The position numbers and the translations under genes are program-made. A stretch of 62,506 nt of DNA, counting the filler, from an uncultured bacterium (GTDB taxonomy: Bacteria > CAYJOG01), in NCBI GenBank assembly GCA_964371695.1. It is 9 parts of 9 records of this genome, joined end to end, with 100 filler letters (N's around TTAATTAATTAA, not from the genome) between each part and the next. Parts side by side here need not be neighbours in the genome. Positions count along the whole stretch, not along the records: positions 14,011 to 20,905 come from CAYJOG010000154.1; 8 more parts are not named here. One strand, 5' to 3'. The stretch's first letter is position 1, and each line of letters starts with the position of its first letter. Under the pieces are notes generated by a model. The model was not told the DNA's origin. It made no database searches and saw only the letters and a list, made by a program, of their open reading frames with translations. Below, piece after piece: positions 1 to 62,506 of this stretch.

Positions 1-2327
1 GGCTTGCGCAGGGGGCGATGCACCTGCCGCCGCAGGGCGTGAAAAACCTGCGCCGGTGTGGTGGGGTTGAGCACCTGCATGTTGTCGCTGGCGCAGAGTT
101 CCAGGTATCGCCCCAGACGGGCGCTGGAATGTTCCGGTCCCTGGCCCTCCATGCCGTGGGGCAGCAACATCACCAAGCCGCTCAGGCGTTGCCATTTCAC
201 TTCGCCGGAAACCAGGAACTGGTCGATGATGGCCTGGGCGGTGTTGGCGAAGTCGCCAAACTGGGCCTCCCAGATCACCAGCGCATCGGGATAATCCAGG
301 CTGTAACCATATTCAAACCCCAGCACACCCATTTCGCACAGGGGGCTGTCGTGTACCTCAAAGGGGCCCTGCTGGGCATGCAGGTGTTGCAGGGGCTGAT
401 GCCGTTTGCCGGTTTCAAAATCGTGCAGCACGGCGTGACGGTGGCTGAAGGTGCCCCGGCCGCTGTCCTGACCCGTGAGGCGCACGTGTACGCCCTCGTT
501 GAGCAGCGAGGCAAAGGCCAGGGCCTCGCCCGCACCCCAGTCCAGGGTTTTCTGGCCCTGCGTCATTTCGTGGCGGGCTTCGAGCAGTTTGGCGATTTTG
601 GGGTGGGGCGTGAAACCCTCTGGCGTGGTGCAAAGCCGGTCACCCAGTTGCTTGAGGGTGTCCGCCGCCACGGTGGTGTCCACTTCGGCGGTTTCGGCGT
701 CGTGGCCGCCCCGGTATCGCGCCCACACGCCTCCCAGCGTGCTGATGCGCGAAACGGCTTTTTCGGCTTTCACCCGCGCCAGTTCGCGGTCCAGCACCGC
801 CCGGTAATCCGCCGCGATGCTCTCGGCCTCCTGCTGGGTAATCTCCGCCAGTTGCTCCAGACGCTGGATGTAAATCTGGCGGATGGAGGGTTTCCGGGCG
901 ATGGTCTGATACATGCCTGGCTGGGTGAAGGCCGGTTCGTCACCCTCGTTGTGGCCATATTTGCGGTAACACCACAGGTCAATCACCACGTCGCGGTGAA
1001 ACCGCTCGCGGAACTCCACCGCCAGATCCCCCACCTGCGCCAGGGCCTCCGGGTCTTCGCCGTTCACGTGAAAGATGGGGATTTGCAGCATTTTGGCGAT
1101 GTCGGTGCAATAGGTGGTGCTGCGGGATTCGCTGGGCAACGTGGTGAACCCCACCTGATTGTTCACCACCACATGCACCGTGCCCCCCACGGCATAACCC
1201 CGCAGTTCGCTCATGTTCAGCATTTCCATCACCACGCCCTCGCCCGCAAAGGCCGCGTCGCCATGCACCAGCAGGGGCAGCACGGCCTGGTTGCTGATGT
1301 CACCCAGGCGGTGCTGTTTGGCCCGCACGCGTCCCTGCACCACGGTGTTGACAATCTCAAGGTGGCTGGGGTTGAAGGTGAGCGAGAGATGCACGTTTTT
1401 GCCGGCGGGGGTGGTGATGTCCGAGGAATAACCCAGGTGATATTTCACGTCGCCCGTGAACTCTTCTTCTTCGTCTTCTTCTTTGTTGCCCTCAAACTCG
1501 GCGAACACGTCGGCCACCGGCTTGCCGATGATGTTCACCAGCACGTTGAGCCGCCCCCGGTGGGCCATGCCGATCACCACCTCGCCCGCGCCTTTTTCGG
1601 CAGAGCGGTTGAGGATGACGTCGATGAGGGGAATCAGGCTTTCCGCGCCCTCCAGGCTAAAGCGCTTGGCCCCGATGAACTTGGTGTGCAGGAACTGCTC
1701 GAACAGTTCGGCGTGGGTGAGTTTTTCCAGCACGCGGCGGTGTTCGGCGCGGGTGAGGTTGGGGCGGTTGAAACTGGTCTCGATGCGGTTCAGCAGCCAG
1801 GTGCGGATTTCCTGGTCGTGGATGTGGTTGATGTCCACGCCGATGCTGCGGCAATAGGTGTTGTTGAGGCGGTCAAACAGTTCCCGCAGGGTATGCACAT
1901 CCGGCCCCCCCACGTCAAAGCTGGAAAACTGGCGGTCCAGGTCCGCCTCGCCCAGGCCAAACTCTGCCAGCACCAGGGTGCTGAGGGGGCCGCGCCCCGG
2001 CTGGGCCTGCAAGGGGTCCAGGTCGGCATAAAGGTGGCCCTTGTTGCGAAAGGCGTGGATGAGCCGCCGCACGTTGTCTTGCCGCACCTTGGCCTCGGCC
2101 CCATTGCCGCCGTTGGCCGCAGGGCCGGTGCTCTGATAGATGCTGCGCTCAAAGGTGACAGGGGGCAAGGCGGCGGCTCCCGCGCCGGCGCCGTTGCGCT
2201 CAAAGCCGTCGAACACCTTTTTCCAGGCCGGGTCCACCGAGCCGGGGTTTTGCAGATACTCGAAATACAGGCCCTCTACAAAGGCCAGGTTGTGAGATGA
2301 AAAGGGCATCGCAGCGCCGTCACTCAT
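1..2327 (-). CDS. sucA: 2-oxoglutarate dehydrogenase E1 component (3' end truncated at window edge)
   Basis: Manual minus-strand translation from ATG at 2327 gives MSDGAAMPFSSHNLAFVEGLYFEYLQNPGSVDPAWKKVF, the typical SucA N-terminus. Internal GMAHRGRLNVL and HGDAAFAGEG (ThDP-binding) motifs are present. The + strand ORF 18..2300 is its antisense shadow. Confidence 0.95.
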   Translation of the reverse strand, partial: MSDGAAMPFSSHNLAFVEGLYFEYLQNPGSVDPAWKKVFDGFERNGAGAGAAALPPVTFERSIYQSTGPAANGGNGAEAKVRQDNVRRLIHAFRNKGHLYADLDPLQAQPGRGPLSTLVLAEFGLGEADLDRQFSSFDVGGPDVHTLRELFDRLNNTYCRSIGVDINHIHDQEIRTWLLNRIETSFNRPNLTRAEHRRVLEKLTHAELFEQFLHTKFIGAKRFSLEGAESLIPLIDVILNRSAEKGAGEVVIGMAHRGRLNVLVNIIGKPVADVFAEFEGNKEEDEEEEFTGDVKYHLGYSSDITTPAGKNVHLSLTFNPSHLEIVNTVVQGRVRAKQHRLGDISNQAVLPLLVHGDAAFAGEGVVMEMLNMSELRGYAVGGTVHVVVNNQVGFTTLPSESRSTTYCTDIAKMLQIPIFHVNGEDPEALAQVGDLAVEFRERFHRDVVIDLWCYRKYGHNEGDEPAFTQPGMYQTIARKPSIRQIYIQRLEQLAEITQQEAESIAADYRAVLDRELARVKAEKAVSRISTLGGVWARYRGGHDAETAEVDTTVAADTLKQLGDRLCTTPEGFTPHPKIAKLLEARHEMTQGQKTLDWGAGEALAFASLLNEGVHVRLTGQDSGRGTFSHRHAVLHDFETGKRHQPLQHLHAQQGPFEVHDSPLCEMGVLGFEYGYSLDYPDALVIWEAQFGDFANTAQAIIDQFLVSGEVKWQRLSGLVMLLPHGMEGQGPEHSSARLGRYLELCASDNMQVLNPTTPAQVFHALRRQVHRPLRK

Positions 2328-2425
2328 GGGGCGTAACCACTTCCTCCTGAATTTTTCGCGTCCGGGGACACGCCGGGGGGCATTTTAACAGGGTGCCGGG
2401 CAACGGGTTCTTTTTTGGCAGTGAA

Positions 2426-2893
2426 TCAGGGTGGGTCAGGCAGCCAGTGTTTGTAGTCCTTTGTCATGCGGGTCTGGAGTTTTGAAATGATCTCAATCAG
2501 TTCGTCCGCCAGCGGAGCCGGTTCGCCTTCGCCATAGGCGAAAACAGGAGGATCACCATGGGCGATGTCGCTACGGTCCTTCCAGATTTGCATGACCCGC
2601 TCAATGTCTTTTTTGGCAAGTGCCGTATCCTGCGCCATTTCTTCGAGCCGTTGGCGAAAGGAGCCTTCGTCTTTGGCTTTCTCAACAAGTCCCTTTTCAA
2701 AAGCCGCCACGATCAGGACAAAAAAGGCATATTGAGCCATTTCATAGGCGTGGTGGTAATGCACGTATTCCTCTTCGGGCGGTGGATTGACAGGATCATG
2801 CAGGCGGTGTTCGAATAATTTTTCGACAAGCCGAAAGGCACCAGCAAGCGCCCTGATGTTTTCACAGGTTTCGCCCAAAAGGGGTTCAGGCAT
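2426..2893 (-). CDS. putative HEPN-domain protein
   Basis: 155 aa, helical character, with 'IVAAFE' N-terminal glutamate helix and an Rx4H motif 'RSDIAHG'. Overlaps the upstream ORF by 8 nt. Confidence 0.6.
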   Translation of the reverse strand: MPEPLLGETCENIRALAGAFRLVEKLFEHRLHDPVNPPPEEEYVHYHHAYEMAQYAFFVLIVAAFEKGLVEKAKDEGSFRQRLEEMAQDTALAKKDIERVMQIWKDRSDIAHGDPPVFAYGEGEPAPLADELIEIISKLQTRMTKDYKHWLPDPP

Positions 2894-3353
2894 GAACCAA
2901 CGAGGCTTCCAGTGCTTTTTCCGCCTCGCCCATCAGTGCAAAAAATCTTTCCTTGGTAAGGATGTCCCGTCTGCGTCGATCCGCAGCGAGGAACAGTGTC
3001 CACTCATAATTCTGGGTTTCGTCGTTAAACAGAAGCACCAAGTGATACATTGCGCCTCTGCTGACAACAACACTGATCACCCCGGCGGTTCCCGACACCC
3101 AAAGATTTGTCGGAACGAAGGTGATTCTGTGTTTGTCCCACAGGATGCTCATCGCCGGGACTTTGAACGGCCCCACGCCAAACTGTGTCATGAGGGGCTC
3201 CGGCCTTTTGGTGATTTCGGAGGTGTCCAGTGACACGGCGTCTCCCCGGAACTCTTTCGCCCAGTCCGTCAGCGTGGCGAAAGTCGCCTGCAGGCGGGAT
3301 TTCCAAGACTCCAGTTCGTTGATGACAAATTCCTTGTCCAGGCTGTCGCTCAT
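2886..3353 (-). CDS. conserved hypothetical protein, translationally coupled to the HEPN-like gene
   Basis: 155 aa ORF (MSDSLDKEFVINELESWKSRL...FVPTNLWVSGTAG); stop overlaps the start of the next gene. Confidence 0.65.
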   Translation of the reverse strand: MSDSLDKEFVINELESWKSRLQATFATLTDWAKEFRGDAVSLDTSEITKRPEPLMTQFGVGPFKVPAMSILWDKHRITFVPTNLWVSGTAGVISVVVSRGAMYHLVLLFNDETQNYEWTLFLAADRRRRDILTKERFFALMGEAEKALEASLVHA

Positions 3354-3403
3354 GAATATATGTTAGCCCGACTGCCTCTGCCGGGCAACAAACACCCGGC
3401 TTG

Positions 3404-4429
3404 TCACTCCACCCACAGGCGCACACCCGTGCCGGTGTGTTCAATCTGTTCCAGCAGTTCGTTGCGGATCTGTTCCTGCAGCAGGTCTTTGCCGATGTCC
3501 TCCAGCAGGTGCGGGGGCAGGGCGTCCAGTCCCGCTTTCAGTTCGGCGGTCAGTTCCGGGTGGGCCATGAGGAACGCTTTGTCGTCCATAATTTTTCCGT
3601 CAGAGCGCAGGGTGTCCAGCTTGTTGTCCAAACCCGGACCAGGCTTCTGCAATCCACCGTCTTTCAATTCCGGCTTGTCTGATTCCAGTTCCCGCCGCAG
3701 TTCTTCCTTGTCCGCGTCTTCGCGGCCCTGCCAGGGGGCGGTTTCTTCCGTGGGGAAATCCTCGCCGGTGCGGGCGGTGTCCCATTCCTCTTTCAGACGC
3801 AGGGTGCGGCTTTCTTCCATTTTCAGTTCCTGCAACTGCACGGGGGGCAGGGGCTGGGGCGTGAGGGTCATGGCCCCCATGCGGGCCGCCAGCATGAAAC
3901 CCGGCCCCACCAGTTGTTCCACCTGGGCCGTGCGCACAAACACCTGACCCGCCAGCACCTGCACCTGGGTCTGCTGGGGCTGCCGGTCCACGGAAAAAAA
4001 CGTGCCCCGCACACCCGCCACCAGCTCTGGTGTCTCCACCTGAAAAGCCTGGCTGGCCTGGAGTTTTTGCGCCGTGATATGGACTTTGCCTGCGCTGAGT
4101 TTCAGGCGCACTGGCCCTGGCTCGGTGCTGGTGAGGCGCAGCACCGAGAGCGGCCCCAGCCGCAGCACGTGGCCGCTGGGCCAGGCCAGAACCACCTCGG
4201 AGCCGCCCGACGTGCGGATTTCCACCCCCTCGCCATAGGCCTGCCCCCGGCTGACCAGACGAAAGGATTCGTCCACCCGCGCCGTCACGCGCCCCAGCAC
4301 CTTCTGCACCCGCACCGCCGCGCCACGGGCCTGAGAGGGGGGGCACGCCCCCAGCAGCGTCAGGCCAAAAACCACGGGAAACCAAAGTTTTATGCCACTT
4401 TTCCTGTTTTCGGGGGAGCGTTTCAGCAT
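3404..4429 (-). CDS. FecR-domain exported protein / lipoprotein with acidic C-terminal tail
   Basis: Hydrophobic signal ending LLGAC. FecR-like motifs 'IRTSGGSEVVL', 'LRLGPLS' and 'FQVETPELVAGVRGTFFSV'. Confidence 0.75.
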   Translation of the reverse strand: MLKRSPENRKSGIKLWFPVVFGLTLLGACPPSQARGAAVRVQKVLGRVTARVDESFRLVSRGQAYGEGVEIRTSGGSEVVLAWPSGHVLRLGPLSVLRLTSTEPGPVRLKLSAGKVHITAQKLQASQAFQVETPELVAGVRGTFFSVDRQPQQTQVQVLAGQVFVRTAQVEQLVGPGFMLAARMGAMTLTPQPLPPVQLQELKMEESRTLRLKEEWDTARTGEDFPTEETAPWQGREDADKEELRRELESDKPELKDGGLQKPGPGLDNKLDTLRSDGKIMDDKAFLMAHPELTAELKAGLDALPPHLLEDIGKDLLQEQIRNELLEQIEHTGTGVRLWVE

Positions 4430-4622
4430 GGGGATGAACCAATGGAGATGGTAACACGCCCCTTGTCGCCGCCCAGTTAAGAAAACGATTTACTTGACAT
4501 CCGGCTTAAACAGGTAGACCTTGGGCATTCAACCCGCCGGAAACAGCTTTTTGGCGAGGCACTTTTTGGAAACCATCCCTGACTGGCATCACGGGCTGGA
4601 CCAGCTCAGGAGAGAAGTTTAT

Positions 4623-6227
4623 ATGTCATTCGATACCCTCGGTCTTAAGGCCGAACTGCTTCGTGCTGTGGCCGATGAAGGCTACACCGAACCCACCCCC
4701 GTCCAGCTTCAGGCCATTCCCATTGTCCTGAACGGTCAGGACATCATGGCCGGCGCACAGACCGGCACCGGCAAAACCGCCGGTTTCACGCTGCCCATGT
4801 TGCAGCGCCTGTCTGATCAACCGGTGGCGGGCAAGTTCCGCCCCGTGCGGGCGCTCATCCTCACCCCCACCCGCGAACTGGCGGCCCAGGTGGCCGAAAG
4901 TGTGCGGGTTTATGGCAAGCACCTGCCCCTGCGCTCGGCGGTGGTGTTTGGCGGCGTCAACATCGGCCCGCAGATCGAAAAACTGCGGCGCGGCGTGGAC
5001 ATTCTCATCGCCACGCCGGGGCGGTTGCTGGACCACGTGGGTCAGCGCACGGTGGATCTTTCCCGCGTGCAGATTCTGGTGCTGGACGAAGGCGACCGCA
5101 TGTTGGACATGGGGTTCATCCACGACATCCGGCGCATCCACAAACTGTTGCCGACCGAGAAACAGACCCTGCTGTTCTCCGCCACTTTTCCCGATGAAAT
5201 CAAGGCGCTGGCGGCGGACATGCTGCACAAACCCGCCCTGATTGAAGTGGCGCGCCGCACGCTCACCGCCGAAGGCATCGAGCACGTCGTCCACTATGTG
5301 GATCGCCACCGCAAGCGGGACCTGCTGTCGCACCTGATCGAATCGGGCGACTGGCGTCAGGTGCTGGTTTTCACCCGCACCAAACACGGGGCCAATCACC
5401 TCACCACCCACCTGGAGCGCGAGGGCATCAGCGCCACCGCCCTGCACGGCAACAAAAGTCAGGCGGCCCGCACCAAGGCGCTGTCTGATTTCAAAAATGG
5501 CCGTGTGCGGGTGCTGGTGGCCACCGACATCGCCGCGCGGGGGCTGGACATTGACCAGTTGCCCCACGTGGTCAACTTTGAGATTCCCAACGTGCCCGAA
5601 GAATATGTGCACCGCATTGGCCGCACCGGCAGGGCGGGTTATGAAGGCAAGGCCGTGTCGCTGGTGTGTGTGGATGAACTGAAACTGCTGCGGGACATCG
5701 AGCGGCTCTTGAAAAAGGAATTGCCCAAAGAGGTCATTCCCGGTTTCGAGGCGGACCTCACCGTGGCGCCAGAGCCGATTTTGCAGCGGCGGGGCCAGGG
5801 CGCGCCCAGGCGTGATTCCGGCGGGGCTTCGTCTTCGCGGGGAGACTCCTTCCGCCGCAAAGAAGACGGCTTCAAACCCCGGTCGTCGGGTTCGGGCCAT
5901 GGCGGACCCAAAAAACGCTATGGTTCCAGCGAAGGCTCAGGCGGGGGATATGGCAGCAAGAGCACCTATGCGGGTGAGCACCGTGGCCCCAGCACGCAAG
6001 AGGGCGAAAGCCGAGGCCAACGCACCCATGGGGGAGCGCGCCCGGCCGCCGGGCCGGGTGGTTCGGGTCATGGGCCGGGTTCCTCTGAGCATCGCCATGG
6101 GGCAGGGCCACGCCCCAGCCGACATAAATCTGCTGGCAGCGGCGGGCACCAGTCGGCTTCTCCTTCGCGCCACGCGGGGGGACAGGGGCGACGCCCGGCA
6201 TCGGCCAAACCACGGTCTGGGCGGTAA
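4623..6227 (+). CDS. rhlE: DEAD-box ATP-dependent RNA helicase RhlE-like
   Basis: Q-motif [27 protein letters not shown] (DEAD variant), SAT and [10 protein letters not shown]. Long G/S/R/H-rich tail. ATG at 4623 follows AGGAG. Confidence 0.92.
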
Positions 6228-6255
6228 GACACCGCGCCTTTCAGAAACGCTGTTG

Positions 6256-6291
6256 AGCCAGCGCGGTGTTCGCACCGCGCTGGGCTTCTTT
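6256..6291. terminator. hairpin terminator between convergent genes
   Basis: ccagcgcggtg-ttcg-caccgcgctgg stem-loop followed by gcttcttt, just after the rhlE stop. Confidence 0.6.
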
Positions 6292-6308
6292 CCGAAAAGT
6301 GGTCCCCA

Positions 6309-6494
6309 TCAGTCCTCGCTTGGTGTTTTTGGGGCATCCGATGGTTTGATTTTCAAACCGGCGGCGGCGATTTCCAGCGACCTGTCCCGGAGCTTTTCCA
6401 GAATCTGCATTTTCTCAGCCACGGGCAGGTTGCGCATTTCCTCTTTCAGGGCTTTTTTGCTTTCAAGGATTTTGCTCAGGTCGTATGGGGGCAC
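6309..6494 (-). CDS. small helical protein, partner of upstream nucleotidyltransferase-like gene
   Basis: YDLSKILESKKALKEEMRNLPVAEKMQILEKLRDR. Probable GTG start at 6494, overlapping the upstream ORF. Confidence 0.55.
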   Translation of the reverse strand: MPPYDLSKILESKKALKEEMRNLPVAEKMQILEKLRDRSLEIAAAGLKIKPSDAPKTPSED

Positions 6495-6905
6495 CTGAAA
6501 ATTGTCCTTCAAACTGCCGCCATTTTTCAACAAGGTGGTGATTTTTCAAGATGGCCATGAATTTTCCATGGTCCAGAACACCGGATTCAACAAACTGTAA
6601 AAGCCGAGATTTATCCTTGCTCCGGCCTGTTTCAAGGGCGATGGCGGCCAGATGTTCGGCAGTGAAAATCCGAACGGGCACTTCTTCAAGCGCAACCATA
6701 ACTGCTTCACGGATCGCTTCTTCCACCAGTGGGCTTGGGGCAGGCAAAAATTGCACTGGCCAACCCGCCACTTCCACGTATTCCCCTTTGGCCACACAAC
6801 CTCTTACGCGCAGATAGTCATAAATCGGTGTCAGGCTGATCAGCATCCGCCCAGGTTCCGGGTGCAGAAAAACAAAAATATCTACATCCACGGTGGCCAC
6901 CGGGT
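6463..6905 (-). CDS. nucleotidyltransferase-like protein (5' truncated at contig end)
   Basis: 'TVDVDIFV' DxD motif, 'PVQFL', and 'EHLAAIALETGRSKDKSRL' (GRxKD) as in MNT/AbiEii-like nucleotidyltransferases. Lower GC than neighbours. Confidence 0.65.
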
Positions 6906-7005
6906 NNNNNNNNNNNNNNNNNNNNNNNNNNNNNNNNNNNNNNNNNNNNTTAATTAATTAANNNNNNNNNNNNNNNNNNNNNNNNNNNNNNNNNNNNNNN
7001 NNNNN
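6906..7005. other. artificial contig linker (N-run + TTAATTAATTAA); same linker at 13911-14010, 20906-21005, 27880-27979, 34830-34929, 41773-41872, 48693-48792, 55600-55699
   Basis: Identical 100-bp N/all-frame-stop spacer. Contig lengths fall from 6905 to 6807 bp. Confidence 0.98.
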
Positions 7006-7137
7006 GCCCCTTCGGCGTGGCGAAAACCTGCGCTTTTTCAAAGCTCCGGTTTTCGGATGCAGCCATCCCTGGCTGCAAGAGCCTGCCTGAACTGCCCCAT
7101 GTCAAACATGGCCCAATTTTTATAGGCAGGCTCTACA

Positions 7138-7166
7138 TTGACACCCAGCCCCCCCCTGTTTAACAT
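7138..7166 (+). promoter_or_regulatory. sigma70-type promoter of rimP-nusA
   Basis: TTGACA (7138-7143), 17-bp spacer, TAACAT (7161-7166). Confidence 0.7.
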
Positions 7167-7173
7167 GGTCTTT

Positions 7174-7201
7174 GGAGTGGGCCTGCGGGTCCACTTTTTT
7201 A
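7174..7201 (+). promoter_or_regulatory. rimP-leader attenuator hairpin
   Basis: GGAGTGGGCC-TGCG-GGTCCACTTTTTT matches the conserved GAGTGGG...CCACT-polyT leader upstream of rimP-nusA. Confidence 0.75.
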
Positions 7202-7226
7202 TTGACCAAAAAAGGGGGGGCGATCC

Positions 7227-7697
7227 ATGTCGGCTCGCTTTACAGAGCTGGAGTCGGTGATTCGGCTGATTCTCAGGGACGAGCCGGTGGTTTTTTATGA
7301 CCTCACCTCTGGCAGCAGTTCCGGCGCCGGGTTCACCCTGCTGCTCGACAGCGACACCGGCGTGAGCATGGCCGACCTCACCCGCTACGCCAAGCTCATT
7401 CACTACAACCCCGAAATCAACGCCCTCTATCCCCAGGGGGTGCGCCTGGAGGTCAGCTCGCCAGGCATCCACCGGCCCCTGCGCCAACCCTGGCATTATC
7501 AAAAAGTGGTGGGCCGCCCGGTGAAGGTGGCGCTGAAAGACGCCCTGGAGGGCCGCAAAAATTTTGAAGGCACCCTCACCAGCGCCCAGGAGACGGACTT
7601 CACCGTTGCCACGCCCCAGGGAGACCTCACCTTTTCTTATTCCCAAGTGAAACAAGCCAAAACCAACGACGAATTTTTTACAGGAGCAGCCTCATGA
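7227..7697 (+). CDS. rimP: ribosome maturation factor RimP
   Basis: 'RLEVSSPGIHRPL' signature; directly upstream of nusA. Confidence 0.9.
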   Translation: MSARFTELESVIRLILRDEPVVFYDLTSGSSSGAGFTLLLDSDTGVSMADLTRYAKLIHYNPEINALYPQGVRLEVSSPGIHRPLRQPWHYQKVVGRPVKVALKDALEGRKNFEGTLTSAQETDFTVATPQGDLTFSYSQVKQAKTNDEFFTGAAS

Positions 7698-9190
7698 CCA
7701 CCACCAAGCCCAAACGCATCAGCAAAAAGAAACTGCAGGAAGAAGCCGACGCCCGCGCCTCTCGTGGCCGGGAGATCATGATGGCCCTCACCCAGCTTGA
7801 AAAAGAAAAGGGTGTGAGCCTGGACGTGCTCATCAGCGCCATTGAAGAAGCCGTGGCCCAGGCCTATCGCAAGGACGTGGACAGAAAAGCCGACGTGCGG
7901 GCGGTGTTTGATCGCACCACCGGCCAGTTGCGCATGTTCCGCCGCTATGTGGCCGCCGAAAAGGTGGATGAACCCAGCTATGAAATCCTGCTGGACGTGG
8001 CCCGTGTGCAGCGTCCTGAGGTGGAGATTGGCGACGTGGTGGAGCGCGAAGAGGAAATGCGCGATTTTCGCCGCATCAGCACCCAGGCCGCCAGCCAGGC
8101 CATTTTGCAGAAGGTGCGCGAGGCCGAGCGGGACGTGGCCCTGGAAGTGCTGGAAGACAAGCAGGATGAACTGGTGCTGGGCCGCGTGAGCCGCGTGACC
8201 CGCGAAGACGGTCTGCGGGTGGACCTGGGCAACATCGAAGCCCTTTTGCCCAAAGACGAAATGGTGCCCTTCGAGCGATTCACCATCAACGAAGAAATTC
8301 GCGCCCTGGTGCTGGAAGTCAACCGCCGCCGCCGGGATGGCTATGTGGTGCTCTCGCGCCGCCACCCCAACTTTGTGGTCAAGCTGTTCGAGGCCGAGAT
8401 TCCCGAAATCCGCGACGGCATCATTGAAATCGTGCAGGTGGTGCGTGCGCCGGGTTATCGCACCAAAATCGTGGTGCGCAGCAACGACCGCAACGTGGAG
8501 CCGGTGGGGGCCTGTGTGGGGCCAAAAGGCAACCGCATCCGTCTGGTGGTAGAAAAACTGCGGGGCGAAAAAATTGACGTGATCAAATGCAGCGAAGAAC
8601 CCATGGAGTTCATCGCCTATGCCCTCTCACCCGCGCCGGTGATCAGCGTGGAGCTGTTTGAAGAACAGGAAAAAGCCGTGGTGGTGGTGCCCGACGACAG
8701 TTATCAGCTGGCCCTGGGCAAGAACAACGTCAACGTGCGGCTCGCAGAAGACCTCACGGGCTGGAACATCGAAGTGCAGAAAGCCAGCGGCCGCCAGCGC
8801 AAAAACCTGGAAGCCGTGCGGCTGGTGTCTGAAGCGCCTTCGGCAGAAGTCGGCGGTTTGCCTGTGGCGGAACTGGGCCTGCCCGAAGATCTCGCGGCCA
8901 TTCTGGTGGATGGCGGCGCAGACACGCTGCGGGAACTGCTGAACTTCTCCTGGGATGAACTCTCTGACAATCCGCGCCTGACCCTGCCGCGCCGTTATCT
9001 GCTGGCTGAAATGCTCAAGGCCAACGGCCTCTCACCGGTGAGCACCGAAGACCTGAGCGGCGCCGAGGCCGAAATGGCTGCCATGGACGAAGCGGCGGAA
9101 TATCAGGCGGCGCTGAAAAACTATCAGGAAAAAGCCACCCAGTTGGCCATCGGCGCAGCGGCGCTGGCCCCCGAAGGGGCAGGGGAATAA
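7694..9190 (+). CDS. nusA: transcription termination/antitermination factor NusA with C-terminal HhH-like extension
   Basis: 'QKVREAER', S1 domain 'VLSRRHP', KH 'RAPGYRTKI..PVGACVGPKGNRI..LRGEKIDVI' and 'ALGKNNVNVRLA'. Confidence 0.95.
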   Translation: MTTTKPKRISKKKLQEEADARASRGREIMMALTQLEKEKGVSLDVLISAIEEAVAQAYRKDVDRKADVRAVFDRTTGQLRMFRRYVAAEKVDEPSYEILLDVARVQRPEVEIGDVVEREEEMRDFRRISTQAASQAILQKVREAERDVALEVLEDKQDELVLGRVSRVTREDGLRVDLGNIEALLPKDEMVPFERFTINEEIRALVLEVNRRRRDGYVVLSRRHPNFVVKLFEAEIPEIRDGIIEIVQVVRAPGYRTKIVVRSNDRNVEPVGACVGPKGNRIRLVVEKLRGEKIDVIKCSEEPMEFIAYALSPAPVISVELFEEQEKAVVVVPDDSYQLALGKNNVNVRLAEDLTGWNIEVQKASGRQRKNLEAVRLVSEAPSAEVGGLPVAELGLPEDLAAILVDGGADTLRELLNFSWDELSDNPRLTLPRRYLLAEMLKANGLSPVSTEDLSGAEAEMAAMDEAAEYQAALKNYQEKATQLAIGAAALAPEGAGE

Positions 9191-9199
9191 TCCGCCGCC

Positions 9200-10186
9200 A
9201 TGGCCAACAAACCCAAAGCCGCATTGCCCTCCCGGTTGCTGGCGGTGTCCAGCGCAGAGCTGGCGCTGTTTCAGGACAGCGTGGCAAAAGGGGCGCTGGA
9301 ACCCTGGGCCAGATGTTTCAAATCCTTCAAGGGCCGCGTGGTGTGTACGGGGGTGGGCAAAAGCGCCCCCGCCGCCCAACTGCTGGCCGAAAGCCTGGCC
9401 ACGCTGGGTGAAGACGCCCGGTTTGTTCACCCCGTCGAGGCCCTGCACGGCGCGCTGGGGCGGTTTGGTCATCAGGATCTGCTGGTGGCTTTTTCGGCCA
9501 GCGGCCAAACCCGCGAACCCCTGCGCCTCATGCGCTGGGCCAAAGAGCAGAAAGCCACGGTGGGTCTGGTGAGCGCCGAGGCCAACAGCCCCATGGCCAA
9601 AGATGCCCAGCTCACGCTGCTGGTGGGGACACAGGCCGCCGAGCCGATTCCTTTGCTGCCGTTGGTGAAGTCGGGTCTGCTGCTGAACGCCAGTCAGGCG
9701 CTGGTGGCGCTGTGGTACGACATTCGCCCGCTCAAGGTTCCTGATCTGGCCCGTTTTCAGCCCGACACGGCCCTGGCGCGCATCGAACTGTTGAAGGTGG
9801 CCGACGCCTTGCGCATGCGTCAGAAAAACCCGCTGATCGGCCCCGAAGACACGTTGCAGGACGCCCTTTCGGTGCTCACCAAAGAGGGCCTGGGGGCGGT
9901 GTCGGTGGTGAACGAGGCGGGCCAGTGCGTGGGGATTCTCACCGACGGCGACGCCCGGCGGCTGTTGCAGAAATCCCAGGGCAACCTGGCGCGGCTGTTT
10001 CTCACGCCGGTGTCCAAGGCCATGACCCCCTCGCCCCGCACCGTGCGGCGCGACAGCCCGGCGCAGGACGCCATCGCGCTGTTCGAGGAGTTCAAGGTCA
10101 CCGTGTTGCCCGTGACCGACGCCAAGGGCAAGGTGGTGGGCATGGTTCACCTGCATGATCTGGTAGAGCTTGGGTTTAACCTGTAG
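9200..10186 (+). CDS. KpsF/GutQ-family SIS + 2xCBS protein (divergent, possibly catalytically altered)
   Basis: 'GRVVCTGVGKS', 'HPVEALHG', CBS 'GILTDGDARR' and 'VGMVHLHDL'. Confidence 0.85.
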   Translation: MANKPKAALPSRLLAVSSAELALFQDSVAKGALEPWARCFKSFKGRVVCTGVGKSAPAAQLLAESLATLGEDARFVHPVEALHGALGRFGHQDLLVAFSASGQTREPLRLMRWAKEQKATVGLVSAEANSPMAKDAQLTLLVGTQAAEPIPLLPLVKSGLLLNASQALVALWYDIRPLKVPDLARFQPDTALARIELLKVADALRMRQKNPLIGPEDTLQDALSVLTKEGLGAVSVVNEAGQCVGILTDGDARRLLQKSQGNLARLFLTPVSKAMTPSPRTVRRDSPAQDAIALFEEFKVTVLPVTDAKGKVVGMVHLHDLVELGFNL

Positions 10187-10220
10187 CGGGTGATGGACTG
10201 CTCCCTCTCTCCGTTTTGGA

Positions 10221-10305
10221 GTAGGCGCGGTGTCCCCACCGTGCATCGATCAAAAGAAAAATAAAGGGTTTTTGCCCTTCACGGCGGTGTGGACACCGCC
10301 GCTAC
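10221..10305. repeat. inverted pair of GTAG-type REP palindromes
   Basis: gtaggcgcggtgtccccaccgtgc (10221-10244) and cggcggtgtggacaccgccgctac (10282-10305). Confidence 0.75.
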
Positions 10306-10427
10306 TCCTGGTAGGTTAACAGCGATGCCATAAAGGTGAGAGGGGAACGATGGGGCCTTTTTATTTTTCCAACTTTCAGCCTCCGACTTCCTTCTTCCAA
10401 CGCTCACTTTTTTGCTAGGGTAGGGCC

Positions 10428-12299
10428 ATGTGCGGCATTGCCGGTTTTGTGGGGGCGGGAGACGGGGCCACCCTCACCCGCATGACAGACGCCTTGGTGC
10501 GTCGCGGGCCAGACGGGGCGGGGGCCTATGAGGGACCGGGTGGTGTGTTCCTCGGTCACCGGCGGTTGTCCATTCTGGATCACGGCGGCGGCGGCCAGCC
10601 CATGCGATTGCCCCAGGCGGGCCTCACCGTGGTGTTCAACGGCGAGATTTACAACTTTCAGGAACTGCGGCGCGAGTTGCAGGCCTTGGGGCATGAATTT
10701 TTCACCGACCACAGCGACACCGAGGTGTTGCTGCACGGTTACCGACAGTGGGGCACGGCGCTGGCAGAAAAACTCAACGGCATGTGGGCCTTTGCCCTGC
10801 TGGATGAACCCGGCGGTCAACTCTGGCTCAGCCGCGACCGTTTCGGCAAAAAGCCGCTTTATTACCACCACGGTCGGCAGGTTTTTGTTTTTGGCTCAGA
10901 GCTTTCTGCCCTGCGTCAGCACCCGGCGGTGCCTTTTGACCTCAGCCGTTTGGGATTACAGAAATATTTCGCCTATGGCTACACGCCGTCTCCCCACACG
11001 GTTTATGAAAACATCTGCCAGCTTCGCCCCGGCCATCACCTGCTGGTGAATCTGGCGGACAGGTCCATCAGGGAACAACGTTATTGGCAATTTGAACTGG
11101 AGCCGGACGAGGTCCTGGGTCACACGCCGGTGCAACAACTGGCAGAGGAATTGCTGGGGCACGTGGAGGCGGCCACGGCAAGCCGCATGGTGGCGGATGT
11201 GCCGGTGGGGATTTTTCTGAGCGGCGGCATCGATTCCAGCACCATCGCCGCTTTGGCGGCCCGCCACACACGCCCCGGCGAACTGCTCACGTTTTCCATC
11301 GGCTTTGAGGAAAAATCCTTTGACGAATCAGAATTTGCCCGGCAGATGGCCACCGCCCTGGGCACACAACATCACGAAGAAATTTTTTCGCTGGACCGCG
11401 CTTTGGCGGTGACGCCCCAGGTGCTGGGCCTGCTGGATCACCCCATGGGCGACAGCTCCCTGCTGCCCACGGCCCTGTTGTGCCAGACAGCCCGCCGCCA
11501 TGCCACCGTGGCCCTGGGGGGCGACGGGGCGGACGAACTGTTCGCCGGTTATGACCCCTTCAAAGCGTTGCGCTGGGCCGAGGCCTATGGGCGGCTTGTG
11601 CCCCGGTCACTGCACCGGGCGGTGGCTTTTCTGGCGGGGCGTCTGCCCACCTCGCATCAGAACATCAGCCTGGATTTCAAACTCAAACGCACGCTTTCGG
11701 GGTTGAATTATCCGCCCCGTCTGTGGAACGCCGTGTGGATGGGCCCCCTGGCCCCGGCGGAACTGGGCGAACTGTTTAGCGCGCCGGTGAATGAAGAAGA
11801 AATCTATTCCGAGGCCATTGATTTGTGGGACAGGTGCGCGCACCTTTCGCTGACCGACCGCACGCTGGCGTTTTTCACGGGGCTGTATCTGATGGACGGC
11901 GTGCTGGTGAAGGTGGACCGGGCCAGCATGATGCACTCGCTGGAGGTGCGCTCGCCGTTCCTGGATCTGAACGTGGTGAACTTTGCCCGCCGCCTGCCAT
12001 CGCGTTTCAAGTTTGAGGGAGGTCAGGGCAAGGTGTTGCTGCGCGAGGCGGTCAAATCCCTGCTGCCGCCCGAAATCCTGAACCGGAAGAAAAAAGGTTT
12101 TGGCGTGCCGGTGGGGGCGTGGTTTCGTCAGGGGCGGCTATTGCCCGTGGGCGGCGTGGCGCAGGAATTGCTGCAACCGACGTTTTTTCAGCAACGCCTG
12201 CAGGAACATCAGCAGGGCCGGGCCGATCACCGTTTGTATCTGTGGAACCAGTTGGTGCTGGAACACGTGCATGGCCGCCTTCAGAATGGACCGGCGTGA
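10428..12299 (+). CDS. asnB: asparagine synthase (glutamine-hydrolysing) family amidotransferase
   Basis: N-terminal MCGIAG, 'RRGPDG', 'GHRRLSILD', 'FNGEIYN', 'LSGGIDSS', 'GDGADELF' and 'SLEVRSPFLD'. Confidence 0.93.
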   Translation: MCGIAGFVGAGDGATLTRMTDALVRRGPDGAGAYEGPGGVFLGHRRLSILDHGGGGQPMRLPQAGLTVVFNGEIYNFQELRRELQALGHEFFTDHSDTEVLLHGYRQWGTALAEKLNGMWAFALLDEPGGQLWLSRDRFGKKPLYYHHGRQVFVFGSELSALRQHPAVPFDLSRLGLQKYFAYGYTPSPHTVYENICQLRPGHHLLVNLADRSIREQRYWQFELEPDEVLGHTPVQQLAEELLGHVEAATASRMVADVPVGIFLSGGIDSSTIAALAARHTRPGELLTFSIGFEEKSFDESEFARQMATALGTQHHEEIFSLDRALAVTPQVLGLLDHPMGDSSLLPTALLCQTARRHATVALGGDGADELFAGYDPFKALRWAEAYGRLVPRSLHRAVAFLAGRLPTSHQNISLDFKLKRTLSGLNYPPRLWNAVWMGPLAPAELGELFSAPVNEEEIYSEAIDLWDRCAHLSLTDRTLAFFTGLYLMDGVLVKVDRASMMHSLEVRSPFLDLNVVNFARRLPSRFKFEGGQGKVLLREAVKSLLPPEILNRKKKGFGVPVGAWFRQGRLLPVGGVAQELLQPTFFQQRLQEHQQGRADHRLYLWNQLVLEHVHGRLQNGPA

Positions 12300-12351
12300 C
12301 ACCCAGTGGGATTGCGCTAGATTTACCGGAGTAGCGGCGGTGTCCCCGCCG

Positions 12352-12564
12352 CCATTGCTGTTAGGTTTACCAGTAGCCCCGGCGTCTCGCCGGGAGAATA
12401 AAAACCGCCGCAGGCGGCACAAAACAGATGTTTTTCAGGGAAATAAGAAAAAAAACAAAAAGGTGCGCGCCTACGGCGCGGTTGATCCTCCCGGCGGGAC
12501 GCCGGGGCTACGGTAAAAACCCCCTACAATTCCTCTGTTTTCTTCATTAACCTGACAGCATTGG
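12352..12564. mobile_element. MITE-like element with imperfect terminal inverted repeats and internal REP pair
   Basis: Left end CCATTGCTGTTAGGTT; right end reverse-complements to CCAATGCTGTCAGGTT. Internal gtagccccggcgtctcgccggg ... cccggcgggacgccggggctac. The same terminus recurs at 41911-41927. Confidence 0.55.
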
Positions 12565-12712
12565 ACAGGAGTGCCCGCGCCACTGATACCAATTCTCTTC
12601 ACCCCGGCTGACTTCGCCACCCCTTTTTTCCAACTGGGCAATTAAACCGGGTTAATGCCATTTTGGTTGAAAATTGGTTTTATTTCTTTGCCGGGCCGGT
12701 GTAGATCAGGTG

Positions 12713-13153
12713 TTAGGATTCTTCATAAAGATCCGGGGCGATCAGGTCGTCGGGCCTTACGCCTTTCATTTCGGCGGGGGTGTAGTTTTCGTCGTGTTTG
12801 GCCACCACACTTTTGGCTTCAAACACCGCGCCCGCAAAATGCCCCTCGGCCAGCGCCGGTTTTCCCTCCTGAAAAAGGTCCGGCAAAATGCCCCGGTAGC
12901 GCACCCGCACCCCCGTGTCTTTTTCAAACAGCACAAACTCCTTGAGGGTGGAGCCGCTGTGGCGTTTGAGGCTGCCGGGCATCACCACGCCCCCCAGCCG
13001 CAGGGGCTGGGCCAGGTCTCGGGTGCTCAGGGTTTTCAGCTCAGAGGGACGGCGGAAAAAGGACACACTTTCCTGCAAATTGTTGCCGATCAGCAGGCCC
13101 CCCGCCGCCACCAGCGCCAAGGCCCCCAGCGTGAGTTTGGTTTTGGCGTTCAT
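12713..13153 (-). CDS. ccmE: cytochrome c maturation heme chaperone CcmE
   Basis: 'LRLGGVVMPGS', 'YRGILPDLFQEG' and heme-binding 'AKHDENYTP'. Confidence 0.93.
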   Translation of the reverse strand: MNAKTKLTLGALALVAAGGLLIGNNLQESVSFFRRPSELKTLSTRDLAQPLRLGGVVMPGSLKRHSGSTLKEFVLFEKDTGVRVRYRGILPDLFQEGKPALAEGHFAGAVFEAKSVVAKHDENYTPAEMKGVRPDDLIAPDLYEES

Positions 13154-13356
13154 GGCGCGGCCTCTTTGCTGTCCAGTTCAGCGCTCAGCCGCGCCACGTC
13201 CCTTATCCACAGGCCCCCCACCAGCCACACGACAACAAACACCACCCCAAACGACAAAAACACAAAGGTCAGTTCGTCGCGCCACTGGTTGCTGGGGGCG
13301 GTGCGGGCCGATTCCTGAAGTGTCTGGGTGGTGGTGTCTTCACCGGGGCGGCTCAT
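13150..13356 (-). CDS. ccmD: CcmD-like small membrane protein
   Basis: Single TM followed by a charged tail; lies between ccmC and ccmE with overlapping stop/start codons. Confidence 0.55.
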   Translation of the reverse strand: MSRPGEDTTTQTLQESARTAPSNQWRDELTFVFLSFGVVFVVVWLVGGLWIRDVARLSAELDSKEAAP

Positions 13357-13910
13357 GATTCCAGGGCCTCCTCTTCTTCACGTTCCTGTTTTTCGCGCTT
13401 CAAGGCCAGCAGGTGAAAACGGCGCGTGCCAATGGCCAAAAGCGCGCCAAACAGCATCAGCCAGCCCGCAACATTCAGCAGATAGGCATAGAGCATGAGG
13501 CCCTGAATCTTTGGCCCCGATGGCGACAGCACCGTGGCCCCCTGGTGCAGCGACGCCCACCAGTTCACCGACATGTGAATGACGAAATAACCCGGCGCGC
13601 CCATCAGCCCCATGGCGGCGGTGGCCACGGGGGCCTGGTTGCTTTCTTCAAGCGAGCCGCGCAGCAGCGTGGCCCCGCACAGATAAATGAACATGAGCGC
13701 CGTGCTGGTGAGGCGTGGATCCCACCGCCAATAGGCCCCCCAGGCCGAGCGGCCCCACAGGCTGCCCGTCACCAGCACCAGCCCCGCGCACATCAGCGCC
13801 ACGGCGGCGGTGGCGCGGTTCATGTGGTCAATCAGGGGCAGGCGCAGGCCCAGATACATGGCTCCGCCCGCCGTGAACCACAACAACGCCACCGCCATGC
13901 CAATGGCCTG
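13353..13910 (-). CDS. ccmC: heme exporter CcmC (5' truncated at contig end)
   Basis: WWD motif 'TGSLWGRSAWGAYWRWDPRLTS' and 'IHMSVNWWASLHQ'. Confidence 0.92.
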   Translation of the reverse strand, partial: QAIGMAVALLWFTAGGAMYLGLRLPLIDHMNRATAAVALMCAGLVLVTGSLWGRSAWGAYWRWDPRLTSTALMFIYLCGATLLRGSLEESNQAPVATAAMGLMGAPGYFVIHMSVNWWASLHQGATVLSPSGPKIQGLMLYAYLLNVAGWLMLFGALLAIGTRRFHLLALKREKQEREEEEALES

Positions 13911-14092
13911 NNNNNNNNNNNNNNNNNNNNNNNNNNNNNNNNNNNNNNNNNNNNTTAATTAATTAANNNNNNNNNNNNNNNNNNNNNNNNNNNNNNNNNN
14001 NNNNNNNNNNCCCTGGGACCAATCGCCATGGAGGGCAGTGGGCAGGCGGGAGCAGGAAGTCGGAAGTGCCGGAAATTTGGAAAACACCATTT

Positions 14093-14139
14093 CCCTCTCC
14101 CCTCTGGGGAGAGGGTGGTCCGTAGGACCGGGAGAGGGG
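14093..14139 (-). repeat. boxC-like composite palindrome, downstream of DUF559 gene
   Basis: Minus strand reads CCCCTCTCCC-GGTCC-TAC-GGACC-A-CCCTCTCCCC-AGA-GGGGAGAGGG. Confidence 0.85.
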
Positions 14140-14150
14140 TCAAACAAAAA

Positions 14151-14516
14151 TCACACCTTTTTTCTCTCCAAAACTTGTTCAGCGATTGCCTGCAACACGC
14201 TCTGTGTCCTCGCCATCACGTCATGGTTAAAAGCCCGCAAGACAAAAATCCCCCGTGAGGCCAAAAAATCTTCCCGCTTTCGGTCATGGGCAAGACCTTC
14301 GGCGGAAAGATGCTGACTGCCGTCAACTTCCACCGCCAGGGCCAGTTCGGGGCAATAAAAATCAAGCACATACCCTTCAATGACGTATTGACGACGAAAC
14401 TTCACCCCCAGCAGGTTGTGTCTGCGCAAATGCCCCCAGAGGAGTTTTTCGGCCATCGTGGATTCCCGTCTGAGCTGGCGGGAAAAAGCCAAGGGCTTGG
14501 CAGCGTATTTGGGCAC
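14151..14516 (-). CDS. DUF559 (Vsr-like PD-(D/E)xK) endonuclease domain protein
   Basis: 'RQLRRESTMAEKLLWGHLR', 'KFRRQYVIEGYVLDFYC', 'LAVEVDGSQH' and 'DRKREDFLASRGIFVLR'. Confidence 0.9.
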   Translation of the reverse strand: MPKYAAKPLAFSRQLRRESTMAEKLLWGHLRRHNLLGVKFRRQYVIEGYVLDFYCPELALAVEVDGSQHLSAEGLAHDRKREDFLASRGIFVLRAFNHDVMARTQSVLQAIAEQVLERKKV

Positions 14517-14560
14517 AAAAGTATTGTGGGGGAAAAAACTAAGGTGTTACCTATATTTAG

Positions 14561-14607
14561 CCCCTCTCCCGGCACTCCGTGCCACCCTCCCCCCAAAGGG
14601 GGGAGGG
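14561..14607 (+). repeat. boxC-like composite palindrome, upstream of DUF559 gene (inverted relative to 14093-14139)
   Basis: CCCCTCTCCC-GGCAC-TCC-GTGCC-A-CCCTCCCCCC-AAA-GGGGGGAGGG. Confidence 0.85.
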
Positions 14608-14722
14608 AAAAATAGGGGCCTTTTCTTTTTCCAGCTCCCAACTCCCAACCGCTAACCGCCAACTTCCAGCCCGCCCGTTTGTTTCCTGTCCGGCGACGGG
14701 CTAGGATGACGCCTGCGCGCTC

Positions 14723-15085
14723 ATGGCCAAAAGTTCCCAGGAAAAATGGATCGGTTTTTTGGGTCTGGTGGACTATCTGACCGAAAAATGGGAGGACTTC
14801 TCCTTTCAGTTGCACGACTGGCAGGAAGACGTCATGGAGCGCGGCGAAGAAGCCGATGAGGACTTCCGGGGCTTTTTAAGGGCCATCAGCCGCCGCAAGG
14901 GCACGCTGGGGGAACCTGCCGCCAACGGAGACGCCCCCCCCGGCCCGGCCCCGGCGCTGGAACAAACCAAAGCAACGCCATTGCGGGAGGCCCTCAAACG
15001 TGGTCCAATATCCACTCACAAGCCCAAGGCGGCGGAGGTGATTGAACAGGAAATTGACAGTGTCATACAACATTTAGAGGAATAA
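14723..15085 (+). CDS. hypothetical protein
   Basis: 120 aa ORF with GGA-type RBS, acidic helical N-terminal half and Pro-rich linker. Confidence 0.6.
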   Translation: MAKSSQEKWIGFLGLVDYLTEKWEDFSFQLHDWQEDVMERGEEADEDFRGFLRAISRRKGTLGEPAANGDAPPGPAPALEQTKATPLREALKRGPISTHKPKAAEVIEQEIDSVIQHLEE

Positions 15086-15092
15086 ATCGTAT

Positions 15093-15163
15093 TGCGGGAT
15101 CGTCTAACGGTAGGACACCGGGTTCTGGCCCCGACAGTCTAGGTTCGAATCCTAGTCCCGCAG
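15093..15163 (+). tRNA. tRNA-Gln (CTG)
   Basis: Acceptor TGCGGGA/TCCCGCA, D-arm gtctaacggtaggac, anticodon loop ttCTGgc, T-loop ggttcgaatcc. Confidence 0.93.
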
Positions 15164-15167
15164 CCCT

Positions 15168-15242
15168 GGCCCATTGGTCTAGTGGTCATGACGTCAGATT
15201 CTCAGTCTGAAAACCGGGGTTCGATTCCCCGATGGGCTGCCA
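15168..15242 (+). tRNA. tRNA-Glu (CTC)
   Basis: Acceptor GGCCCAT/ATGGGCT, anticodon arm tcaga-ttCTCag-tctga, T-loop ggttcgattcc, encoded CCA. Confidence 0.95.
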
Positions 15243-15280
15243 CCCAAAAAGTAAAACCCCCCCATTCTCCCACCCCAACC

Positions 15281-17773
15281 ATGACAAAAAACGCCGCCAA
15301 ACTTCGTGTGTCCTGCCTTGTGTGTTTTCTGGGTGTGGTGCTGTGGGCGCTGCCGGGCCGGGCGGCCACCCCCATCTTCCGGGTCAAGGCGCTGCTGGAC
15401 AAAGCCCAGGTGCTCCTCAGCGGCGGCGCCACCGATGGCCTGGAGGCGGGCGACGTGTTGTTTGTACACGACAACCAGCGCAACCTGGGGCGGCTCACCA
15501 TCAGCCGCGTCACCGAATCCGAAGCCTACGCCCTCATCACCCACGAACTGCGCCCCGGCGCGGTAGAGGTGGGCCACCACGTGGAGTTTGAACCCATCCG
15601 CGACAAACCCACCGACGCCAGCCCCCTGCCGCTCCGGCCCGGTCAGGCGCTCTCAAGCCCCGTGCGCGAGGCTGAAACCGTGGTGCTGGGGGCGCGTTAC
15701 AGCCCCAGCAAATTGCAGGAAGTGGATGACCGCATCAGGGCGCTCAAGCGCGAGATCAACCTGGGCGGCGAAGACGCCCGGCTTTATGTGGAACTGGGCG
15801 AGGCCTATCTGCTCAAAAACGACGTGGACACCGCTCTTAACTGGCTGAAACAGGCCGTGAAGCTGGAGCAGGACGGCGACTATGTGGCCCGCGGGCTTTA
15901 TCGCATTGCCCAGGGTTATGTGATGAGCGGGCGCAACGACCGCGCCGTGCGTTACCTCAATTTCATCACCGCCAATTACCCCGCCAGCCCCTATAACAAA
16001 ACCCTCAACCAGACCGCCCGCGAGGCGCGGGAAATGTTTGCGCGTTACCGCCTGGACCCGCCCGGGGGGCACCCAGAGACACGCCTGGAGCGCGGCAGCC
16101 CCCGGCCCTTCGCCACCAGCGGCATGCGCACGTTTGAAGTCCCCGCCAGCACCTCCAGCACACCAGCGGCTTCTTCCACCTCAAAGGAAGAAGAAAAAAC
16201 CAGCGAAGAATCCGTGCCCACCAGCAGCGCCAGTGAGGCCCCCGCCGAAGAAAAACCCACCGAAACCACCACGGCCCCCACCGAAGAAAAACCCGCCGCC
16301 CCCGCCCCCAGGGCGGCCCCCAAGGGAGACGGCGAAGAAGTGTTGAGCTTGCTGGAAATGGTCGCCAGCCCAGGTGGGTTTACCGGCTTTGGCAGCCTTT
16401 ATGCCACCCCCGTGGGTGTGGTGCGGCCCGGTGGGCAGATCAAGATTGGTCTGGCCCAGGCAGAGGACGAAGAGGGCAATGTCAACATGGACGCCGACGG
16501 CCAGTTTGCCGCCGCCAATGTGGCCGTGGGCGACAACATTGAGGTGGGCGCGGCCCGCTGGCGGATAGACGGCACCCGCACCACCACAGTGGGGGCCGTC
16601 ACAACCAAAAACACCTACGACTCTGATTACACCACCCTGGGGCTGAAATACATGGGCAAGGCCCGCCCCGGCAAGGCCCGTTATGGTTTGGCGGCGGCCC
16701 ACCGAAAAATCAATATCAATGTCATCAACGGCCCAAGCGGCGACGCCACCGAAACGGCCTTTTACGCCTTTGGCCGCTGGACGCAGGACCGTTCGGTGAT
16801 CCACGGCGGCCTCACCTGGACGGACACCGACGGCAACAACGACGAAGACCTGGGCTTTTTCGCCAGCTACGCCGCCCTGTTCGGCGACAACGCCCTGGGG
16901 TTTCTGGAGTTTGAAACCAACGACAACGACGACAACCTGAACGTGGGCCTGCGTTATCGCATGAGCAAGCAGTTCACCCTGCAGGCGGTGGCAGAGGACA
17001 TTCTGGACGGCGCGGGCAGTTATCTGCTTTCAGTGGACTACGACTTTGGCGGCGCAAAAGGCCGGCAAAAACTGGCTGAGAGCGAAGGCGTTGAAAATAG
17101 GGGGGGGGGGGCTTTAGAGAATCAAAGTCGTGACCCAAGGTTGTCATCTGGGAATACGGCGAATAAAGATAGTAAAGACATAATCACTTTTAACCCATCA
17201 ACAGACTTTTCAAAGATTAAATGGGCCGATGTAAAGATTGCTCCTGTTGTGGCATCGGATGAAATTGCGGTTAACCTTTTATATGCAAAAAAGAATGCAG
17301 ATATTGGTGTTATCCTCGGAAATATCCAGAACGAAGTGAAAGCCTTTGTTGAAAAAACAGGTGCCTTGCCACAGTTATCACGAGAATCGAATGCGTACAG
17401 CCTAATGCTTACAAAAGAGGGTATCGTGGTCCCAAACGAGGATTCTTTCGACAAAGTTTGCCGAGAGGCTTCAAACGCCCTGGTTGTCCAACCTGTTTTG
17501 CATTTTTATGGACAGCGGGCGAAAGAGAACAAATGGCAAGTTGGGCCTTTTGGCGGGCAACGCAAGGAGATCGGAACCGTTATGATAGAGCTTAATGTTT
17601 GTCGAGGAGGAGACTCAACGGTAATCTATAATTCTATTGTTGTTCGAGAAAGAGACAATCCGTCAAATTGGTGGAAAGCTGGTGGAGACAAGACGTCCGC
17701 CCAAGCTATCAATGATGGCTTGATGCCCTTGGTGCAAAAAGTCAAAGGGATGACGCACCTTCTTGACCAGTAA
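15281..17773 (+). CDS. exported multidomain protein: beta-domain, TPR, Pro/Glu/Thr linker, YjbH-like beta-barrel, low-GC C-terminal domain
   Basis: Signal peptide after ATG 15281 (the ORF-track start lies inside the tRNA). TPR 'LYVELGEAYLLKNDVDTALNWLKQA'. 'GFTGFGSLYATP' and alternating beta-strands ending 'YLLSVDYDF'. Confidence 0.7.
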   Translation: MTKNAAKLRVSCLVCFLGVVLWALPGRAATPIFRVKALLDKAQVLLSGGATDGLEAGDVLFVHDNQRNLGRLTISRVTESEAYALITHELRPGAVEVGHHVEFEPIRDKPTDASPLPLRPGQALSSPVREAETVVLGARYSPSKLQEVDDRIRALKREINLGGEDARLYVELGEAYLLKNDVDTALNWLKQAVKLEQDGDYVARGLYRIAQGYVMSGRNDRAVRYLNFITANYPASPYNKTLNQTAREAREMFARYRLDPPGGHPETRLERGSPRPFATSGMRTFEVPASTSSTPAASSTSKEEEKTSEESVPTSSASEAPAEEKPTETTTAPTEEKPAAPAPRAAPKGDGEEVLSLLEMVASPGGFTGFGSLYATPVGVVRPGGQIKIGLAQAEDEEGNVNMDADGQFAAANVAVGDNIEVGAARWRIDGTRTTTVGAVTTKNTYDSDYTTLGLKYMGKARPGKARYGLAAAHRKININVINGPSGDATETAFYAFGRWTQDRSVIHGGLTWTDTDGNNDEDLGFFASYAALFGDNALGFLEFETNDNDDNLNVGLRYRMSKQFTLQAVAEDILDGAGSYLLSVDYDFGGAKGRQKLAESEGVENRGGGALENQSRDPRLSSGNTANKDSKDIITFNPSTDFSKIKWADVKIAPVVASDEIAVNLLYAKKNADIGVILGNIQNEVKAFVEKTGALPQLSRESNAYSLMLTKEGIVVPNEDSFDKVCREASNALVVQPVLHFYGQRAKENKWQVGPFGGQRKEIGTVMIELNVCRGGDSTVIYNSIVVRERDNPSNWWKAGGDKTSAQAINDGLMPLVQKVKGMTHLLDQ

Positions 17774-17974
17774 CGGCGGGCCGAAAGACCCTCTTTCTCT
17801 TTGACTGAGAAAAAATCTGCGTGTTGTTAGTGGGGCGGGCGTCCCCGCCTGCCTCAAACAAAAAAGTCAATTCAACAAGCCTCGTGTCCAGAATCCCCCC
17901 AACGTGAAACAAACGCTGGCGTGGTTTTCCGCAGGGCCTACAATCGACAAACTTTTTGTTTCCCAGGAGGAACC

Positions 17975-18568
17975 ATGTCGTATCAAGCCATCAAATATGA
18001 GGCCAAGGATTATTCGTCGCTCAAGGGCCTTTCGGGCATCACCGACGAACAGATTGAAGTGCATCTGAAGCTCTATCAGGGCTATGTGAACCGCACCAAC
18101 GCCCTGCTGGAAAAACTGGCGTCGCTGGCCAATGCGGGCACCGCCGACAGCAGCTTTCAGGAACTCAAGCGCCGCGCCGGATGGGAGTTCAACGGCATGC
18201 GGCTGCACGAGTATTACTTTGACAACCTCACCGCCGGGGCCACCCCCCTGGCCGCCGACAGCGCCTTTGCCCAGGCCGTGAGCAAACAGTTCGGCTCGGT
18301 AGACGCCTGGAAGGCCGACCTCATGAACACCGCCAAAATGCCGGGTGTGGGCTGGGTCATCACCTACAAAGACAACACCAACGGCCAGCTCATCAACCAG
18401 TGGATTGAAAAACACGAGTCGGGCCACCCCGCCGGTTGCCAGCCTTTGCTGGTGCTGGATTGCTGGGAGCACGCATTCAGCGTCTACCGCAAACCCACCG
18501 ACCGCCCCGCCTATCTCGACGATTTCTACGCCAACGTCAACTGGTCCGTGGTGGCATCGCGGCTGTAA
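17975..18568 (+). CDS. Fe/Mn superoxide dismutase
   Basis: Metal ligands 'HLKLYQGYV', 'LHEYYFDNL' and 'LDCWEHAF'; AGGAGG RBS before ATG 17975. Confidence 0.9.
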   Translation: MSYQAIKYEAKDYSSLKGLSGITDEQIEVHLKLYQGYVNRTNALLEKLASLANAGTADSSFQELKRRAGWEFNGMRLHEYYFDNLTAGATPLAADSAFAQAVSKQFGSVDAWKADLMNTAKMPGVGWVITYKDNTNGQLINQWIEKHESGHPAGCQPLLVLDCWEHAFSVYRKPTDRPAYLDDFYANVNWSVVASRL

Positions 18569-18674
18569 TGGTTCATCTGGTTAAAAATGAGCAGTAGGTG
18601 CGGTGTCCCCACCGCACCCATGCCGCAGCGATGAGGACATCGCTGCTACTCAGTTCATTGCGGATGAACCAGTA
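18566..18674. mobile_element. 109-bp REPIN/MITE-like element, copy 1
   Basis: Termini TAATGGTTCATC / GATGAACCAGTA enclosing two inverted GTAG REPs. A same-length homolog lies at 27126-27234. Confidence 0.75.
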
Positions 18675-18698
18675 GTTTTTTTCCTTTCGTTTTCACAG

Positions 18699-18726
18699 AA
18701 GCACCGGCTCATGCCGGTGCTTTTTT
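18699..18726 (+). terminator. rho-independent terminator downstream of SOD
   Basis: aagcaccggc-tcat-gccggtgc followed by a T-run. Confidence 0.8.
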
Positions 18727-18762
18727 GTGGTGGGTGAGTTAAAAAAAGAGAATGGATTGGGA

Positions 18763-18889
18763 GTAGCGGCGATGTCCCCATCGCCCATTGACAAAGCANN
18801 NNNNNNNNGGAGGGCCCCAGCGCCTATTTAAATCCCATGAAAAAAGCTGATTTTTTATTGTTTTTGCGCGGTGGGGACACCGCGCCTAC
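18763..18889. repeat. inverted pair of GTAG-type REPs (spans a 10-N gap)
   Basis: gtagcggcgatgtccccatcgcc and gcgcggtggggacaccgcgcctac. Confidence 0.7.
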
Positions 18890-18909
18890 TCCAAAAAATG
18901 GGTAAAAAG

Positions 18910-19602
18910 TCAGGATTTTTTCTGCAACAGGGAAATGTCACTGATCAGCAGTTCCACGTCGCGGGGCATCACGCCGCTGTAAAGACCCCGCATGTGGCCT
19001 TGCCTGTCCACCAGAAAAAAGTTTTCGCTGTGCAGAAAACTGTCTTCACCGGTTTTCCGCCCCAGGTCTTCATCGGCAAAAAAGTTTTGCCGGGCGTGTT
19101 GGAACAGGGCAGTTTTTTTGCCGGTGAGCAGGTGCCAGTTGGGGCTGGTGATGCCCTGCTGGCGGGCGTAGTGCCTGAGCAGTTCGGGGGTGTCGGTGGC
19201 AGGAGTGAGGCTGTGGGAGAGAATCACCACGTCCGTGTCATTTGCAAAGGCTTTTTGCACCCGTTTGAGATTGCGCATGGTGGCGGGGCAAATGCCGTGG
19301 CAGGTGGGGTAAAAAAAACTTGCCACCACGATTTTCCCCGTCAGGTCGCGCTGGGTGATGTTGGCCTGCCGGTGGCTGGTGAGCGAAAACTGCCCGATGC
19401 TGTGCAGGGTTTTGAGCCGTTTGTCGCCGGGTTTCAGCCACAGGGGCGTGAAATCTGCCGACTGGTAATAAGGCAGCGCGCTGGTGTCGTGCGTGGGGGA
19501 GAGCCGGATTTTGGCAGGGGCGGCGGCCCGCGAATGGCAGGCGCTCAGCCCCAGGGTCAGCGCCAGGGCCAGCAGGCAATGCAGCAGATTAGTTCTGACC
19601 AT
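18910..19602 (-). CDS. SCO1/SenC-family copper chaperone lipoprotein
   Basis: Lipobox LSAC, 'FFYPTCHGICP' (CxxxC), 'DTPELL' and 'LHSENFFLVD'. Confidence 0.9.
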   Translation of the reverse strand: MVRTNLLHCLLALALTLGLSACHSRAAAPAKIRLSPTHDTSALPYYQSADFTPLWLKPGDKRLKTLHSIGQFSLTSHRQANITQRDLTGKIVVASFFYPTCHGICPATMRNLKRVQKAFANDTDVVILSHSLTPATDTPELLRHYARQQGITSPNWHLLTGKKTALFQHARQNFFADEDLGRKTGEDSFLHSENFFLVDRQGHMRGLYSGVMPRDVELLISDISLLQKKS

Positions 19603-20173
19603 TGGGGTTGAGCTTGAAACACAGGCGGGGGTTGTAGAGTCCATATTTTCGTCCTTCTTTCACGGTGTAGTTGGCATAAAGTTTTCCGTTTTCGCGCCAA
19701 GCGCGCTGGGGGCCGTCCTCTTGTCCGTGCATAAAATAAAATGCGGCCTGGGGCTGGCCGCTGGCATACCACGACCTTGCAAAACCGTGATAAACGCCGT
19801 CTTTGAACGTGGCCCTGAAAGCCATTTTGCCGTTGGGGTGCCAGCCCCTGTGAGTGCCGGATTTCTGGCCGTTTGTATAAAACCGCTGGCTGGCCACACG
19901 GCCGTTGGCGTGCCAGAACAGAACCTCGCCGTGGACCAGACCACGCCGGTAATGCCACAGGCTTTCCCGTTTTTCGTTGTCATAAAACGAAACCACCTGG
20001 CCGGTGAAGGAGTTGTTGTGATGCAGCAGCAGGCCATTGATGGTGCGCAGTTCAGGGTCGTTTTTATTCACGGTGGGGGAGGGGCGAAAAAACACACCGG
20101 CGGCGGCAAGAGCCAGCAAAAGCACCACCGGAATCATCCGGTGGTGCAAGGATTTTTGGGGCCTGGGCGTCAT
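19589..20173 (-). CDS. MORN-variant repeat (YwqK-like) membrane-anchored protein
   Basis: N-terminal TM and repeats 'HGEVLFWHANG', 'SGTHRGWHPNG', 'HGFARSWYASG' and 'DGPQRAWRENG'. Confidence 0.85.
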   Translation of the reverse strand: MTPRPQKSLHHRMIPVVLLLALAAAGVFFRPSPTVNKNDPELRTINGLLLHHNNSFTGQVVSFYDNEKRESLWHYRRGLVHGEVLFWHANGRVASQRFYTNGQKSGTHRGWHPNGKMAFRATFKDGVYHGFARSWYASGQPQAAFYFMHGQEDGPQRAWRENGKLYANYTVKEGRKYGLYNPRLCFKLNPNGQN

Positions 20174-20179
20174 GGCTGC

Positions 20180-20905
20180 TCAGTTGGTGGTGGTGCCGGG
20201 GGTGCCGTAATACTGGCCGCCGTTGATGTAGGGCGAGTCGCTGGTGATGTGGTAGTGGTAGATGCCCTGGGGGTAATCGGTGGTGGCGTGGTTGTGGCCG
20301 TGATAAGAGTCCAGGCTTGCGCTGGTGAGGGTTTTGCCGTTTTCAACGGGGCCATACACGGGGAAACCGTCCAGCAGAAACCCAATCAGCGAATCCTTGC
20401 CGTTTTTGCTGGTGAGCCAGAGCGGCTCCACGTGATAGTGATACATGCCCGTTTGCTGGGGGTGGCCGTTGTATTGGTCAAAGCTGTTGATTTCGTTGGT
20501 CAGGGGCTGGTTTGGCCCGGCGTATTGATTGAACAGCGGCACGCCGTTCAGCGCCATGCCGATTGGCCCCAGGCTGGTGCTGCGTTTGGTGGCTGCGGCG
20601 GCCGGGTTTGCCGGAATTCGGATTTCGAAGTTCTGGCTGCTGATGCTGTTGGGGTTTTGCGACCAGTTGGGATTGGCGCCGTTATAAGCTTCATAACGGG
20701 AATCGGTGCGGCTGAAGTAGGGGCTTTTGTGGTCGGGCACGCCGGTGGATTTCAGCGTGATGGTGTCGCTTGCCTGGCTCACCGTGACGCCGCTGCTGTA
20801 GCGGGCAAAGGCGGCGGCCAGTGTGCTGCTGGGGGTGGTGGTGGGTGTTGTCGTGGGCGTGGTGGAGGCGGTGGGTGTTGCGGCAGGCATGGGGGTGAGT
20901 GACGC
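20180..20905 (-). CDS. YHYH-domain protein (5' truncated at contig end)
   Basis: 'GPIGMALNGVPLFN', 'GHPQQTGMYHYH', 'LIGFLLDGFPVYG' and 'GIYHYHIT'. Confidence 0.9.
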   Translation of the reverse strand, partial: ASLTPMPAATPTASTTPTTTPTTTPSSTLAAAFARYSSGVTVSQASDTITLKSTGVPDHKSPYFSRTDSRYEAYNGANPNWSQNPNSISSQNFEIRIPANPAAAATKRSTSLGPIGMALNGVPLFNQYAGPNQPLTNEINSFDQYNGHPQQTGMYHYHVEPLWLTSKNGKDSLIGFLLDGFPVYGPVENGKTLTSASLDSYHGHNHATTDYPQGIYHYHITSDSPYINGGQYYGTPGTTTN

Positions 20906-21101
20906 NNNNNNNNNNNNNNNNNNNNNNNNNNNNNNNNNNNNNNNNNNNNTTAATTAATTAANNNNNNNNNNNNNNNNNNNNNNNNNNNNNNNNNNNNNNN
21001 NNNNNCAAGGCCAATAAAACCAATGAACATTCCTGCTATTTTGAATGTTCATTGGTATGATGACATGCCAATTTCGAAAACGCGCCAAGCCCCACACACC
21101 C

Positions 21102-21653
21102 TCATCGTGTAAACAGTTCGCCTCCGTCGGCCAGCAGCACGCGGTGCCAGCCCTCTTGGGTGGTGCGGTGCTCCATCAAAAAACGTTCGCCGGATTTGAG
21201 CATCAGGGCGGCGTCGCTTTCCAGGGACGGTTTCTTGAACAGCGTCAGTCCCTGCTCACCCACGGTGTAGGCCCGGAGCGGTCCCGATTTCAGCCGCAGA
21301 TAGGCTCCAAAGGCCCAGCCCTCGTTTTCGCCGTCGCGCAGAAAAAACCAGCCGTCTTTTTGTTTGAGCAGTGTCACCGCCTGACCCGGCGCAAGCTGAA
21401 ACACCCGCGCCGCCGACACCGAGGGCGTTTGGCGCACGTTCAGGTGTTTGGTGCTGCCGGGCAGGGCCACCTGCGACGCCATGGGCAGCCAGCGTTTTGA
21501 TTTTTTTTGCACCGCAGGTGCGCCGGTGTCTTCATCCAGGGGCCGCCCCATCTGCTCCTGATAACGCTTTTTCTGCTCGGCCACGGGGGTGTAGCAACCC
21601 GGCAGCAACACCAGCAGCAGAATCATGACGCCCCAGGCTCGCTGCATTACCAT
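21102..21653 (-). CDS. lipoprotein with two bacterial SH3 domains
   Basis: Lipobox LPGC, 'LNVRQTPSVSA', 'DGWFFL...EGWAFGAYL' and second repeat 'EGWHRV'. Confidence 0.75.
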   Translation of the reverse strand: MVMQRAWGVMILLLVLLPGCYTPVAEQKKRYQEQMGRPLDEDTGAPAVQKKSKRWLPMASQVALPGSTKHLNVRQTPSVSAARVFQLAPGQAVTLLKQKDGWFFLRDGENEGWAFGAYLRLKSGPLRAYTVGEQGLTLFKKPSLESDAALMLKSGERFLMEHRTTQEGWHRVLLADGGELFTR

Positions 21654-21654
21654 C

Positions 21655-21897
21655 TCAAGCCTTCCGCACATACAGCCGCAGGTGGTCCGGCTCCTGCTGG
21701 CTAAGCACCACGGTGTGGCCTTCTTCGACCACGGACTGCGGCACGTTTTCGGCGGCGTCACCGCTCAAAAAAAGCTCCAGCACCTGACCCGGCGCAAGTT
21801 TTTCCAGCGCCAGTTTGGTTTTGACAAAGTTGATGGGGCAGGCCACGCCACGGATATCCAGCGAGGCGTCGGGTGTGGGTGGGTTTGGCAGATCCAT
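21655..21897 (-). CDS. TusA/SirA-family sulfur carrier
   Basis: 'LDIRGVACPINFVKTKLALEKLAPGQVLE' (CPxN variant of the CPxP motif). Confidence 0.88.
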   Translation of the reverse strand: MDLPNPPTPDASLDIRGVACPINFVKTKLALEKLAPGQVLELFLSGDAAENVPQSVVEEGHTVVLSQQEPDHLRLYVRKA

Positions 21898-21933
21898 AAA
21901 AAGCGCAGTCCAAAAAGGCCGAGGTCAGCCCGG

Positions 21934-22278
21934 CTATTCCATGCCGGCTGCTTCCTCCTGTTCGGATTTGTGGTGCATTTTCTGCATCACGGTGTCCATG
22001 ATTTCCTGTGTGCGGCTTTTGCCCGCCTGGGCCACCACCTGGGCGCGTTCGCGGCTGTGCTGCAAAGAGTCCTTGCTCTGTTCCACCATGTCGGCGACTT
22101 TTTCGCTGGCCTGACCAAACTGCTCTTTCCATTGTTCACGGGTTTCTGCGCCGGGCCGGGGCGCGGTGAGCAACCCCACCACATAACCCACCGCCGTGCC
22201 CACGGCGCCGCCCAGCGCAAACGCCTTCAACACGGTCCATCCGCCGCCGTGATGGTGATGATGCTGTTGCTCAGCCAT
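21934..22278 (-). CDS. YtxH-domain protein
   Basis: 'FALGGAVGTAVGYVVGLLTAPRPGAETRE'. Confidence 0.85.
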   Translation of the reverse strand: MAEQQHHHHHGGGWTVLKAFALGGAVGTAVGYVVGLLTAPRPGAETREQWKEQFGQASEKVADMVEQSKDSLQHSRERAQVVAQAGKSRTQEIMDTVMQKMHHKSEQEEAAGME

Positions 22279-22678
22279 TTGGTCCCCCTTGTTTTTTGCT
22301 GCCCAGATACCACTTCAGCACGCTCAGCGCACCCCCCAGCACACCGGCGGTCTGCATGGCCAGCGGCGTGGCCAGTCGGCGCACCTGACTGGTGATGGAT
22401 TTCACGTCGGTGGAAACATCGGTGAGGGTTACCATCAGGCGGCCCGCTTCGTCCACCGGGGCTTTGGTTTTTTCCATCAGCCCCTGCAGGGTGATGAGGT
22501 TGTCGTTGACTTTGTCCAGCGTGGGCAGGGCCTTTTGCTGCAACTGGGTCATGCTCTCCTGCAACTGGCGCAGGTTTTTGAGCACCTGTACCAGCACCAC
22601 GGCCACCACGGCGGTCCACACCACGCTCACCGCCGCCATCACTCCCAGAAAAAGAGCGCTCCATCCCTCTGAAGACAT
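22271..22678 (-). CDS. DUF948/YtxG-like membrane protein
   Basis: N-terminal TM plus coiled coil, directly upstream of the YtxH gene as in ytxG-ytxH. Confidence 0.7.
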   Translation of the reverse strand: MSSEGWSALFLGVMAAVSVVWTAVVAVVLVQVLKNLRQLQESMTQLQQKALPTLDKVNDNLITLQGLMEKTKAPVDEAGRLMVTLTDVSTDVKSITSQVRRLATPLAMQTAGVLGGALSVLKWYLGSKKQGGPNG

Positions 22679-22741
22679 CCAAACATTATAAGGAAGTCAC
22701 ACCAGCAAAGTTGAAGGTTGGTTTTGCATTATGCTTGCGAC

Positions 22742-23665
22742 ATGAAACGAGTCGTGAGCATTTCACTGGGCAGCAGCCGCCGTGACAAGGCCGTGCAGGC
22801 CACGTTCATGGGGCAGGAATTTTCCATCGAGCGACGGGGCACCGACGGCGATCTCAAGCGGGCCTGCCAACTGATAACCGAGCTGGACCAGAGCGGCGAG
22901 GTGGCCGCCATTGGCCTGGGAGGCATTGACCTTTACCTCATCGCGGGCGGCAAAAAGTATGTGATTCAGGACGCCCTGAAAATGAAGAACGCATCCAAAA
23001 ACACGCCGGTGGTGGATGGCAGCGGCCTGAAAAACACTTTGGAGCGCCGCGTGGTGCGCCATCTGTTTCAGCATCATCCCGACTTTCGCCCCGGCGTGAA
23101 GGTGCTGCTCACCAGCGCGGTGGACCGCTTTGGCATGGCCGAGGCCCTGGTACACGAAAAAGCCGACGTGATTTTTGGCGACCTCATTTTCGCCCTGGGC
23201 ATTCAGCGGCCCATCACCTCGCTGGGGGCGCTCAAGTTCATCGCGGCCTCGCTGTTGCCGGTGCTCACGCGCCTGCCCTTTGAGGTGCTTTATCCCACCG
23301 GCGAAAAACAGGACAAAGCCCCCAGCGGCGGCGCGAAATTCGCCCGGTGGTATCAGAACGCCAAGGTGATCGCCGGGGATTATCACCTGGTGCGCAAACA
23401 CATGCCGCCCCGCATGGACGGCAAGATCATCCTCACCAACACCACCACCGAAGAAGACGTGAAGGAACTGCGCGACCGGGGCGTGCAATCACTCATCACC
23501 ACCACGCCGGTGCTGGATGGCCGCAGCTTTGGCACCAACGTGATGGAAGGCATGTTCGTGGCGCTCCGCAACAAAGGCCAGGAACCCCTCACCGACCAGG
23601 ATTTTGAGGACATGCTGGAACAACTGAAGTTTGAACCCAACGTGCGCGTGCTGGCGCAGGAATGA
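22742..23665 (+). CDS. conserved protein of the family often labelled 'quinate 5-dehydrogenase' (function unverified)
   Basis: 'MKRVVSISLGSSRRD', 'ERRGTDGD', 'GLGGIDLYL', 'DGSGLKNTLE' and 'GRSFGTNVME'. Confidence 0.75.
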   Translation: MKRVVSISLGSSRRDKAVQATFMGQEFSIERRGTDGDLKRACQLITELDQSGEVAAIGLGGIDLYLIAGGKKYVIQDALKMKNASKNTPVVDGSGLKNTLERRVVRHLFQHHPDFRPGVKVLLTSAVDRFGMAEALVHEKADVIFGDLIFALGIQRPITSLGALKFIAASLLPVLTRLPFEVLYPTGEKQDKAPSGGAKFARWYQNAKVIAGDYHLVRKHMPPRMDGKIILTNTTTEEDVKELRDRGVQSLITTTPVLDGRSFGTNVMEGMFVALRNKGQEPLTDQDFEDMLEQLKFEPNVRVLAQE

Positions 23666-23683
23666 GCGCCTGGAACTTTTAAC

Positions 23684-24856
23684 ATGTGGGAAGTTAAATT
23701 AGAGACTGGGCACGGAGAAAAATTCACGCCTTCTGCAAAAATTGGCGATGGGCAATCAATCCGGTTTGTCATTGAAAAATCCGAATCTGCCGATGCGTCA
23801 ATTCAAGAATCAAAAAGGTCACTTGAAGCCGCCTTGGAGAAGCAAGGCCCAGCATGGCTTCAAGGGCACGCAGGTTCCTGGTGGATTGATCTTCAAGAAT
23901 TAAAAGCTTCCAATTCCGTGTTCATGAATGAGCAGTGGATGACTGGGGTTTGCGACATTGAGTTTAATTTCCCAAAAATTTTCGAACAAAGTGTTGTGGC
24001 AAATCAACAGAAAATCAAATATGTTGTTCAAGGAAAAATCTCTCCCCCTTTTAAAAGCGAAAACTTTAATCAACTCATTCTAAAAAAAGGTGCTCGGCTG
24101 TGCATCAAGGATCCAAGCACCACTCAGAACCCGCTTTGGATGAATATCAGTAGTAGGCGCATCGAATTTTCGAACGGTCAGCCATTTGAACCCTTGGCGC
24201 ATTGGCCAAATGAATTGGATCGAAAGATTTTTTTTAACAACCTGGAAGGTCCGTCCGCGCCATTTTCTCGTGCAAGTGTTTCTGTTTTTCCTGTAAATCA
24301 ACCTGAACGAAACTTCAGGCGAATGACAAAAAGTCAAAAAGAGGGATTGAACCATTTTCTTGAAACAGGCGACGCCTGGGTCGAAGCTATTGACTCACAA
24401 GTCAGGGCAGATGCTACTTGTGGAGATATTGAAACAAGACTTAAAAAAATTAAATATAAATTAGATTCTATTGTTGACAGTAGGCTAAGGAATTCATTAA
24501 GCCCGTATATTAATGAGCTTGACGAGGTCAGTCGAGGCGAGTCGTTCCTTGCGTCAACGGTATTAATTGGCTCCTTGGTAGAAGCTGCTTTAATTATTCA
24601 TTTAGGCGCGAAGCCAAAAACTCGTTTTTCTGGCCTGATTGCAGATGCCAAAAATAACGTCGCGTTAATGGATTTGGCTGACGATCTTGAGTTCATCGCC
24701 AAATTCAGAAATCTTGTTCATTATGAAAGGTCCAGAAACACTAGTTTTTATCCAACTGGGATTAGTGTCGAACAGTGCCTTGATGCACTCATAAAGCTGT
24801 TGGACAAAATCAACTTTCAGGGGCCCCAAGGCGCTGGCGAAGGCAACCATTCATGA
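23684..24856 (+). CDS. AT-rich orphan protein with C-terminal HEPN/DUF4145-like domain
   Basis: Sharp GC drop relative to flanks; 'ASTVLIGSLVEAAL' and 'FRNLVH' motifs. Confidence 0.6.
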   Translation: MWEVKLETGHGEKFTPSAKIGDGQSIRFVIEKSESADASIQESKRSLEAALEKQGPAWLQGHAGSWWIDLQELKASNSVFMNEQWMTGVCDIEFNFPKIFEQSVVANQQKIKYVVQGKISPPFKSENFNQLILKKGARLCIKDPSTTQNPLWMNISSRRIEFSNGQPFEPLAHWPNELDRKIFFNNLEGPSAPFSRASVSVFPVNQPERNFRRMTKSQKEGLNHFLETGDAWVEAIDSQVRADATCGDIETRLKKIKYKLDSIVDSRLRNSLSPYINELDEVSRGESFLASTVLIGSLVEAALIIHLGAKPKTRFSGLIADAKNNVALMDLADDLEFIAKFRNLVHYERSRNTSFYPTGISVEQCLDALIKLLDKINFQGPQGAGEGNHS

Positions 24857-25186
24857 TGTTGTCGGCCGGGTTTTGCCGCCCCCCCCACCGCGCCCCCCAA
24901 CGCTGCGACCCCCGCNNNNNNNNNNCACTGCTCCCACCCAACGGCGGCCACCGCCGCGAAGCGGCCATGTTTTTCCAACAAGCAACGGCCTCCACCCTCT
25001 TGCACCAGGCCGCCTGCGGCGGCGGTCGGCAAACTTCGTTTGCCTCCGTGGCTGGGGCGCTGCCGCGCCCCTATTTTGTTGATTTTTCGAAGCAGCGGCA
25101 CTTCTCCCATTAACGCCAAACCCCACCCGACACGCCCAAGGCGGCACACAAAACACTCTGTTAAAGTCACAGGCAGGAGGTGTTCC

Positions 25187-26053
25187 ATGACCAATCTGCC
25201 GACTCTTGAATCTCAGGCGTGGCGGCTTTCCACCGGCGTGGTGCGGGGGTTTGACAGCGGGCCGGGCGAAGACCCCGTGCCGGTGCTGTATCTGCACAGC
25301 CTGGGGGGCGACCTGGAAGAAGCAGCCCGGCTGGCGGAACACCTCACCCCCCGCAAACGACTGCTGGCCCACGACCACCCCGGCCTGGGCCGCTGGAGCA
25401 CCCACGAGGAACCCCAGCCCATGGACGTGCTGGTGGACACCGCCGCCGATGTCATCACCCACGTGGCGGGCGGCGGGCCGGTGGACGTGGTGGGCAGCAG
25501 CATGGGCAGCGTGGTGACGCTGCACCTGATGGACCGTTATCCCCAACTGGTGCGCCGGGCCGTGTTGCAGGCCCCCGGCGGCGCGGTGGAGGACTTCCCC
25601 AACAAGGAACTGGTGAAACAGGCGCTGAAGGGGTTTTACAAAACTGTGGCACAGGTGTTTGACCTGCCCCTGGCGGGCGCGGCCCAGCTTGTCTCGAACA
25701 TGTACTGGACCTGGGTGGAGGCGGGGTCTGTGCCAGAGGAGGCCGGTTTCTGGGCGCGCTGGACCGTGCGGCGGCATCTGTCCAAACCCCTGGGCAGCGT
25801 GGGGCGCGAGACGGCGCTCATGTTTTCTCATCTGGTGGACGCCGAGCCGCTGCCGGTGGCCCGGCGCATCAGCCATCCCGTGCTGGTAATCTATGGCGAC
25901 CAGGACGCCATTCCCACCACACAGGAGACGCCGTTTTTGTATCAGGACGCCATGGCCGACGCCCGCGTGGAAGTCATTGAAGGCGCACGCCACATGTTCT
26001 GGCTCAGCCACCCCGCCCAAAACGCCCAGCTTGTGCTGGATTTTTTGGGGTGA
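25187..26053 (+). CDS. alpha/beta hydrolase
   Basis: 'LYLHSLGG', 'DHPGLGR', nucleophile 'GSSMG', 'IYGDQD' and 'GARHM'; AGGAGG RBS. Confidence 0.88.
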   Translation: MTNLPTLESQAWRLSTGVVRGFDSGPGEDPVPVLYLHSLGGDLEEAARLAEHLTPRKRLLAHDHPGLGRWSTHEEPQPMDVLVDTAADVITHVAGGGPVDVVGSSMGSVVTLHLMDRYPQLVRRAVLQAPGGAVEDFPNKELVKQALKGFYKTVAQVFDLPLAGAAQLVSNMYWTWVEAGSVPEEAGFWARWTVRRHLSKPLGSVGRETALMFSHLVDAEPLPVARRISHPVLVIYGDQDAIPTTQETPFLYQDAMADARVEVIEGARHMFWLSHPAQNAQLVLDFLG

Positions 26054-26060
26054 CGCCCAA

Positions 26061-26234
26061 GAACCTGTTTGAAAAGCCCGTCGTGGACTTTTCAAACTCC
26101 CGGCTGGCGGGGGCAAAGCCCCCTTGCCGGGGCGAAAACCTCAGTGTTTTTAACACTTCGGCTTTCGGGTGCGGTCATCCATGACCGCAAGCCCCTGTTT
26201 GAAAACAAATCTTCATTCGTTTTCAAACAGGCTC
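26061..26234. mobile_element. 174-bp MITE with 15-bp TIRs and 3-bp CAA flanking duplication
   Basis: GAACCTGTTTGAAAA ... TTTTCAAACAGGCTC, with CAA at 26058-26060 and 26235-26237; internal hairpins. Confidence 0.7.
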
Positions 26235-26242
26235 CAAGCGCC

Positions 26243-26965
26243 TCACGCACTCATGCGCAAGTCGCCGTCTGCCAGCCTGTCCATTGTGTGCGTCACCCCG
26301 CGCAGACGATGACTGATGCTCAGCCCCATGCGCCAAGCCATGGCCGCCAGCATCAAACTGGCCAGAATCCCCACCGCGCCCACCGCCACAGCCTGATTTT
26401 TCAACCCCAGGGAGGCCTCCAGGCTTTTCTGGTTTTCCGCCGTCCACTGGTTGGTCAGCGTGACCACCAAGTCAACCCCCTGACGCTGCTGTTCATAGAG
26501 CTGTGTCAGCGGCCCCAAGGCCAGTTCACGGGCCTTTTGTGTGTCGCCACCTTGCAGCGCGGGCAAAAAAGCCTCGTCGCGCAGGCGAAAAAAAGCCACC
26601 GCCGGGTCGTAGGCTTTTTCAAGCATGGCCGTGCGCAGTTCTGGTTTTTTCAGGGTTTTTTGCCACACTTCCTGACGGTCAAAAAACTCTTTTTTCAGAC
26701 GGGCCGAATCGGCCAGCAACTGTTTTTGACGGGCTGGCGAAGGGTCTTCAATCAGCCGCAGCACAATGAGATAAGACTCGATGAGATAACAGGGCGGCGG
26801 CAGCACGTCGGCCACTAGGTCTTTGCCGTCCACAATGTCCTGATACACCGTGCCCCCCAGGCTCACCCGGCTGATGGTGTTATAGGACACACCCCCCATC
26901 AGCAGAAAAAACACCAGAAATACAACGGGAAACAAAATCAGCTTGGCGCGAATGGATAAACCCAC
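26243..26965 (-). CDS. chemoreceptor-like sensor (TM-periplasmic domain-TM-partial HAMP) lacking a signalling domain, copy 1
   Basis: GTG start after AGGAGG, 'KDLVADVLPPPCYLIESYL' sensor motif, ends 'MDRLADGDLRMSA*'. Confidence 0.75.
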   Translation of the reverse strand: MGLSIRAKLILFPVVFLVFFLLMGGVSYNTISRVSLGGTVYQDIVDGKDLVADVLPPPCYLIESYLIVLRLIEDPSPARQKQLLADSARLKKEFFDRQEVWQKTLKKPELRTAMLEKAYDPAVAFFRLRDEAFLPALQGGDTQKARELALGPLTQLYEQQRQGVDLVVTLTNQWTAENQKSLEASLGLKNQAVAVGAVGILASLMLAAMAWRMGLSISHRLRGVTHTMDRLADGDLRMSA

Positions 26966-27125
26966 AACGAGTGACCTCCTTGGTATTAGGAAATCCCTGA
27001 CGAACAACGTTGTTTGCCGAAGACAGAAAAATTTTAGCCCAGAAGGTTAGGTTCCGTTAAAAAACAGCCCACTTAGTTAAAAACAGGACATTTGCGTCGC
27101 TTGGCAGGGTGTTGATAACACCCTG

Positions 27126-27234
27126 TAGTGGTTCGCTTGTTTAAAAATGAGGAGCAGGTGCGATGGGGACACCGCACCAATACAGCAGCGATGAGGACAT
27201 CGCGGCTACTCCTTTTGAGCCACATGAACCAGTA
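27126..27234. mobile_element. 109-bp REPIN/MITE-like element, copy 2
   Basis: TAGTGGTTC...ATGAACCAGTA with shared core ttaaaaatga and gcagcgatgaggacatcgc.gctactc. Confidence 0.75.
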
Positions 27235-27252
27235 GTGCCATTGATCAGCCCC

Positions 27253-27862
27253 TCACGCACTCATGCGCAAGTCGCCGTCTGCCAATCGGTCCATGGTACG
27301 GGTGAGTGCGCCCAGGCGTTGGCTCAGGCTCAGCCCCATGCGCCACGCCAGGGCCGAGAGCAGCAGACTCACCAACACCCCCATCCCCCCCATCATCAGC
27401 GCCCGGCCCTGGCTTAACCGCATGGAAGCCTCCATGTTTTCCTGGTTTTCCAGCGTCCAGGCATTGGCCAGCGTCACCACCAGATCCACACCCTGCCGCT
27501 GTTGTTCATAAAGGTGGGTCATCTGCCCCAGGGCCAGTTCGCGGGCCTTTTGTGTGTCATTGTCCTTGATTGCCGTCAAAAAAACCCCGTCGCGCAGGTG
27601 AAAAAAAGCCACCGCCGGGTCGTATGCCTTTTGCAGCATGGCCGTGCGCAGTTCGGGTTTTTTCAGTGTGTCGCGCCACACTTCCTGACGGTCGAAAAAT
27701 TCTTTTTTCAGACGGGCGGCGTCGGCCAGAAGTTGCCTTTTGATGGGGGGCGGCGGGTCTTCAATCAGCCGCAGCACCACCAGATAGGACTCAATGAGAT
27801 AACAGGGCGGCGGCAGCACATCGGCCACCAGATCCTTGCCGTCCACAATGTCCTGATACACC
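27253..27862 (-). CDS. chemoreceptor-like sensor lacking a signalling domain, copy 2 (5' truncated at contig end)
   Basis: Close paralog of 26243-26965 with the same C-terminus 'MDRLADGDLRMSA*'. Confidence 0.75.
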
Positions 27863-27979
27863 GGGGGGGGGGGGGGGGGNNNNNNNNNNNNNNNNNNNNN
27901 NNNNNNNNNNNNNNNNNNNNNNNTTAATTAATTAANNNNNNNNNNNNNNNNNNNNNNNNNNNNNNNNNNNNNNNNNNNN

Positions 27980-29315
27980 GATCCAGACGGCTCTGGGCCT
28001 CTTGCTGACTGGTCTGGGTGGCCTGCACCTGCTCCTTTAACTGATCAATATGGCCGGTGAGTTGCGCCAGATTCAGACCCCGCCAGCGCACGTTTTCATT
28101 CAGCGTGGCCAGGCGCTCTTTCAGCCGGGTCAGGGTGTCCAGGGCATCCAGCATTTCTTTCTGTTTTTCGCCGGACTGCGCCGCCATGTCGCCATAGGCC
28201 GCCTGCACCCGGCGTGCTCTTTCCTGCGTGGCTTCAAACGATTCCTCTGCGGCGGTCTGTCGGGTCTTGAGCGCGGCGGCCCGGTCGGCCAGGGTGTCCA
28301 GTTCCCGGTTGATGTCCTCCAGACGGGTGTTGATCTGCCCCAGGCTCGTCTCGGCGCGCTGCTGCTCTTTGCTCAGGGTGCGGGTGATTTCGCCGTGGTG
28401 TTTCAGGCGGTTCTGCCACTGGGCGCGGTCGGCCTCCAGACGGGTTTTTTCCTGCGCCAAAGCGTGAAGTGATTTCTCGGCCTCGCTGAACTTGAGCTGC
28501 ATCTGCTCCAGAGAAAGCTCCACCGTGTTCTGCTGCGCCCCTGTGCTGACGCTGGTTTCTTCCAGCTCTTTCAGCAGCGTGCCCATCTGCCCCAGCTCGC
28601 CCCGCACCTTTTTGAGGTCGGCGGCGAAAATGGCCTTTTCCACCTCGCCGATGCGCAGGTTCAGCGCCTGGGCGCGCTCGGCTTTTTCGGCTTCTTCCTC
28701 CAATGTGGGCAGGCGGGTTTCCAACTCACTCACAATGTCGCCCAGGCGAAACAGATTGACCTGTGTGTTGTCCAGGCGGGCCTCGGCCTTGCGTTTCTGG
28801 TTTTTGAAACGGTTGATGCCGGCGGCTTCTTCAAAAATGGCGCGGCGCTCCTCTGGCTTGCTGCTGAGCACCGAGGCCACCTGCCCCTGGCCAATGATGG
28901 AATAGGCCCCCTTGCCCAGGCCGGTGTCCATGAGCATGTTCTGGATATCGCCCAGGCGGCAGGTGGTCTTGTTGAGGTTGAACTCGCTCTCGCCGCTGCG
29001 GTGATAACGGCGGCGAATCGCCACCTCGGAATAATCCAGGGCGAAGTGGCGGTCTTCGTTGTCCAGGGTCACCTGCACGTCGGCAAAACCCAGGGGGCGC
29101 GACTTGCGGCTGCCGCCGAAAATCACGTCTTCCATGCGGCTGGAGCGCAGGCTGCGGGCGCTTTGTTCACCCAGCACCCAGCGGATGGCGTCGGCGATGT
29201 TGGACTTGCCGCTGCCGTTGGGGCCCACAATGGCGGTGATGCCCGGCTCGAACTGAAGCTCGGTCTTGGCGGCGAAGGTTTTGAAACCGTGGAGCTGAAG
29301 GGACTTGAGGTACAT
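27980..29315 (-). CDS. smc: chromosome segregation protein SMC (N-terminal part, truncated)
   Basis: 'MYLKSLQLHGFKTF', Walker A 'GPNGSGKSN', 'WVLGEQS', 'IIGQG' and 'FEEAAGI', followed by coiled coil. Confidence 0.95.
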
Positions 29316-29407
29316 GCCGGGGAGTGTAGCCGGGTTGCCCCCCAAAACCAAGTGATATTGGTATACCAATGGCACCAGATATAGCGATTCGTCAAAAAAT
29401 ATACGAA

Positions 29408-30415
29408 TCACGCCTTCCGCTGGGGCATTCGCCGCCTTACCCACTCCCCCATGGCATTAAAGGTCAGCAGCAGGAAAAACAGCGTGAGGCCCGGATAAAC
29501 CGCCAGCCACCAGCCATAGGGCAGGTTTTGTGTGGCCTGATCCAGCATTTCGCCCAGGTCGGGCGTGGGCGGGGGGGTGCCGAAACCCAGGTAACTGAGG
29601 CCGCTCAGGGCCAGGATGGTGTCCGCCAGATCAAAAGGCACCAGCACCAGCGTGGGGCGCACCGTGTTGGGCAGCAGGTGACGCCACAGCACCCGCCAGG
29701 GGCTGGCCCCCAGGGCCTTGGCGGCCTCCATATATGTAGTACGGCGCTCCTTCAGGGCTTCGGCCCGCACATAACGCTGATAGGGAATCCAGCTGCTGAT
29801 GAGAAACACGAACGCCAGCGTGCCAAAACCCGGTTTGTCCAGCAGGGCCAGCAGTGTGAGCAGCAGCAGGAACTTGGGGAACAGCATGATGATTTCCACC
29901 ACCCGGCTCACCGCCATGTCAAACCAGCCGCCGAAATATCCCATGGCCGCCCCCACCAACACGCCGATGGCCCAGGAAATCCCCACCACCAGCGCCGAAA
30001 ACACCACCCCCAGACGCACGGCGTAAACCATGCGGGCCGCGAGGTCGCGCCCCAGGCCGTCGGTGCCCAGCCAGCGGCCGTTCATGCCCGGCGGTGTGGG
30101 GGGCGGCTCGGCCAGTTCCTGGGGAATGTCGTTGGGGTGGCGCGCCAGCGGCGGCCACCAGAAACCGTTTTGCGCCCCCAACAGCGACAACACACCGGCC
30201 CGCCGCACGTTCACGTAGCCCTTCTTTTTGCGGGCGGATTTTTCCAGTTCAGGCCAGTCGCGCCGCTCCCACACACCGGAGGCCCACAGGGCCGGGGCAT
30301 GCCACTGTCCATCCACACGGGCCAGCAGGGGTTTGTTGTTGGCGAACAGTTCCGGCCCCCGCCACAGCAGCAGGGCCAGAAAAAGTCCCAGCAACACCCA
30401 GGCGGCGCGTTTCAT
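29408..30415 (-). CDS. oligopeptide ABC transporter permease (OppC/DppC family)
   Basis: 'WLGTDGLGRD', EAA loop 'YMEAAKALGAS' and 'LSYLGFG'. Confidence 0.9.
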   Translation of the reverse strand: MKRAAWVLLGLFLALLLWRGPELFANNKPLLARVDGQWHAPALWASGVWERRDWPELEKSARKKKGYVNVRRAGVLSLLGAQNGFWWPPLARHPNDIPQELAEPPPTPPGMNGRWLGTDGLGRDLAARMVYAVRLGVVFSALVVGISWAIGVLVGAAMGYFGGWFDMAVSRVVEIIMLFPKFLLLLTLLALLDKPGFGTLAFVFLISSWIPYQRYVRAEALKERRTTYMEAAKALGASPWRVLWRHLLPNTVRPTLVLVPFDLADTILALSGLSYLGFGTPPPTPDLGEMLDQATQNLPYGWWLAVYPGLTLFFLLLTFNAMGEWVRRRMPQRKA

Positions 30416-31434
30416 CCGCCCTCCAGGCTTTCAAAGTCGATGCGGGGGTCCACCACCACATACAACAGGTCGCTCATCAACAAACCCGCCAGCACCAGAA
30501 TGGCGGTGAAGGTGGTGCCCGCCATGATGACGGGGTAATCCCGCGCCTGAAGCGACTCAAACAGAAGCAGCCCCAGGCCGGGAATGGAGAAGATGCGCTC
30601 CACCAGCACGCTGGCGGCGAACAGGCCCGGCAGAAAACCGGCAAATAATGTCACCATGGGAATCAGCGCGTTGCGCAGGGCGTGTTTGATGACCACGGTG
30701 CGGCGGGGCAGGCCCTTGGCCCGCGCGGTGTTCACATAGTCCATGGCCATGGTGTCTTTGAGGCTGGTGGCGAGCTGGCGGGTGGCGAAGGCGAAGCCGC
30801 CGATGGTGTAGCAGGCCAGCGGCATCACCAGATGCCACAACAGGTCTTTGAACTTTGGCCAGTCCCAGCCCTGCTGCTGCTGGAACTCGTCACTCATCAG
30901 GCCAAACACGGGGAACACGTTCCAGAAATCCCCACCCCCCAGATACACAATGCCCAGAATGCCCAGCCAGAAACTGGGCACGCAGTAAAACAGAAAATAG
31001 ACCACCGTCATCAGCCGCACTTCCACCCCCTGCTCGCGCATGGCGCTGAGAATGCCGCTGGGAATGATGACCAGATAAACCAGAAAGGTGCTGGTGAGGC
31101 CAAAGAGCAGGCTCACGGGCAGGGCCTCGGCCAGCTTGGCGGCCACGGGGCGGTGGTCCTGCAGGCTATCGCCCAGGTCCAGCGTCACCAGTCGGCGTAT
31201 CCAGTTCACATATTGCACATGCAGGGGTTTGTCCAGACCGTAGAGCTTTTTGGTTTGTTCGATGATTTCGCGGCTGGCGGTGTTCTCGGCGCTCATCTGG
31301 CCGCCGGGGCCGCTGCGCAGTTTCATCATCACCGGGTTGCCGGGGGCAAGCTGCAACATGCCAAAGGTGATGAGCGTGACGCCGAACAGGGTGAAGATCA
31401 GCAGCAGCAGTCGTTTGAAGAGGTAACCGGCCAT
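30412..31434 (-). CDS. oligopeptide ABC transporter permease (OppB/DppB family)
   Basis: 'YGLDKPLHVQY', 'DYVNTARAKGL', 'HALRNALIP' and 'RDYPVI'. Confidence 0.92.
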   Translation of the reverse strand: MAGYLFKRLLLLIFTLFGVTLITFGMLQLAPGNPVMMKLRSGPGGQMSAENTASREIIEQTKKLYGLDKPLHVQYVNWIRRLVTLDLGDSLQDHRPVAAKLAEALPVSLLFGLTSTFLVYLVIIPSGILSAMREQGVEVRLMTVVYFLFYCVPSFWLGILGIVYLGGGDFWNVFPVFGLMSDEFQQQQGWDWPKFKDLLWHLVMPLACYTIGGFAFATRQLATSLKDTMAMDYVNTARAKGLPRRTVVIKHALRNALIPMVTLFAGFLPGLFAASVLVERIFSIPGLGLLLFESLQARDYPVIMAGTTFTAILVLAGLLMSDLLYVVVDPRIDFESLEGG

Positions 31435-31506
31435 GGGTCAGAGAAGGAAACCAGACCTCATTGTTCCCGCACTCTCGCCGGGATTGGTGGATTGATTTTG
31501 AAAAAA

Positions 31507-31556
31507 CCCCTCACCCGGCGCTACGCGCCACCCTCTCCCCATAAAGGGGAGAGGGG
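31507..31556 (+). repeat. solo boxC-like composite palindrome inside the ABC operon
   Basis: CCCCTCACCC-GGCGC-TAC-GCGCC-A-CCCTCTCCCC-ATAAA-GGGGAGAGGGG. Confidence 0.85.
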
Positions 31557-31586
31557 AATCCTCACCCTGTTTTTTCCACTTGGGAC

Positions 31587-33242
31587 TCACAACTGTTTCT
31601 GCTTGGGAGTGAACCAATAGGAGGTGTCCAGACCCAGGGGAAACACGATGCGGTTTTCGTAGCGTTTCGACACACTCTCCAGGCTGGGGCGGGTAAAGAG
31701 AAAGGTATAGGGCTGCTCCTGCGCCACGATGGTGGCGAACTCACGATAAAGGGCGTCGCGTTTTTTCTTGTCCATGGTCACGCGGGCGGTTTCCATGATC
31801 TGGTCGGCGCGGGCATTTTTGAAGCTCACGAAGTTGTCGCCCCCGGCAATCTGGCTGCTGTGCCATATCTGATAGGGGTCGCTCTCGATGCTGCCGCCCC
31901 AGCCCAGCATGGTGGCCTGGAACTCCTTTTTGGTGACCTTTTCGATGAACACGGTCCATTCCAGTTCGCGGATGTTCAGCGTGATGCCCGCCTTTTTCAG
32001 CTCGGCCTGATAAATCTGCATCAGCTTCATGCCGGTTTCGTTTTCGCTGGGCATGAGCAGGGTGAAGGCAAAGGGTTTGCCGTTCCAGTCCAGCAGGCCG
32101 TCCCTGTTGTTGTCCTTGATGCCCGCCTGGGCCAGCAGCGCCTTGGCCTTGGCCGGGTTGAAGGGGGGCGGCCCAAGGGTTTTGGGGGTGCGGGTGTCTT
32201 CTGGCCCAAAGGGGTTGGTGACGGGTTTGGCCAGACCAAAATACACGTCCCGCATGATTTTTTTGCGGTCCAGAAACATGCCCATGGCGTTGCGCACGCG
32301 TTTGTCGGCGAAGGGCAGTTTGGCCGCCGGGCTGGCGTTCCAGGCGATGTAGCCATAACCGTTGCCATAGGTGGTGTAGTAGTTGTATTTCTGGAACTTC
32401 TGCGCAAAGGCTGCGGCCCTTGTGTCGCGCATGTACTGCTTGGGGTTCAGGCTCATGGTGTCCAGGCCGCCCCGTTTGTGTTCGGTCAGCGCCGCTGCGT
32501 CGTTCTGGATCACGCGAAACACCTTGCTGGTGAGGGCATAGCGGTTTTTGTAGCCGGGGGTTTTCCAGCCCCACCAACGGGGATTGGGTTTGTAACGCAG
32601 CTCGCTGGTGGTGAACTTCTCAAGCAGATAAGGCCCGGTGCCCACGGGTTTGTTGTTGCTGGGGTGTTTGTTGAAATCGCCGGTGGCGTAGCGGTGGGCG
32701 GGCAGGATTTCCATCAGCCCCACCATGATCAGGCTGCGGTAATAGGGCTTGGAAAACGTGAACACCACGGTGAAGGGGTCCGGCGCGGCGGTGGCCTTGA
32801 GCGACTCGAAATAATTGCGCAGGTGCGGCGCGTCCACCTTGGGGTCTTTCACCTTGTCAAAGGTGAACTTCACGTCTTTGCTGCTGAAGGGCTTGCCGTC
32901 GCTCCACACCACGCCCTTGCGCAGCTTCATGGTGATCTTCAGGCCTGAGGGGTCAATCACCCAGCTTTGCGCCAAGCGGCCCTGCCAGTTGTCGGTGAGG
33001 CTGGAAAGCTCCAGCAGGGTTTCAAATATCGGCTCGATGGCGGCGCTCTCATAAGTGGAGTGGCCCAGCATGGGGTTGAGCATGGCGGGCCGAGCGGTCA
33101 TGTGGCTGATGAGGCGATCGCCCTTCACGGGGGCCTTGAGCGCCCATTTTTTGGGAGCGGCCTGGGCCGCAACCTGGGCCAGCAGGGCGACGGCGCACAG
33201 GGCCGCCAGGGGGGTGCGTGCGGGAAATCTTCTGGAAAACAT
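31587..33242 (-). CDS. peptide ABC transporter substrate-binding protein (family 5)
   Basis: Signal peptide, 'LRKGVVWSDGKPFSSKDVKFTF', 'PVGTGPY' and 'FADKRVR'. Confidence 0.92.
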   Translation of the reverse strand: MFSRRFPARTPLAALCAVALLAQVAAQAAPKKWALKAPVKGDRLISHMTARPAMLNPMLGHSTYESAAIEPIFETLLELSSLTDNWQGRLAQSWVIDPSGLKITMKLRKGVVWSDGKPFSSKDVKFTFDKVKDPKVDAPHLRNYFESLKATAAPDPFTVVFTFSKPYYRSLIMVGLMEILPAHRYATGDFNKHPSNNKPVGTGPYLLEKFTTSELRYKPNPRWWGWKTPGYKNRYALTSKVFRVIQNDAAALTEHKRGGLDTMSLNPKQYMRDTRAAAFAQKFQKYNYYTTYGNGYGYIAWNASPAAKLPFADKRVRNAMGMFLDRKKIMRDVYFGLAKPVTNPFGPEDTRTPKTLGPPPFNPAKAKALLAQAGIKDNNRDGLLDWNGKPFAFTLLMPSENETGMKLMQIYQAELKKAGITLNIRELEWTVFIEKVTKKEFQATMLGWGGSIESDPYQIWHSSQIAGGDNFVSFKNARADQIMETARVTMDKKKRDALYREFATIVAQEQPYTFLFTRPSLESVSKRYENRIVFPLGLDTSYWFTPKQKQL

Positions 33243-33271
33243 GGGGGGAGTTTAGCACCGGCCCCCTGCGG

Positions 33272-34684
33272 TTATTCCACCCTGTGCAGACGCACCACGT
33301 TGCTGGAGTTGAACTGGCGCGGGGCCATGCCAAAGGTGATCACCACATCGTCGCCGGGGGCGATGTAGCCCCGCTCCTTGGCAGCGACCAGTGCCAGGTC
33401 CATGGCGGTTTCGTCTTCGGCGGGCACACCCACACACAGGGGCAGCACGCCCCACACCAGGGTGAGTTTGCGCAGCAGGCTTTCGTCGTGGCTCACCGCC
33501 AGCACCGGCGCACGAAAGTGATGCCGCGAGAGCAGGCGGGGCATCATGCCGTTCATGGTCAGGCTCAGCACGGCCTTGGCGTTGAGGCGGCGGGCGGCCT
33601 CGGCGGCGGCGGCGGCGGCGGCCTGCAAAAAGTCGCTCATGCCGGTGAACTCTTCGTGCCAGGGGTTGTAGTCGGGCCTTTCCTCGGTGGCCTGGGCCAC
33701 CTCGCGCATGATGCGCACCGCCTCTACCGGATACGCCCCCATGGCGGTTTCGGCGCTGAGCATGAGCGCGTCGGTGCCGTCCATCACCGCAGCGGCGATG
33801 TCGGTGACCTCGGCGCGGGTAGGGCGCGGATGCTCCACCATGCTTTCGAGCATCTGGGTGGCGGTGATGACAAACTTGCCGTGGCGGGCCGCCTCGCGGA
33901 TGACCCGCCGCTGGGCCTGGGGCACCGCCCACAGGGGCAGCTCCACTCCCAGGTCGCCGCGGGCCACCATCACCCCGTCTGCGGCCTGAATCACGGCTTC
34001 CAGATTGTCCAGGGCTTCGGGTTTTTCAATCTTGGCGATGATGTGTGCGTGGCCGCCCGCCGCGCTCAGGTGCTCGCGCAGGGCGTGGATGTCCGCCGTG
34101 GTGCGCACAAACGACAGGGCGATGAAATCCACCCCCTGTTCCAGGGCAAAGAGCGCGTCTTTGCGGTCTTTGGGGGTGAGGGCCTGTGTGCTGAGGGCCG
34201 CGCCCGGCAGGTTGATGCCCTGATGGTTGCGCAGCACACCCCCCTTGAGCACCTGGGTGTGTACCTCGTGGCCGGTCACGCCGGTCACCAGCAACTCCAG
34301 CAGGCCGTCGGCCAGAAACACGCGGTTGCCGGGTTTCACGTCATCGGCCAGGGCCTTGTAACTCACACTCACGCCGTGTTCGTCACCCTCGCGGCGTTTG
34401 GTGCTCAGCACAAAGGCGTGGCCGGGCTTGAGCTTGACCAGCCCCTTGGCAAAAGCCCCCACGCGTATTTTCGGGCCTTGCAGGTCGGCCATCAGGCTCA
34501 CGGTGCGGTCCAGCTTGTGGGCAGCCTTGCGCACCAGGGCCACGGCGCGGGCGTGGTGCTCGTGGGTGCCGTGGCTCAGGTTGAGGCGGGCGCAGTTCAT
34601 GCCCGCGAGAATCAGTTCCTCCACCCGCTCGGCGGTGTGCGTGGCGGGGCCGAGAGTGGCGATGATTTTGCTGTGCAGGGGCAT
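33272..34684 (-). CDS. pyk: pyruvate kinase
   Basis: 'KIIATLGPA', 'RLNLSHG', 'DLQGPKIR', 'MVARGDLGVE' and 'ATQMLESM..PRPTRAE'. Confidence 0.96.
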   Translation of the reverse strand: MPLHSKIIATLGPATHTAERVEELILAGMNCARLNLSHGTHEHHARAVALVRKAAHKLDRTVSLMADLQGPKIRVGAFAKGLVKLKPGHAFVLSTKRREGDEHGVSVSYKALADDVKPGNRVFLADGLLELLVTGVTGHEVHTQVLKGGVLRNHQGINLPGAALSTQALTPKDRKDALFALEQGVDFIALSFVRTTADIHALREHLSAAGGHAHIIAKIEKPEALDNLEAVIQAADGVMVARGDLGVELPLWAVPQAQRRVIREAARHGKFVITATQMLESMVEHPRPTRAEVTDIAAAVMDGTDALMLSAETAMGAYPVEAVRIMREVAQATEERPDYNPWHEEFTGMSDFLQAAAAAAAEAARRLNAKAVLSLTMNGMMPRLLSRHHFRAPVLAVSHDESLLRKLTLVWGVLPLCVGVPAEDETAMDLALVAAKERGYIAPGDDVVITFGMAPRQFNSSNVVRLHRVE

Positions 34685-34967
34685 GGGGGGAGTTTAAGGG
34701 AGGCTGGAGGTTGGTGGTTGGTAAAGGAAAAGGCCCCTGCCTGTAGTGGGGGGGGGGGGGCGGCCCCCCCCCTAAAAAAAAAAAATTTTTTTGAGTTTTT
34801 TTTTGGGGGGGCGGGGGCCCCCCCCCCCCNNNNNNNNNNNNNNNNNNNNNNNNNNNNNNNNNNNNNNNNNNNNTTAATTAATTAANNNNNNNNNNNNNNN
34901 NNNNNNNNNNNNNNNNNNNNNNNNNNNNNGCTGGGGGCATTTTAGCGCCATGTGATACATTTGTTCC

Positions 34968-36316
34968 ATGCCTTACTGGGCAAAAATCATTCCCCTGCTG
35001 CTGCTGCTCAGCGGCCTCATCGCCTATCTGGGCGATGAACTGGGGCGGCGGCTGGGCAAGCGCAAGGTCAAGCTTTTTGGCATGAGGCCCAAAAAAACCT
35101 CGGTGCTCATCACTATTGTGGCGGGCATGGTGGCCACCGGGGCCACCATCACCTTTTTCGCCGTGGTGAGCGACAACGTGCGCATTGCACTCACCAGCGT
35201 GGACCTGTTCAAGTTCGAGATCGAAAAACTGGAAAAAGACAGCCGGGTGCTGCAGGGCCGTTATGAAGCCGCCCTGGCAAAAGAGAAAGCCGCCCGAAAA
35301 AAAGAACTGAAGGCCCTGGCCGATGAAAAACGCCTGCGCCAGAACCTTTCCCTTGAAAAACAGCGAGCCGGTGAACTGAAGCGGGAACTGGTGGCCCTGG
35401 CCCNNNNNNNNNNATCTCCAGCAGCAAGGTGCTGAAGGACAAGCTGGAAAACGACCTGACCCAGAAACAGACCGCCCTGGTCGCCCTGCGCCAACAGGTC
35501 AAAGAGGCCCAGCGCCAGCGGGATCAGGTGGACAAACAGATGGGGGCGCTCACCCGCGAATACCTGAACCAGGAAAAGAAAAACACCGAACTCGCCGCCA
35601 CGGTGGGCAGCCTGCAAAAATCTGCCACCACCCTGCAAAAAAAAGTGTCGGACCTCAACGATCAGGTGGCCCGCCACCAGCGCGAACTTTTGCACGCCCG
35701 TGTGCTCATCAATCAGGACCAGTTGCTGGAAACCCTCACCGTGCCCGCCAGCCTGCGGGCAGGCGCCCTGGCGGGCGCGCTGGCAAACCGGCTGAAAACC
35801 CTCAACCAGGACCTCTTCAACCGGGGGGCGCGTTATCAGGGCCAGCAGGCGTTGTTGTTTTACGAACCCCAGTTGGACTCGCTGGTGGCGGGCATGGAGC
35901 CGGACAAGTCCTATGTCATCCGCGTGTTCAGCGCCACCAACGTGTTCCACGGCCAGCCGGTGGTGGCGCGGTTTGAGGTGTCCGAAGACCGGCTGGTTTT
36001 CCGTGCGGGCGAGGTGATCGCCAAAAAGACCTTCCGCCCCAAGGTGGCGGGCCGCACCACCCTTACCCGCGAACAGGCCGAGGGGCTTCTTCAGTCGCTG
36101 CTTTTGCAGGGGCGGCGCGAGGCCATCAAAAAAGGCATGTTGCCCGGCCCCGGCGGCCTGGGTCAGGTGAAGGCCAGCGAACTGCTTCGGGCCGCCGAAT
36201 CGGTGGCCAAGGCCAAGGGCCAGGTGGAAGTGTCCATGGTGGCGCGGGAGAACACCTATCGCGCTTCGGTGCTGTCGGTGGATTTCCGCATCCGCCTGCT
36301 GGGGGTGCGGCCATGA
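34968..36316 (+). CDS. DUF3084-family coiled-coil membrane protein (interrupted by 10-N gap at 35404-35413)
   Basis: 'SGLIAYLGDELGRRLGKRKVKLFGMRPKKTS' N-terminal signature, coiled coil, C-terminal 'YVIRVFSATNVF'. The two ORF-track pieces join across the gap. Confidence 0.8.
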
Positions 36317-36828
36317 CCCAGGCGAACAGGGTGCAGGAACTGCTGGAAAACCTGCTGCGCGAAGTGCGCACCGAGCGGGAAGCCCCCACGCTGGAGGGCA
36401 TTCAGCGCATCGCCCGCGCCCTGGTGGAAGACCCCGACCTTTTCGCCGCCGCCCCCAACCTGCTGGAGCACGACAACTGGAAGGTGCGTTATCTCACCCT
36501 GCGGGCCATGGAGGTGTGCGGCCACCCCGGCCTGCCCACCGCCCTGGTGTCCCTGGCGCAGGACGACAGCCCGGAGATACGCGCCACCGTAGAGCGGCTG
36601 AGCGTCGGCGGACCGGGCCAGGAGGAACTGTCGCTGGAAGAACTGCTGCCCCTGCTGCGCCACCAGAGCTGGTGGGTGCGCAAAAAAGCCGTCATCGGCC
36701 TGGGGCGGTGCCCCGCCGAAACCAGCCATCAGGCCCTGAAGGAACTGGTGGGACAGGAGCAGGATGCAGAAGTGCGAGAACTGGCCGCCGGTGTGTTGGA
36801 ACAGTGGCGTCAGCAGGGGGTGGGGTGA
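36313..36828 (+). CDS. HEAT-repeat protein
   Basis: 'HDNWKVRYLTLRAM', 'DDSPEIRA', 'HQSWWVRKKAVIGLG' and 'DAEVRELAA'. Confidence 0.8.
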   Translation: MTQANRVQELLENLLREVRTEREAPTLEGIQRIARALVEDPDLFAAAPNLLEHDNWKVRYLTLRAMEVCGHPGLPTALVSLAQDDSPEIRATVERLSVGGPGQEELSLEELLPLLRHQSWWVRKKAVIGLGRCPAETSHQALKELVGQEQDAEVRELAAGVLEQWRQQGVG

Positions 36829-36891
36829 GTATTTTCCCCCTCCAGGCTCTTTCTTTCATCTCCCCTTCCCCCGGTCTACACTCGCTCCCCT

Positions 36892-39800
36892 ATGCGTTCT
36901 GGCCCCGGCCCCTATAAACCGGCGGGCCGCCATTTTGAGGTGGCCCAGGAAGAAGCCCTTCTCGCCCTCTGGGAAACCCAGCGGATGTTTGAGCGCTCGG
37001 TGGAAAACCGGCGCGGCCAGAAGCCTTTTGTGTTCTACGAAGGCCCCCCCACCGCCAACGGTGCGCCCCACCCCGGCCACCTGCTCACCAAGGCCATGAA
37101 AGACCTCTTCCCCCGTTATTTCACCATGACGGGCCACTGCTGCGAGCGCAAAGCCGGCTGGGACACCCACGGCCTGCCCGTGGAAATCGAAGTGGAAAAA
37201 CAACTGGGGCTGAAAAGCCGTGAAGACGTTGTGGAATATGGCGTGGAAAAGTTCGCCCAGCTCTGCCGCGAAAGCGTGTGGAAGTACAAGGGCGAATGGG
37301 AGACCACGGTGCGCCGGGGGGGCTTCTGGATTGACATGCAGCACCCCTACATCACGCTCGATAACAGCTACATCGAGTCGGTGTGGTGGGTGCTCAAGCA
37401 ACTGCACGAAAAAGACCTGCTCTACAAAGGCCACAAGGTGGTGCCCTATTGCCCCCTCACGGGCACGGTGCTGTCGTCCCACGAAGTCAGCCAGGGTTAC
37501 AAAGAGGTGGAAGACCCCTCGGTATTCGTGCTCATGGCGCGTGAAGGCGCCCCCGGCGAGTTTTTTCTGGTGTGGACCACCACCCCCTGGACACTGCCCG
37601 CCAACGTGGCCCTGGCCCTGGCTCCCAAGGCCGACTATGCCCGCGTGAAACTGGCGGACGGACGCATTGTGATTCTCGCCAAGGCCCTGGTAGAAAAAGT
37701 GCTGGCCAAAGAGGAAAACCCCTATGAAATCCTCAGCACCCTGCAGGGCAAAAAACTGGTGGGCGAGCGATATACGCGACTGTTTGCCGACCTGCCGGTG
37801 GAAAAAGGCGAAACCGTGCTGGCAGGGGATTTTGTCACGCTGGAAGACGGCACGGGCATTGTACACATCGCCCCCGCCTTTGGTGAAGAAGACTACAAGC
37901 TGGGCCGCGCCCACGGCCTGAGCCTGCTGGACCCCATCACGCCCCAGGGCACGTTTTCAGCGTCTGTTGACTGGCTGGAGGGGCAATATTTCAAGGACGC
38001 CGACAAAACCATCCTGCGGGCGCTGAAAGAAAAAAATCTGCTCTTTCGCCGCGAGCAGTTCAAACACAACTACCCCTTCAACTGGCGGCGGCCCGACAGC
38101 CCGCTGATGTACCGCGCCCGTGAGTCGTGGTTTATCGCCATGACCCAGGTGAAAGACCGCCTGCTCAAAAACAACCAGTCCATTCACTGGCACCCGGAAC
38201 ACATCAAGGATGGCCGCTTTGGCGATTTTCTGAACAACGTCATTGACTGGGCGCTTTCGCGCAACCGTTTCTGGGGCACACCCCTGCCGGTGTGGATCTG
38301 CGAGGGCTGCGCCCACGAGCTGGTGGTGGGGTCGGTGAAAGAGCTGGAAGCGCTGTCAGGCAAACACCTGGCCGATCTGGACCTGCACAAACCCTACGTG
38401 GACGAACTCACGTTCACCTGCCCTGAGTGCCAGCAGGCCACCATGCGCCGGGTGCCCGAAGTGATTGACTGCTGGTTCGATTCCGGCGCCATGCCCTATG
38501 CCCAGTGGCACTATCCCTTCGACGAAAAAAACCGCTTCGAAGACCGTTTCCCCGCCGATTTCATCTGCGAGGCCATCGACCAGACCCGTGGCTGGTTCTA
38601 TTCCATGCTGGCCATCGCCACCGCCCTGGACAAACCCGCCCCCTACCGCCACTGCCTGGTGCTGGGACACATTCTGGACAAAGACGGCCAGAAGATGAGC
38701 AAGTCCAAGGGCAACGCCCTGAGCGGCCTGGACATGATGAACACCTATGGGGCCGACGCCGTGCGATGGACGCTCTACGCCGGCTCTGACCCCTGGCTGC
38801 CCAAACGTTTTTATCCCGAAGTGGTGGCCGACGCCCGGCGGCGGTTTCTGGGCACCCTGCACAACGTCTATTCCTTTTTTGTGCTCTACGCCAACCTGGA
38901 CCACTTCACACCCGACCAGTTTGACGTGCCCCACGGCGAGCGCCACGAACTGGACCGCTGGATATTGAGCCGCTTGAGCCAGCTCACCCGCGAGGTGCGC
39001 GAAAGACTGGAAGACTTTGACGTGGCCCCGGCGGCCCGCGCCATTGAATATTTCGTGGTGGAGGAACTCAGCAACTGGTATCTGCGCCGCAGCCGCGACC
39101 GCTTCTGGGCCAGCGAATGGACCACCGAAAAAAAGGCGGCGTTCCTCACGCTGCACGACGTGCTGGTGAAAATCACACAAATCGCCGCGCCTTTTACCCC
39201 TTTTATCACCGAAGAAATCTGGCGCAACCTGACCGGCGCGGGCGAAGCCGACAGTGTGCATCTCACCGACTACCCCACCCCCACGCCCGGCCACGAAGAC
39301 ACCGAACTGGACGAACGCATGGAACTGGCCCGGCGGCTGAGCGAACTGGGGCGGTGTATTCGCCAGGAGGCCCGCCAAAAGGTGCGCCAGCCCCTAGCCG
39401 CCGCCTATCTCAAAGCCCCCAAAAACCAGCACGAACTCATCCGGCAGGTGTGGCCCATCGTGGCCGAAGAAATCAACGTCAGGGCACTGGAACTGCCCGA
39501 TGACTTCAGCCAGTACGCGCTGTTTCAGGTGCAGATCAACTTTAAAGAGGCAGGCCCGGTGCTGGGCGCACGGGTGAAGGAAGCCCAGGCCGCCATGAAG
39601 GGTTGCGACTGCGCCATGGTGGCGCAGACGCTGGAAAAGGAAGGCCACGTCACCCTGCAACTGGCCGACGGCCCCGTGGACCTGAAGGCCACCATGGTGC
39701 GGGTGGACCTGAAAACCAAAGAAGGTTTTGCGGTGGGGCGAGACGGCGACCTGATGATGGCGCTGGACGTGCAACTGACCGATGAACTGCTGCGCGAAGG

Positions 39801-40047
39801 TTTGGCGCGGGAGTTCAACAACCGCGTGAACGCCCGCCGCAAGGACATGAACCTGAACGTGAGCGACCGGGTGGAAGCCCTGGTGTTCGCCGGGCGCGAG
39901 GTGATGGTGGCGCTGAAGGAACACGAGGGGTTCATCAAGGAAAACGGCATGTTGCGCGCCCTGCGTTTTCTGGACAAACCCTGCCCCGAACTGCCGGAGA
40001 GCGAAAAACTCAATGAATACGACGTGCGGTTTGTGCTGAAGGCGTGA
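36892..40047 (+). CDS. ileS: isoleucine--tRNA ligase, type 2
   Basis: 'YEGPPTANGAPHPGH', 'GWDTHGLP', 'WTTTPWTLPAN', 'KMSKSKGN', C-terminal 'EGLARE..RVNARRKD'; no type-1 C-terminal Zn finger. Confidence 0.95.
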   Translation: MRSGPGPYKPAGRHFEVAQEEALLALWETQRMFERSVENRRGQKPFVFYEGPPTANGAPHPGHLLTKAMKDLFPRYFTMTGHCCERKAGWDTHGLPVEIEVEKQLGLKSREDVVEYGVEKFAQLCRESVWKYKGEWETTVRRGGFWIDMQHPYITLDNSYIESVWWVLKQLHEKDLLYKGHKVVPYCPLTGTVLSSHEVSQGYKEVEDPSVFVLMAREGAPGEFFLVWTTTPWTLPANVALALAPKADYARVKLADGRIVILAKALVEKVLAKEENPYEILSTLQGKKLVGERYTRLFADLPVEKGETVLAGDFVTLEDGTGIVHIAPAFGEEDYKLGRAHGLSLLDPITPQGTFSASVDWLEGQYFKDADKTILRALKEKNLLFRREQFKHNYPFNWRRPDSPLMYRARESWFIAMTQVKDRLLKNNQSIHWHPEHIKDGRFGDFLNNVIDWALSRNRFWGTPLPVWICEGCAHELVVGSVKELEALSGKHLADLDLHKPYVDELTFTCPECQQATMRRVPEVIDCWFDSGAMPYAQWHYPFDEKNRFEDRFPADFICEAIDQTRGWFYSMLAIATALDKPAPYRHCLVLGHILDKDGQKMSKSKGNALSGLDMMNTYGADAVRWTLYAGSDPWLPKRFYPEVVADARRRFLGTLHNVYSFFVLYANLDHFTPDQFDVPHGERHELDRWILSRLSQLTREVRERLEDFDVAPAARAIEYFVVEELSNWYLRRSRDRFWASEWTTEKKAAFLTLHDVLVKITQIAAPFTPFITEEIWRNLTGAGEADSVHLTDYPTPTPGHEDTELDERMELARRLSELGRCIRQEARQKVRQPLAAAYLKAPKNQHELIRQVWPIVAEEINVRALELPDDFSQYALFQVQINFKEAGPVLGARVKEAQAAMKGCDCAMVAQTLEKEGHVTLQLADGPVDLKATMVRVDLKTKEGFAVGRDGDLMMALDVQLTDELLREGLAREFNNRVNARRKDMNLNVSDRVEALVFAGREVMVALKEHEGFIKENGMLRALRFLDKPCPELPESEKLNEYDVRFVLKA

Positions 40048-40070
40048 TGGGGAAGCGGCCCAAAAATCTT

Positions 40071-40342
40071 TGCTCTCTCCCTGAGGGAGAGGGCATTTCA
40101 GGATAATTTTCCTAAAAAACAATACAGGCTTTCAAGAACGGGGCAGATGCCCACAAGCCTTTGCCCTCTCCCTTAGGGAGAGGGCAGCCGAGGGTTGAGC
40201 ACAGCGAAACCCGAGGCGGGTGAGGGGGATAAGGAATGAAGGGCAATGAACTCGGTTTTTGATCCACCGGGCTTTCCCCCTCACCCGCCCGTAACCTCAC
40301 TCCGTTCGGTTACGGCCTGCCCTCTCCCTGAAGGAGAGGGCA
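40071..40342. repeat. cluster of three boxC-like palindromes downstream of second DUF559 gene
   Basis: Hairpin only at 40071-40095; full copy on minus strand at 40162-40228; full copy on plus strand at 40276-40342. Confidence 0.85.
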
Positions 40343-40352
40343 AGTCGGTTAA

Positions 40353-40748
40353 TCAGATTTTTTCTGATGCGGCACCTGCGGATTGCCCCCCTTTTCGGGC
40401 TTCGACAACCCGCCAAATTTCTTCCAGTACCGATTCAGTTCGGCACAACACGTCGTTATCCCAAAAACGGATGATTTTTATCCCACGGTCCCAGAAAAAG
40501 TTTTCCCTCTTCTGGTCTTTTTGCAGTTGTTTTTCTTCCAGATGCTGACCACCATCCAGTTCCACACCCAGCGCCAGTTCTTCACAATAAAAATCCAGGA
40601 TGTACGGCGACACGGGGTGTTGGCGGCGGAACTTGACCCCACCCAGTCGCCTGTTTCGCAACAGAAGCCATAAAAGCTCTTCTGAATCGGTCAGTCTCCC
40701 CCTTAGCTCCCGCGCATAGGCCAAAGTTCTGGGATGAACAGGGGACAT
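40353..40748 (-). CDS. DUF559 endonuclease domain protein, second paralog
   Basis: 'ARELRGRLTDSEELLWLLLRNRRLGGVKFRRQHPVSPYILDFYC' and 'VELDGGQH', 'IIRFWDNDV'. Confidence 0.92.
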   Translation of the reverse strand: MSPVHPRTLAYARELRGRLTDSEELLWLLLRNRRLGGVKFRRQHPVSPYILDFYCEELALGVELDGGQHLEEKQLQKDQKRENFFWDRGIKIIRFWDNDVLCRTESVLEEIWRVVEARKGGQSAGAASEKI

Positions 40749-40860
40749 GGCCGGATGGTAACACCCACCAGTTTCTGGTTTCCCTCAATGCCTTTCTCTT
40801 TCCCGCTTTGTCTTTTTTGCCACTACACTGACTCACCCATCACCAAGAAGGAGCATCACC

Positions 40861-41772
40861 ATGGCCACCGCCACCACCAAAAAGCCCGCTAAAAAAGCAG
40901 CCCCCAAAAAACTGGCAACCAAAACCGCCGCCCCTAAAAAACCGGCCCCCAAAGCCCACGCCCCGGCACGGGTGGAGCGCATCAGCACCAACCCGGCCAC
41001 TGGCGAAGACCTGGGCAGTTACCCGGTGTTCACGCCCGACGAAGTGCGCGCCGCCATCGCCCGCGCCCGTGCAGCCCAGCCCCGCTGGGCGGCGTTCTCC
41101 CTCGAAAAACGCATCGAGTTCATGAAGCGCGTGAAGCGCGACATCCTCAACCACATGGGCGACTTGGCGGAGCTTATCTCCAAGGAAAGCGGCAAACCCC
41201 GCGTGGAGGCCCACAACGCCGAGATCATTCTCATCTGCGACCTCATTGACTATTTCTCCAAAGAAGCCCCCAAGCTGCTGGCCGACGAAAAACTGCCCAT
41301 GCCCCAGGTGGCCTTCAAAACCAAATCCACCAAACTTTTTTATGCCCCCCTGGGTGTCATCGGCGTCATCAGCCCCTGGAACTGGCCCTTCGCCATTCCC
41401 ATGAGCGAAATCATCATGGCGCTGATTTGCGGCAACACGGTGGTGCTCAAACCCGCCGAGCCCACCAGCCTGTGCGGCCTGCGCATCGGCGAGCTGTTTG
41501 ACCGCGCCGGTGTGCCCGAAGGCGTGGTGGAAGTGGTGACCGGCTCTGGCAGCAGCACGGGTCAGGCGCTGGTAGAGGGCGACGTGGACAAGGTGGTGTT
41601 CACCGGCTCTGTGGAAGTGGGGCGGCACATCATGGAAACCGCCGCCAAACGCCTGTGCCCCGCTGTGCTGGAACTGGGCGGCAAAGACCCGATGATCATC
41701 TGCGAAGACGCTTACCTGAACGCCGCCGCCGAGGCCGCCGTGTGGGGGGCTTTCTTCAACCAGGGTCAGGTG
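40861..41772 (+). CDS. aldehyde dehydrogenase (3' truncated) with Lys/Ala/Pro-rich N-terminal extension
   Basis: 'NPATGE', 'PLGVIGVISPWNWP', 'GNTVVLKPAE', 'FTGSVEVG' and 'LELGGKDP'. Confidence 0.93.
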
Positions 41773-41872
41773 NNNNNNNNNNNNNNNNNNNNNNNNNNNN
41801 NNNNNNNNNNNNNNNNTTAATTAATTAANNNNNNNNNNNNNNNNNNNNNNNNNNNNNNNNNNNNNNNNNNNN

Positions 41873-41927
41873 GCCCTTCACGGCGACGGGGGCGTCGCCG
41901 CTACTCAGGTAAACCTGACAGCAATGG
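41873..41927. repeat. GTAG REP plus MITE terminus at contig start
   Basis: gcccttcacggcg...cgccgctactc is shared with 10274-10307; aacctgacagcaatgg is shared with 12549-12564. Confidence 0.65.
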
Positions 41928-42019
41928 ACGCCGCGCCTGATCTACATATTTTTTAATCTCCGCCAGCCCCGGCAACAATGGCGCTCAACGCCGGTCAATT
42001 CTCAAAAAGCGTCAGGACT

Positions 42020-42035
42020 TGGCCCGCAAATTGCT
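42020..42035 (+). promoter_or_regulatory. sigma54 (-24/-12) promoter candidate
   Basis: TGGCCC-GCAAA-TTGCT (GG-N10-GC) about 90 bp upstream of the receiver/kinase pair, with an AT-rich leader. Confidence 0.6.
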
Positions 42036-42126
42036 AAGACCTTATCGATTTGATTCAAACCAAATTGGTTCTATTGATGAACAGTTATGATCAAGCGGCA
42101 GCTTTAGCCACAGGATAAATACAACC

Positions 42127-42546
42127 ATGCCTTCCATCCTTCAGGATAAACCGTCCCAAACCATCCCACCCAGGGAAAACCCGCCGGGGTACATTCTGGT
42201 GGCGGATGACGAAGCCCTGATTCTGCGGGGGCTGGAGCGGGTTTTTCAGCAGCAGGGCTGGAAGGGTATTTTCCTCAGAAATCCCCATGTGGTTGACATT
42301 ACGGACGCCTTTGAGCACCACATCATCAGCGCCTGCCTGCTGGACCTCGTAATGCCCTCTCTGAGCGGCCAGGAGGCTGCCAGGGTGATCCGCCAGCTCA
42401 ACCGGCACGTGCCCATCGTGTTCATGAGCGGTTACGCCGATTGCATGGACCAACTGGATTTTTTCGCCCCCTGCCGCTTTATGGCCAAGCCCTTTTCGGT
42501 GAGTCAGTTGACCGCTGTTTTTTGGGAGCTGGGCTGGGGGAAGTAA
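42127..42546 (+). CDS. single-domain response regulator (receiver)
   Basis: 'ILVADDE', 'LLDLVMPSLSG', 'FMSGY' and 'AKPFS'. Confidence 0.88.
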   Translation: MPSILQDKPSQTIPPRENPPGYILVADDEALILRGLERVFQQQGWKGIFLRNPHVVDITDAFEHHIISACLLDLVMPSLSGQEAARVIRQLNRHVPIVFMSGYADCMDQLDFFAPCRFMAKPFSVSQLTAVFWELGWGK

Positions 42547-42565
42547 ACCTCTTTTTTTCATCAGA

Positions 42566-44437
42566 ATGACAAACTGCGTCGCAACAAAAAACTCCATGCC
42601 TGTCTGGTTGAACTCTTTGCTGGACCACCTGCCGCTCCCGGCGGTGCTGCTGCGCAACACCAACCTTTCCGGCGAAACACTGGCCGTGCAGCGGGTGAAC
42701 ACCGCCTTCACCAACCGCTATGGTTATCACACACAGGACATTCCCGACGCAGCCACACTGGTCAAACACATTTTTCCAATCCCTGAGGAGCAAACCACCT
42801 TTTTGTTGTGGCTACGCGCCGGGTTTGAACACCCCCCCGCCGGGCCGGATGAAGAAAACACGCTGAATGTCACACTGGCCGAAAAAAGCGGCGAACAGTT
42901 TTCCATCCAGTTGAGCCGCTGCGTTCAGGATCACAACCAGTTACTGTTTTTCAGCCAGGGACAAATCGGCCCCAAAAACCAGTTCCAGATGGCGCAGGTG
43001 GCCCAGGCCATGCCCCTGGGGGCGCTGATACTGGACAAGGACCACCGTGTGGTCTGGGCCAATGAGGCCTTTGAAAAAATCACCAGCCGCACACTGGCCG
43101 ATGTGCTGGGCAAAACCCCCGCCGAGTTCAACGCCGATTCTCCACCGGCAGAGGCCCACAGCCTGGAAATCATGGCCAATGTCCTGGCAACCCGGTCATT
43201 GCGCGGGGAATTGTTGCGACACCGGAAAAACGGCGAAGCCTACTGGCTCGACCTGCACGTGGGTGAACTCAGGGATGAATCGGGCCAGATAAGCGGTTAT
43301 GTGGGGGTTTTCAGCGATGTCACGGAACGGCGCAACGCCACCGAGGAAATGCGCAAGCTGGCCACCATCACCCAGCGCACCACCGATGGCGTGCTGATAC
43401 TGGATGAAGAAGGAAAAATCCTGTGGATGAACGAAGCTTTTGAACACGACAGCGGCTACACGCTCGAAGAATTAAAAGGAAAAATTCCCCTCCAGGTTTT
43501 TTCACTGAACAGCCTTGATCAGACAGCAGAGGTCATTTCGAGGAAAACAGACCGGAAAAAATGTTCTTACCAGATGCAGATGGCCATCCGGCGAAAAGAC
43601 GGCATGGAGCGCTGGTGGGATGTCAGCGGCGCGCCCGTGTTTGACGACGAGGGGAAGTTTTTGTGCTTTTTGAGCATTTCGCGTGACATCACGGAAAGGA
43701 AAAAAATTCAGGAGGATCTTTTTCAGGCCCGAAAGATGGACGCCCTGGGCCAGTTGGTGGCGGGTGTGGCCCACGATTACAACAACATCATCACCATCAT
43801 CGGCCTGAACACCCACCTGCTGGTGGAGTCCTGCGAGGTCACCAACCCCAGCGCCGTGGAGCCGCTCAAGGAAATCCTCACCGCCGCTGACAAGGCAAGG
43901 GACCTGACCAAGCAGTTGCTCACATTTGCCCGCAAGTCGCCCCTGCACAAACAGCACCTGGACATCAATGAAGTGCTGGGGGACATGAGGCCCCTGATCA
44001 AGAAAATGCTGAATATAGACACGGCGCTTTCACTGTCGCTGAAGCCAGGGCTGCCGCCGGTGATGGCCAACCGCCAGCAGGTGGAAACCGCCCTGCTGAA
44101 CTTGGCCTCCAACGCCCGCGACGCCATGCCAAGGGGCGGCATCCTGCTCATCGAAACCCGTCTGACCCAGGAAAGCGGCCCCGGCGGAACACCCCGCTAC
44201 GACTATGTGCAGGTGAGCGTGACAGACACCGGAACGGGCATGGACGACGCCACCAAGGCGCGTCTTTTTGAACCGTTCTTCACCACCAAGCACCAGGGCA
44301 AAGGCACCGGCCTGGGGGCCTCGATGGTCTACGGACTCATGAGCCAGCTGGGGGGTTTTGTGAGGGTTGAAAGCACTCCCGGCGAGGGCGCCACCATTCA
44401 CCTGTTCTTCCCCCCCGCCGAGCCGGACAATGCCTGA
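42566..44437 (+). CDS. multi-PAS sensor histidine kinase
   Basis: PAS/PAC repeats, H-box 'AGVAHDYNN', 'LNLASNARDAM', 'DTGTGM' and 'FEPFFTTK..GTGLG'. Confidence 0.93.
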   Translation: MTNCVATKNSMPVWLNSLLDHLPLPAVLLRNTNLSGETLAVQRVNTAFTNRYGYHTQDIPDAATLVKHIFPIPEEQTTFLLWLRAGFEHPPAGPDEENTLNVTLAEKSGEQFSIQLSRCVQDHNQLLFFSQGQIGPKNQFQMAQVAQAMPLGALILDKDHRVVWANEAFEKITSRTLADVLGKTPAEFNADSPPAEAHSLEIMANVLATRSLRGELLRHRKNGEAYWLDLHVGELRDESGQISGYVGVFSDVTERRNATEEMRKLATITQRTTDGVLILDEEGKILWMNEAFEHDSGYTLEELKGKIPLQVFSLNSLDQTAEVISRKTDRKKCSYQMQMAIRRKDGMERWWDVSGAPVFDDEGKFLCFLSISRDITERKKIQEDLFQARKMDALGQLVAGVAHDYNNIITIIGLNTHLLVESCEVTNPSAVEPLKEILTAADKARDLTKQLLTFARKSPLHKQHLDINEVLGDMRPLIKKMLNIDTALSLSLKPGLPPVMANRQQVETALLNLASNARDAMPRGGILLIETRLTQESGPGGTPRYDYVQVSVTDTGTGMDDATKARLFEPFFTTKHQGKGTGLGASMVYGLMSQLGGFVRVESTPGEGATIHLFFPPAEPDNA

Positions 44438-45849
44438 CCCGCCCGGTTTGCCTCGGCGGGGATAAACCACTTCACAGGCTGGGTCGTGGGCATGGTGATG
44501 GGGCGTGCGTATTCCGAGGAACCGGCCCGGACATGCAACGTGTGTTTGCCCGACGGCACAAACCATTGCAGACGCCCTGCCTCCAGCACCACGGGGGTCC
44601 AGTCGCCCTCGTCCACTTTCAGTTGAATCACCTTCATGGGGCTGAGAATGCTCACGAGATTATTGGCAGGCTGGCTGCCGCTGAGGAGCGCCGAAGGACT
44701 GAGGCTCTCGACAGCCTTGGGCAGGGGTTTGAGCACCACCTTCAGCACCGGCTCGCCGTGGGGTTCCAGCCAGAGCCGCTCGCTGGCGTGGCCTTCTTTT
44801 TCGAGCAACAGTTCGCCCCCTTTTTTGCCGATACGCACACGATGGGGCGTGAGATGGGGCTGATAACGCCCGTTGAAAAACACCCGTGCGCCCGCCGGTG
44901 TGGTGTAGACATCCACAAAACCGGACAGGGGCTGAGAGGCCAGCATCACCGGCATTGGTTTTTCCACCGGGCCGCCGCGCAACGTGCCCACCGCTCCCGC
45001 CGCTGCCGCTGCCAGCAGGCCCACCAGGGCGGCTTTTTGCCAACGGGGCATGGGGGCGGCCTGCTCCAGAGCCAGTGTGCTGACCCCCACAAAACCCGCC
45101 ACCGCCGTAGCCTGGGTGTGTGGCGAAAGCGCCACCGCCGCGCAGGCCAGCCGCCGGGTGAGTTCTCCGGGGCTGAGGGGCGCAAGAAAAAGCCGCCGTA
45201 CCTCCTTGTTTTTCAGGGCGTCCACCAGGGGGGGACTCACCAGCAGCACCCCTTCGCCGGAGGCCAGCTCCGACACGGTGATTTCCACCATCGCGCCGGG
45301 GTCGTGGCCCAGCAGGCGTCCGCTCAGGCGCACCACGCTCTGCTCAGGGGCCTGGGGCAACCGCGTGAGGTGCGGGGGACTGACACGCACCAGTCGCCGC
45401 TCCTGCGCCACATAGGCCGCCGTGTGACCAAAGTGCCCCACCACCCACAGCGGCCCCACCAGCACACCGGCCGTAAGGGCAACCCCCTGGCGCAGAGAGC
45501 CATCGGCAGCAACTTTTTTGAGCCTTTTGTGTACAAGCACAAAAGCCCGGTGCAGCGCTTGGCGGGCCTGTTGTTCGGTTTTTGGGTCCGCGTCCAGCAG
45601 GGTGGTGTGCAGGCTTTCCACCGCCAGACGAGCCAGGTCTTCGCCGCCCGACTCCCCCCCCACTCCGGCGGCCACCGCAAGCAACACGGCCCCGCCGGGC
45701 AACGTCACCACCAAAGAAGCATCGGTTCGCGCACCACACAATCCGCCGGATTCCGACGCCGAGGCGGTAAAAACAGTTCGCCCATTGCTGGCGACAGGCC
45801 GTGGGGCAATCCCCGCCTCTTCCTGCTCAGCGGCCAGCTTGTCCGGCAA
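44398..45849 (-). CDS. degenerate PP2C-fold + TM + PEGA-domain protein
   Basis: PP2C-like 'LLAVAAGVGGESGGEDLA' and 'VGHFGHTAAY'; TM segment; PEGA 'VYTTPAGARVFFNG..TP'. Confidence 0.7.
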   Translation of the reverse strand: MPDKLAAEQEEAGIAPRPVASNGRTVFTASASESGGLCGARTDASLVVTLPGGAVLLAVAAGVGGESGGEDLARLAVESLHTTLLDADPKTEQQARQALHRAFVLVHKRLKKVAADGSLRQGVALTAGVLVGPLWVVGHFGHTAAYVAQERRLVRVSPPHLTRLPQAPEQSVVRLSGRLLGHDPGAMVEITVSELASGEGVLLVSPPLVDALKNKEVRRLFLAPLSPGELTRRLACAAVALSPHTQATAVAGFVGVSTLALEQAAPMPRWQKAALVGLLAAAAAGAVGTLRGGPVEKPMPVMLASQPLSGFVDVYTTPAGARVFFNGRYQPHLTPHRVRIGKKGGELLLEKEGHASERLWLEPHGEPVLKVVLKPLPKAVESLSPSALLSGSQPANNLVSILSPMKVIQLKVDEGDWTPVVLEAGRLQWFVPSGKHTLHVRAGSSEYARPITMPTTQPVKWFIPAEANRAGQALSGSAGGKNR

Positions 45850-45886
45850 CCCGTTTCACCACCTCAACCATCGCCCGGGCGGTGGC

Positions 45887-46102
45887 TCAGGAGGCGTTTG
45901 CCTCGATGCGGGGATAAACCAGCGGCTGGGGAATGGGATCCTGCCTGCGCACCGCGCTAAGAGCCACTTCGCTCAACGTCAGGTCCACATCCACGGAAGT
46001 TTTGCACTCCGGGCAGATCACCAGATGCCTCAGCCGCCGGGTGTCAACGCCCTTGAAGCCACTCCATCCGCAGGTGGGGCAAGTGATCTTTTTGGTCAAC
46101 AT
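45887..46102 (-). CDS. small zinc-ribbon protein
   Basis: CPTC...CPEC pair; start uncertain (46102-46129). Confidence 0.55.
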   Translation of the reverse strand: MLTKKITCPTCGWSGFKGVDTRRLRHLVICPECKTSVDVDLTLSEVALSAVRRQDPIPQPLVYPRIEANAS

Positions 46103-46205
46103 GGTCCCCATGATACTTCGCATAATCACCCGGAATCAAGCCCCAAGCGAATAAAGTTTCATGGTGTTGAATATCAGCCCCAGGCGTTAAGTCCTGATTG
46201 ACGAA

Positions 46206-47588
46206 TCAAATCCCCTGCCTCAGCCGCGCCCTGGCGTTTTCGGCTCCCAGGGTCTGGATAATCAGCCATAACCCAGGCCCCCCTTCCATGCCCGCCAGCA
46301 GGTGGCGCAGGCCGTGAAACATCTGGGCGGGCTTCAGCCCTTGTTCGGCTGCGGCCTGTTTCAAGGCGGCCTTGAAGGCCTCTTCACTCTCCCAATGGGC
46401 ATCCTGACTCACCAATGCCAAAATCGCTGGCCGTAATCCCTCGGGCCACTCGGCTTTCCATTCCCCCCCTTGGTGCAGGTGGTCCAACTGCACGGCAAAA
46501 TCTTTCAGCAGTGGTGTGCCCAGCCAGAACTCGCGCACACGGGCCACGGGCCAGTCCCGGATATCCTCCCCCACCCCTTCAAAAACCTTGGCTTGGGACA
46601 TGAGGGCGTTTTCCGGCAAATGCCCCACCAGACGCCGTTGGAAGTGATCCAGATGGTGCAGGTCCACACGGCCACCGCCACGGGCCAGGTGTTTCCAGGG
46701 AGGCAGTTGCGCTGGCAAAAGCTGGCCATCGGGTGAAAAAATCGTTTCCAGTTGTTCGTCCCGTATCAATCCCTCCCCCAGATCCAGGGCATAAAGCAGC
46801 ACGGCTTGGCTCAGGTATCCCTGCTGGCGCAACGCCCCCAACCCCAGGCCCTCCAGCGCCCGCTTGCTCAGCTTGGCCCCGCTGGCGTCTTTAAGCAGCG
46901 GCAGGTGGCCATAGGCGGGAGAGGTGTAGCCGAGCGCCCGCTGCACCAGATGATGCCGGGCGGTGTTGGTGAGGTGGTCCTCGCCCCGCAGCACGTGGGT
47001 GATGCCCATGGCGGCGTCATCCACCACGCCCGCCAGATCAAACAGCACGCGGCCATGGCTGGTGCGAAGCACAAAATCGCCCAGGCCCTGGCGGGGAATG
47101 TGCTGGTGGCCCTTGATCAGATCCTCCCAGGCAGCGTCTTCATCTGGCAGCAGGCCAAACCGCACCACGTTGGGGGGTTCCAGCGGCAGGCCCCGTTCGC
47201 GGCAATGGCCGTCATAACGGGGCGGATGACCAGTGGAAAGCTGGCGTTTTTTCACCAGTTCCAGCCGGTCGGGTGAACAGTCACAGCCATAGGCCCGCCC
47301 CGCCCCGGCCAGTTCCGACAGGGCTTTGTCATAAAGCGCCAGATTTTCACTCTGGCGAAAGCCCGGCGTGGGCGGGGCGTCGTCGAAATCCAGGCCCAGC
47401 CAGGACAGGTTTTCCACGATGTCCTGCTCAAAGGCCGCAGTGCCCCGCTCGGTGTCGGTGTCTTCGATGCGCAGCAGAAAACGCCCGCCCATCTGGCGGG
47501 CCGCCAGCCAGTTCAAGGCCGCCGTGCGGGCGCTGCCCAGGTGAAGCGGCCCCGTGGGACTGGGGGCAAATCGGAGAATGGAGCTCAT
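46206..47588 (-). CDS. gltX: glutamate--tRNA ligase
   Basis: 'RFAPSPTGPLHLG', 'LRIEDTD', 'THVLRGEDH' and 'KLSKR'; anticodon-binding domain present but divergent. Confidence 0.85.
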   Translation of the reverse strand: MSSILRFAPSPTGPLHLGSARTAALNWLAARQMGGRFLLRIEDTDTERGTAAFEQDIVENLSWLGLDFDDAPPTPGFRQSENLALYDKALSELAGAGRAYGCDCSPDRLELVKKRQLSTGHPPRYDGHCRERGLPLEPPNVVRFGLLPDEDAAWEDLIKGHQHIPRQGLGDFVLRTSHGRVLFDLAGVVDDAAMGITHVLRGEDHLTNTARHHLVQRALGYTSPAYGHLPLLKDASGAKLSKRALEGLGLGALRQQGYLSQAVLLYALDLGEGLIRDEQLETIFSPDGQLLPAQLPPWKHLARGGGRVDLHHLDHFQRRLVGHLPENALMSQAKVFEGVGEDIRDWPVARVREFWLGTPLLKDFAVQLDHLHQGGEWKAEWPEGLRPAILALVSQDAHWESEEAFKAALKQAAAEQGLKPAQMFHGLRHLLAGMEGGPGLWLIIQTLGAENARARLRQGI

Positions 47589-47594
47589 CAGCGT

Positions 47595-48404
47595 TTACGG
47601 AAATTCTTTCTTTTCAAAAACCCAAAGCCCCCAGGCCAGAAAAACCGCCACAAACGTAAGGGCATAAACCGTGAGGTGGAAAAAGGGAATCACGGGCAGT
47701 GTGGCGGCCCCCTCCAGAATCACCTGATTCTTGAAGTTCAACCGGCCCAGTTGGGGCACAAAAATCTCCATGACGCGGCCCATGAATTTGTAAAAACCCG
47801 CGTGGGCGTCGGGCTGCCCCAGGCGCTGGGCCATGGCCTGACGGGAGAAAAAGAAGTCCACCGCCGAATCGGCCAGCAGCGTGGTGATGTAAAAAATCAC
47901 GCTCACCATCAGCCCCAGCACCGGAGACGACAGCTGCCCCGAGAGCGTGGCAAAGGCCAGCAGCACCAGCAGTCCCAGAAAAATGCCATAGGCGGCCACC
48001 AGCACCTGGCCATTAAACGGCACCCCCAGCAGCCGCCCCACCACCATCAGGGTAATGGCCCCAGCAAACACCACAAAAGCCATCATGGCGGCCATGCCCA
48101 CAAAACGCCCCAGCACATACACCATGCGACTCAGCGGGCGCGTGAGCAGAAACGCCGCCGAGGGGCTTTCCATTTCACGCGACCAGTTCAGGTGAGCCAT
48201 GTAAAGCGTGCAGAGCAGGGCAGTGAGGTTGATGTACACCAGCCCCAGGTCCAGTGTCACTGCGGCGTCGCGGCCAATGGTGAAGCTGGCCAGCACCCGC
48301 GCCACCAGACACCCCAGGGCCAAAAGCGGCAACACCGCCCAGGGCCAGCGCTCACGCCACAGGCTGAGCACCGTAAAGCGCAATATGCCCACAAATCCCG
48401 TCAT
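47595..48404 (-). CDS. ABC-2 type exporter permease
   Basis: Six TM segments, 'LLTRPLSRMVYVLGRF', C-terminal 'FEKKEF'. Confidence 0.8.
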   Translation of the reverse strand: MTGFVGILRFTVLSLWRERWPWAVLPLLALGCLVARVLASFTIGRDAAVTLDLGLVYINLTALLCTLYMAHLNWSREMESPSAAFLLTRPLSRMVYVLGRFVGMAAMMAFVVFAGAITLMVVGRLLGVPFNGQVLVAAYGIFLGLLVLLAFATLSGQLSSPVLGLMVSVIFYITTLLADSAVDFFFSRQAMAQRLGQPDAHAGFYKFMGRVMEIFVPQLGRLNFKNQVILEGAATLPVIPFFHLTVYALTFVAVFLAWGLWVFEKKEFP

Positions 48405-48692
48405 TGGGCCACCACCTTCAGCAACAGTTCCTCCAGCGTGTCGCGAATGGGGCGCACTTCCAGCACCTCGTTCTGTTCCTGGTTGGCCTGAAGCCAGCCC
48501 AGGAGTTCCTCTCGCTGAAGGGATGTTTTTTCGATGGTGGTGGCGCCCTTCTGGCGATACACCACCTCCAGACCTTCTTTGTAGGGGGCCAGTTCCGCCA
48601 GACTGCCCCGCTGACGAATCTCCCCCTCAGCCATCACAAAAACCTGGGGGCAGATTTCCTCCACGTCACTCAGCACGTGAGAGGAATAAAGC
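48401..48692 (-). CDS. ABC transporter ATP-binding protein, C-terminal fragment
   Basis: H-loop 'SSHVLSDVEEIC' and 'TLEELLL'. Confidence 0.8.
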
Positions 48693-48792
48693 NNNNNNNN
48701 NNNNNNNNNNNNNNNNNNNNNNNNNNNNNNNNNNNNTTAATTAATTAANNNNNNNNNNNNNNNNNNNNNNNNNNNNNNNNNNNNNNNNNNNN

Positions 48793-49018
48793 CCACCGGC
48801 AGGCGGCCGGGGACGATGCCAGGGCTGACCCAGACCTCGTCAAAACCCGGCGCAACCAGGGCGCTCAGCGCGCCGCCATAATGCACACCGGCGGGCAGGT
48901 CGGCGGGGGCGTTGTCGTCAAAAACCGTCACACGGGCCTGCCCAGACAGGGCGTGGGCGGCCAGCGCCCGGCCCGATTTGCCAAAGCCCGCGACGGCGAT
49001 GTTTTTGCCCAGCCCCAT
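48793..49018 (-). CDS. murD: UDP-MurNAc-L-Ala--D-Glu ligase, N-terminal fragment
   Basis: 'IAVAGFGKSG' and 'VSPGI'; follows mraY. Confidence 0.85.
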
Positions 49019-49956
49019 CACGCCCACCACAACGTCACCACCGACATCAGCAGGCCCGCCATCCAGAACCGCACCACCACGGCGGTTTCGTGCAGTCCCG
49101 CCTTTTCGAAATGATGATGCAGGGGACTCATGCGAAAGATGCGTTTTTTGAACAGACGAAAACTGGCCACCTGCAACATCACGCTCAGGGCCTCAGCCAC
49201 ATACACCAGCCCCAGCACCGGCAGATACCACGCCAGCCCCTGTTTGAGGCACCACGCCGCCAGAAACACACCCAGAAAAAGGCTGCCCGTGTCGCCCATG
49301 AAAATGCGGGCGGGGTGGACGTTGAGCAGCAAAAATCCCCCCACCGCGCCAGCCACCACCGGCAGCATCCAGCCCAGGGACTGTTTTTCGGCGGCAAAGC
49401 TGTGCAGGGCAAACAGCGTGGTGAGCGACAGCAGCATCAGGCCGCCCAGCAGGCCGTCCAGGCCATCGGTGAGGTTCACCGCGTTGCTCGCCCCGGTGAT
49501 GACCAAGAGCGTAAAGGGCACAATCAGCCAGCCCATTTTCCACACACCCAAACCAAACGGCAGCGTCTGCACCGCGCCGCCAGAGGCCAGCAGGTGCAGG
49601 CCGAACAAAACCGACGCCACGGTGAGCACCCCCATTTTCACCCGCGCCTTCAGCCCCCGGCGGTCGCGGCCCGACACCTTCAGCCAGTCATCCGCCGCCC
49701 CCAGGGCCGCGCCCACCAGCGACATCACCACCACCCACCACGCGCCACTCTGTCGCGCCATCACCAGCGCCGCCAGGGCAAACACCATCACAAACGCCAG
49801 GCCCCCCATGCTGGGGGTTTTCTGTTTTTTCAGATGGGTGGCGGGGCCGTCTTCGCGGATGGCCTGATGCAGCGCCCGCTGGTTGAACCACCTGATGAGC
49901 CAGTTCACCAGCACAAATGAAAGCGCCATGGCCATGAGAAACACACCCGCCTTCAT
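49018..49956 (-). CDS. mraY: phospho-MurNAc-pentapeptide transferase
   Basis: 'KTPSMGG', 'NAVNLTDGLDGL', 'FMGDTGS' and 'MSPLHHHFE'. Confidence 0.96.
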   Translation of the reverse strand: MKAGVFLMAMALSFVLVNWLIRWFNQRALHQAIREDGPATHLKKQKTPSMGGLAFVMVFALAALVMARQSGAWWVVVMSLVGAALGAADDWLKVSGRDRRGLKARVKMGVLTVASVLFGLHLLASGGAVQTLPFGLGVWKMGWLIVPFTLLVITGASNAVNLTDGLDGLLGGLMLLSLTTLFALHSFAAEKQSLGWMLPVVAGAVGGFLLLNVHPARIFMGDTGSLFLGVFLAAWCLKQGLAWYLPVLGLVYVAEALSVMLQVASFRLFKKRIFRMSPLHHHFEKAGLHETAVVVRFWMAGLLMSVVTLWWA

Positions 49957-51338
49957 GCCGCCTGCTCCTTGATACCATCCACCAGCGCGTGTAATCCCAC
50001 CCCGTGGCTCGACTTGATGAGAACCAGCGCCGGGTCTGCAGCCTTCAGCAGATTCACCAGTGGCTTGACCAGCGCCGAAGGATTTTCTTCGTGCAGCAGC
50101 ACGCCGTCATAACCCGACTGAAACAGCTCGTCGGCCAAAGCGGCCATATGTTGCCCCGCCAGAAAAACCGCCTGCGGACTGGCCGCCAGCACCAGCGGGG
50201 CCAGCCCCCGGTGATAACTTTCGCTGTCTTCTCCCAGCTCCAGCATGTCGCCCAAAAGCAGCAGGCGGCGTCCCCCGCCGGGCAGGGCGGCCACAATGCG
50301 CAGGGCCTCGGCCATGCTTTCGGGGCTGGCGTTGTAGGCGTCGTTGATCAGCCGGTGGCGGCCCGCCGACACCAGCGCCACGCGCTCGGCCACACCGGCG
50401 AAAGTCCCGATTTCGGGCAGAATTTCTTCCAGCGCGAGGCCCAGTTCCAGACACACACGCACCGCCAGCAAAAGATTGTCCAGTTGCCCCAGCGCCCATT
50501 GGCGCAGGCGCAGTTTTTCAGACCATCCGCGGTGATGCAGGGTGAACACCGTGCCGCCTTCGGTCAGCAGCGTCACGTCACTCACCCAAAGGTCCGTGCC
50601 CTCTCCCACCAGCGACAGACGGGCCTGTGCGGCTTTTTCCAGCAGCGGGCGATTTTGCACCAGCGCCGGAAAAATCGCCACGCCTTCGGGCGGCAACGAT
50701 TCCAGCAGTTCGGCCTTGGCGCTGGCCACGTTTTGCGCGCCGCCCAGTTCGCCAGCGTGGGCGCTGCCCACCGCCGTGATCACGCCCACCGTGGGCTGGC
50801 TGATGCCACAGAGCAGGCGAATCTGCCCCAGCCCCCGCATGCCCATTTCCATCACCACCACCTCGGTGGCGGGTGTGCCGGACAACCACGTTTGCGTCAC
50901 GCCCAGTTCGTTGTTGTGGTTTTTGAGATTGGTGAGCAGCACAAAATGGGGCGTGAGCAGATGCCGCAGCCATTCCTTGGCGGTGGTTTTGCCGTGGCTG
51001 CCGGTGATCCCCACCACCGGGCCGGCAAAATCACGCCGCTCGGCCCCCGCCAGCGCCATCAGCGCCAGCAGCGTGTCGCTCACCCGCACAAAATGCGCGT
51101 GGCGCGGCCAGCGGGCGGGTTTCTCACACTGGGCCAGCACACCGCAGGCCCCCGCCGCCACCGCCTGCTGCATAAAAGCATGGCCATCAAAATTCGGCCC
51201 CTGCAGACAGGCAAAAAAATCTCCCGGCCTTATGGCGCGGGTGTCGGTGCAGACCATGGATACATGAGCGAGTTTGCCCTGCTGCAACAACTGGCCGCCA
51301 GTGATGGCGGTGATTTCCTCAATGTTCCTGGGCCTCAC
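49953..51338 (-). CDS. murF: UDP-MurNAc-tripeptide--D-Ala-D-Ala ligase
   Basis: 'GITGSHGKTT', 'NNELG', 'EMGM' and 'INDAYNASPES', 'LGDMLELG'. Confidence 0.94.
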   Translation of the reverse strand: MRPRNIEEITAITGGQLLQQGKLAHVSMVCTDTRAIRPGDFFACLQGPNFDGHAFMQQAVAAGACGVLAQCEKPARWPRHAHFVRVSDTLLALMALAGAERRDFAGPVVGITGSHGKTTAKEWLRHLLTPHFVLLTNLKNHNNELGVTQTWLSGTPATEVVVMEMGMRGLGQIRLLCGISQPTVGVITAVGSAHAGELGGAQNVASAKAELLESLPPEGVAIFPALVQNRPLLEKAAQARLSLVGEGTDLWVSDVTLLTEGGTVFTLHHRGWSEKLRLRQWALGQLDNLLLAVRVCLELGLALEEILPEIGTFAGVAERVALVSAGRHRLINDAYNASPESMAEALRIVAALPGGGRRLLLLGDMLELGEDSESYHRGLAPLVLAASPQAVFLAGQHMAALADELFQSGYDGVLLHEENPSALVKPLVNLLKAADPALVLIKSSHGVGLHALVDGIKEQAA

Positions 51339-52819
51339 CGGCGGGCCTCCAGCACGCGGCGGGCCACTTCGGCGTCATCAAAATGAAGGGTGCGGTCGCG
51401 GAAGATCTGCTCGGTTTCGTGTCCCTTGCCCGCCAGCACCACCATGTCGCCGGGTTTGGCCATGGCAATGGCGGCGGCGATGGCCTCCTGGCGGTCGGCC
51501 ACCACAGTGCGGCGGCGTTTTTGGGACATGCCCGCTTCGATGTCTTTCAGAATGGCCTGCGGGTCTTCAGAGCGCGGGTTGTCGCTGGTGAGCACCACGT
51601 GATCGGCCAGTTCCTCGGCCACCTGGCCCATGAGGGGGCGTTTGCTTTTGTCGCGGTCGCCGCCACACCCCAGCAGCACAATCAGGCGACGGGGGTTCAT
51701 GGCGCGGGCGCTGCTGAGAACATTTTCAACACCGGCAGGCGTGTGGGCGTAATCCACCACCACCCAGAAATCCTGACCCGCCACCACCGGTGCAAACCGC
51801 CCCGGCACGCCTTCAAAATCTGCAAAAAACCCGATGGCCCGCTGCATGGACACACCCATCACACCATGCAACACCGCCAGGGCAGCCAGGGCGTTCTGGG
51901 CGTGAAACAGCGCCAGCACCGGCAGCGTGACGGCGTGGGTTTCGCCCCCGTGCGCGAAAGAAAACGCCATGCCCGCGTGAGAGGGCCGGGCCTGAAGCAG
52001 TCTGTAATCCGCCCGGGGGTGCGCGCCAAACGTGATGGCCAGCGGCCCCATCAGACGCACCAGCCGCTGGCCCCAGGGGCAGTCCAGATTGATGACGCCG
52101 GGCCGCCCGGCGGGTTTGAGAAACTCGCTGAACAACAGACGCTTGGCCGCAAAATATCGGGCCAGCGTGCCGTGAAAATCCAGGTGGTCCTGCGTGAGAT
52201 TGGTGAACACGCCAGCGTGAAACGGCACACCGGCCACACGCTTCAGCGCCAGGGCGTGGCTGGAAACTTCCATGGCCACGTGGCGGATTTTTTTCTCCAC
52301 GCACCGCGCCAGCAGCCCCTGCAGGTCAAGGGATTCCGGCGTGGTGTGACGCACCGAGAGCACGTCGTCGCCGATGCGGTTGACGATGGTGCCAAAAAGC
52401 GCGCTCTTTTGGCTGATGGCGTGGAGGCAGTGGTGCAGCATGTAGGTGGTGCTGGTTTTGCCGTTGGTGCCCGTCACCCCCACCACCTGCAATTTTTTGC
52501 CCGGCTCACCAAAAAACCGGCTGCCGATGTGGGCGAGCGCGAGGCGCGCATCGGGCGTGAACACCACACACACGCTGTCCCCCACCGTGGCGGCCAGCTT
52601 TTTAAGCGGGCTGCGGCGGTCGCCCACCACCACTGCCGCGCCACGGGCCACGGCCTCGGCGATGTAATCGTGACCATCGGTTTTGTATCCCCGAATGGCC
52701 ACAAACACGTCCCCCGCCCCCACCTCGCGGCTGTCATATCGCACACCCTGCACCACCACCTGTGGGCGACCGCCCAGCATTTCGCTGGGCAGGCCGCTCA
52801 ACAGATGGCCGAGCTTCAC
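51335..52819 (-). CDS. murE: UDP-MurNAc-dipeptide--meso-DAP ligase
   Basis: 'GVTGTNGKTS', 'MEVSSH', 'DYAHTP' and DAP-specificity motif 'DNPR'. Confidence 0.95.
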   Translation of the reverse strand: MKLGHLLSGLPSEMLGGRPQVVVQGVRYDSREVGAGDVFVAIRGYKTDGHDYIAEAVARGAAVVVGDRRSPLKKLAATVGDSVCVVFTPDARLALAHIGSRFFGEPGKKLQVVGVTGTNGKTSTTYMLHHCLHAISQKSALFGTIVNRIGDDVLSVRHTTPESLDLQGLLARCVEKKIRHVAMEVSSHALALKRVAGVPFHAGVFTNLTQDHLDFHGTLARYFAAKRLLFSEFLKPAGRPGVINLDCPWGQRLVRLMGPLAITFGAHPRADYRLLQARPSHAGMAFSFAHGGETHAVTLPVLALFHAQNALAALAVLHGVMGVSMQRAIGFFADFEGVPGRFAPVVAGQDFWVVVDYAHTPAGVENVLSSARAMNPRRLIVLLGCGGDRDKSKRPLMGQVAEELADHVVLTSDNPRSEDPQAILKDIEAGMSQKRRRTVVADRQEAIAAAIAMAKPGDMVVLAGKGHETEQIFRDRTLHFDDAEVARRVLEARR

Positions 52820-54594
52820 CGCTTCACCTTCTGCAACGCCAGAGAAGCCTCTTTTTTGTCGGGGGCGATCTTGAAATAAAACGCCATGTCCTCGGCGATT
52901 TTGCGAAACACCGGCGCGGCCACCACGCCGCCATAACCCGATCCGCTGGGTTCGTCCACCGTCACCACAATCACGTATTCAGGCCGCGTGGCGGGGAAAA
53001 ACCCTGCAAAACTGCCGATGTAACGGCTCTCATAACCCCGCCCACCCGCCCGCACCTTGCGGGTGGTGCCGGTTTTGCCCCCCACGTGGTGGCTCACCAG
53101 CATGGCCGATTTGCCCGTGCCCTCTTCGGCGGCGGCCATGAGATATTTCCGCAAAAGCGCCGCTGTTTTTTCGCTCATCACGCGGCGGGGCGCCTGGGGT
53201 TTGGGCAGATTTTTGGCCTTGGCCTTGGGGCTGAAGGGCGACCACGGCCCCACCTGTTTCACCAGACTCAGGGGCATCAGCACACCGCCGTTGGCGATGG
53301 CGGCGTAGGCGCGGGCCACTTGCAGCGGCGTCACGCCAATGCCGTGGCCATAACTCAGGGTGGCGACCTGGATTTTCTTCCAGCCGCCTTTTTCGGTATA
53401 GGGCCACAGGCCGGGAGATTCATAGGCCAGTTCCAGACCCGTGGGTGAATCAAACCCATAGGCCCGCAGATATTTTTCCAGCACCGGCGCGCCGATGTGA
53501 AACCCCACGTGGGCCGCCCCGGTGTTCAGGGATTTCTCCAGAATCGTCCCCAGCGTCACCATGCCATAGGATTTTTCGTGCGAGTCCTTGATGATGTGTT
53601 TGCCCACCTGCATGCGACCGGGGCTGGGGAAACGGTCCTCCGGTTTCACCAGGCCGCTGTCCAGCGCCGCTGTGGCCAGAATGGTTTTGAACACGCTGCC
53701 CGGCTCATACACGTCGGTGAGCAATCGGTTGCGGCGGCCATCGGCCTTGACGGCCCGCGCGCCCGCCGGGTTGATGCGCGGCACACTGGCCATGGCCAGC
53801 ACACGGCCCGTGGCAGCCTGCACCACCACGGCGTTGGCTCCCTTGGCGTGATAGTCATTCACCATTTCCTGCAAATGAAGTTCGGCGCTGTGCTGCACAA
53901 AGGCGTCCAGGTTCAGCCGCACATCCAGACCCGACCGGGGGCTGCGCACCACCCGCACCGAGCCGGGAATCACCTGCCCCCGGCCATCCCGCTTCATTTC
54001 CACGCGGCCTTCGCGGCCCTTCATGGCTTCTTCGAACTGAAGCTCCAGCCCTTCCAGCCCCTGGTTGTCCACGCCCGTGAACCCCAGCAGGTGACCCGCC
54101 AGACTGCCCTTGGGATAAACCCGCCGCTCGCTCTGCACCACGGGCAACTCCCGCACCGTGCTGCGAAACCGGCCCCCCTCGGACTTGATGAAAGGCAGGC
54201 GGGCCGGGTCCTGATTGCGGGCCACCCAATAGAACCGTTTGCCGGATTCAAAGTTTCGGAGGAACTCTCCTTTTTTCGCGTCCTTCACACTGGCGATGCG
54301 CGAAAAAGCCCGCTGTGCATCGGCGAGGGTGGGAATGATCCGGGCGTCGCCATAAAGGCTCACGGCGGCCACGTTGCCCGCCAGCACCCGGTCCCGGGCA
54401 TCCAGCACACGGCCCCGGCCCAGGTGAATCACGTCCACCCGCTCGCGCTGGGCGTCGGCCTTGGCCCGCAGGGTGCGGGCATCCACCACCGTCAGGCGCA
54501 ACAGGTGAATCCCCAGATACACAAACCCCGCCAGCAGCACAACAAACAGGTGAAAATCCCTGTCGTGACGGTTGGGGCCTGGCTGCCGGCTCAC
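52816..54594 (-). CDS. ftsI: class B penicillin-binding protein FtsI/PBP3
   Basis: SxxK 'EPGSVFK', 'SLN' and 'GKTGT'; position in the dcw cluster. Confidence 0.9.
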   Translation of the reverse strand: MSRQPGPNRHDRDFHLFVVLLAGFVYLGIHLLRLTVVDARTLRAKADAQRERVDVIHLGRGRVLDARDRVLAGNVAAVSLYGDARIIPTLADAQRAFSRIASVKDAKKGEFLRNFESGKRFYWVARNQDPARLPFIKSEGGRFRSTVRELPVVQSERRVYPKGSLAGHLLGFTGVDNQGLEGLELQFEEAMKGREGRVEMKRDGRGQVIPGSVRVVRSPRSGLDVRLNLDAFVQHSAELHLQEMVNDYHAKGANAVVVQAATGRVLAMASVPRINPAGARAVKADGRRNRLLTDVYEPGSVFKTILATAALDSGLVKPEDRFPSPGRMQVGKHIIKDSHEKSYGMVTLGTILEKSLNTGAAHVGFHIGAPVLEKYLRAYGFDSPTGLELAYESPGLWPYTEKGGWKKIQVATLSYGHGIGVTPLQVARAYAAIANGGVLMPLSLVKQVGPWSPFSPKAKAKNLPKPQAPRRVMSEKTAALLRKYLMAAAEEGTGKSAMLVSHHVGGKTGTTRKVRAGGRGYESRYIGSFAGFFPATRPEYVIVVTVDEPSGSGYGGVVAAPVFRKIAEDMAFYFKIAPDKKEASLALQKVKR

Positions 54595-54968
54595 GGCGTG
54601 GTCTCTAGGCTGTCATCCACGTTGTTCACCGCCACAGCGCCGTCGGGGGGGTCCGATTTTTCGATGTAAACCACCCGCACCGGGCGCACCATGCTCAACT
54701 GGCGGCGGGCTTCTGTCTCGATGCGATCGGGGCTTTCCAGTTGGGCGATGTGAATGCGCGCCGTCTGGATATCCTGGCGGGCCTGGGCGATGCCCTGTCT
54801 CGCCTGGCTCAGCTCAAACTCGCTTTCCACCACCTGACCGTGCAGATGCACCTGCAACAGGCCCATCATGCCCACCAGGCTGATGCCCAGCAACATGCGG
54901 AACCATGTGACTTGTTGCTGCCGCTGACGGCGGCGGGCGGATTGAGGGCGGGGGGCATAGGCATTCAT
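54591..54968 (-). CDS. ftsL: cell division protein FtsL
   Basis: TM plus coiled coil and 'LESPDRIETEARRQLSM'; lies between rsmH and ftsI. Confidence 0.8.
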   Translation of the reverse strand: MNAYAPRPQSARRRQRQQQVTWFRMLLGISLVGMMGLLQVHLHGQVVESEFELSQARQGIAQARQDIQTARIHIAQLESPDRIETEARRQLSMVRPVRVVYIEKSDPPDGAVAVNNVDDSLETTP

Positions 54969-55599
54969 GAGGGAAGCTCCTGTTCTGGGGTGGCGGATGA
55001 GGATGTGGTGTCTTTTTCGAAAATACGCAGCAGTGCGCTTTTGGCGCGGGGGTTGACGGCGGTTTCTTCTTTGCTTGGCTTGACGGCTTTTTTGCTCAGC
55101 ACGCGCCCCAGGCCGCGAGACTGAAAATCCTTGAAGGCCAGCTTGACCATCCGGTCTTCAATGGAGTGAAACGTGATGACCAGCAGGCGGCCTTTTTCGC
55201 CCAGCACACGCAGGGCTTCTTCCAGCGCCAGAGAAAGGGTTTCCAGTTCGTTGTTCACCACAATGCGCAGGGCCTGAAACACGCGGCGGATTTTTCCCGA
55301 AGCGCGGGGCGGGTTGGGGTCGTAACGGCGAATGAGCGCCACCAGCCACTGGCTGGTGATTTCGTCCAGGGCCGGGAGTTCCTTTTTGATCAGCCGGGCG
55401 ATGCGCCGGGCGTGGGGTTCCTCCCCATATTCCGCCAACCAAAAAGCCAACTCCGCCTCATCAGCCCGCACCAGCAGGTCCGCAGCCGAGGGGCCTACCC
55501 CCTCGCTCAGGCGCATGTCCAACGCACCGGGCCGGTCATAACTCAAACCGGAGACAGTCTCCAACTGTCCGCTGTGATAACCCAGGTCCAGCAGAATGC
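54965..55599 (-). CDS. rsmH: 16S rRNA m4C methyltransferase RsmH (5' truncated)
   Basis: 'LDMRL', 'FQALRIVVNNEL', 'ITFHSIEDRMVK' and 'NPRAKSA'. Confidence 0.93.
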
Positions 55600-55699
55600 N
55601 NNNNNNNNNNNNNNNNNNNNNNNNNNNNNNNNNNNNNNNNNNNTTAATTAATTAANNNNNNNNNNNNNNNNNNNNNNNNNNNNNNNNNNNNNNNNNNNN

Positions 55700-56516
55700 G
55701 CTCATAGGGGTCGCCAAACAGGAAACGCACGGGAAAAGACCGCTCCGTGCCCCCCATCAGAATCAGTCGCGCCTTCACCTTGCCCGCCTCGATCACCACC
55801 TCCCTGGGCCAGTCGTCAGACACCACCACGGTGTGGTCCATGGCGGGCGCGTGGGGCAGTTCCCGCAAAAGCGTGGCCTGCACCTCGCCCAGAAAACCAC
55901 GCCCCTGGGTCATCAGGGCCTCGTGCCGTTTGAGCGACAAGCGCCTGAGGGCCAGTGTGTTCTGTTCCATCACCCTGAGCAGGTGCAGGTTTTTGATCTG
56001 CCCCCCCAGTTGTCCCAGCACGGGCAAACCCCGGTAAACCGTGGCGGGATTGCCCGACACGGCAAAAAGCACGTCCTGGGGTGCGCCCAGCACGCCCGGA
56101 TGCACCACCCGCACCGCCAGCACACGGAACAGTCCCGCCTGAAGCAGCTTTTCGCTCACCGTGCCCGCCAACATGCCCTTGCCCGATTCCCGCGCCCGCA
56201 CACCACACACCACCAGTTGCTCCGACCCCTTGGGCAACACGGCGCACAGCGTGGCGGCCACCGTGCCCAGGCAGGCATGCTGGCGGACCGCCACCTCCAG
56301 GCCCAGCAACCCGGCTTCGGTTTTCAGCGCGGCCACACGGGGGGCAAAACCCGCCTCGTTCAGGCCGCCATCCAGCACACAATGCACCGTGATCCGGCGG
56401 GGAACACTGCCCAAAGCCAGATGAAACGCATATCGGGCGATCCAGTCGCCATTCATGGAGCCGTCATAGGCCAGATGCACCGACAGTGCGGACATGCTTG
56501 ATAGTTTAGAACTCAT
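55700..56516 (-). CDS. tandem universal stress protein (USP)-like protein (3' truncated)
   Basis: 'HLAYDGS', 'GTVSEKLL' and second domain 'LILMGGTERS'. Confidence 0.75.
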
Positions 56517-56819
56517 CTCATAAATCCATCCATGGATTTATTCGAACGCCGTGGCCGGAAGTAAAATCCGGCCACGAGCGCGAAAACCTGCGGGTTAATA
56601 ACCCTCCGGTTTTCGGCGCAGGTCTTCCTGACCTGCCAGAAGCCATCTTTTTGATATTTATGCGACGGCTTCCAATGCCTGAGCAAACGGGTGGGGCGGT
56701 TGGGCGGTTTGCCAGACAATCCCGTGTCATTTGATGTTTTTTTTATGCGGGCAAGGCAATCCTTTACCCCACTTTGATGTCAAAGGCGCGATATTCCTTT
56801 ATCAGAAGGAGGAATCGTC

Positions 56820-56903
56820 ATGGACCTTTGGCTTGCCGCCATCACCACACTCGGCCTGTTGGGTTATCTCACCGCAGCGCTTATCCGGCCTGAGCGGTTT
56901 TAA
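56820..56903 (+). CDS. kdpF: K+-transporting ATPase subunit F
   Basis: Not in the ORF track. MDLWLAAITTLGLLGYLTAALIRPERF has the canonical YL..AL..PE.F ending and an AAGGAGG RBS. Confidence 0.92.
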   Translation: MDLWLAAITTLGLLGYLTAALIRPERF

Positions 56904-56910
56904 AAACATC

Positions 56911-57027
56911 ATGTCACCGGAATTTTTCAGGACACTGGTCATTATGCTGATAACTTTTACCGCCATTGGGCTGTTGGGGTACTTGCTCCCCATTCTCTTT
57001 GGCAAAAAGGGAGGGAAAAACCAGTGA
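56911..57027 (+). CDS. second small hydrophobic peptide in the kdp operon
   Basis: [38 protein letters not shown]; stop overlaps the kdpA GTG. Confidence 0.6.
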   Translation: MSPEFFRTLVIMLITFTAIGLLGYLLPILFGKKGGKNQ

Positions 57028-58715
57028 GTCAATTGGAGGTTTTTCAGATTTTTTTATACCTCGGTCTGCTGGTGGCCCTGACCCCTGTTGTCGGGGATTT
57101 CATGGCCAGGGTTTTTGCGGGCGAAAAACACCTGCTCAGCCCCGTGCTGGGGCCTCTGGAAAAAGGGTCTTATCGGCTGATGGGTGTTTCGCCGGATACG
57201 GAAATGACGTGGAAGTCCTATGCCGGTGCGTTGCTGGGGTTCAACTTTCTGGGGCTGCTGGTGGTGTTTTTGTTGCAGGTGGCCCAGGGGGCCTTGCCGC
57301 TGAACCCCCAGGGCCTGCCGGGCGTGCCCTGGCATCTGGCGCTCAACACCGCCATCAGTTTCATGACCAACACCAACTGGCAAAGTTACGCCGGTGAAAC
57401 CACACTGAGTCATCTCACCCAGATGGCCGGTCTGACGGTGCAGAACTTTGTGAGCGCCGCCACGGGCATTGCGGTGTTGCTGGCGCTTGCGCGGGGACTG
57501 GGCCGCAAACAGTCCGACCACATCGGCAACTTCTGGGCCGACCTGACCCGCGGCGTGGTTTACATCTTTCTGCCCATTTCCATTCTCACGGCCATTTTTC
57601 TGGTGAGCCAGGGCGTGGTGCAGAACTTCTCCCCCTACGAAGCCATCAAAACGCTGGAGGGCAAAGACCAGCTCATTGGCCTTGGCCCGGCGGCCAGTCA
57701 GGTGGCCATCAAGCAACTGGGCAGCAACGGCGGCGGTTTTTTCAACGCCAACAGCGCTTTCCCCCTTGAAAACCCCACGGCGCTGAGCAACTTCGTGGAA
57801 ATGTTTTTTCTGCTGGGCATGGCGGCGGCGCTCACCCGCACCTATGGCTGCATCGTGGGGCAGAAAAAACAGGGGGCTGTGCTGTTCTGGGCCATGATGT
57901 TCATGTTTGTCGGCGGCCTGGGGCTTTCGCTTTATTCAGAGTTTTCGGGCAATCCGCTTTATGGGGGCTTGATTCCCATGGAGGGCAAGGAAGTGCGCCT
58001 GGGCCACGCCAACAGTGTGCTCTGGTCTGTGGCCACCACCGCCGCCAGCAACGGCTCCATCAATGCGCTGCATTCCAGCCTGTCGCCCCTTTCCGGCATG
58101 GTGACCCTGTTGAACATTCAACTGGGCGAAGTGATTTTTGGCGGTGTGGGCGCGGGGCTTTATGGCATGCTCATGTTTGTTGTGCTCAGCGTGTTCATCG
58201 CGGGCCTCATGGTGGGGCGCACGCCGGAGTATCTGGGCAAAAAAGTGGAGGCTGCCGAAGTGAAAATGGCCGTGCTGGCCATTCTTTTGCCCAGCGCCTG
58301 CATTTTGCTGTTCACAGCCCTGGCGGCGGTGCTGCCCCTTGGCCTCGGCAGCCGGGCCAACACCGGCCCCCACGGTCTCAGCGAAATGCTTTATGCCTAT
58401 TCCAGCGCGGCGGGCAACAACGGCAGTGCGTTTGCCGGCCTGAACGCCAACACGATTTATTACAACCTCACCCTGGGATTCTCCATGCTGGTGGGGCGGT
58501 TTGGCGTCATCCTGCCTGTCCTGGCCCTCGCGGGCAGCATGGCCCGCAAAAAAGTGTCACCGCCTTCTTCGGGCACATTCCCCACCGATGGCCCGCTGTT
58601 TGCGGTGTTGCTGGTTGGCGTGGTGATGCTGGTGGGGGCGCTCACCTTTTTGCCGGTTCTTTCGCTGGGCCCCGTTGTCGAACACCTGTTCCTGCTTCAG
58701 GGCAGAAGTTTTTAG
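57024..58715 (+). CDS. kdpA: K+-transporting ATPase subunit A
   Basis: '[11 protein letters not shown]', '[12 protein letters not shown]', '[14 protein letters not shown]' and 'NNGSAFAG'. Confidence 0.97.
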
Positions 58716-58740
58716 CGCAGTTCCATTCCAGGAGAACCCC

Positions 58741-60819
<2,079 letters not shown>

Positions 60820-60851
60820 CGGCGTAACACGCTGCTAAAAGGAGCAAAAAA

Positions 60852-61433
60852 ATGAACATGAAACATCTCACCACTTCACTTCGGGCCATGGTGGTCTTTA
60901 CCCTGCTCACCGGTCTGGCCTATCCGCTGCTGGTCACCGGTGTGGCCCAGGTGGTGTTTCCCCATCAGGCAGCAGGCAGCTTTGTGAAAAAAGGAAAAAA
61001 GGTGACCGGCTCAGTGTTGGTGGGTCAGGAATTCACCGGCCCCAAACACTTCTGGGGCCGCCCCTCGGCCATTGCGCACAATCCTCAACCCTCTGGCGGC
61101 AGCAACCTTGGCCCCGCCAGCAAGGCGCTCACCGAAACAGTGCAGCAACGGGCTGCTGATCTGCGCCAAGCCCACGGGCTTGGCGCCAAAGCCCGCGTTC
61201 CCGTTGACCTGATTTTTGCCTCAGCCAGCGGCGTGGACCCCCACATCAGCCCGTCGGCGGCGCGGTTTCAGGTAAACCGCGTGGCCCAGGCCTGGGGACT
61301 GGACAGTGCCGGAAAAAAGAAGCTCAATAAACTGGTGAACGAATCGGTGCAGGGGCCGGAACTGGGGCTGTTTGGTGATCCCAGGGTGAACGTGCTGATG
61401 CTGAACCTGGCGGTGGAGGAAGCCTTTCGTTGA
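60852..61433 (+). CDS. kdpC: K+-transporting ATPase subunit C
   Basis: 'YPLLVTG', 'SGGSNLGP', 'SASGVDPHISP' and 'VNVLMLNLA'. Confidence 0.96.
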   Translation: MNMKHLTTSLRAMVVFTLLTGLAYPLLVTGVAQVVFPHQAAGSFVKKGKKVTGSVLVGQEFTGPKHFWGRPSAIAHNPQPSGGSNLGPASKALTETVQQRAADLRQAHGLGAKARVPVDLIFASASGVDPHISPSAARFQVNRVAQAWGLDSAGKKKLNKLVNESVQGPELGLFGDPRVNVLMLNLAVEEAFR

Positions 61434-62506
61434 ACCCACCAGAAGACCAAAGGCCAGACCCCGAAGCCCTGCTTCATCGCATGCAGGAGGAAGAAAGCCG
61501 TCAAGGCAAGGGCAAGCTGAGGTTGTTCCTGGGCATGTGCGCCGGTGTGGGGAAAACCTATGCCATGTTGCAAAGCGCTCATGAGCGCCTGGCCCAGGGT
61601 GTGGACGTGGTGGTGGGGTTGGTGGAAACCCACGGCCGCAAAGAAACCGAAGCCCTGGTGGAGGGGCTGGCGGTGTTGCCCCGAAGACAGGTGGACTACC
61701 GGGGTGTGGAACTGAGTGAAATGGACCTGGACGGGATTCTGCTGCGCCACCCCGCCCTGGTGCTGGTGGATGAACTGGCCCACACCAACATCCCCGGCAG
61801 CCGTCACCCCAAACGCTGGCAGGATGTCCTGGAAATTCTGGAGGCGGGCATTGACGTTTACGCCACGCTGAACGTGCAGCACTTTGAAAGCCGGTCAGAT
61901 CTGGTGTCGGAAATCACCGGCGCACCGGTGAGAGAAACCGTGCCTGATCACATCCTGGAGCGGGCAGAAGAAGTGAAACTGGTGGATATTCCGCCAGAGG
62001 AGCTTCAGAAACGCCTTCAGGAGGGCAAGGTGTATCTGGGCGAACGGGCGGGCCGCGCCCAGGAAAACTTTTTCAAACTTCCCAACCTGACGGCCCTGCG
62101 CGAAATATCCCTGCGCCTCACCGCCGAGCGGGTGGAACACGAACTCACCAGCCTGCTGGAAATCGGCAGCAAAACCGCCAAAGGTGCGGCCCGCCTGCTG
62201 GTGGCCGTGAGCCCCAGCCCGTGGTCGGCCCGGCTTATCCGCTGGACCCGCCGCGTGGCCTACAACATGGAGGCCCGGTGGTTTGCCGTGTATGTGGATT
62301 CCGGGACACCCCTTTCACCCAAAGACGCCAGCAGGCTGGAAGCCAATCTTGCCCTGGCCAAGGAACTGGGGGCGGAAGTCATCTCGGTGCAGGACGACGA
62401 CGTGCCCGGCGCGCTGGTGCGCACGGCGCGGCGCAATCACGTGAGCCAGATCGTGATTGGCAAGCCCAGGGAAAATTACTGGCGGGATCTGCTCAGGGGT
62501 GGTTCG
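61430..62506 (+). CDS. kdpD: sensor histidine kinase KdpD (3' truncated at window end)
   Basis: Manual translation from TTG 61430: MNPPEDQRPDPEALL...GKLRLFLGMCAGVGKTYAML, 'VETHGR', 'DELAHTN' and 'KRWQDV', followed by a USP domain. Confidence 0.95.
   Translation, partial: MNPPEDQRPDPEALLHRMQEEESRQGKGKLRLFLGMCAGVGKTYAMLQSAHERLAQGVDVVVGLVETHGRKETEALVEGLAVLPRRQVDYRGVELSEMDLDGILLRHPALVLVDELAHTNIPGSRHPKRWQDVLEILEAGIDVYATLNVQHFESRSDLVSEITGAPVRETVPDHILERAEEVKLVDIPPEELQKRLQEGKVYLGERAGRAQENFFKLPNLTALREISLRLTAERVEHELTSLLEIGSKTAKGAARLLVAVSPSPWSARLIRWTRRVAYNMEARWFAVYVDSGTPLSPKDASRLEANLALAKELGAEVISVQDDDVPGALVRTARRNHVSQIVIGKPRENYWRDLLRGGS

Follow-up and report, generated by a model that had tools for sequence, protein, structure and literature searches.

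A DUF559 nuclease gene framed by inverted BoxC-type arms: a candidate selfish cassette in an uncultured bacterium

We identified a gene of the DUF559 nuclease family enclosed by two inverted, structured repeat arms in a 62,506-nt stretch of DNA from an uncultured bacterium (the window), which consists of MAG contigs chained by N-linkers. The framing of the gene was confirmed, and on sequence grounds each arm is the published BoxC / PIT / TMECO intrastrand-triplex motif. Arms and gene behave as a single insertion unit, and in the four genomes compared the repeat variant found throughout the genome matches the arms of the resident DUF559 gene. We consider it somewhat probable that the whole forms a single intact selfish cassette and that its nuclease targets the structured arms around it, in the manner of RAYT/REPIN and Ssn/NTS. 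An earlier note on this DNA, which had proposed a nuclease-palindrome system analogous to RAYT-REP, is partly supported as a whole.

BoxC / PIT / TMECO repeats have been known since the 1990s, from E. coli and over 260 genomes; to our knowledge, no origin, partner protein or function has been assigned to them. Nucleases of the DUF559 (YcjD) family are very widespread. No link between DUF559 and BoxC or triplex repeats was found in the literature, as judged mainly from titles and the beginnings of abstracts; the supplementary gene table of Holder et al. may list ycjD.

Architecture of the cassette

The DUF559 ORF (14151–14516, minus strand) encodes 121 aa from a GTG start, as established by translation and profile match, and lies between two inverted 47-nt elements on contig C154, which begins 83 nt left of the element, placing the left flank beyond the contig edge. 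Read directly from the sequence, the elements stand 11 nt beyond the stop and 44 nt ahead of the start of the ORF, so the gene length, opposed elements and distances given in the earlier note are correct. The 11-nt spacer between arm and stop codon (14140–14150, minus strand) matches the inner end of gene-free doublets of the same repeat, and the AT-rich 44-nt leader (14517–14560, minus strand) aligns with such doublets save for its last 9–19 nt. In a repeat search, the inverted repeat lengthened to 80-nt arms (14090–14169 and 14531–14610) that are 76% complementary and run 19 nt into the 3' end of the ORF. These arms set the limits of the whole cassette (14090–14610), the ends of which may extend about 11–14 nt farther outward according to the consensus of the genome's copies.

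Three parts make up each arm: a pyrimidine-purine hairpin rich in G/C, a mini-hairpin of variable sequence, and a third strand that is a mirror repeat. The downstream arm comprises the outer hairpin CCCTCTCCCC-TCT-GGGGAGAGGG (14093–14115; direct reading, repeat search and folding), a single T (14116, plus strand; direct reading), the mini-hairpin GGTCC-GTA-GGACC, which corresponds to loop 2 of the triplex motif (14117–14129; direct reading and folding), and the third strand GGGAGAGGGG (14130–14139, plus strand; direct reading), an exact mirror of the purine arm at 14106–14115 that is complementary to 14561–14570. The upstream arm comprises CCCCTCTCCC, the C-rich complement of its third strand (14561–14570, plus strand; direct reading), the mini-hairpin GGCAC-TCC-GTGCC (14571–14583; direct reading and folding) and the outer hairpin CCCTCCCCCC-AAA-GGGGGGAGGG (14585–14607; direct reading, repeat search and folding), with a single A between the two hairpins (14584; direct reading). 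Between the upstream and downstream outer hairpins a T-A pair is replaced by C-G with compensation, a change that the upstream third strand ignores, leaving one mismatched triplet; the mirror is thus exact in one arm and 9/10 in the other. Constraint appears to be tighter on the Watson-Crick hairpin than on the triplex, which counts against the proposed cassette mechanism. That the 10-nt run mirrors the purine arm, and that the gene lies in the middle of a doublet also found many times without it, are two points beyond the earlier note.

Folding of the arms as ssDNA gave two predicted hairpins each, with the 10-nt G- or C-run unpaired; z-scores were −3.2 to −4.0, and equally good folds occurred in 0 or 1 of 200 shuffles. 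A loose hairpin pattern had five matches in the window versus 0.00 expected (100 shuffles). A simple scan detected no promoter at the cassette, the 44-nt leader included, and no terminator-like T-run at the arms; one terminator-like site within the ORF was inside the shuffle expectation. No Rfam family matched the arms, apart from one sub-threshold chance match. Twelve DNA sequencing runs carry the genome, with no RNA run listed, and no clean empty site was present at the C154 locus in contigs from the four runs compared. A joint of 14139 to 14556 occurred on a single contig of low likeness (7 other letters, side 29) and most likely derives from a different copy lacking the gene. Run X5 gave no cover over DUF559, and no contig spanned the gap.

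The DUF559 protein

The protein matches the DUF559 profile PF04480 (E 3.1e-31; 107.9 bits, cut-off 20.6). It scores 70.7 bits against NCBIfam PRK09767, which is under the equivalog cut-off of 218 and thus no ortholog-level match to YcjD. By sequence it matches PDB 3hrl (E 1e-28), which was also the best Foldseek match of its structure model (pLDDT 89.6; E 8.5e-8), followed by 3r3p, the catalytic domain of the homing endonuclease I-Bth0305I (E 1e-4; TM 0.79–0.80 on target), and 1vsr (E 0.026). Residues F40, R42, D52, D65, G66, H69, D78, R81 and R94 are invariant in 93/93 rows of the alignment and E23 and E63 are kept in 92/93; D52, D65, H69, D78, E23 and E63 are presumably active-site residues, as assigned in the Vsr literature. 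With these matches and residues, and 91 of the 93 aligned rows free of stops, the protein looks active. Beyond Caulobacter VsrA, a DUF559 protein that its authors read as a mismatch-repair (very-short-patch) nuclease linked to a cytosine methylase, we found no characterised members in the literature; that reading of VsrA weighs against a selfish cassette. The DUF559 protein tree mostly follows taxonomy (25 label changes vs 37.9 in shuffles), which fits a gene kept mostly vertically and counts against a selfish cassette.

Repeats and paralogs in the same genome

The source genome is the sole member of its class and phylum among the genomes compared. Pattern searches with a strict and a loose definition recovered about 163 and 271 hairpins genome-wide, respectively. 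The genome has at least 186 full arms and at least 32 gene-free L-R doublets, in which the outer hairpins are 78–136 nt apart (n = 32). The conservation is of structure: stems of 4 bp or more are kept in 68 of 71 mini-hairpins (25% in chimeric controls), with 11 different stem sequences, of which GGTCC/GGACC accounts for 10/68 and GGCAC/GTGCC for a single occurrence. The compensatory changes previously noted in both stems of the C154 arms are real and belong to this genome-wide pattern. Loop 2 often contains such an extra covarying mini-hairpin (12–14 nt) or a long hairpin (32–35 nt).

Taking the ORF and about 16 nt out of the cassette yields a gene-free doublet. Aligned to the doublet on contig C392, the 5' part of the C154 cassette covers positions 8–95 and the 3' part positions 96–159, and homology picks up again 0–1 nt past the stop codon; the C154 gene occupies the centre of a doublet of which many gene-free copies exist. 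All four DUF559 paralogs of the genome lie 36–70 bp from an arm, while 2.05% of the genome is within 150 bp of a hairpin. Three of the four have the same architecture on both sides; the fourth, like E. coli ycjD, has arms on the downstream side only, which argues against a selfish cassette. The paralogs are 49–64% identical and near-identical gene-bearing copies are absent from the genome, so there is no visible sign of current jumping by the form with the gene, a further point against that reading. Three Y1_Tnp genes are located 2.2–7.6 kb and two GIY-YIG genes 1.6–2.0 kb from the nearest hairpin. The analogy with RAYT/REP loci drawn in the earlier note holds for the layout; the system is not a relative of RAYT.

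Two further features were found in the window. A second DUF559 paralog (40353–40748, minus strand; 131 aa), recognised by homology and 49% identical to the first, has a complete gene-free doublet of a second repeat family (40164–40340) beginning 12 nt beyond its stop, and no arm upstream. A solo half-element detected by pattern search (31507–31555) consists of CCCCTCACCC, the mini-hairpin GGCGC-TAC-GCGCC and an outer hairpin with an ATAAA loop.

DUF559 loci across phyla

Among 80 DUF559 homolog loci from many phyla, 66 have hairpins within 150 bp of the gene (both sides, n = 46; one side, n = 20; none, n = 14), and the genomic contexts of these loci are many and unrelated. Perfect 8-bp pyrimidine/purine hairpins numbered 130 in the 23.8 kb near the gene and 46 in the 345.6 kb beyond, and a narrower BoxC regex gave 89 and 31, so that hairpin density near DUF559 is 41–42 times that elsewhere in these 80 loci. 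This bears out the earlier expectation of motif enrichment beside DUF559 genes. A mirror third strand was present within 45 nt of 126 of the 130 gene-proximal hairpins, as compared to 178/2600 in the shuffled control, and among 128 asymmetric arms the mirror repeat gave the better fit in 104 and the direct repeat in 6, with 18 ties. Because the pairing recurs across many phyla, the DUF559 family may be the missing protein partner of BoxC.

Insertion of arms and gene as a unit

In an Anaerolineales MetH, arms and DUF559 make up residues 688–869, and the flanks of this insert align to adjacent bases of the metH of our source genome (C88:5179 / 5178). Further in-frame inserts of arms and gene were found in a ygiQ-type radical SAM gene, rdgB and MmeI-type enzymes, and several of the in-frame host genes encode DNA methylases or restriction enzymes. 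One Pseudomonas genome has a 1234-nt cluster with the cassette where three relatives have 10–17 nt. These empty sites, in metH and the three Pseudomonas relatives, supply the presence/absence polymorphism anticipated in the earlier note; they contain no doublet, hence arms and gene arrive together at least sometimes. Visual inspection of the junctions in RdgB and Pseudomonas revealed no recognisable target-site duplication, and we know of no strand-transfer chemistry of a PD-(D/E)xK nuclease by itself; both points speak against a selfish cassette.

Co-occurrence in Pseudomonas and matching of repeat variants

DUF559 is patchy within the genus, being present in 22 of 101 Pseudomonas genomes at E ≤ 1e-5. 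For co-occurrence, the 101 genomes comprised 20 DUF559-positive and 81 others: at least ten hairpins were found in 17/20 and 9/81, respectively (Fisher p 3e-10), and at least one in 20/20 and 17/81. The nine DUF559-negative genomes had 10–171 hairpins each; the repeats are therefore maintained, or spread, in genomes that lack the gene, another point against a selfish cassette. Three of the 20 positive genomes have degenerate arms by the gene and a genome total of 1–2 hairpins; in several others with 32–310 hairpins, the DUF559 gene is syntenic and single-copy. The Pseudomonas copies have an additional conserved hairpin near the ribosome-binding site. In four genomes the repeats correspond to the arms of the genome's own gene: a genome with CCTTCTCCC-variant DUF559 arms had 14 variant and 5 canonical repeats, and three genomes with canonical arms had 84/6, 70/0 and 12/0 canonical/variant repeats.

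Proposed mechanism and alternative explanations

We infer that DUF559 binds and cleaves the arms, and likewise any role in mobility. DUF559 would be the cognate structure-specific nuclease of BoxC arms. Arms that become single-stranded or extruded during replication, transcription or DNA uptake would fold to a hairpin or triplex, the enzyme would bind and nick at or beside the folded arms, and host break repair or replication restart would copy or move the arm-bounded unit. Acting in trans, DUF559 could do the same to gene-free doublets. The process would resemble the action of RAYT on REPINs or that of Ssn on NTS, with a PD-(D/E)xK enzyme instead. A broader version, that DUF559 and BoxC form a pan-prokaryotic self-contained mobile system in which a Vsr-fold nuclease recognises an intrastrand triplex (hairpin plus mirror third strand), is put forward tentatively and is doubtful as a whole.

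Among the alternatives, the one that survives best, although we regard it as unlikely, is a homing-type parasite: doublets would spread otherwise, DUF559 would cut the centre of a gene-free doublet and repair would copy the ORF via the 60–80-nt arms. The ORF with about 16 nt as the sole difference between gene-bearing and gene-free doublets, the restart of homology directly (0–1 nt) past the stop, a homing endonuclease domain (3r3p, E 1e-4) as second-best structural match and the BoxC-rich Pseudomonas lacking DUF559 (9/81) would all agree with this. However, of the 35 or more doublets in the source genome just three contain the gene, the arms are degenerate in the three of 20 DUF559-positive Pseudomonas with just 1–2 hairpins, and the empty sites in metH and three Pseudomonas relatives lack the doublet into which the gene should home.

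Precise in-frame inserts of arms and gene in unrelated conserved genes imply recent or recurrent mobility, and together with the patchy distribution in Pseudomonas (22/101) they make it distinctly improbable that DUF559 is a domesticated Ssn-type host nuclease, which would cut BoxC arms in DNA that is single-stranded or entering the cell and modulate transformation, recombination or repair without mobilising them, the flanking repeats being a relic. Such a role would nevertheless suit the largely taxonomy-congruent protein tree and the syntenic single-copy gene of several repeat-rich Pseudomonas (32–310 hairpins), as well as the reported rearrangement hotspots at TMECO loci (PMC4666352) and a layout and statistics like those of Ssn/NTS, for which a role in Neisseria transformation control is described (PMC11893778).

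A conventional Vsr-like nuclease of mismatch repair or restriction that happens to lie in repeat-prone intergenic DNA, with arms unrelated to the protein, would be in line with the interpretation of Caulobacter VsrA as a very-short-patch repair enzyme and with methylases or restriction enzymes as several of the in-frame hosts, but is very improbable in view of the 41-fold positional enrichment over many phyla, the framing on both sides at 46/80 loci, the co-insertion of gene and arms in MetH, the fit of the repeat variant to the resident gene's arms and the distance of the source genome's other nuclease and transposase genes from the repeats. Still less probable are arms that serve as expression signals carried with the gene (terminator, insulator or mRNA stabiliser): stable hairpins immediately after the stop and ahead of the leader, and the hairpin at the ribosome-binding site in Pseudomonas, would fit, but the scan found neither terminator-like T-runs nor a promoter at the arms, PIT elements had no promoter or terminator activity in earlier work as cited by Holder et al. 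(PMC4666352), and at least 186 arms, 32 gene-free doublets and the mirror third strand would be left unexplained.

If the broader, pan-prokaryotic version is correct, it would account for the origin, spread and genome-instability effect of BoxC / PIT / TMECO repeats, and arm-bounded units could sit in frame in essential genes without splicing. RAYT/REPIN and Ssn/NTS would then be joined by a third, independently evolved case of a nuclease coupled to a structured repeat of its own, the first to use a triplex-type substrate. The cross-phylum link makes both the partner of the repeat and the role of the enzyme testable by simple biochemistry. It would extend the tool set opened by Ssn with an enzyme that is structure-specific and may read triplexes, and would explain the rearrangement hotspots at BoxC loci.

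Comparison with known systems

TIR transposons with their MITEs and Rickettsia palindromic elements have terminal inverted repeats, abundant gene-free derivatives and tolerated in-frame insertions. The C154 cassette shares with TIR/MITE pairs the inverted terminal arms (80 nt, 76%) and a doublet that equals the cassette minus its ORF; it differs in that DUF559 is the only ORF, with no DDE-type or other known transposase, and in that no target-site duplication was recognised at the junctions inspected.

With I-Bth0305I (PDB 3r3p) the protein shares a related catalytic fold, and the MetH, YgiQ-type, RdgB and MmeI-type loci resemble the 'ShiLan' in-frame insert, which carries a hidden endonuclease, in that the host frame stays readable (PMC11855218). 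Unlike these, the DUF559 cassette is without intron or intein, has structured arms and many gene-free copies, and is intergenic in the window. Neither residence in an intron or intein nor a single conserved target, as expected of homing endonucleases, was found for this intergenic cassette and the varied set of 80 loci.

RAYTs belong to the HUH Y1 transposases, which act on ssDNA through a covalent mechanism; the product of the DUF559 gene framed here is unrelated to them in fold. RAYT/REPIN systems also use inverted doublets as the replicative unit, have cognate repeats flanking the gene and several repeat families per genome (Bertels and Rainey 2011, PMC3116915). In the present case, by contrast, the gene is in the centre of the doublet and the whole unit can insert in frame into genes.

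Ssn/NTS is likewise a small single-domain nuclease gene with its own genome-wide hairpin repeat on both sides (Chenal et al. 2025, PMC11893778). At least one repeat is reported at 71% of Ssn loci and repeats on both sides at 42%, close to the 66/80 and 46/80 of DUF559, and repeat-rich genomes usually have the gene (PMC11893778). The NTS (SRM) repeat is a simple hairpin with an oriented flank, whereas BoxC arms combine a hairpin with a mirror third strand, and ssDNA-specific cleavage is demonstrated for Ssn, whereas DUF559 is a predicted nuclease here; the role shown for Ssn in Neisseria is transformation control (PMC11893778). Ssn is a GIY-YIG enzyme, while the C154 gene belongs to PF04480, PD-(D/E)xK (Vsr), and not to PF01541.

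The resemblance to boxC given in the earlier note was right, as the arms match the BoxC / PIT / TMECO motif in their G/C-rich pyrimidine-purine hairpin, purine third strand and two loops, and in being multi-copy, intergenic and often arranged as inverted pairs of two types (Holder et al. 2015, PMC4666352); the E. coli copy adjoining ycjD is built like the C154 arms. Holder et al. describe five inverted pairs in MG1655, triplex formation in vitro for TMECO and rearrangement hotspots at TMECO loci, and relate from earlier work that PIT elements lack promoter and terminator activity (PMC4666352). Two differences remain: in loop 2, the arms described here often contain an additional covarying mini-hairpin or a long hairpin, and while the text of that paper states that transposases or integrases were 'never found' (PMC4666352), the motif here frames a nuclease gene.

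A DUF559 gene at the centre of a repeat doublet

The window spans contigs C152–C160 of the source MAG G000 (672 contigs, 3.4 Mb, 61% G+C, completeness 83%, contamination 2.2%), with N-linkers between them. The contigs are ordered by falling size and adjacent segments are not adjacent in the genome; the 100-base linkers at 13911–14010 and eight other places are N runs flanking a TTAATTAATTAA six-frame stop spacer, and three more 10-N runs lie inside contigs. The cassette is located at the start of C154 (14011 is C154:1) and encodes a 121-aa DUF559 protein on the minus strand (14151–14516, GTG start; Pfam DUF559 match, E 3.1e-31). Direct reading bore out the two oppositely oriented 47-nt elements described in the earlier note, 11 nt past the stop codon and 44 nt before the start. 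In plus-strand text, the downstream element (14093–14139) is CCCTCTCCCC-TCT-GGGGAGAGGG, T, GGTCC-GTA-GGACC, GGGAGAGGGG, and the upstream element (14561–14607) is CCCCTCTCCC, GGCAC-TCC-GTGCC, A, CCCTCCCCCC-AAA-GGGGGGAGGG. The inverted repeat is longer than these 47 nt, with 80-nt arms at 14090–14169 and 14531–14610 (76% complementarity), and the last 19 nt of the DUF559 ORF therefore lie within it.

Single-stranded DNA folding of each arm yielded two hairpins and an unpaired 10-nt G- or C-run (z −3.2 to −4.0). In both arms this free run is the mirror image of the outer hairpin's purine arm, exactly so downstream and in 9/10 positions upstream; the upstream hairpin carries a compensated T-A to C-G change without a matching change in the third strand. 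A loose hairpin pattern occurs five times in the window versus 0.00 expected from shuffles. Judged by sequence, the arms (hairpin plus mirror purine strand) are the published intrastrand triplex motif BoxC, later called PIT or TMECO; no Rfam family matched them. At a distance of about 480 nt, the cassette is accompanied by genes for tRNA-Gln(CTG) and tRNA-Glu(CTC) (15092–15242), which account for high-depth bins in the sequencing-run coverage and show that a predicted ORF start at 15182 is not real.

G000 contains four DUF559 paralogs, found both by tblastn and with the Pfam profile, that are 49–64% identical to each other. Those on C154, C145, and C565 are framed by arms on both sides, the hairpin preceding the third strand upstream and the third-strand complement preceding the hairpin downstream. 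The other paralog in the window (40353–40748, minus strand) is flanked by ileS and an aldehyde dehydrogenase gene and has no arm upstream; a complete gene-free doublet, that is, an inverted arm pair, of the second repeat family (loop 2 with a long 32–35-nt hairpin) begins 12 nt past its stop codon (40164–40340). An imperfect solo hairpin is present nearby, at about 40072–40094. Each of the four paralogs has a hairpin at a distance of 36–70 bp, although the zones up to 150 bp around hairpins make up only 2.05% of the genome; for the three Y1_Tnp (RAYT/IS200-type) and two GIY-YIG genes the nearest hairpin is 1.6–7.6 kb off. The DUF559 gene occupies the middle of a repeat doublet: when C154 flanks were aligned to doublets, the gene-free form equalled the cassette minus the ORF and 9–19 nt of its leader. 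Against the doublet on C392, the 5′ flank spans positions 8–95 and the 3′ flank, from directly after the stop codon, positions 96–159.

Repeat copies in the genome

G000 has about 163 sites with the strict hairpin (326 both-strand counts, because it is palindromic), 271 with a looser pattern, and 186 at which hairpin, loop 2, and third strand are all present, together with 32 pairs that are inverted doublets of two families (78–136 nt between outer hairpins); these copy numbers are underestimates because repeats break the assembly. Seventy-three of the 271 hairpins are within 150 bp of a contig end, where only 5.9% of the genome lies. Loop 2 measures 3 nt in 57 copies, 12–14 nt in 71, and 32–35 nt in 54. 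The compensatory stem change that the earlier note had seen in two arms holds genome-wide, as 68 of the 71 mid-sized loops have a mini-stem of at least 4 bp, with 11 different stem sequences, versus a mean of 25% and a maximum of 39% in chimeras pairing halves of different copies. Five pairs (C226, C95, C18, C79, and C265) are back-to-back, with third strands outward, 92–96 nt between hairpins, and a G+C-rich interior different from that of other doublets; the C79 and C265 copies are identical across the compared stretch, which could reflect either contig duplication or a recent copying event. G000 is the sole representative of its class and phylum within the species collection searched.

According to Holder et al. 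2015 (PMC4666352), E. coli MG1655 has 23 TMECO copies and five inverted pairs of two types, and the motif is present in more than 260 genomes, forms triplexes in vitro, and is associated with genomic instability; transposase or integrase remnants beside it were "never found" by its authors.

Conservation of the pairing across phyla

A homolog scan with the four paralogs as queries and one genome per species gave 573 confirmed relatives, of which the best 80 loci were kept. These derive from Pseudomonadota, Chloroflexota, Verrucomicrobiota, Planctomycetota, Bacteroidota, candidate phyla, and one Bathyarchaeia archaeon. Conservation of the gene-repeat pairing extends across phyla, and the arms show three-way covariation. 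Among these best 80 of 573, BoxC-like regex hairpins numbered 89 at up to 150 bp from matches (23.8 kb in all) versus 31 in the remaining 345.6 kb (31 loci had them on both sides, 16 on one side, and 33 on neither). With a motif-free definition (perfect 8-bp all-pyrimidine/all-purine stem, loop 2–10), the numbers were 130 versus 46 (46 loci with hairpins on both sides, 12 with them only upstream, 8 only downstream, and 14 without), so that the enrichment beside DUF559 genes proposed earlier is present under both definitions. A mirror third strand lies within 45 nt of 126 of the 130 gene-proximal hairpins (178/2600 in the shuffled control), on the gene side only in 82, the far side only in 27, both in 17, and neither in 4. 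For asymmetric purine arms, the mirror beats a direct repeat in 104/128 (worse in 6, tied in 18). Across phyla, the two hairpin arms and the third strand thus change in concert, a three-way covariation exemplified by the variant CCTTCTCCC / GGGAGAAGG / GGATGAGGG on both sides of Lysobacteraceae DUF559 genes.

Repeat abundance and repeat variant follow the DUF559 gene. We sampled 101 genomes of Pseudomonas, the genus of one match; 22 had a DUF559 match at E ≤ 1e-5, of which the 20 full-length matches were taken as positives and two weak partial ones as negatives. At least one canonical hairpin was found in 20/20 positive versus 17/81 other genomes and at least ten in 17/20 versus 9/81 (Fisher p 3e-10, which overstates independence because the genomes are related). 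The nine negative genomes, with 10–171 hairpins, speak against strict dependence. In the genomes compared, the genome-wide variant agrees with that flanking the resident DUF559 gene: Pseudoxanthomonas has 14 variant versus 5 canonical hairpins, three genomes with canonical arms have canonical/variant counts of 84/6, 70/0, and 12/0, and G000 has one variant hairpin. At Pseudomonas loci L084–L099, many DUF559 genes have a small conserved hairpin, CTTCAC ... GTGAAG, directly before the ATG, whose loop contains the ribosome-binding site and which is possibly a translational control element; at one of these loci, a run of GTCAGCAA units separates the arm from the gene.

Insertion and loss of the unit

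Arms and gene are inserted and lost in one piece. Among the best 80 of 573 loci, 25 have a DUF559 reading frame that continues without a stop for over 300 nt past the match. A Pfam scan of 17 of these identified as in-frame hosts a methionine synthase, a Ham1/RdgB protein, five MmeI/Eco57I-type restriction-modification enzymes, and two YgiQ-type radical-SAM proteins (two families, identical insertion position), with further fusions to HsdM, MetG, and others. DUF559 and arms are read through in frame at L046, L014, L054, L011, L018, L022, L041, L043, and L063, the translated arms forming Pro/Gly/Ser-rich linkers. Methionine synthase residues 19–687 and 870–1349 align to adjoining bases of G000 metH (C88:7239–5179 and 5178–3739); the insert is therefore residues 688–869, with both arms inside. 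In RdgB, host sequence picks up again at the arms' outer ends. A 1234-nt Pseudomonas cluster that has triplex-motif arms at its ends and contains the cassette along with further repeats is replaced by 10, 10, and 17 nt in three relatives, with flanks 86–88% identical and no hairpin at the site. The empty sites sought by the earlier note are thus seen in G000 metH and these three relatives.

In E. coli K-12, the 3′ end of ycjD leads into a degenerate hairpin, and a full motif follows some 170 bp downstream; between the two lies a fragment that duplicates the gene's last ~45 nt (L001 8030–8420, fabI-ycjD spacer). The ycjD region occurs in 3347/5426 complete E. coli genomes and is wholly absent from about 38%; one genome lacking it, which we examined, has a five-gene efflux locus there. 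A 2026 paper (PMC12817139) describes ycjD as taking the place of eefRABCD and concludes that losses occurred independently at least twice.

The DUF559 protein

The DUF559 nuclease is conserved. F40, R42, D52, D65, G66, H69, D78, R81, and R94 are invariant across 93 aligned homologs, only two rows contain a stop codon, and the family is, judging from this alignment, under purifying selection. The four-paralog profile matched PDB entry 3hrl (Neisseria NGO0050, "endonuclease-like protein"; E 1e-28) and weakly 3r3p (Vsr-fold homing endonuclease I-Bth0305I; E 0.024). Foldseek with an AlphaFold model from 41 sequences (pLDDT 89.6) ranked 3hrl first (E 8.5e-8), then 3r3p (E 1e-4); 1vsr had E 0.026. 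In the protein tree, the C154 and C145 paralogs group as sisters with a support of 99; the other two branch elsewhere. Phylum labels change 25 times versus 37.9 in shuffles, and the family is therefore mostly, not wholly, taxonomy-congruent.

Interpretation and comparison with known systems

The DUF559 cassette is a real, non-chance feature. On balance, we lean towards DUF559 as the putative cognate structure-specific nuclease of the arms. DUF559 would nick arms that have adopted a hairpin or triplex form in DNA that is single-stranded or extruded, whereupon host repair or replication restart would copy or move the arm-bounded unit, and likewise the gene-free doublets in trans. Weak points are that repeat-rich genomes without DUF559 exist and that, to our knowledge, no strand-transfer chemistry is known for this fold; no target-site duplication was seen at the junctions inspected, and G000 has no young gene-bearing duplicates. 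That the ORF instead homes into doublet centres would suit the gene-free doublets and the I-Bth0305I match, and appears unlikely beside inserts that include both arms. That DUF559 is domesticated and acts in transformation or recombination much as Ssn does would suit the largely taxonomy-congruent protein tree and is more doubtful still, given the in-frame insertions of the whole unit. A Vsr-type repair enzyme unrelated to the arms, as proposed for Caulobacter VsrA (DUF559; PMC12907096), is very improbable beside the hairpin enrichment, and arms serving as expression signals, which their position next to the gene would allow and their genome-wide gene-free copies would not, are the least credible.

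The nuclease reading joins elements already known: the BoxC/PIT/TMECO repeat, the DUF559 family, of which, as far as we found, a single member has been studied so far, and small nucleases paired with hairpin repeats of their own (RAYT, Ssn). In the literature seen, mostly titles and abstract openings, no paper linked DUF559 or YcjD to BoxC or triplex motifs. The cassette is of high interest because it opens the origin and function of BoxC-type repeats, and of DUF559, to direct testing. RAYT/REPIN (PMC3116915) and Ssn/NTS (PMC11893778) have a proposed or demonstrated enzyme-repeat relation like the one suggested here for DUF559 and its arms, but the DUF559 fold is unrelated to both and its repeat is of the triplex type.

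Follow-up and report, generated by a model that had tools for sequence, protein, structure and literature searches.

A gene of the DUF559 family lies in this DNA directly against a cluster of small repeats, and the locus raises the question of whether the product of this gene is the enzyme partner of the repeats or whether gene and repeats are simply neighbours. The window, i.e. the whole stretch of DNA that was analysed (62,506 nucleotides, filler included), is composed of nine separate contigs with N spacers between them and is not one 62 kb stretch. These contigs belong to a draft assembly (3.43 Mb, 672 contigs, 83% complete). The genome set used for comparison contained no relative of the source genome closer than the domain level.

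An earlier note on this DNA had described a diverged DUF559 gene ending 10 bp from one bare hairpin and two full repeat copies in opposite orientation. The gene was confirmed by its Pfam match and is intact, 10 nt separate its stop from copy 2, whose outer end points to it, and the coordinates and orientations of all three repeats were upheld (Table 1). The internal hairpins differ between the copies as described, and the TG/CA closure was also seen: copy 1 has a 33-nt internal segment with a GGGTT/AACCC stem and the block order loop-3 hairpin, internal hairpin, GGGTGAGGGG, while the internal stem of copy 2 is CCGTAACC/GGTTACGG, with one C-A mismatch at the innermost pair. All three repeats belong to family A, defined here as hairpins with a loop of at most 4 nt. 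The two 9-nt third strands of the focal doublet are separated by a 51-nt spacer, and this distance is 45–51 nt in 15/16 family A doublets. On folding, the focal doublet forms one long single-stranded DNA hairpin (z -7.05; ViennaRNA, with triplexes outside the model). The gene lies outside its doublet and has repeats on the 3' side only; a pattern search found no repeat upstream of it. The junction between copy 2 and the gene end is bridged with 0 differences by contigs from public runs (X3 record 21, 40294-40451), all from one study that may include the source sample. An Rfam search returned sub-threshold miRNA hairpin matches only, and a profile search for Y1_Tnp at the locus returned only DUF559 and weak MTES_1575 matches. 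The product of the left neighbour is presumably IleRS, as judged by its three Pfam domains.

Table 1. Features of the focal locus and of the second DUF559 locus in the window (positions along the window).
Feature	Position	Strand or orientation	Details
Bare family A hairpin	40071-40095		TG/CA-closed, loop TGA, one G-T pair
Copy 1, family A, end type A1	40162-40228		Loop-3 hairpin 40164-40184, 33-nt internal hairpin, GGGTGAGGGGG
Doublet spacer	40229-40275		Between copy 1 and copy 2
Copy 2, family A, end type A2	40276-40342	Opposite to copy 1	CCCCTCACCC, 33-nt internal hairpin, loop-3 hairpin
Focal DUF559 gene (YcjD-like, Vsr/PD-(D/E)XK fold)	40353-40748	-	131 aa, intact; PF04480 E 1.8e-33
ileS, left neighbour, outside element	36892-40047	+	PF00133, PF08264, PF19302
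Aldehyde dehydrogenase, right neighbour, outside element, truncated at contig end	40861-41772	+	PF00171 E 5.6e-82
Variable block with gene and all three repeats	40046-40811		163 other letters in relative
Second DUF559 paralog locus	14093-14607	-	Gene 14151-14516, enclosed by two inward-facing second-family repeats with loop 5 and a 14-nt internal segment

The gene and its repeats are variable as one block. In a 2562-nt contig from a groundwater run (X5), 39000-40045 is matched with 107 differences and 40812-41699 with 61, and the 766 bases between them are left out. This relative is about 90–93% identical in ileS and aldehyde dehydrogenase, and 163 other letters join 40045 to 40812 in it, so that it lacks the three repeats along with the gene (one contig). 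A second X5 contig has a doublet resembling family A, in other surroundings. A target duplication was not found at the focal block.

Known since the 1990s and found in over 260 genomes, BoxC-type repeats are associated with local instability and have no enzyme assigned to them in the published account (PMC4666352). Holder et al. (2015; PMC4666352) described polymerase stalling and local instability at these motifs, a second loop of 3 nt, and inverted pairs that always combine type A with type B (5/5 in K-12); the main text of that paper places no mobility gene near the motifs and contains neither DUF559, ycjD nor endonuclease. The focal repeat resembles BoxC/PIT/TMECO in its blocks CCCTCTCCC-loop-GGGAGAGGG plus GGGTGAGGG, i.e. 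a C-rich stem, a G-rich stem and a second G-rich strand. The hairpin CCCTCNCCC-N3-6-GGGNGAGGG is exact in copy 1 and has one mismatch each in copy 2 and the bare hairpin; the second G-rich strand GGGNGAGGG is present in both full copies and missing from the bare hairpin. Family A is also intergenic and arranged in inverted pairs of unlike partners (15/16). In contrast to the published motif, the second loop of the focal copies is a 33-nt hairpin and not 3 nt, and the strict TMECO pattern, matched 29 times in the genome, is not matched in 40000-40400. For these two reasons the focal repeat is classed, from its sequence pattern, as a long-linker variant of the BoxC/PIT/triplex motif and not as strict TMECO. 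A literature search at listing level, with subscription papers and supplements outside its scope, found no link between DUF559, YcjD or COG2852 and BoxC-type repeats.

Genome-wide, the motif is represented by 302 hairpins, in which the third strand is clear in 226, missing in 67 and ambiguous in 9. The subtype count proposed in the earlier note gave 84 hairpins for family A (2 or 3 of which appear not to be true members), with a TCA/TGA loop in 77 and TG/CA closure in 61; the internal segment is 32–35 nt in all 51 full copies. Neighbouring hairpins less than 600 nt apart face inward in 58/83 pairs. Family A is combined with another class in just 2 of these 58 doublets, compared with 24.2 expected (0/10000 shuffles), and pairing among the non-A classes is random (same class in 11 of 40 pairs, 11.9 expected). 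The genome thus holds two segregated populations, family A and a second family. The proposal of a distinct subtype for each paralog survives in so far as the focal gene lies beside segregated family A; four paralog-specific subtypes were rejected, since the non-A classes pair at random. The sixth hairpin of the window (31531-31555) belongs to the second family, with a loop of 7 and a 14-nt internal segment, and stands alone, away from any DUF559 gene.

Family A doublets pair two end types: 15/16 were scored by script as A1 plus A2 heterodimers, and the exception, C422, resembles A2 on visual inspection. Focal copies 1 and 2 differ because of this left/right pairing and not through drift at the focal locus. 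The focal doublet is 63–82% identical to the other 15. The internal stems hold their pairing through sequence change (A1 0.77 versus 0.72 with shuffled partners, A2 0.87 versus 0.71, in a type of test that copy relatedness inflates). Other bare family A hairpins, e.g. those in C414, C48 and C79, often have outer-type flanks on both sides, and neither flank of the focal bare hairpin is inner-type. Because of these flanks, bare family A hairpins, including the focal one, are likely doublets that collapsed by deletion between two palindromic hairpins.

In a 91-row alignment, the focal protein conforms at 5/5 invariant positions and at 13 near-invariant ones, among them D52, E63, D65, H69 and D78, and it matches PDB 3HRL with E 3.8e-20. 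Its structural model (pLDDT 91.6) has a fold that matches 3hrl (E 2.3e-8) and I-Bth0305I 3r3p (E 5.5e-4), with 1vsr reaching only 0.16. On the strength of residues and model the protein is predicted to be a nuclease. To our knowledge, no substrate has been described for DUF559 proteins, including YcjD of E. coli. In very-short-patch repair, Vsr typically has the gene of its partner cytosine methyltransferase next to its own, whereas no such gene lies beside the focal one, which has ileS and aldehyde dehydrogenase as neighbours. Unlike I-Bth0305I, the focal protein is a stand-alone 131-aa domain encoded by a free-standing intergenic ORF with no intron or intein host. DUF559 has previously been grouped with Vsr, and the fold and candidate catalytic residues of the focal protein agree with this grouping (PMC3424549; 3HRL, 3R3P, 1VSR). 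The best homologues of the focal protein are 57–58% identical, and loop-3 hairpins adjoin most of its nearest protein neighbours. GC3 is 0.53 in the focal gene versus 0.79 in ileS.

Four DUF559 genes are present in the assembly, and every one of them touches a repeat. Three (C154, C145 and C565) each lie between an inward-facing pair of second-family repeats, where a doublet would have its spacer of about 50 nt, and are therefore flanked on both sides. The focal protein is 42–49% identical to the other three paralogs, and C145 and C154 are 64% identical to each other. All four fall in the loop-3 group when the class is predicted from the protein only, yet the three non-focal ones carry hairpins with loops of 5–7. 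A single clade of the four has p-AU 0.45, i.e. it is neither shown nor rejected, and a careful 43-row tree leaves the four unresolved; a quick tree groups them, together with one foreign protein, with support 82. With such identities, a shared predicted class and this tree result, the earlier description of the focal gene as an independent paralog is neither proved nor excluded. The explanation favoured over its rivals, in which this paralog is the enzyme that partners family A and the other three serve the second family, is regarded as almost an even call, leaning slightly against.

The association of DUF559 genes with hairpins extends far beyond this genome. From 306 DUF559 loci gathered, 139 of them chosen by likeness to the focal protein, 293 domain matches were usable. 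Within 100 nt, a pyrimidine/purine hairpin is present upstream at 152/284 loci and downstream at 164/281, and beyond 500 nt such hairpins fall to 0–3% per 100-nt bin. Where orientation is unambiguous, inward-facing hairpins prevail over others both upstream (43 versus 16) and downstream (33 versus 19); one-sided and outward arrangements also occur. The focal gene, with the outer end of its doublet towards it, departs from the prevailing arrangement, which counts against the favoured explanation. At several loci (L037, L073, L107, L192, L197, L198, L202 and others), the DUF559 domain, flanked by hairpins on either side, sits inside an open frame that is between 300 and over 1000 codons long, an arrangement that hints at a cassette inserted in-frame into host genes.

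The class tests drew on 155 loci sampled domain-wide from 85 genomes, this one included, among the matches listed (G222 and G283 have no loci in it). A hairpin was not detectable at 38/156 loci and was present at 118, of which 27 were left out of the class tests as mixed or unclassified, leaving 91 labelled loci. Hairpin similarity drops with protein distance across families (Mantel rho -0.32, 0/999 shuffles as low, 118 loci). The hairpin at the nearest protein from a foreign family is more similar than that at the more distant paralog of the same genome in 61 versus 12 of 74 loci, or 25 versus 1 of 27 genomes. Mapping the flanking subtype on the DUF559 tree, as the earlier note had proposed, gave a non-random distribution by clade: 23 class changes versus 48.4+-2.6 when shuffled and 33.9+-2.8 when shuffled within genomes (91 loci), and, when each family is represented by one locus, 12–16 versus about 25. 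More than one hairpin class occurs in 17/22 multi-paralog genomes. Hairpin type thus follows the DUF559 clade rather than the host across the 85 genomes. Mutual information between residues and hairpin class is at most 0.43 and is confounded by descent. Five foreign genomes rich in loop-3 hairpins were searched for the long-linker loop-3 form and gave 1 match, a tandem short form that is not family A, so family A may be lineage-specific as judged from these five.

The tree signal has a second possible source. Since a gene and its flanks are linked, co-inheritance of the two could by itself produce it, and the tracking of the DUF559 tree by hairpin type leaves the co-evolution suggested in the earlier note unproven. 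An independent-pairs test found 3–4 pairs on supported branches (median p 1), a number at which it has no power. The corresponding alternative is that repeats and gene are co-inherited cargo, moved for example by a DDE transposase acting on a TAGAGC...GCTCTA envelope, with no recognition by DUF559 and with the tree signal carried by travelling flanks. Such envelopes exist: 38 ends of two types lie 38–44 nt from family A or D hairpins, and MITE-like TAGAGC ends adjoin 42/84 family A hairpins, about 45 nt out. The envelope encloses either a family A doublet or one bare hairpin, or is empty (C18:10180-10470, C414:2975-3094, C281:2494-2571), and similar ends surround unrelated palindrome families. 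Because the ends that adjoin half of family A also occur empty or around other palindromes, they point to a second mover for the TAGAGC-ended subfamily. The focal doublet, however, has no envelope (outer flanks z 0.8 and -0.5), and doublet and gene lack the terminal inverted repeats expected of a MITE; 25/51 full family A copies are below z 5 for the envelope, the second family almost never has one, and no recognisable transposase gene was found behind the ends in 59 extra matches inspected, many of which stop at contig edges.

Unlinked copies bear on the same alternative and were counted in 400 genomes because linkage alone could produce the tree signal. At least 10 dispersed hairpins were found in 39/82 DUF559-positive versus 21/318 negative genomes (kin are not independent in this count), and at least 5 in 49/82 versus 34/318. 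The class predicted from the protein alone, by a leave-family-out procedure that was right for 64/91 loci, is enriched among dispersed copies: loop-3 in 7/23 versus 6/57, loop-5 in 14/27 versus 11/53 and TT-type in 22/44 versus 6/36. The dominant dispersed class equals the predicted class in 18/30 single-class genomes, compared with 11.6 expected (77/10000, again with kin not independent). This agreement of unlinked copies with the protein, together with the envelope-free focal doublet, argues against the cargo explanation, which we consider unlikely.

Other small elements are numerous in this genome. An element of about 180 nt with GAGCCTGTTT-type ends occurs in dozens of copies, and the TCA/TGA loop of family A hairpins is its insertion site at C284:2390, C71:6432-6615, C40:11393-11566, C309 and C253. 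The 3-nt loop is duplicated in C284 and C71, which resembles the target duplication of the IS5 family. Three copies of another repeat family, at window positions 7006-7091, 26118-26203 and 56580-56628, resemble the interior of this element. A palindrome arm, GTCATTCCCGCG, has 246 genome matches, often next to the second repeat family, and probably corresponds to the CGTC-tagged REP class described in PMC3733652.

In a genome crowded with small mobile repeats, the gap between ileS and aldehyde dehydrogenase might instead be an insertion hot spot that separately gathered a DUF559 gene and family A; the relative with 163 other letters at the site, the position of the gene outside its doublet and the lack of an upstream repeat agree with such an accident. 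The earlier note had counted five of six repeat copies beside DUF559 genes. Five of the six hairpins in the window do adjoin the two DUF559 genes, but as an enrichment statistic this was rejected and the linkage was overstated, the window being nine contigs and the genome holding 302 hairpins. Adjacency is nevertheless above chance. A family A element lies within 100 nt of either gene end in 49/2207 ORFs (2.2%), a background that would favour accident, yet only 4/2207 stops lie within 20 nt of one and 8/2207 ORFs are flanked by repeats, whatever their class, on both sides (crude ORF calls throughout, in which the DUF559 genes may be included). Against accident also stand the contact of 4/4 DUF559 genes with a repeat, the one-sided and outward arrangements at other DUF559 loci, and the finding that no second DUF559 gene lies beside family A in the 83% complete assembly. 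A bracketed family A copy of the gene could be absent from the assembly, as 26/84 family A hairpins are cut by contig ends. Accidental adjacency is judged quite improbable.

Another explanation grants recognition and stops there: the protein would bind its cognate hairpin or triplex and merely resolve it during replication or transcription, and the repeats would persist without being copied. The Vsr-like fold of the focal model suits such a caretaker, as do the polymerase stalling and local instability at the motifs (PMC4666352), and the clade-subtype match and co-occurrence are explained equally well. It leaves unexplained, however, why a gene occupies the place of the spacer inside inward-facing pairs, as well as the patchy multi-paralog distribution and low GC3. 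In addition, repeats persist without the gene in many genomes: 21/318 genomes with no strong DUF559 match have at least 10 copies, and up to 209. This count weighs against the favoured explanation as well. Four genomes (G054, G125, G253 and G365) contain 113–209 hairpins of one class with no DUF559 match at E 1e-22; their enzyme may have been lost, be unassembled or have diverged, or another mover may act there. The caretaker role is held to be distinctly unlikely.

In E. coli, ycjD was reported in 3378/5426 genomes, where it alternates with the eef operon (PMC12817139). K-12 carries ycjD and 23 strict motifs, one of them beside ycjD, and the DUF559-free strains IHE3034, IAI39 and Sakai carry 1, 6 and 11 motifs (four strains in total). 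The strict motif at K-12 1351205-1351239 (L005) lies about 170 nt past the stop of ycjD, whose last codons are overlapped by a degenerate loop-3 hairpin. YcjD is 42% identical to the focal protein, and the single YcjD of K-12 coexists with loops of 3, 4, 5 and 6. Loop length is therefore no strict specificity code, as paralogs predicted to be loop-3 also carry loops of 5–7.

The most far-reaching reading is that DUF559/YcjD proteins and BoxC-type triplex repeats form a RAYT/REPIN-like replicator based on a PD-(D/E)XK nuclease, in which each protein lineage would read its own hairpin or triplex shape and keep a separate, non-interbreeding repeat population; this genome would have two, with the focal protein as the dedicated enzyme of family A. 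Taken as a whole, this proposal is tentative and still somewhat doubtful. The likeness to RAYT/REPIN lies in the many dispersed inverted doublets with few enzyme genes, each beside repeats, and in diverged paralogs per genome that go with different repeat groups and often have their nearest relatives in other genomes (PMC3116915; PMC3733652). In contrast, DUF559 has the Vsr fold of PD-(D/E)XK enzymes and is not an IS200-type tyrosine transposase, and no GTAG or CGTC tag occurs at the focal hairpin ends. By analogy, the pairing would work like RAYT/REPIN without being a member of it, because the enzyme is unrelated. RAYT itself was rejected as the mover, as three weak Y1_Tnp genes (C11, C29 and C53; L307-L309) have no triplex-motif hairpin within 700 nt.

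From the architecture, the family segregation and the co-distribution observed, we infer recognition, cutting and spreading of the following kind. The DUF559 protein would bind the pyrimidine/purine hairpin, or a triplex formed in single-stranded or supercoiled DNA, and would nick or cut there; host repair or recombination might then copy, swap or collapse the sequence between hairpins. We know of no strand-joining activity in Vsr-fold proteins, so joining would have to be supplied by host repair. Doublets would be the non-autonomous units and gene-filled pairs the autonomous ones, in the manner of RAYT/REPIN with an unrelated nuclease. The focal gene may have been rearranged, having lost its own brackets or moved away from them, and would serve family A in trans. 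It is likely that each nuclease recognises its own repeat family, and it may help to spread that family.

What the focal locus adds is the two-population structure, a test of protein over host, a test on unlinked copies and a relative without the block. With two segregated populations and four paralogs, specificity is directly testable on four small proteins and two substrate sets. If the dedicated-enzyme reading is true, the genome would be a natural cross-specificity experiment. If the replicator proposal is true, it would provide a non-transposase route of repeat spread and a candidate family of structure-specific (hairpin or triplex) nucleases.
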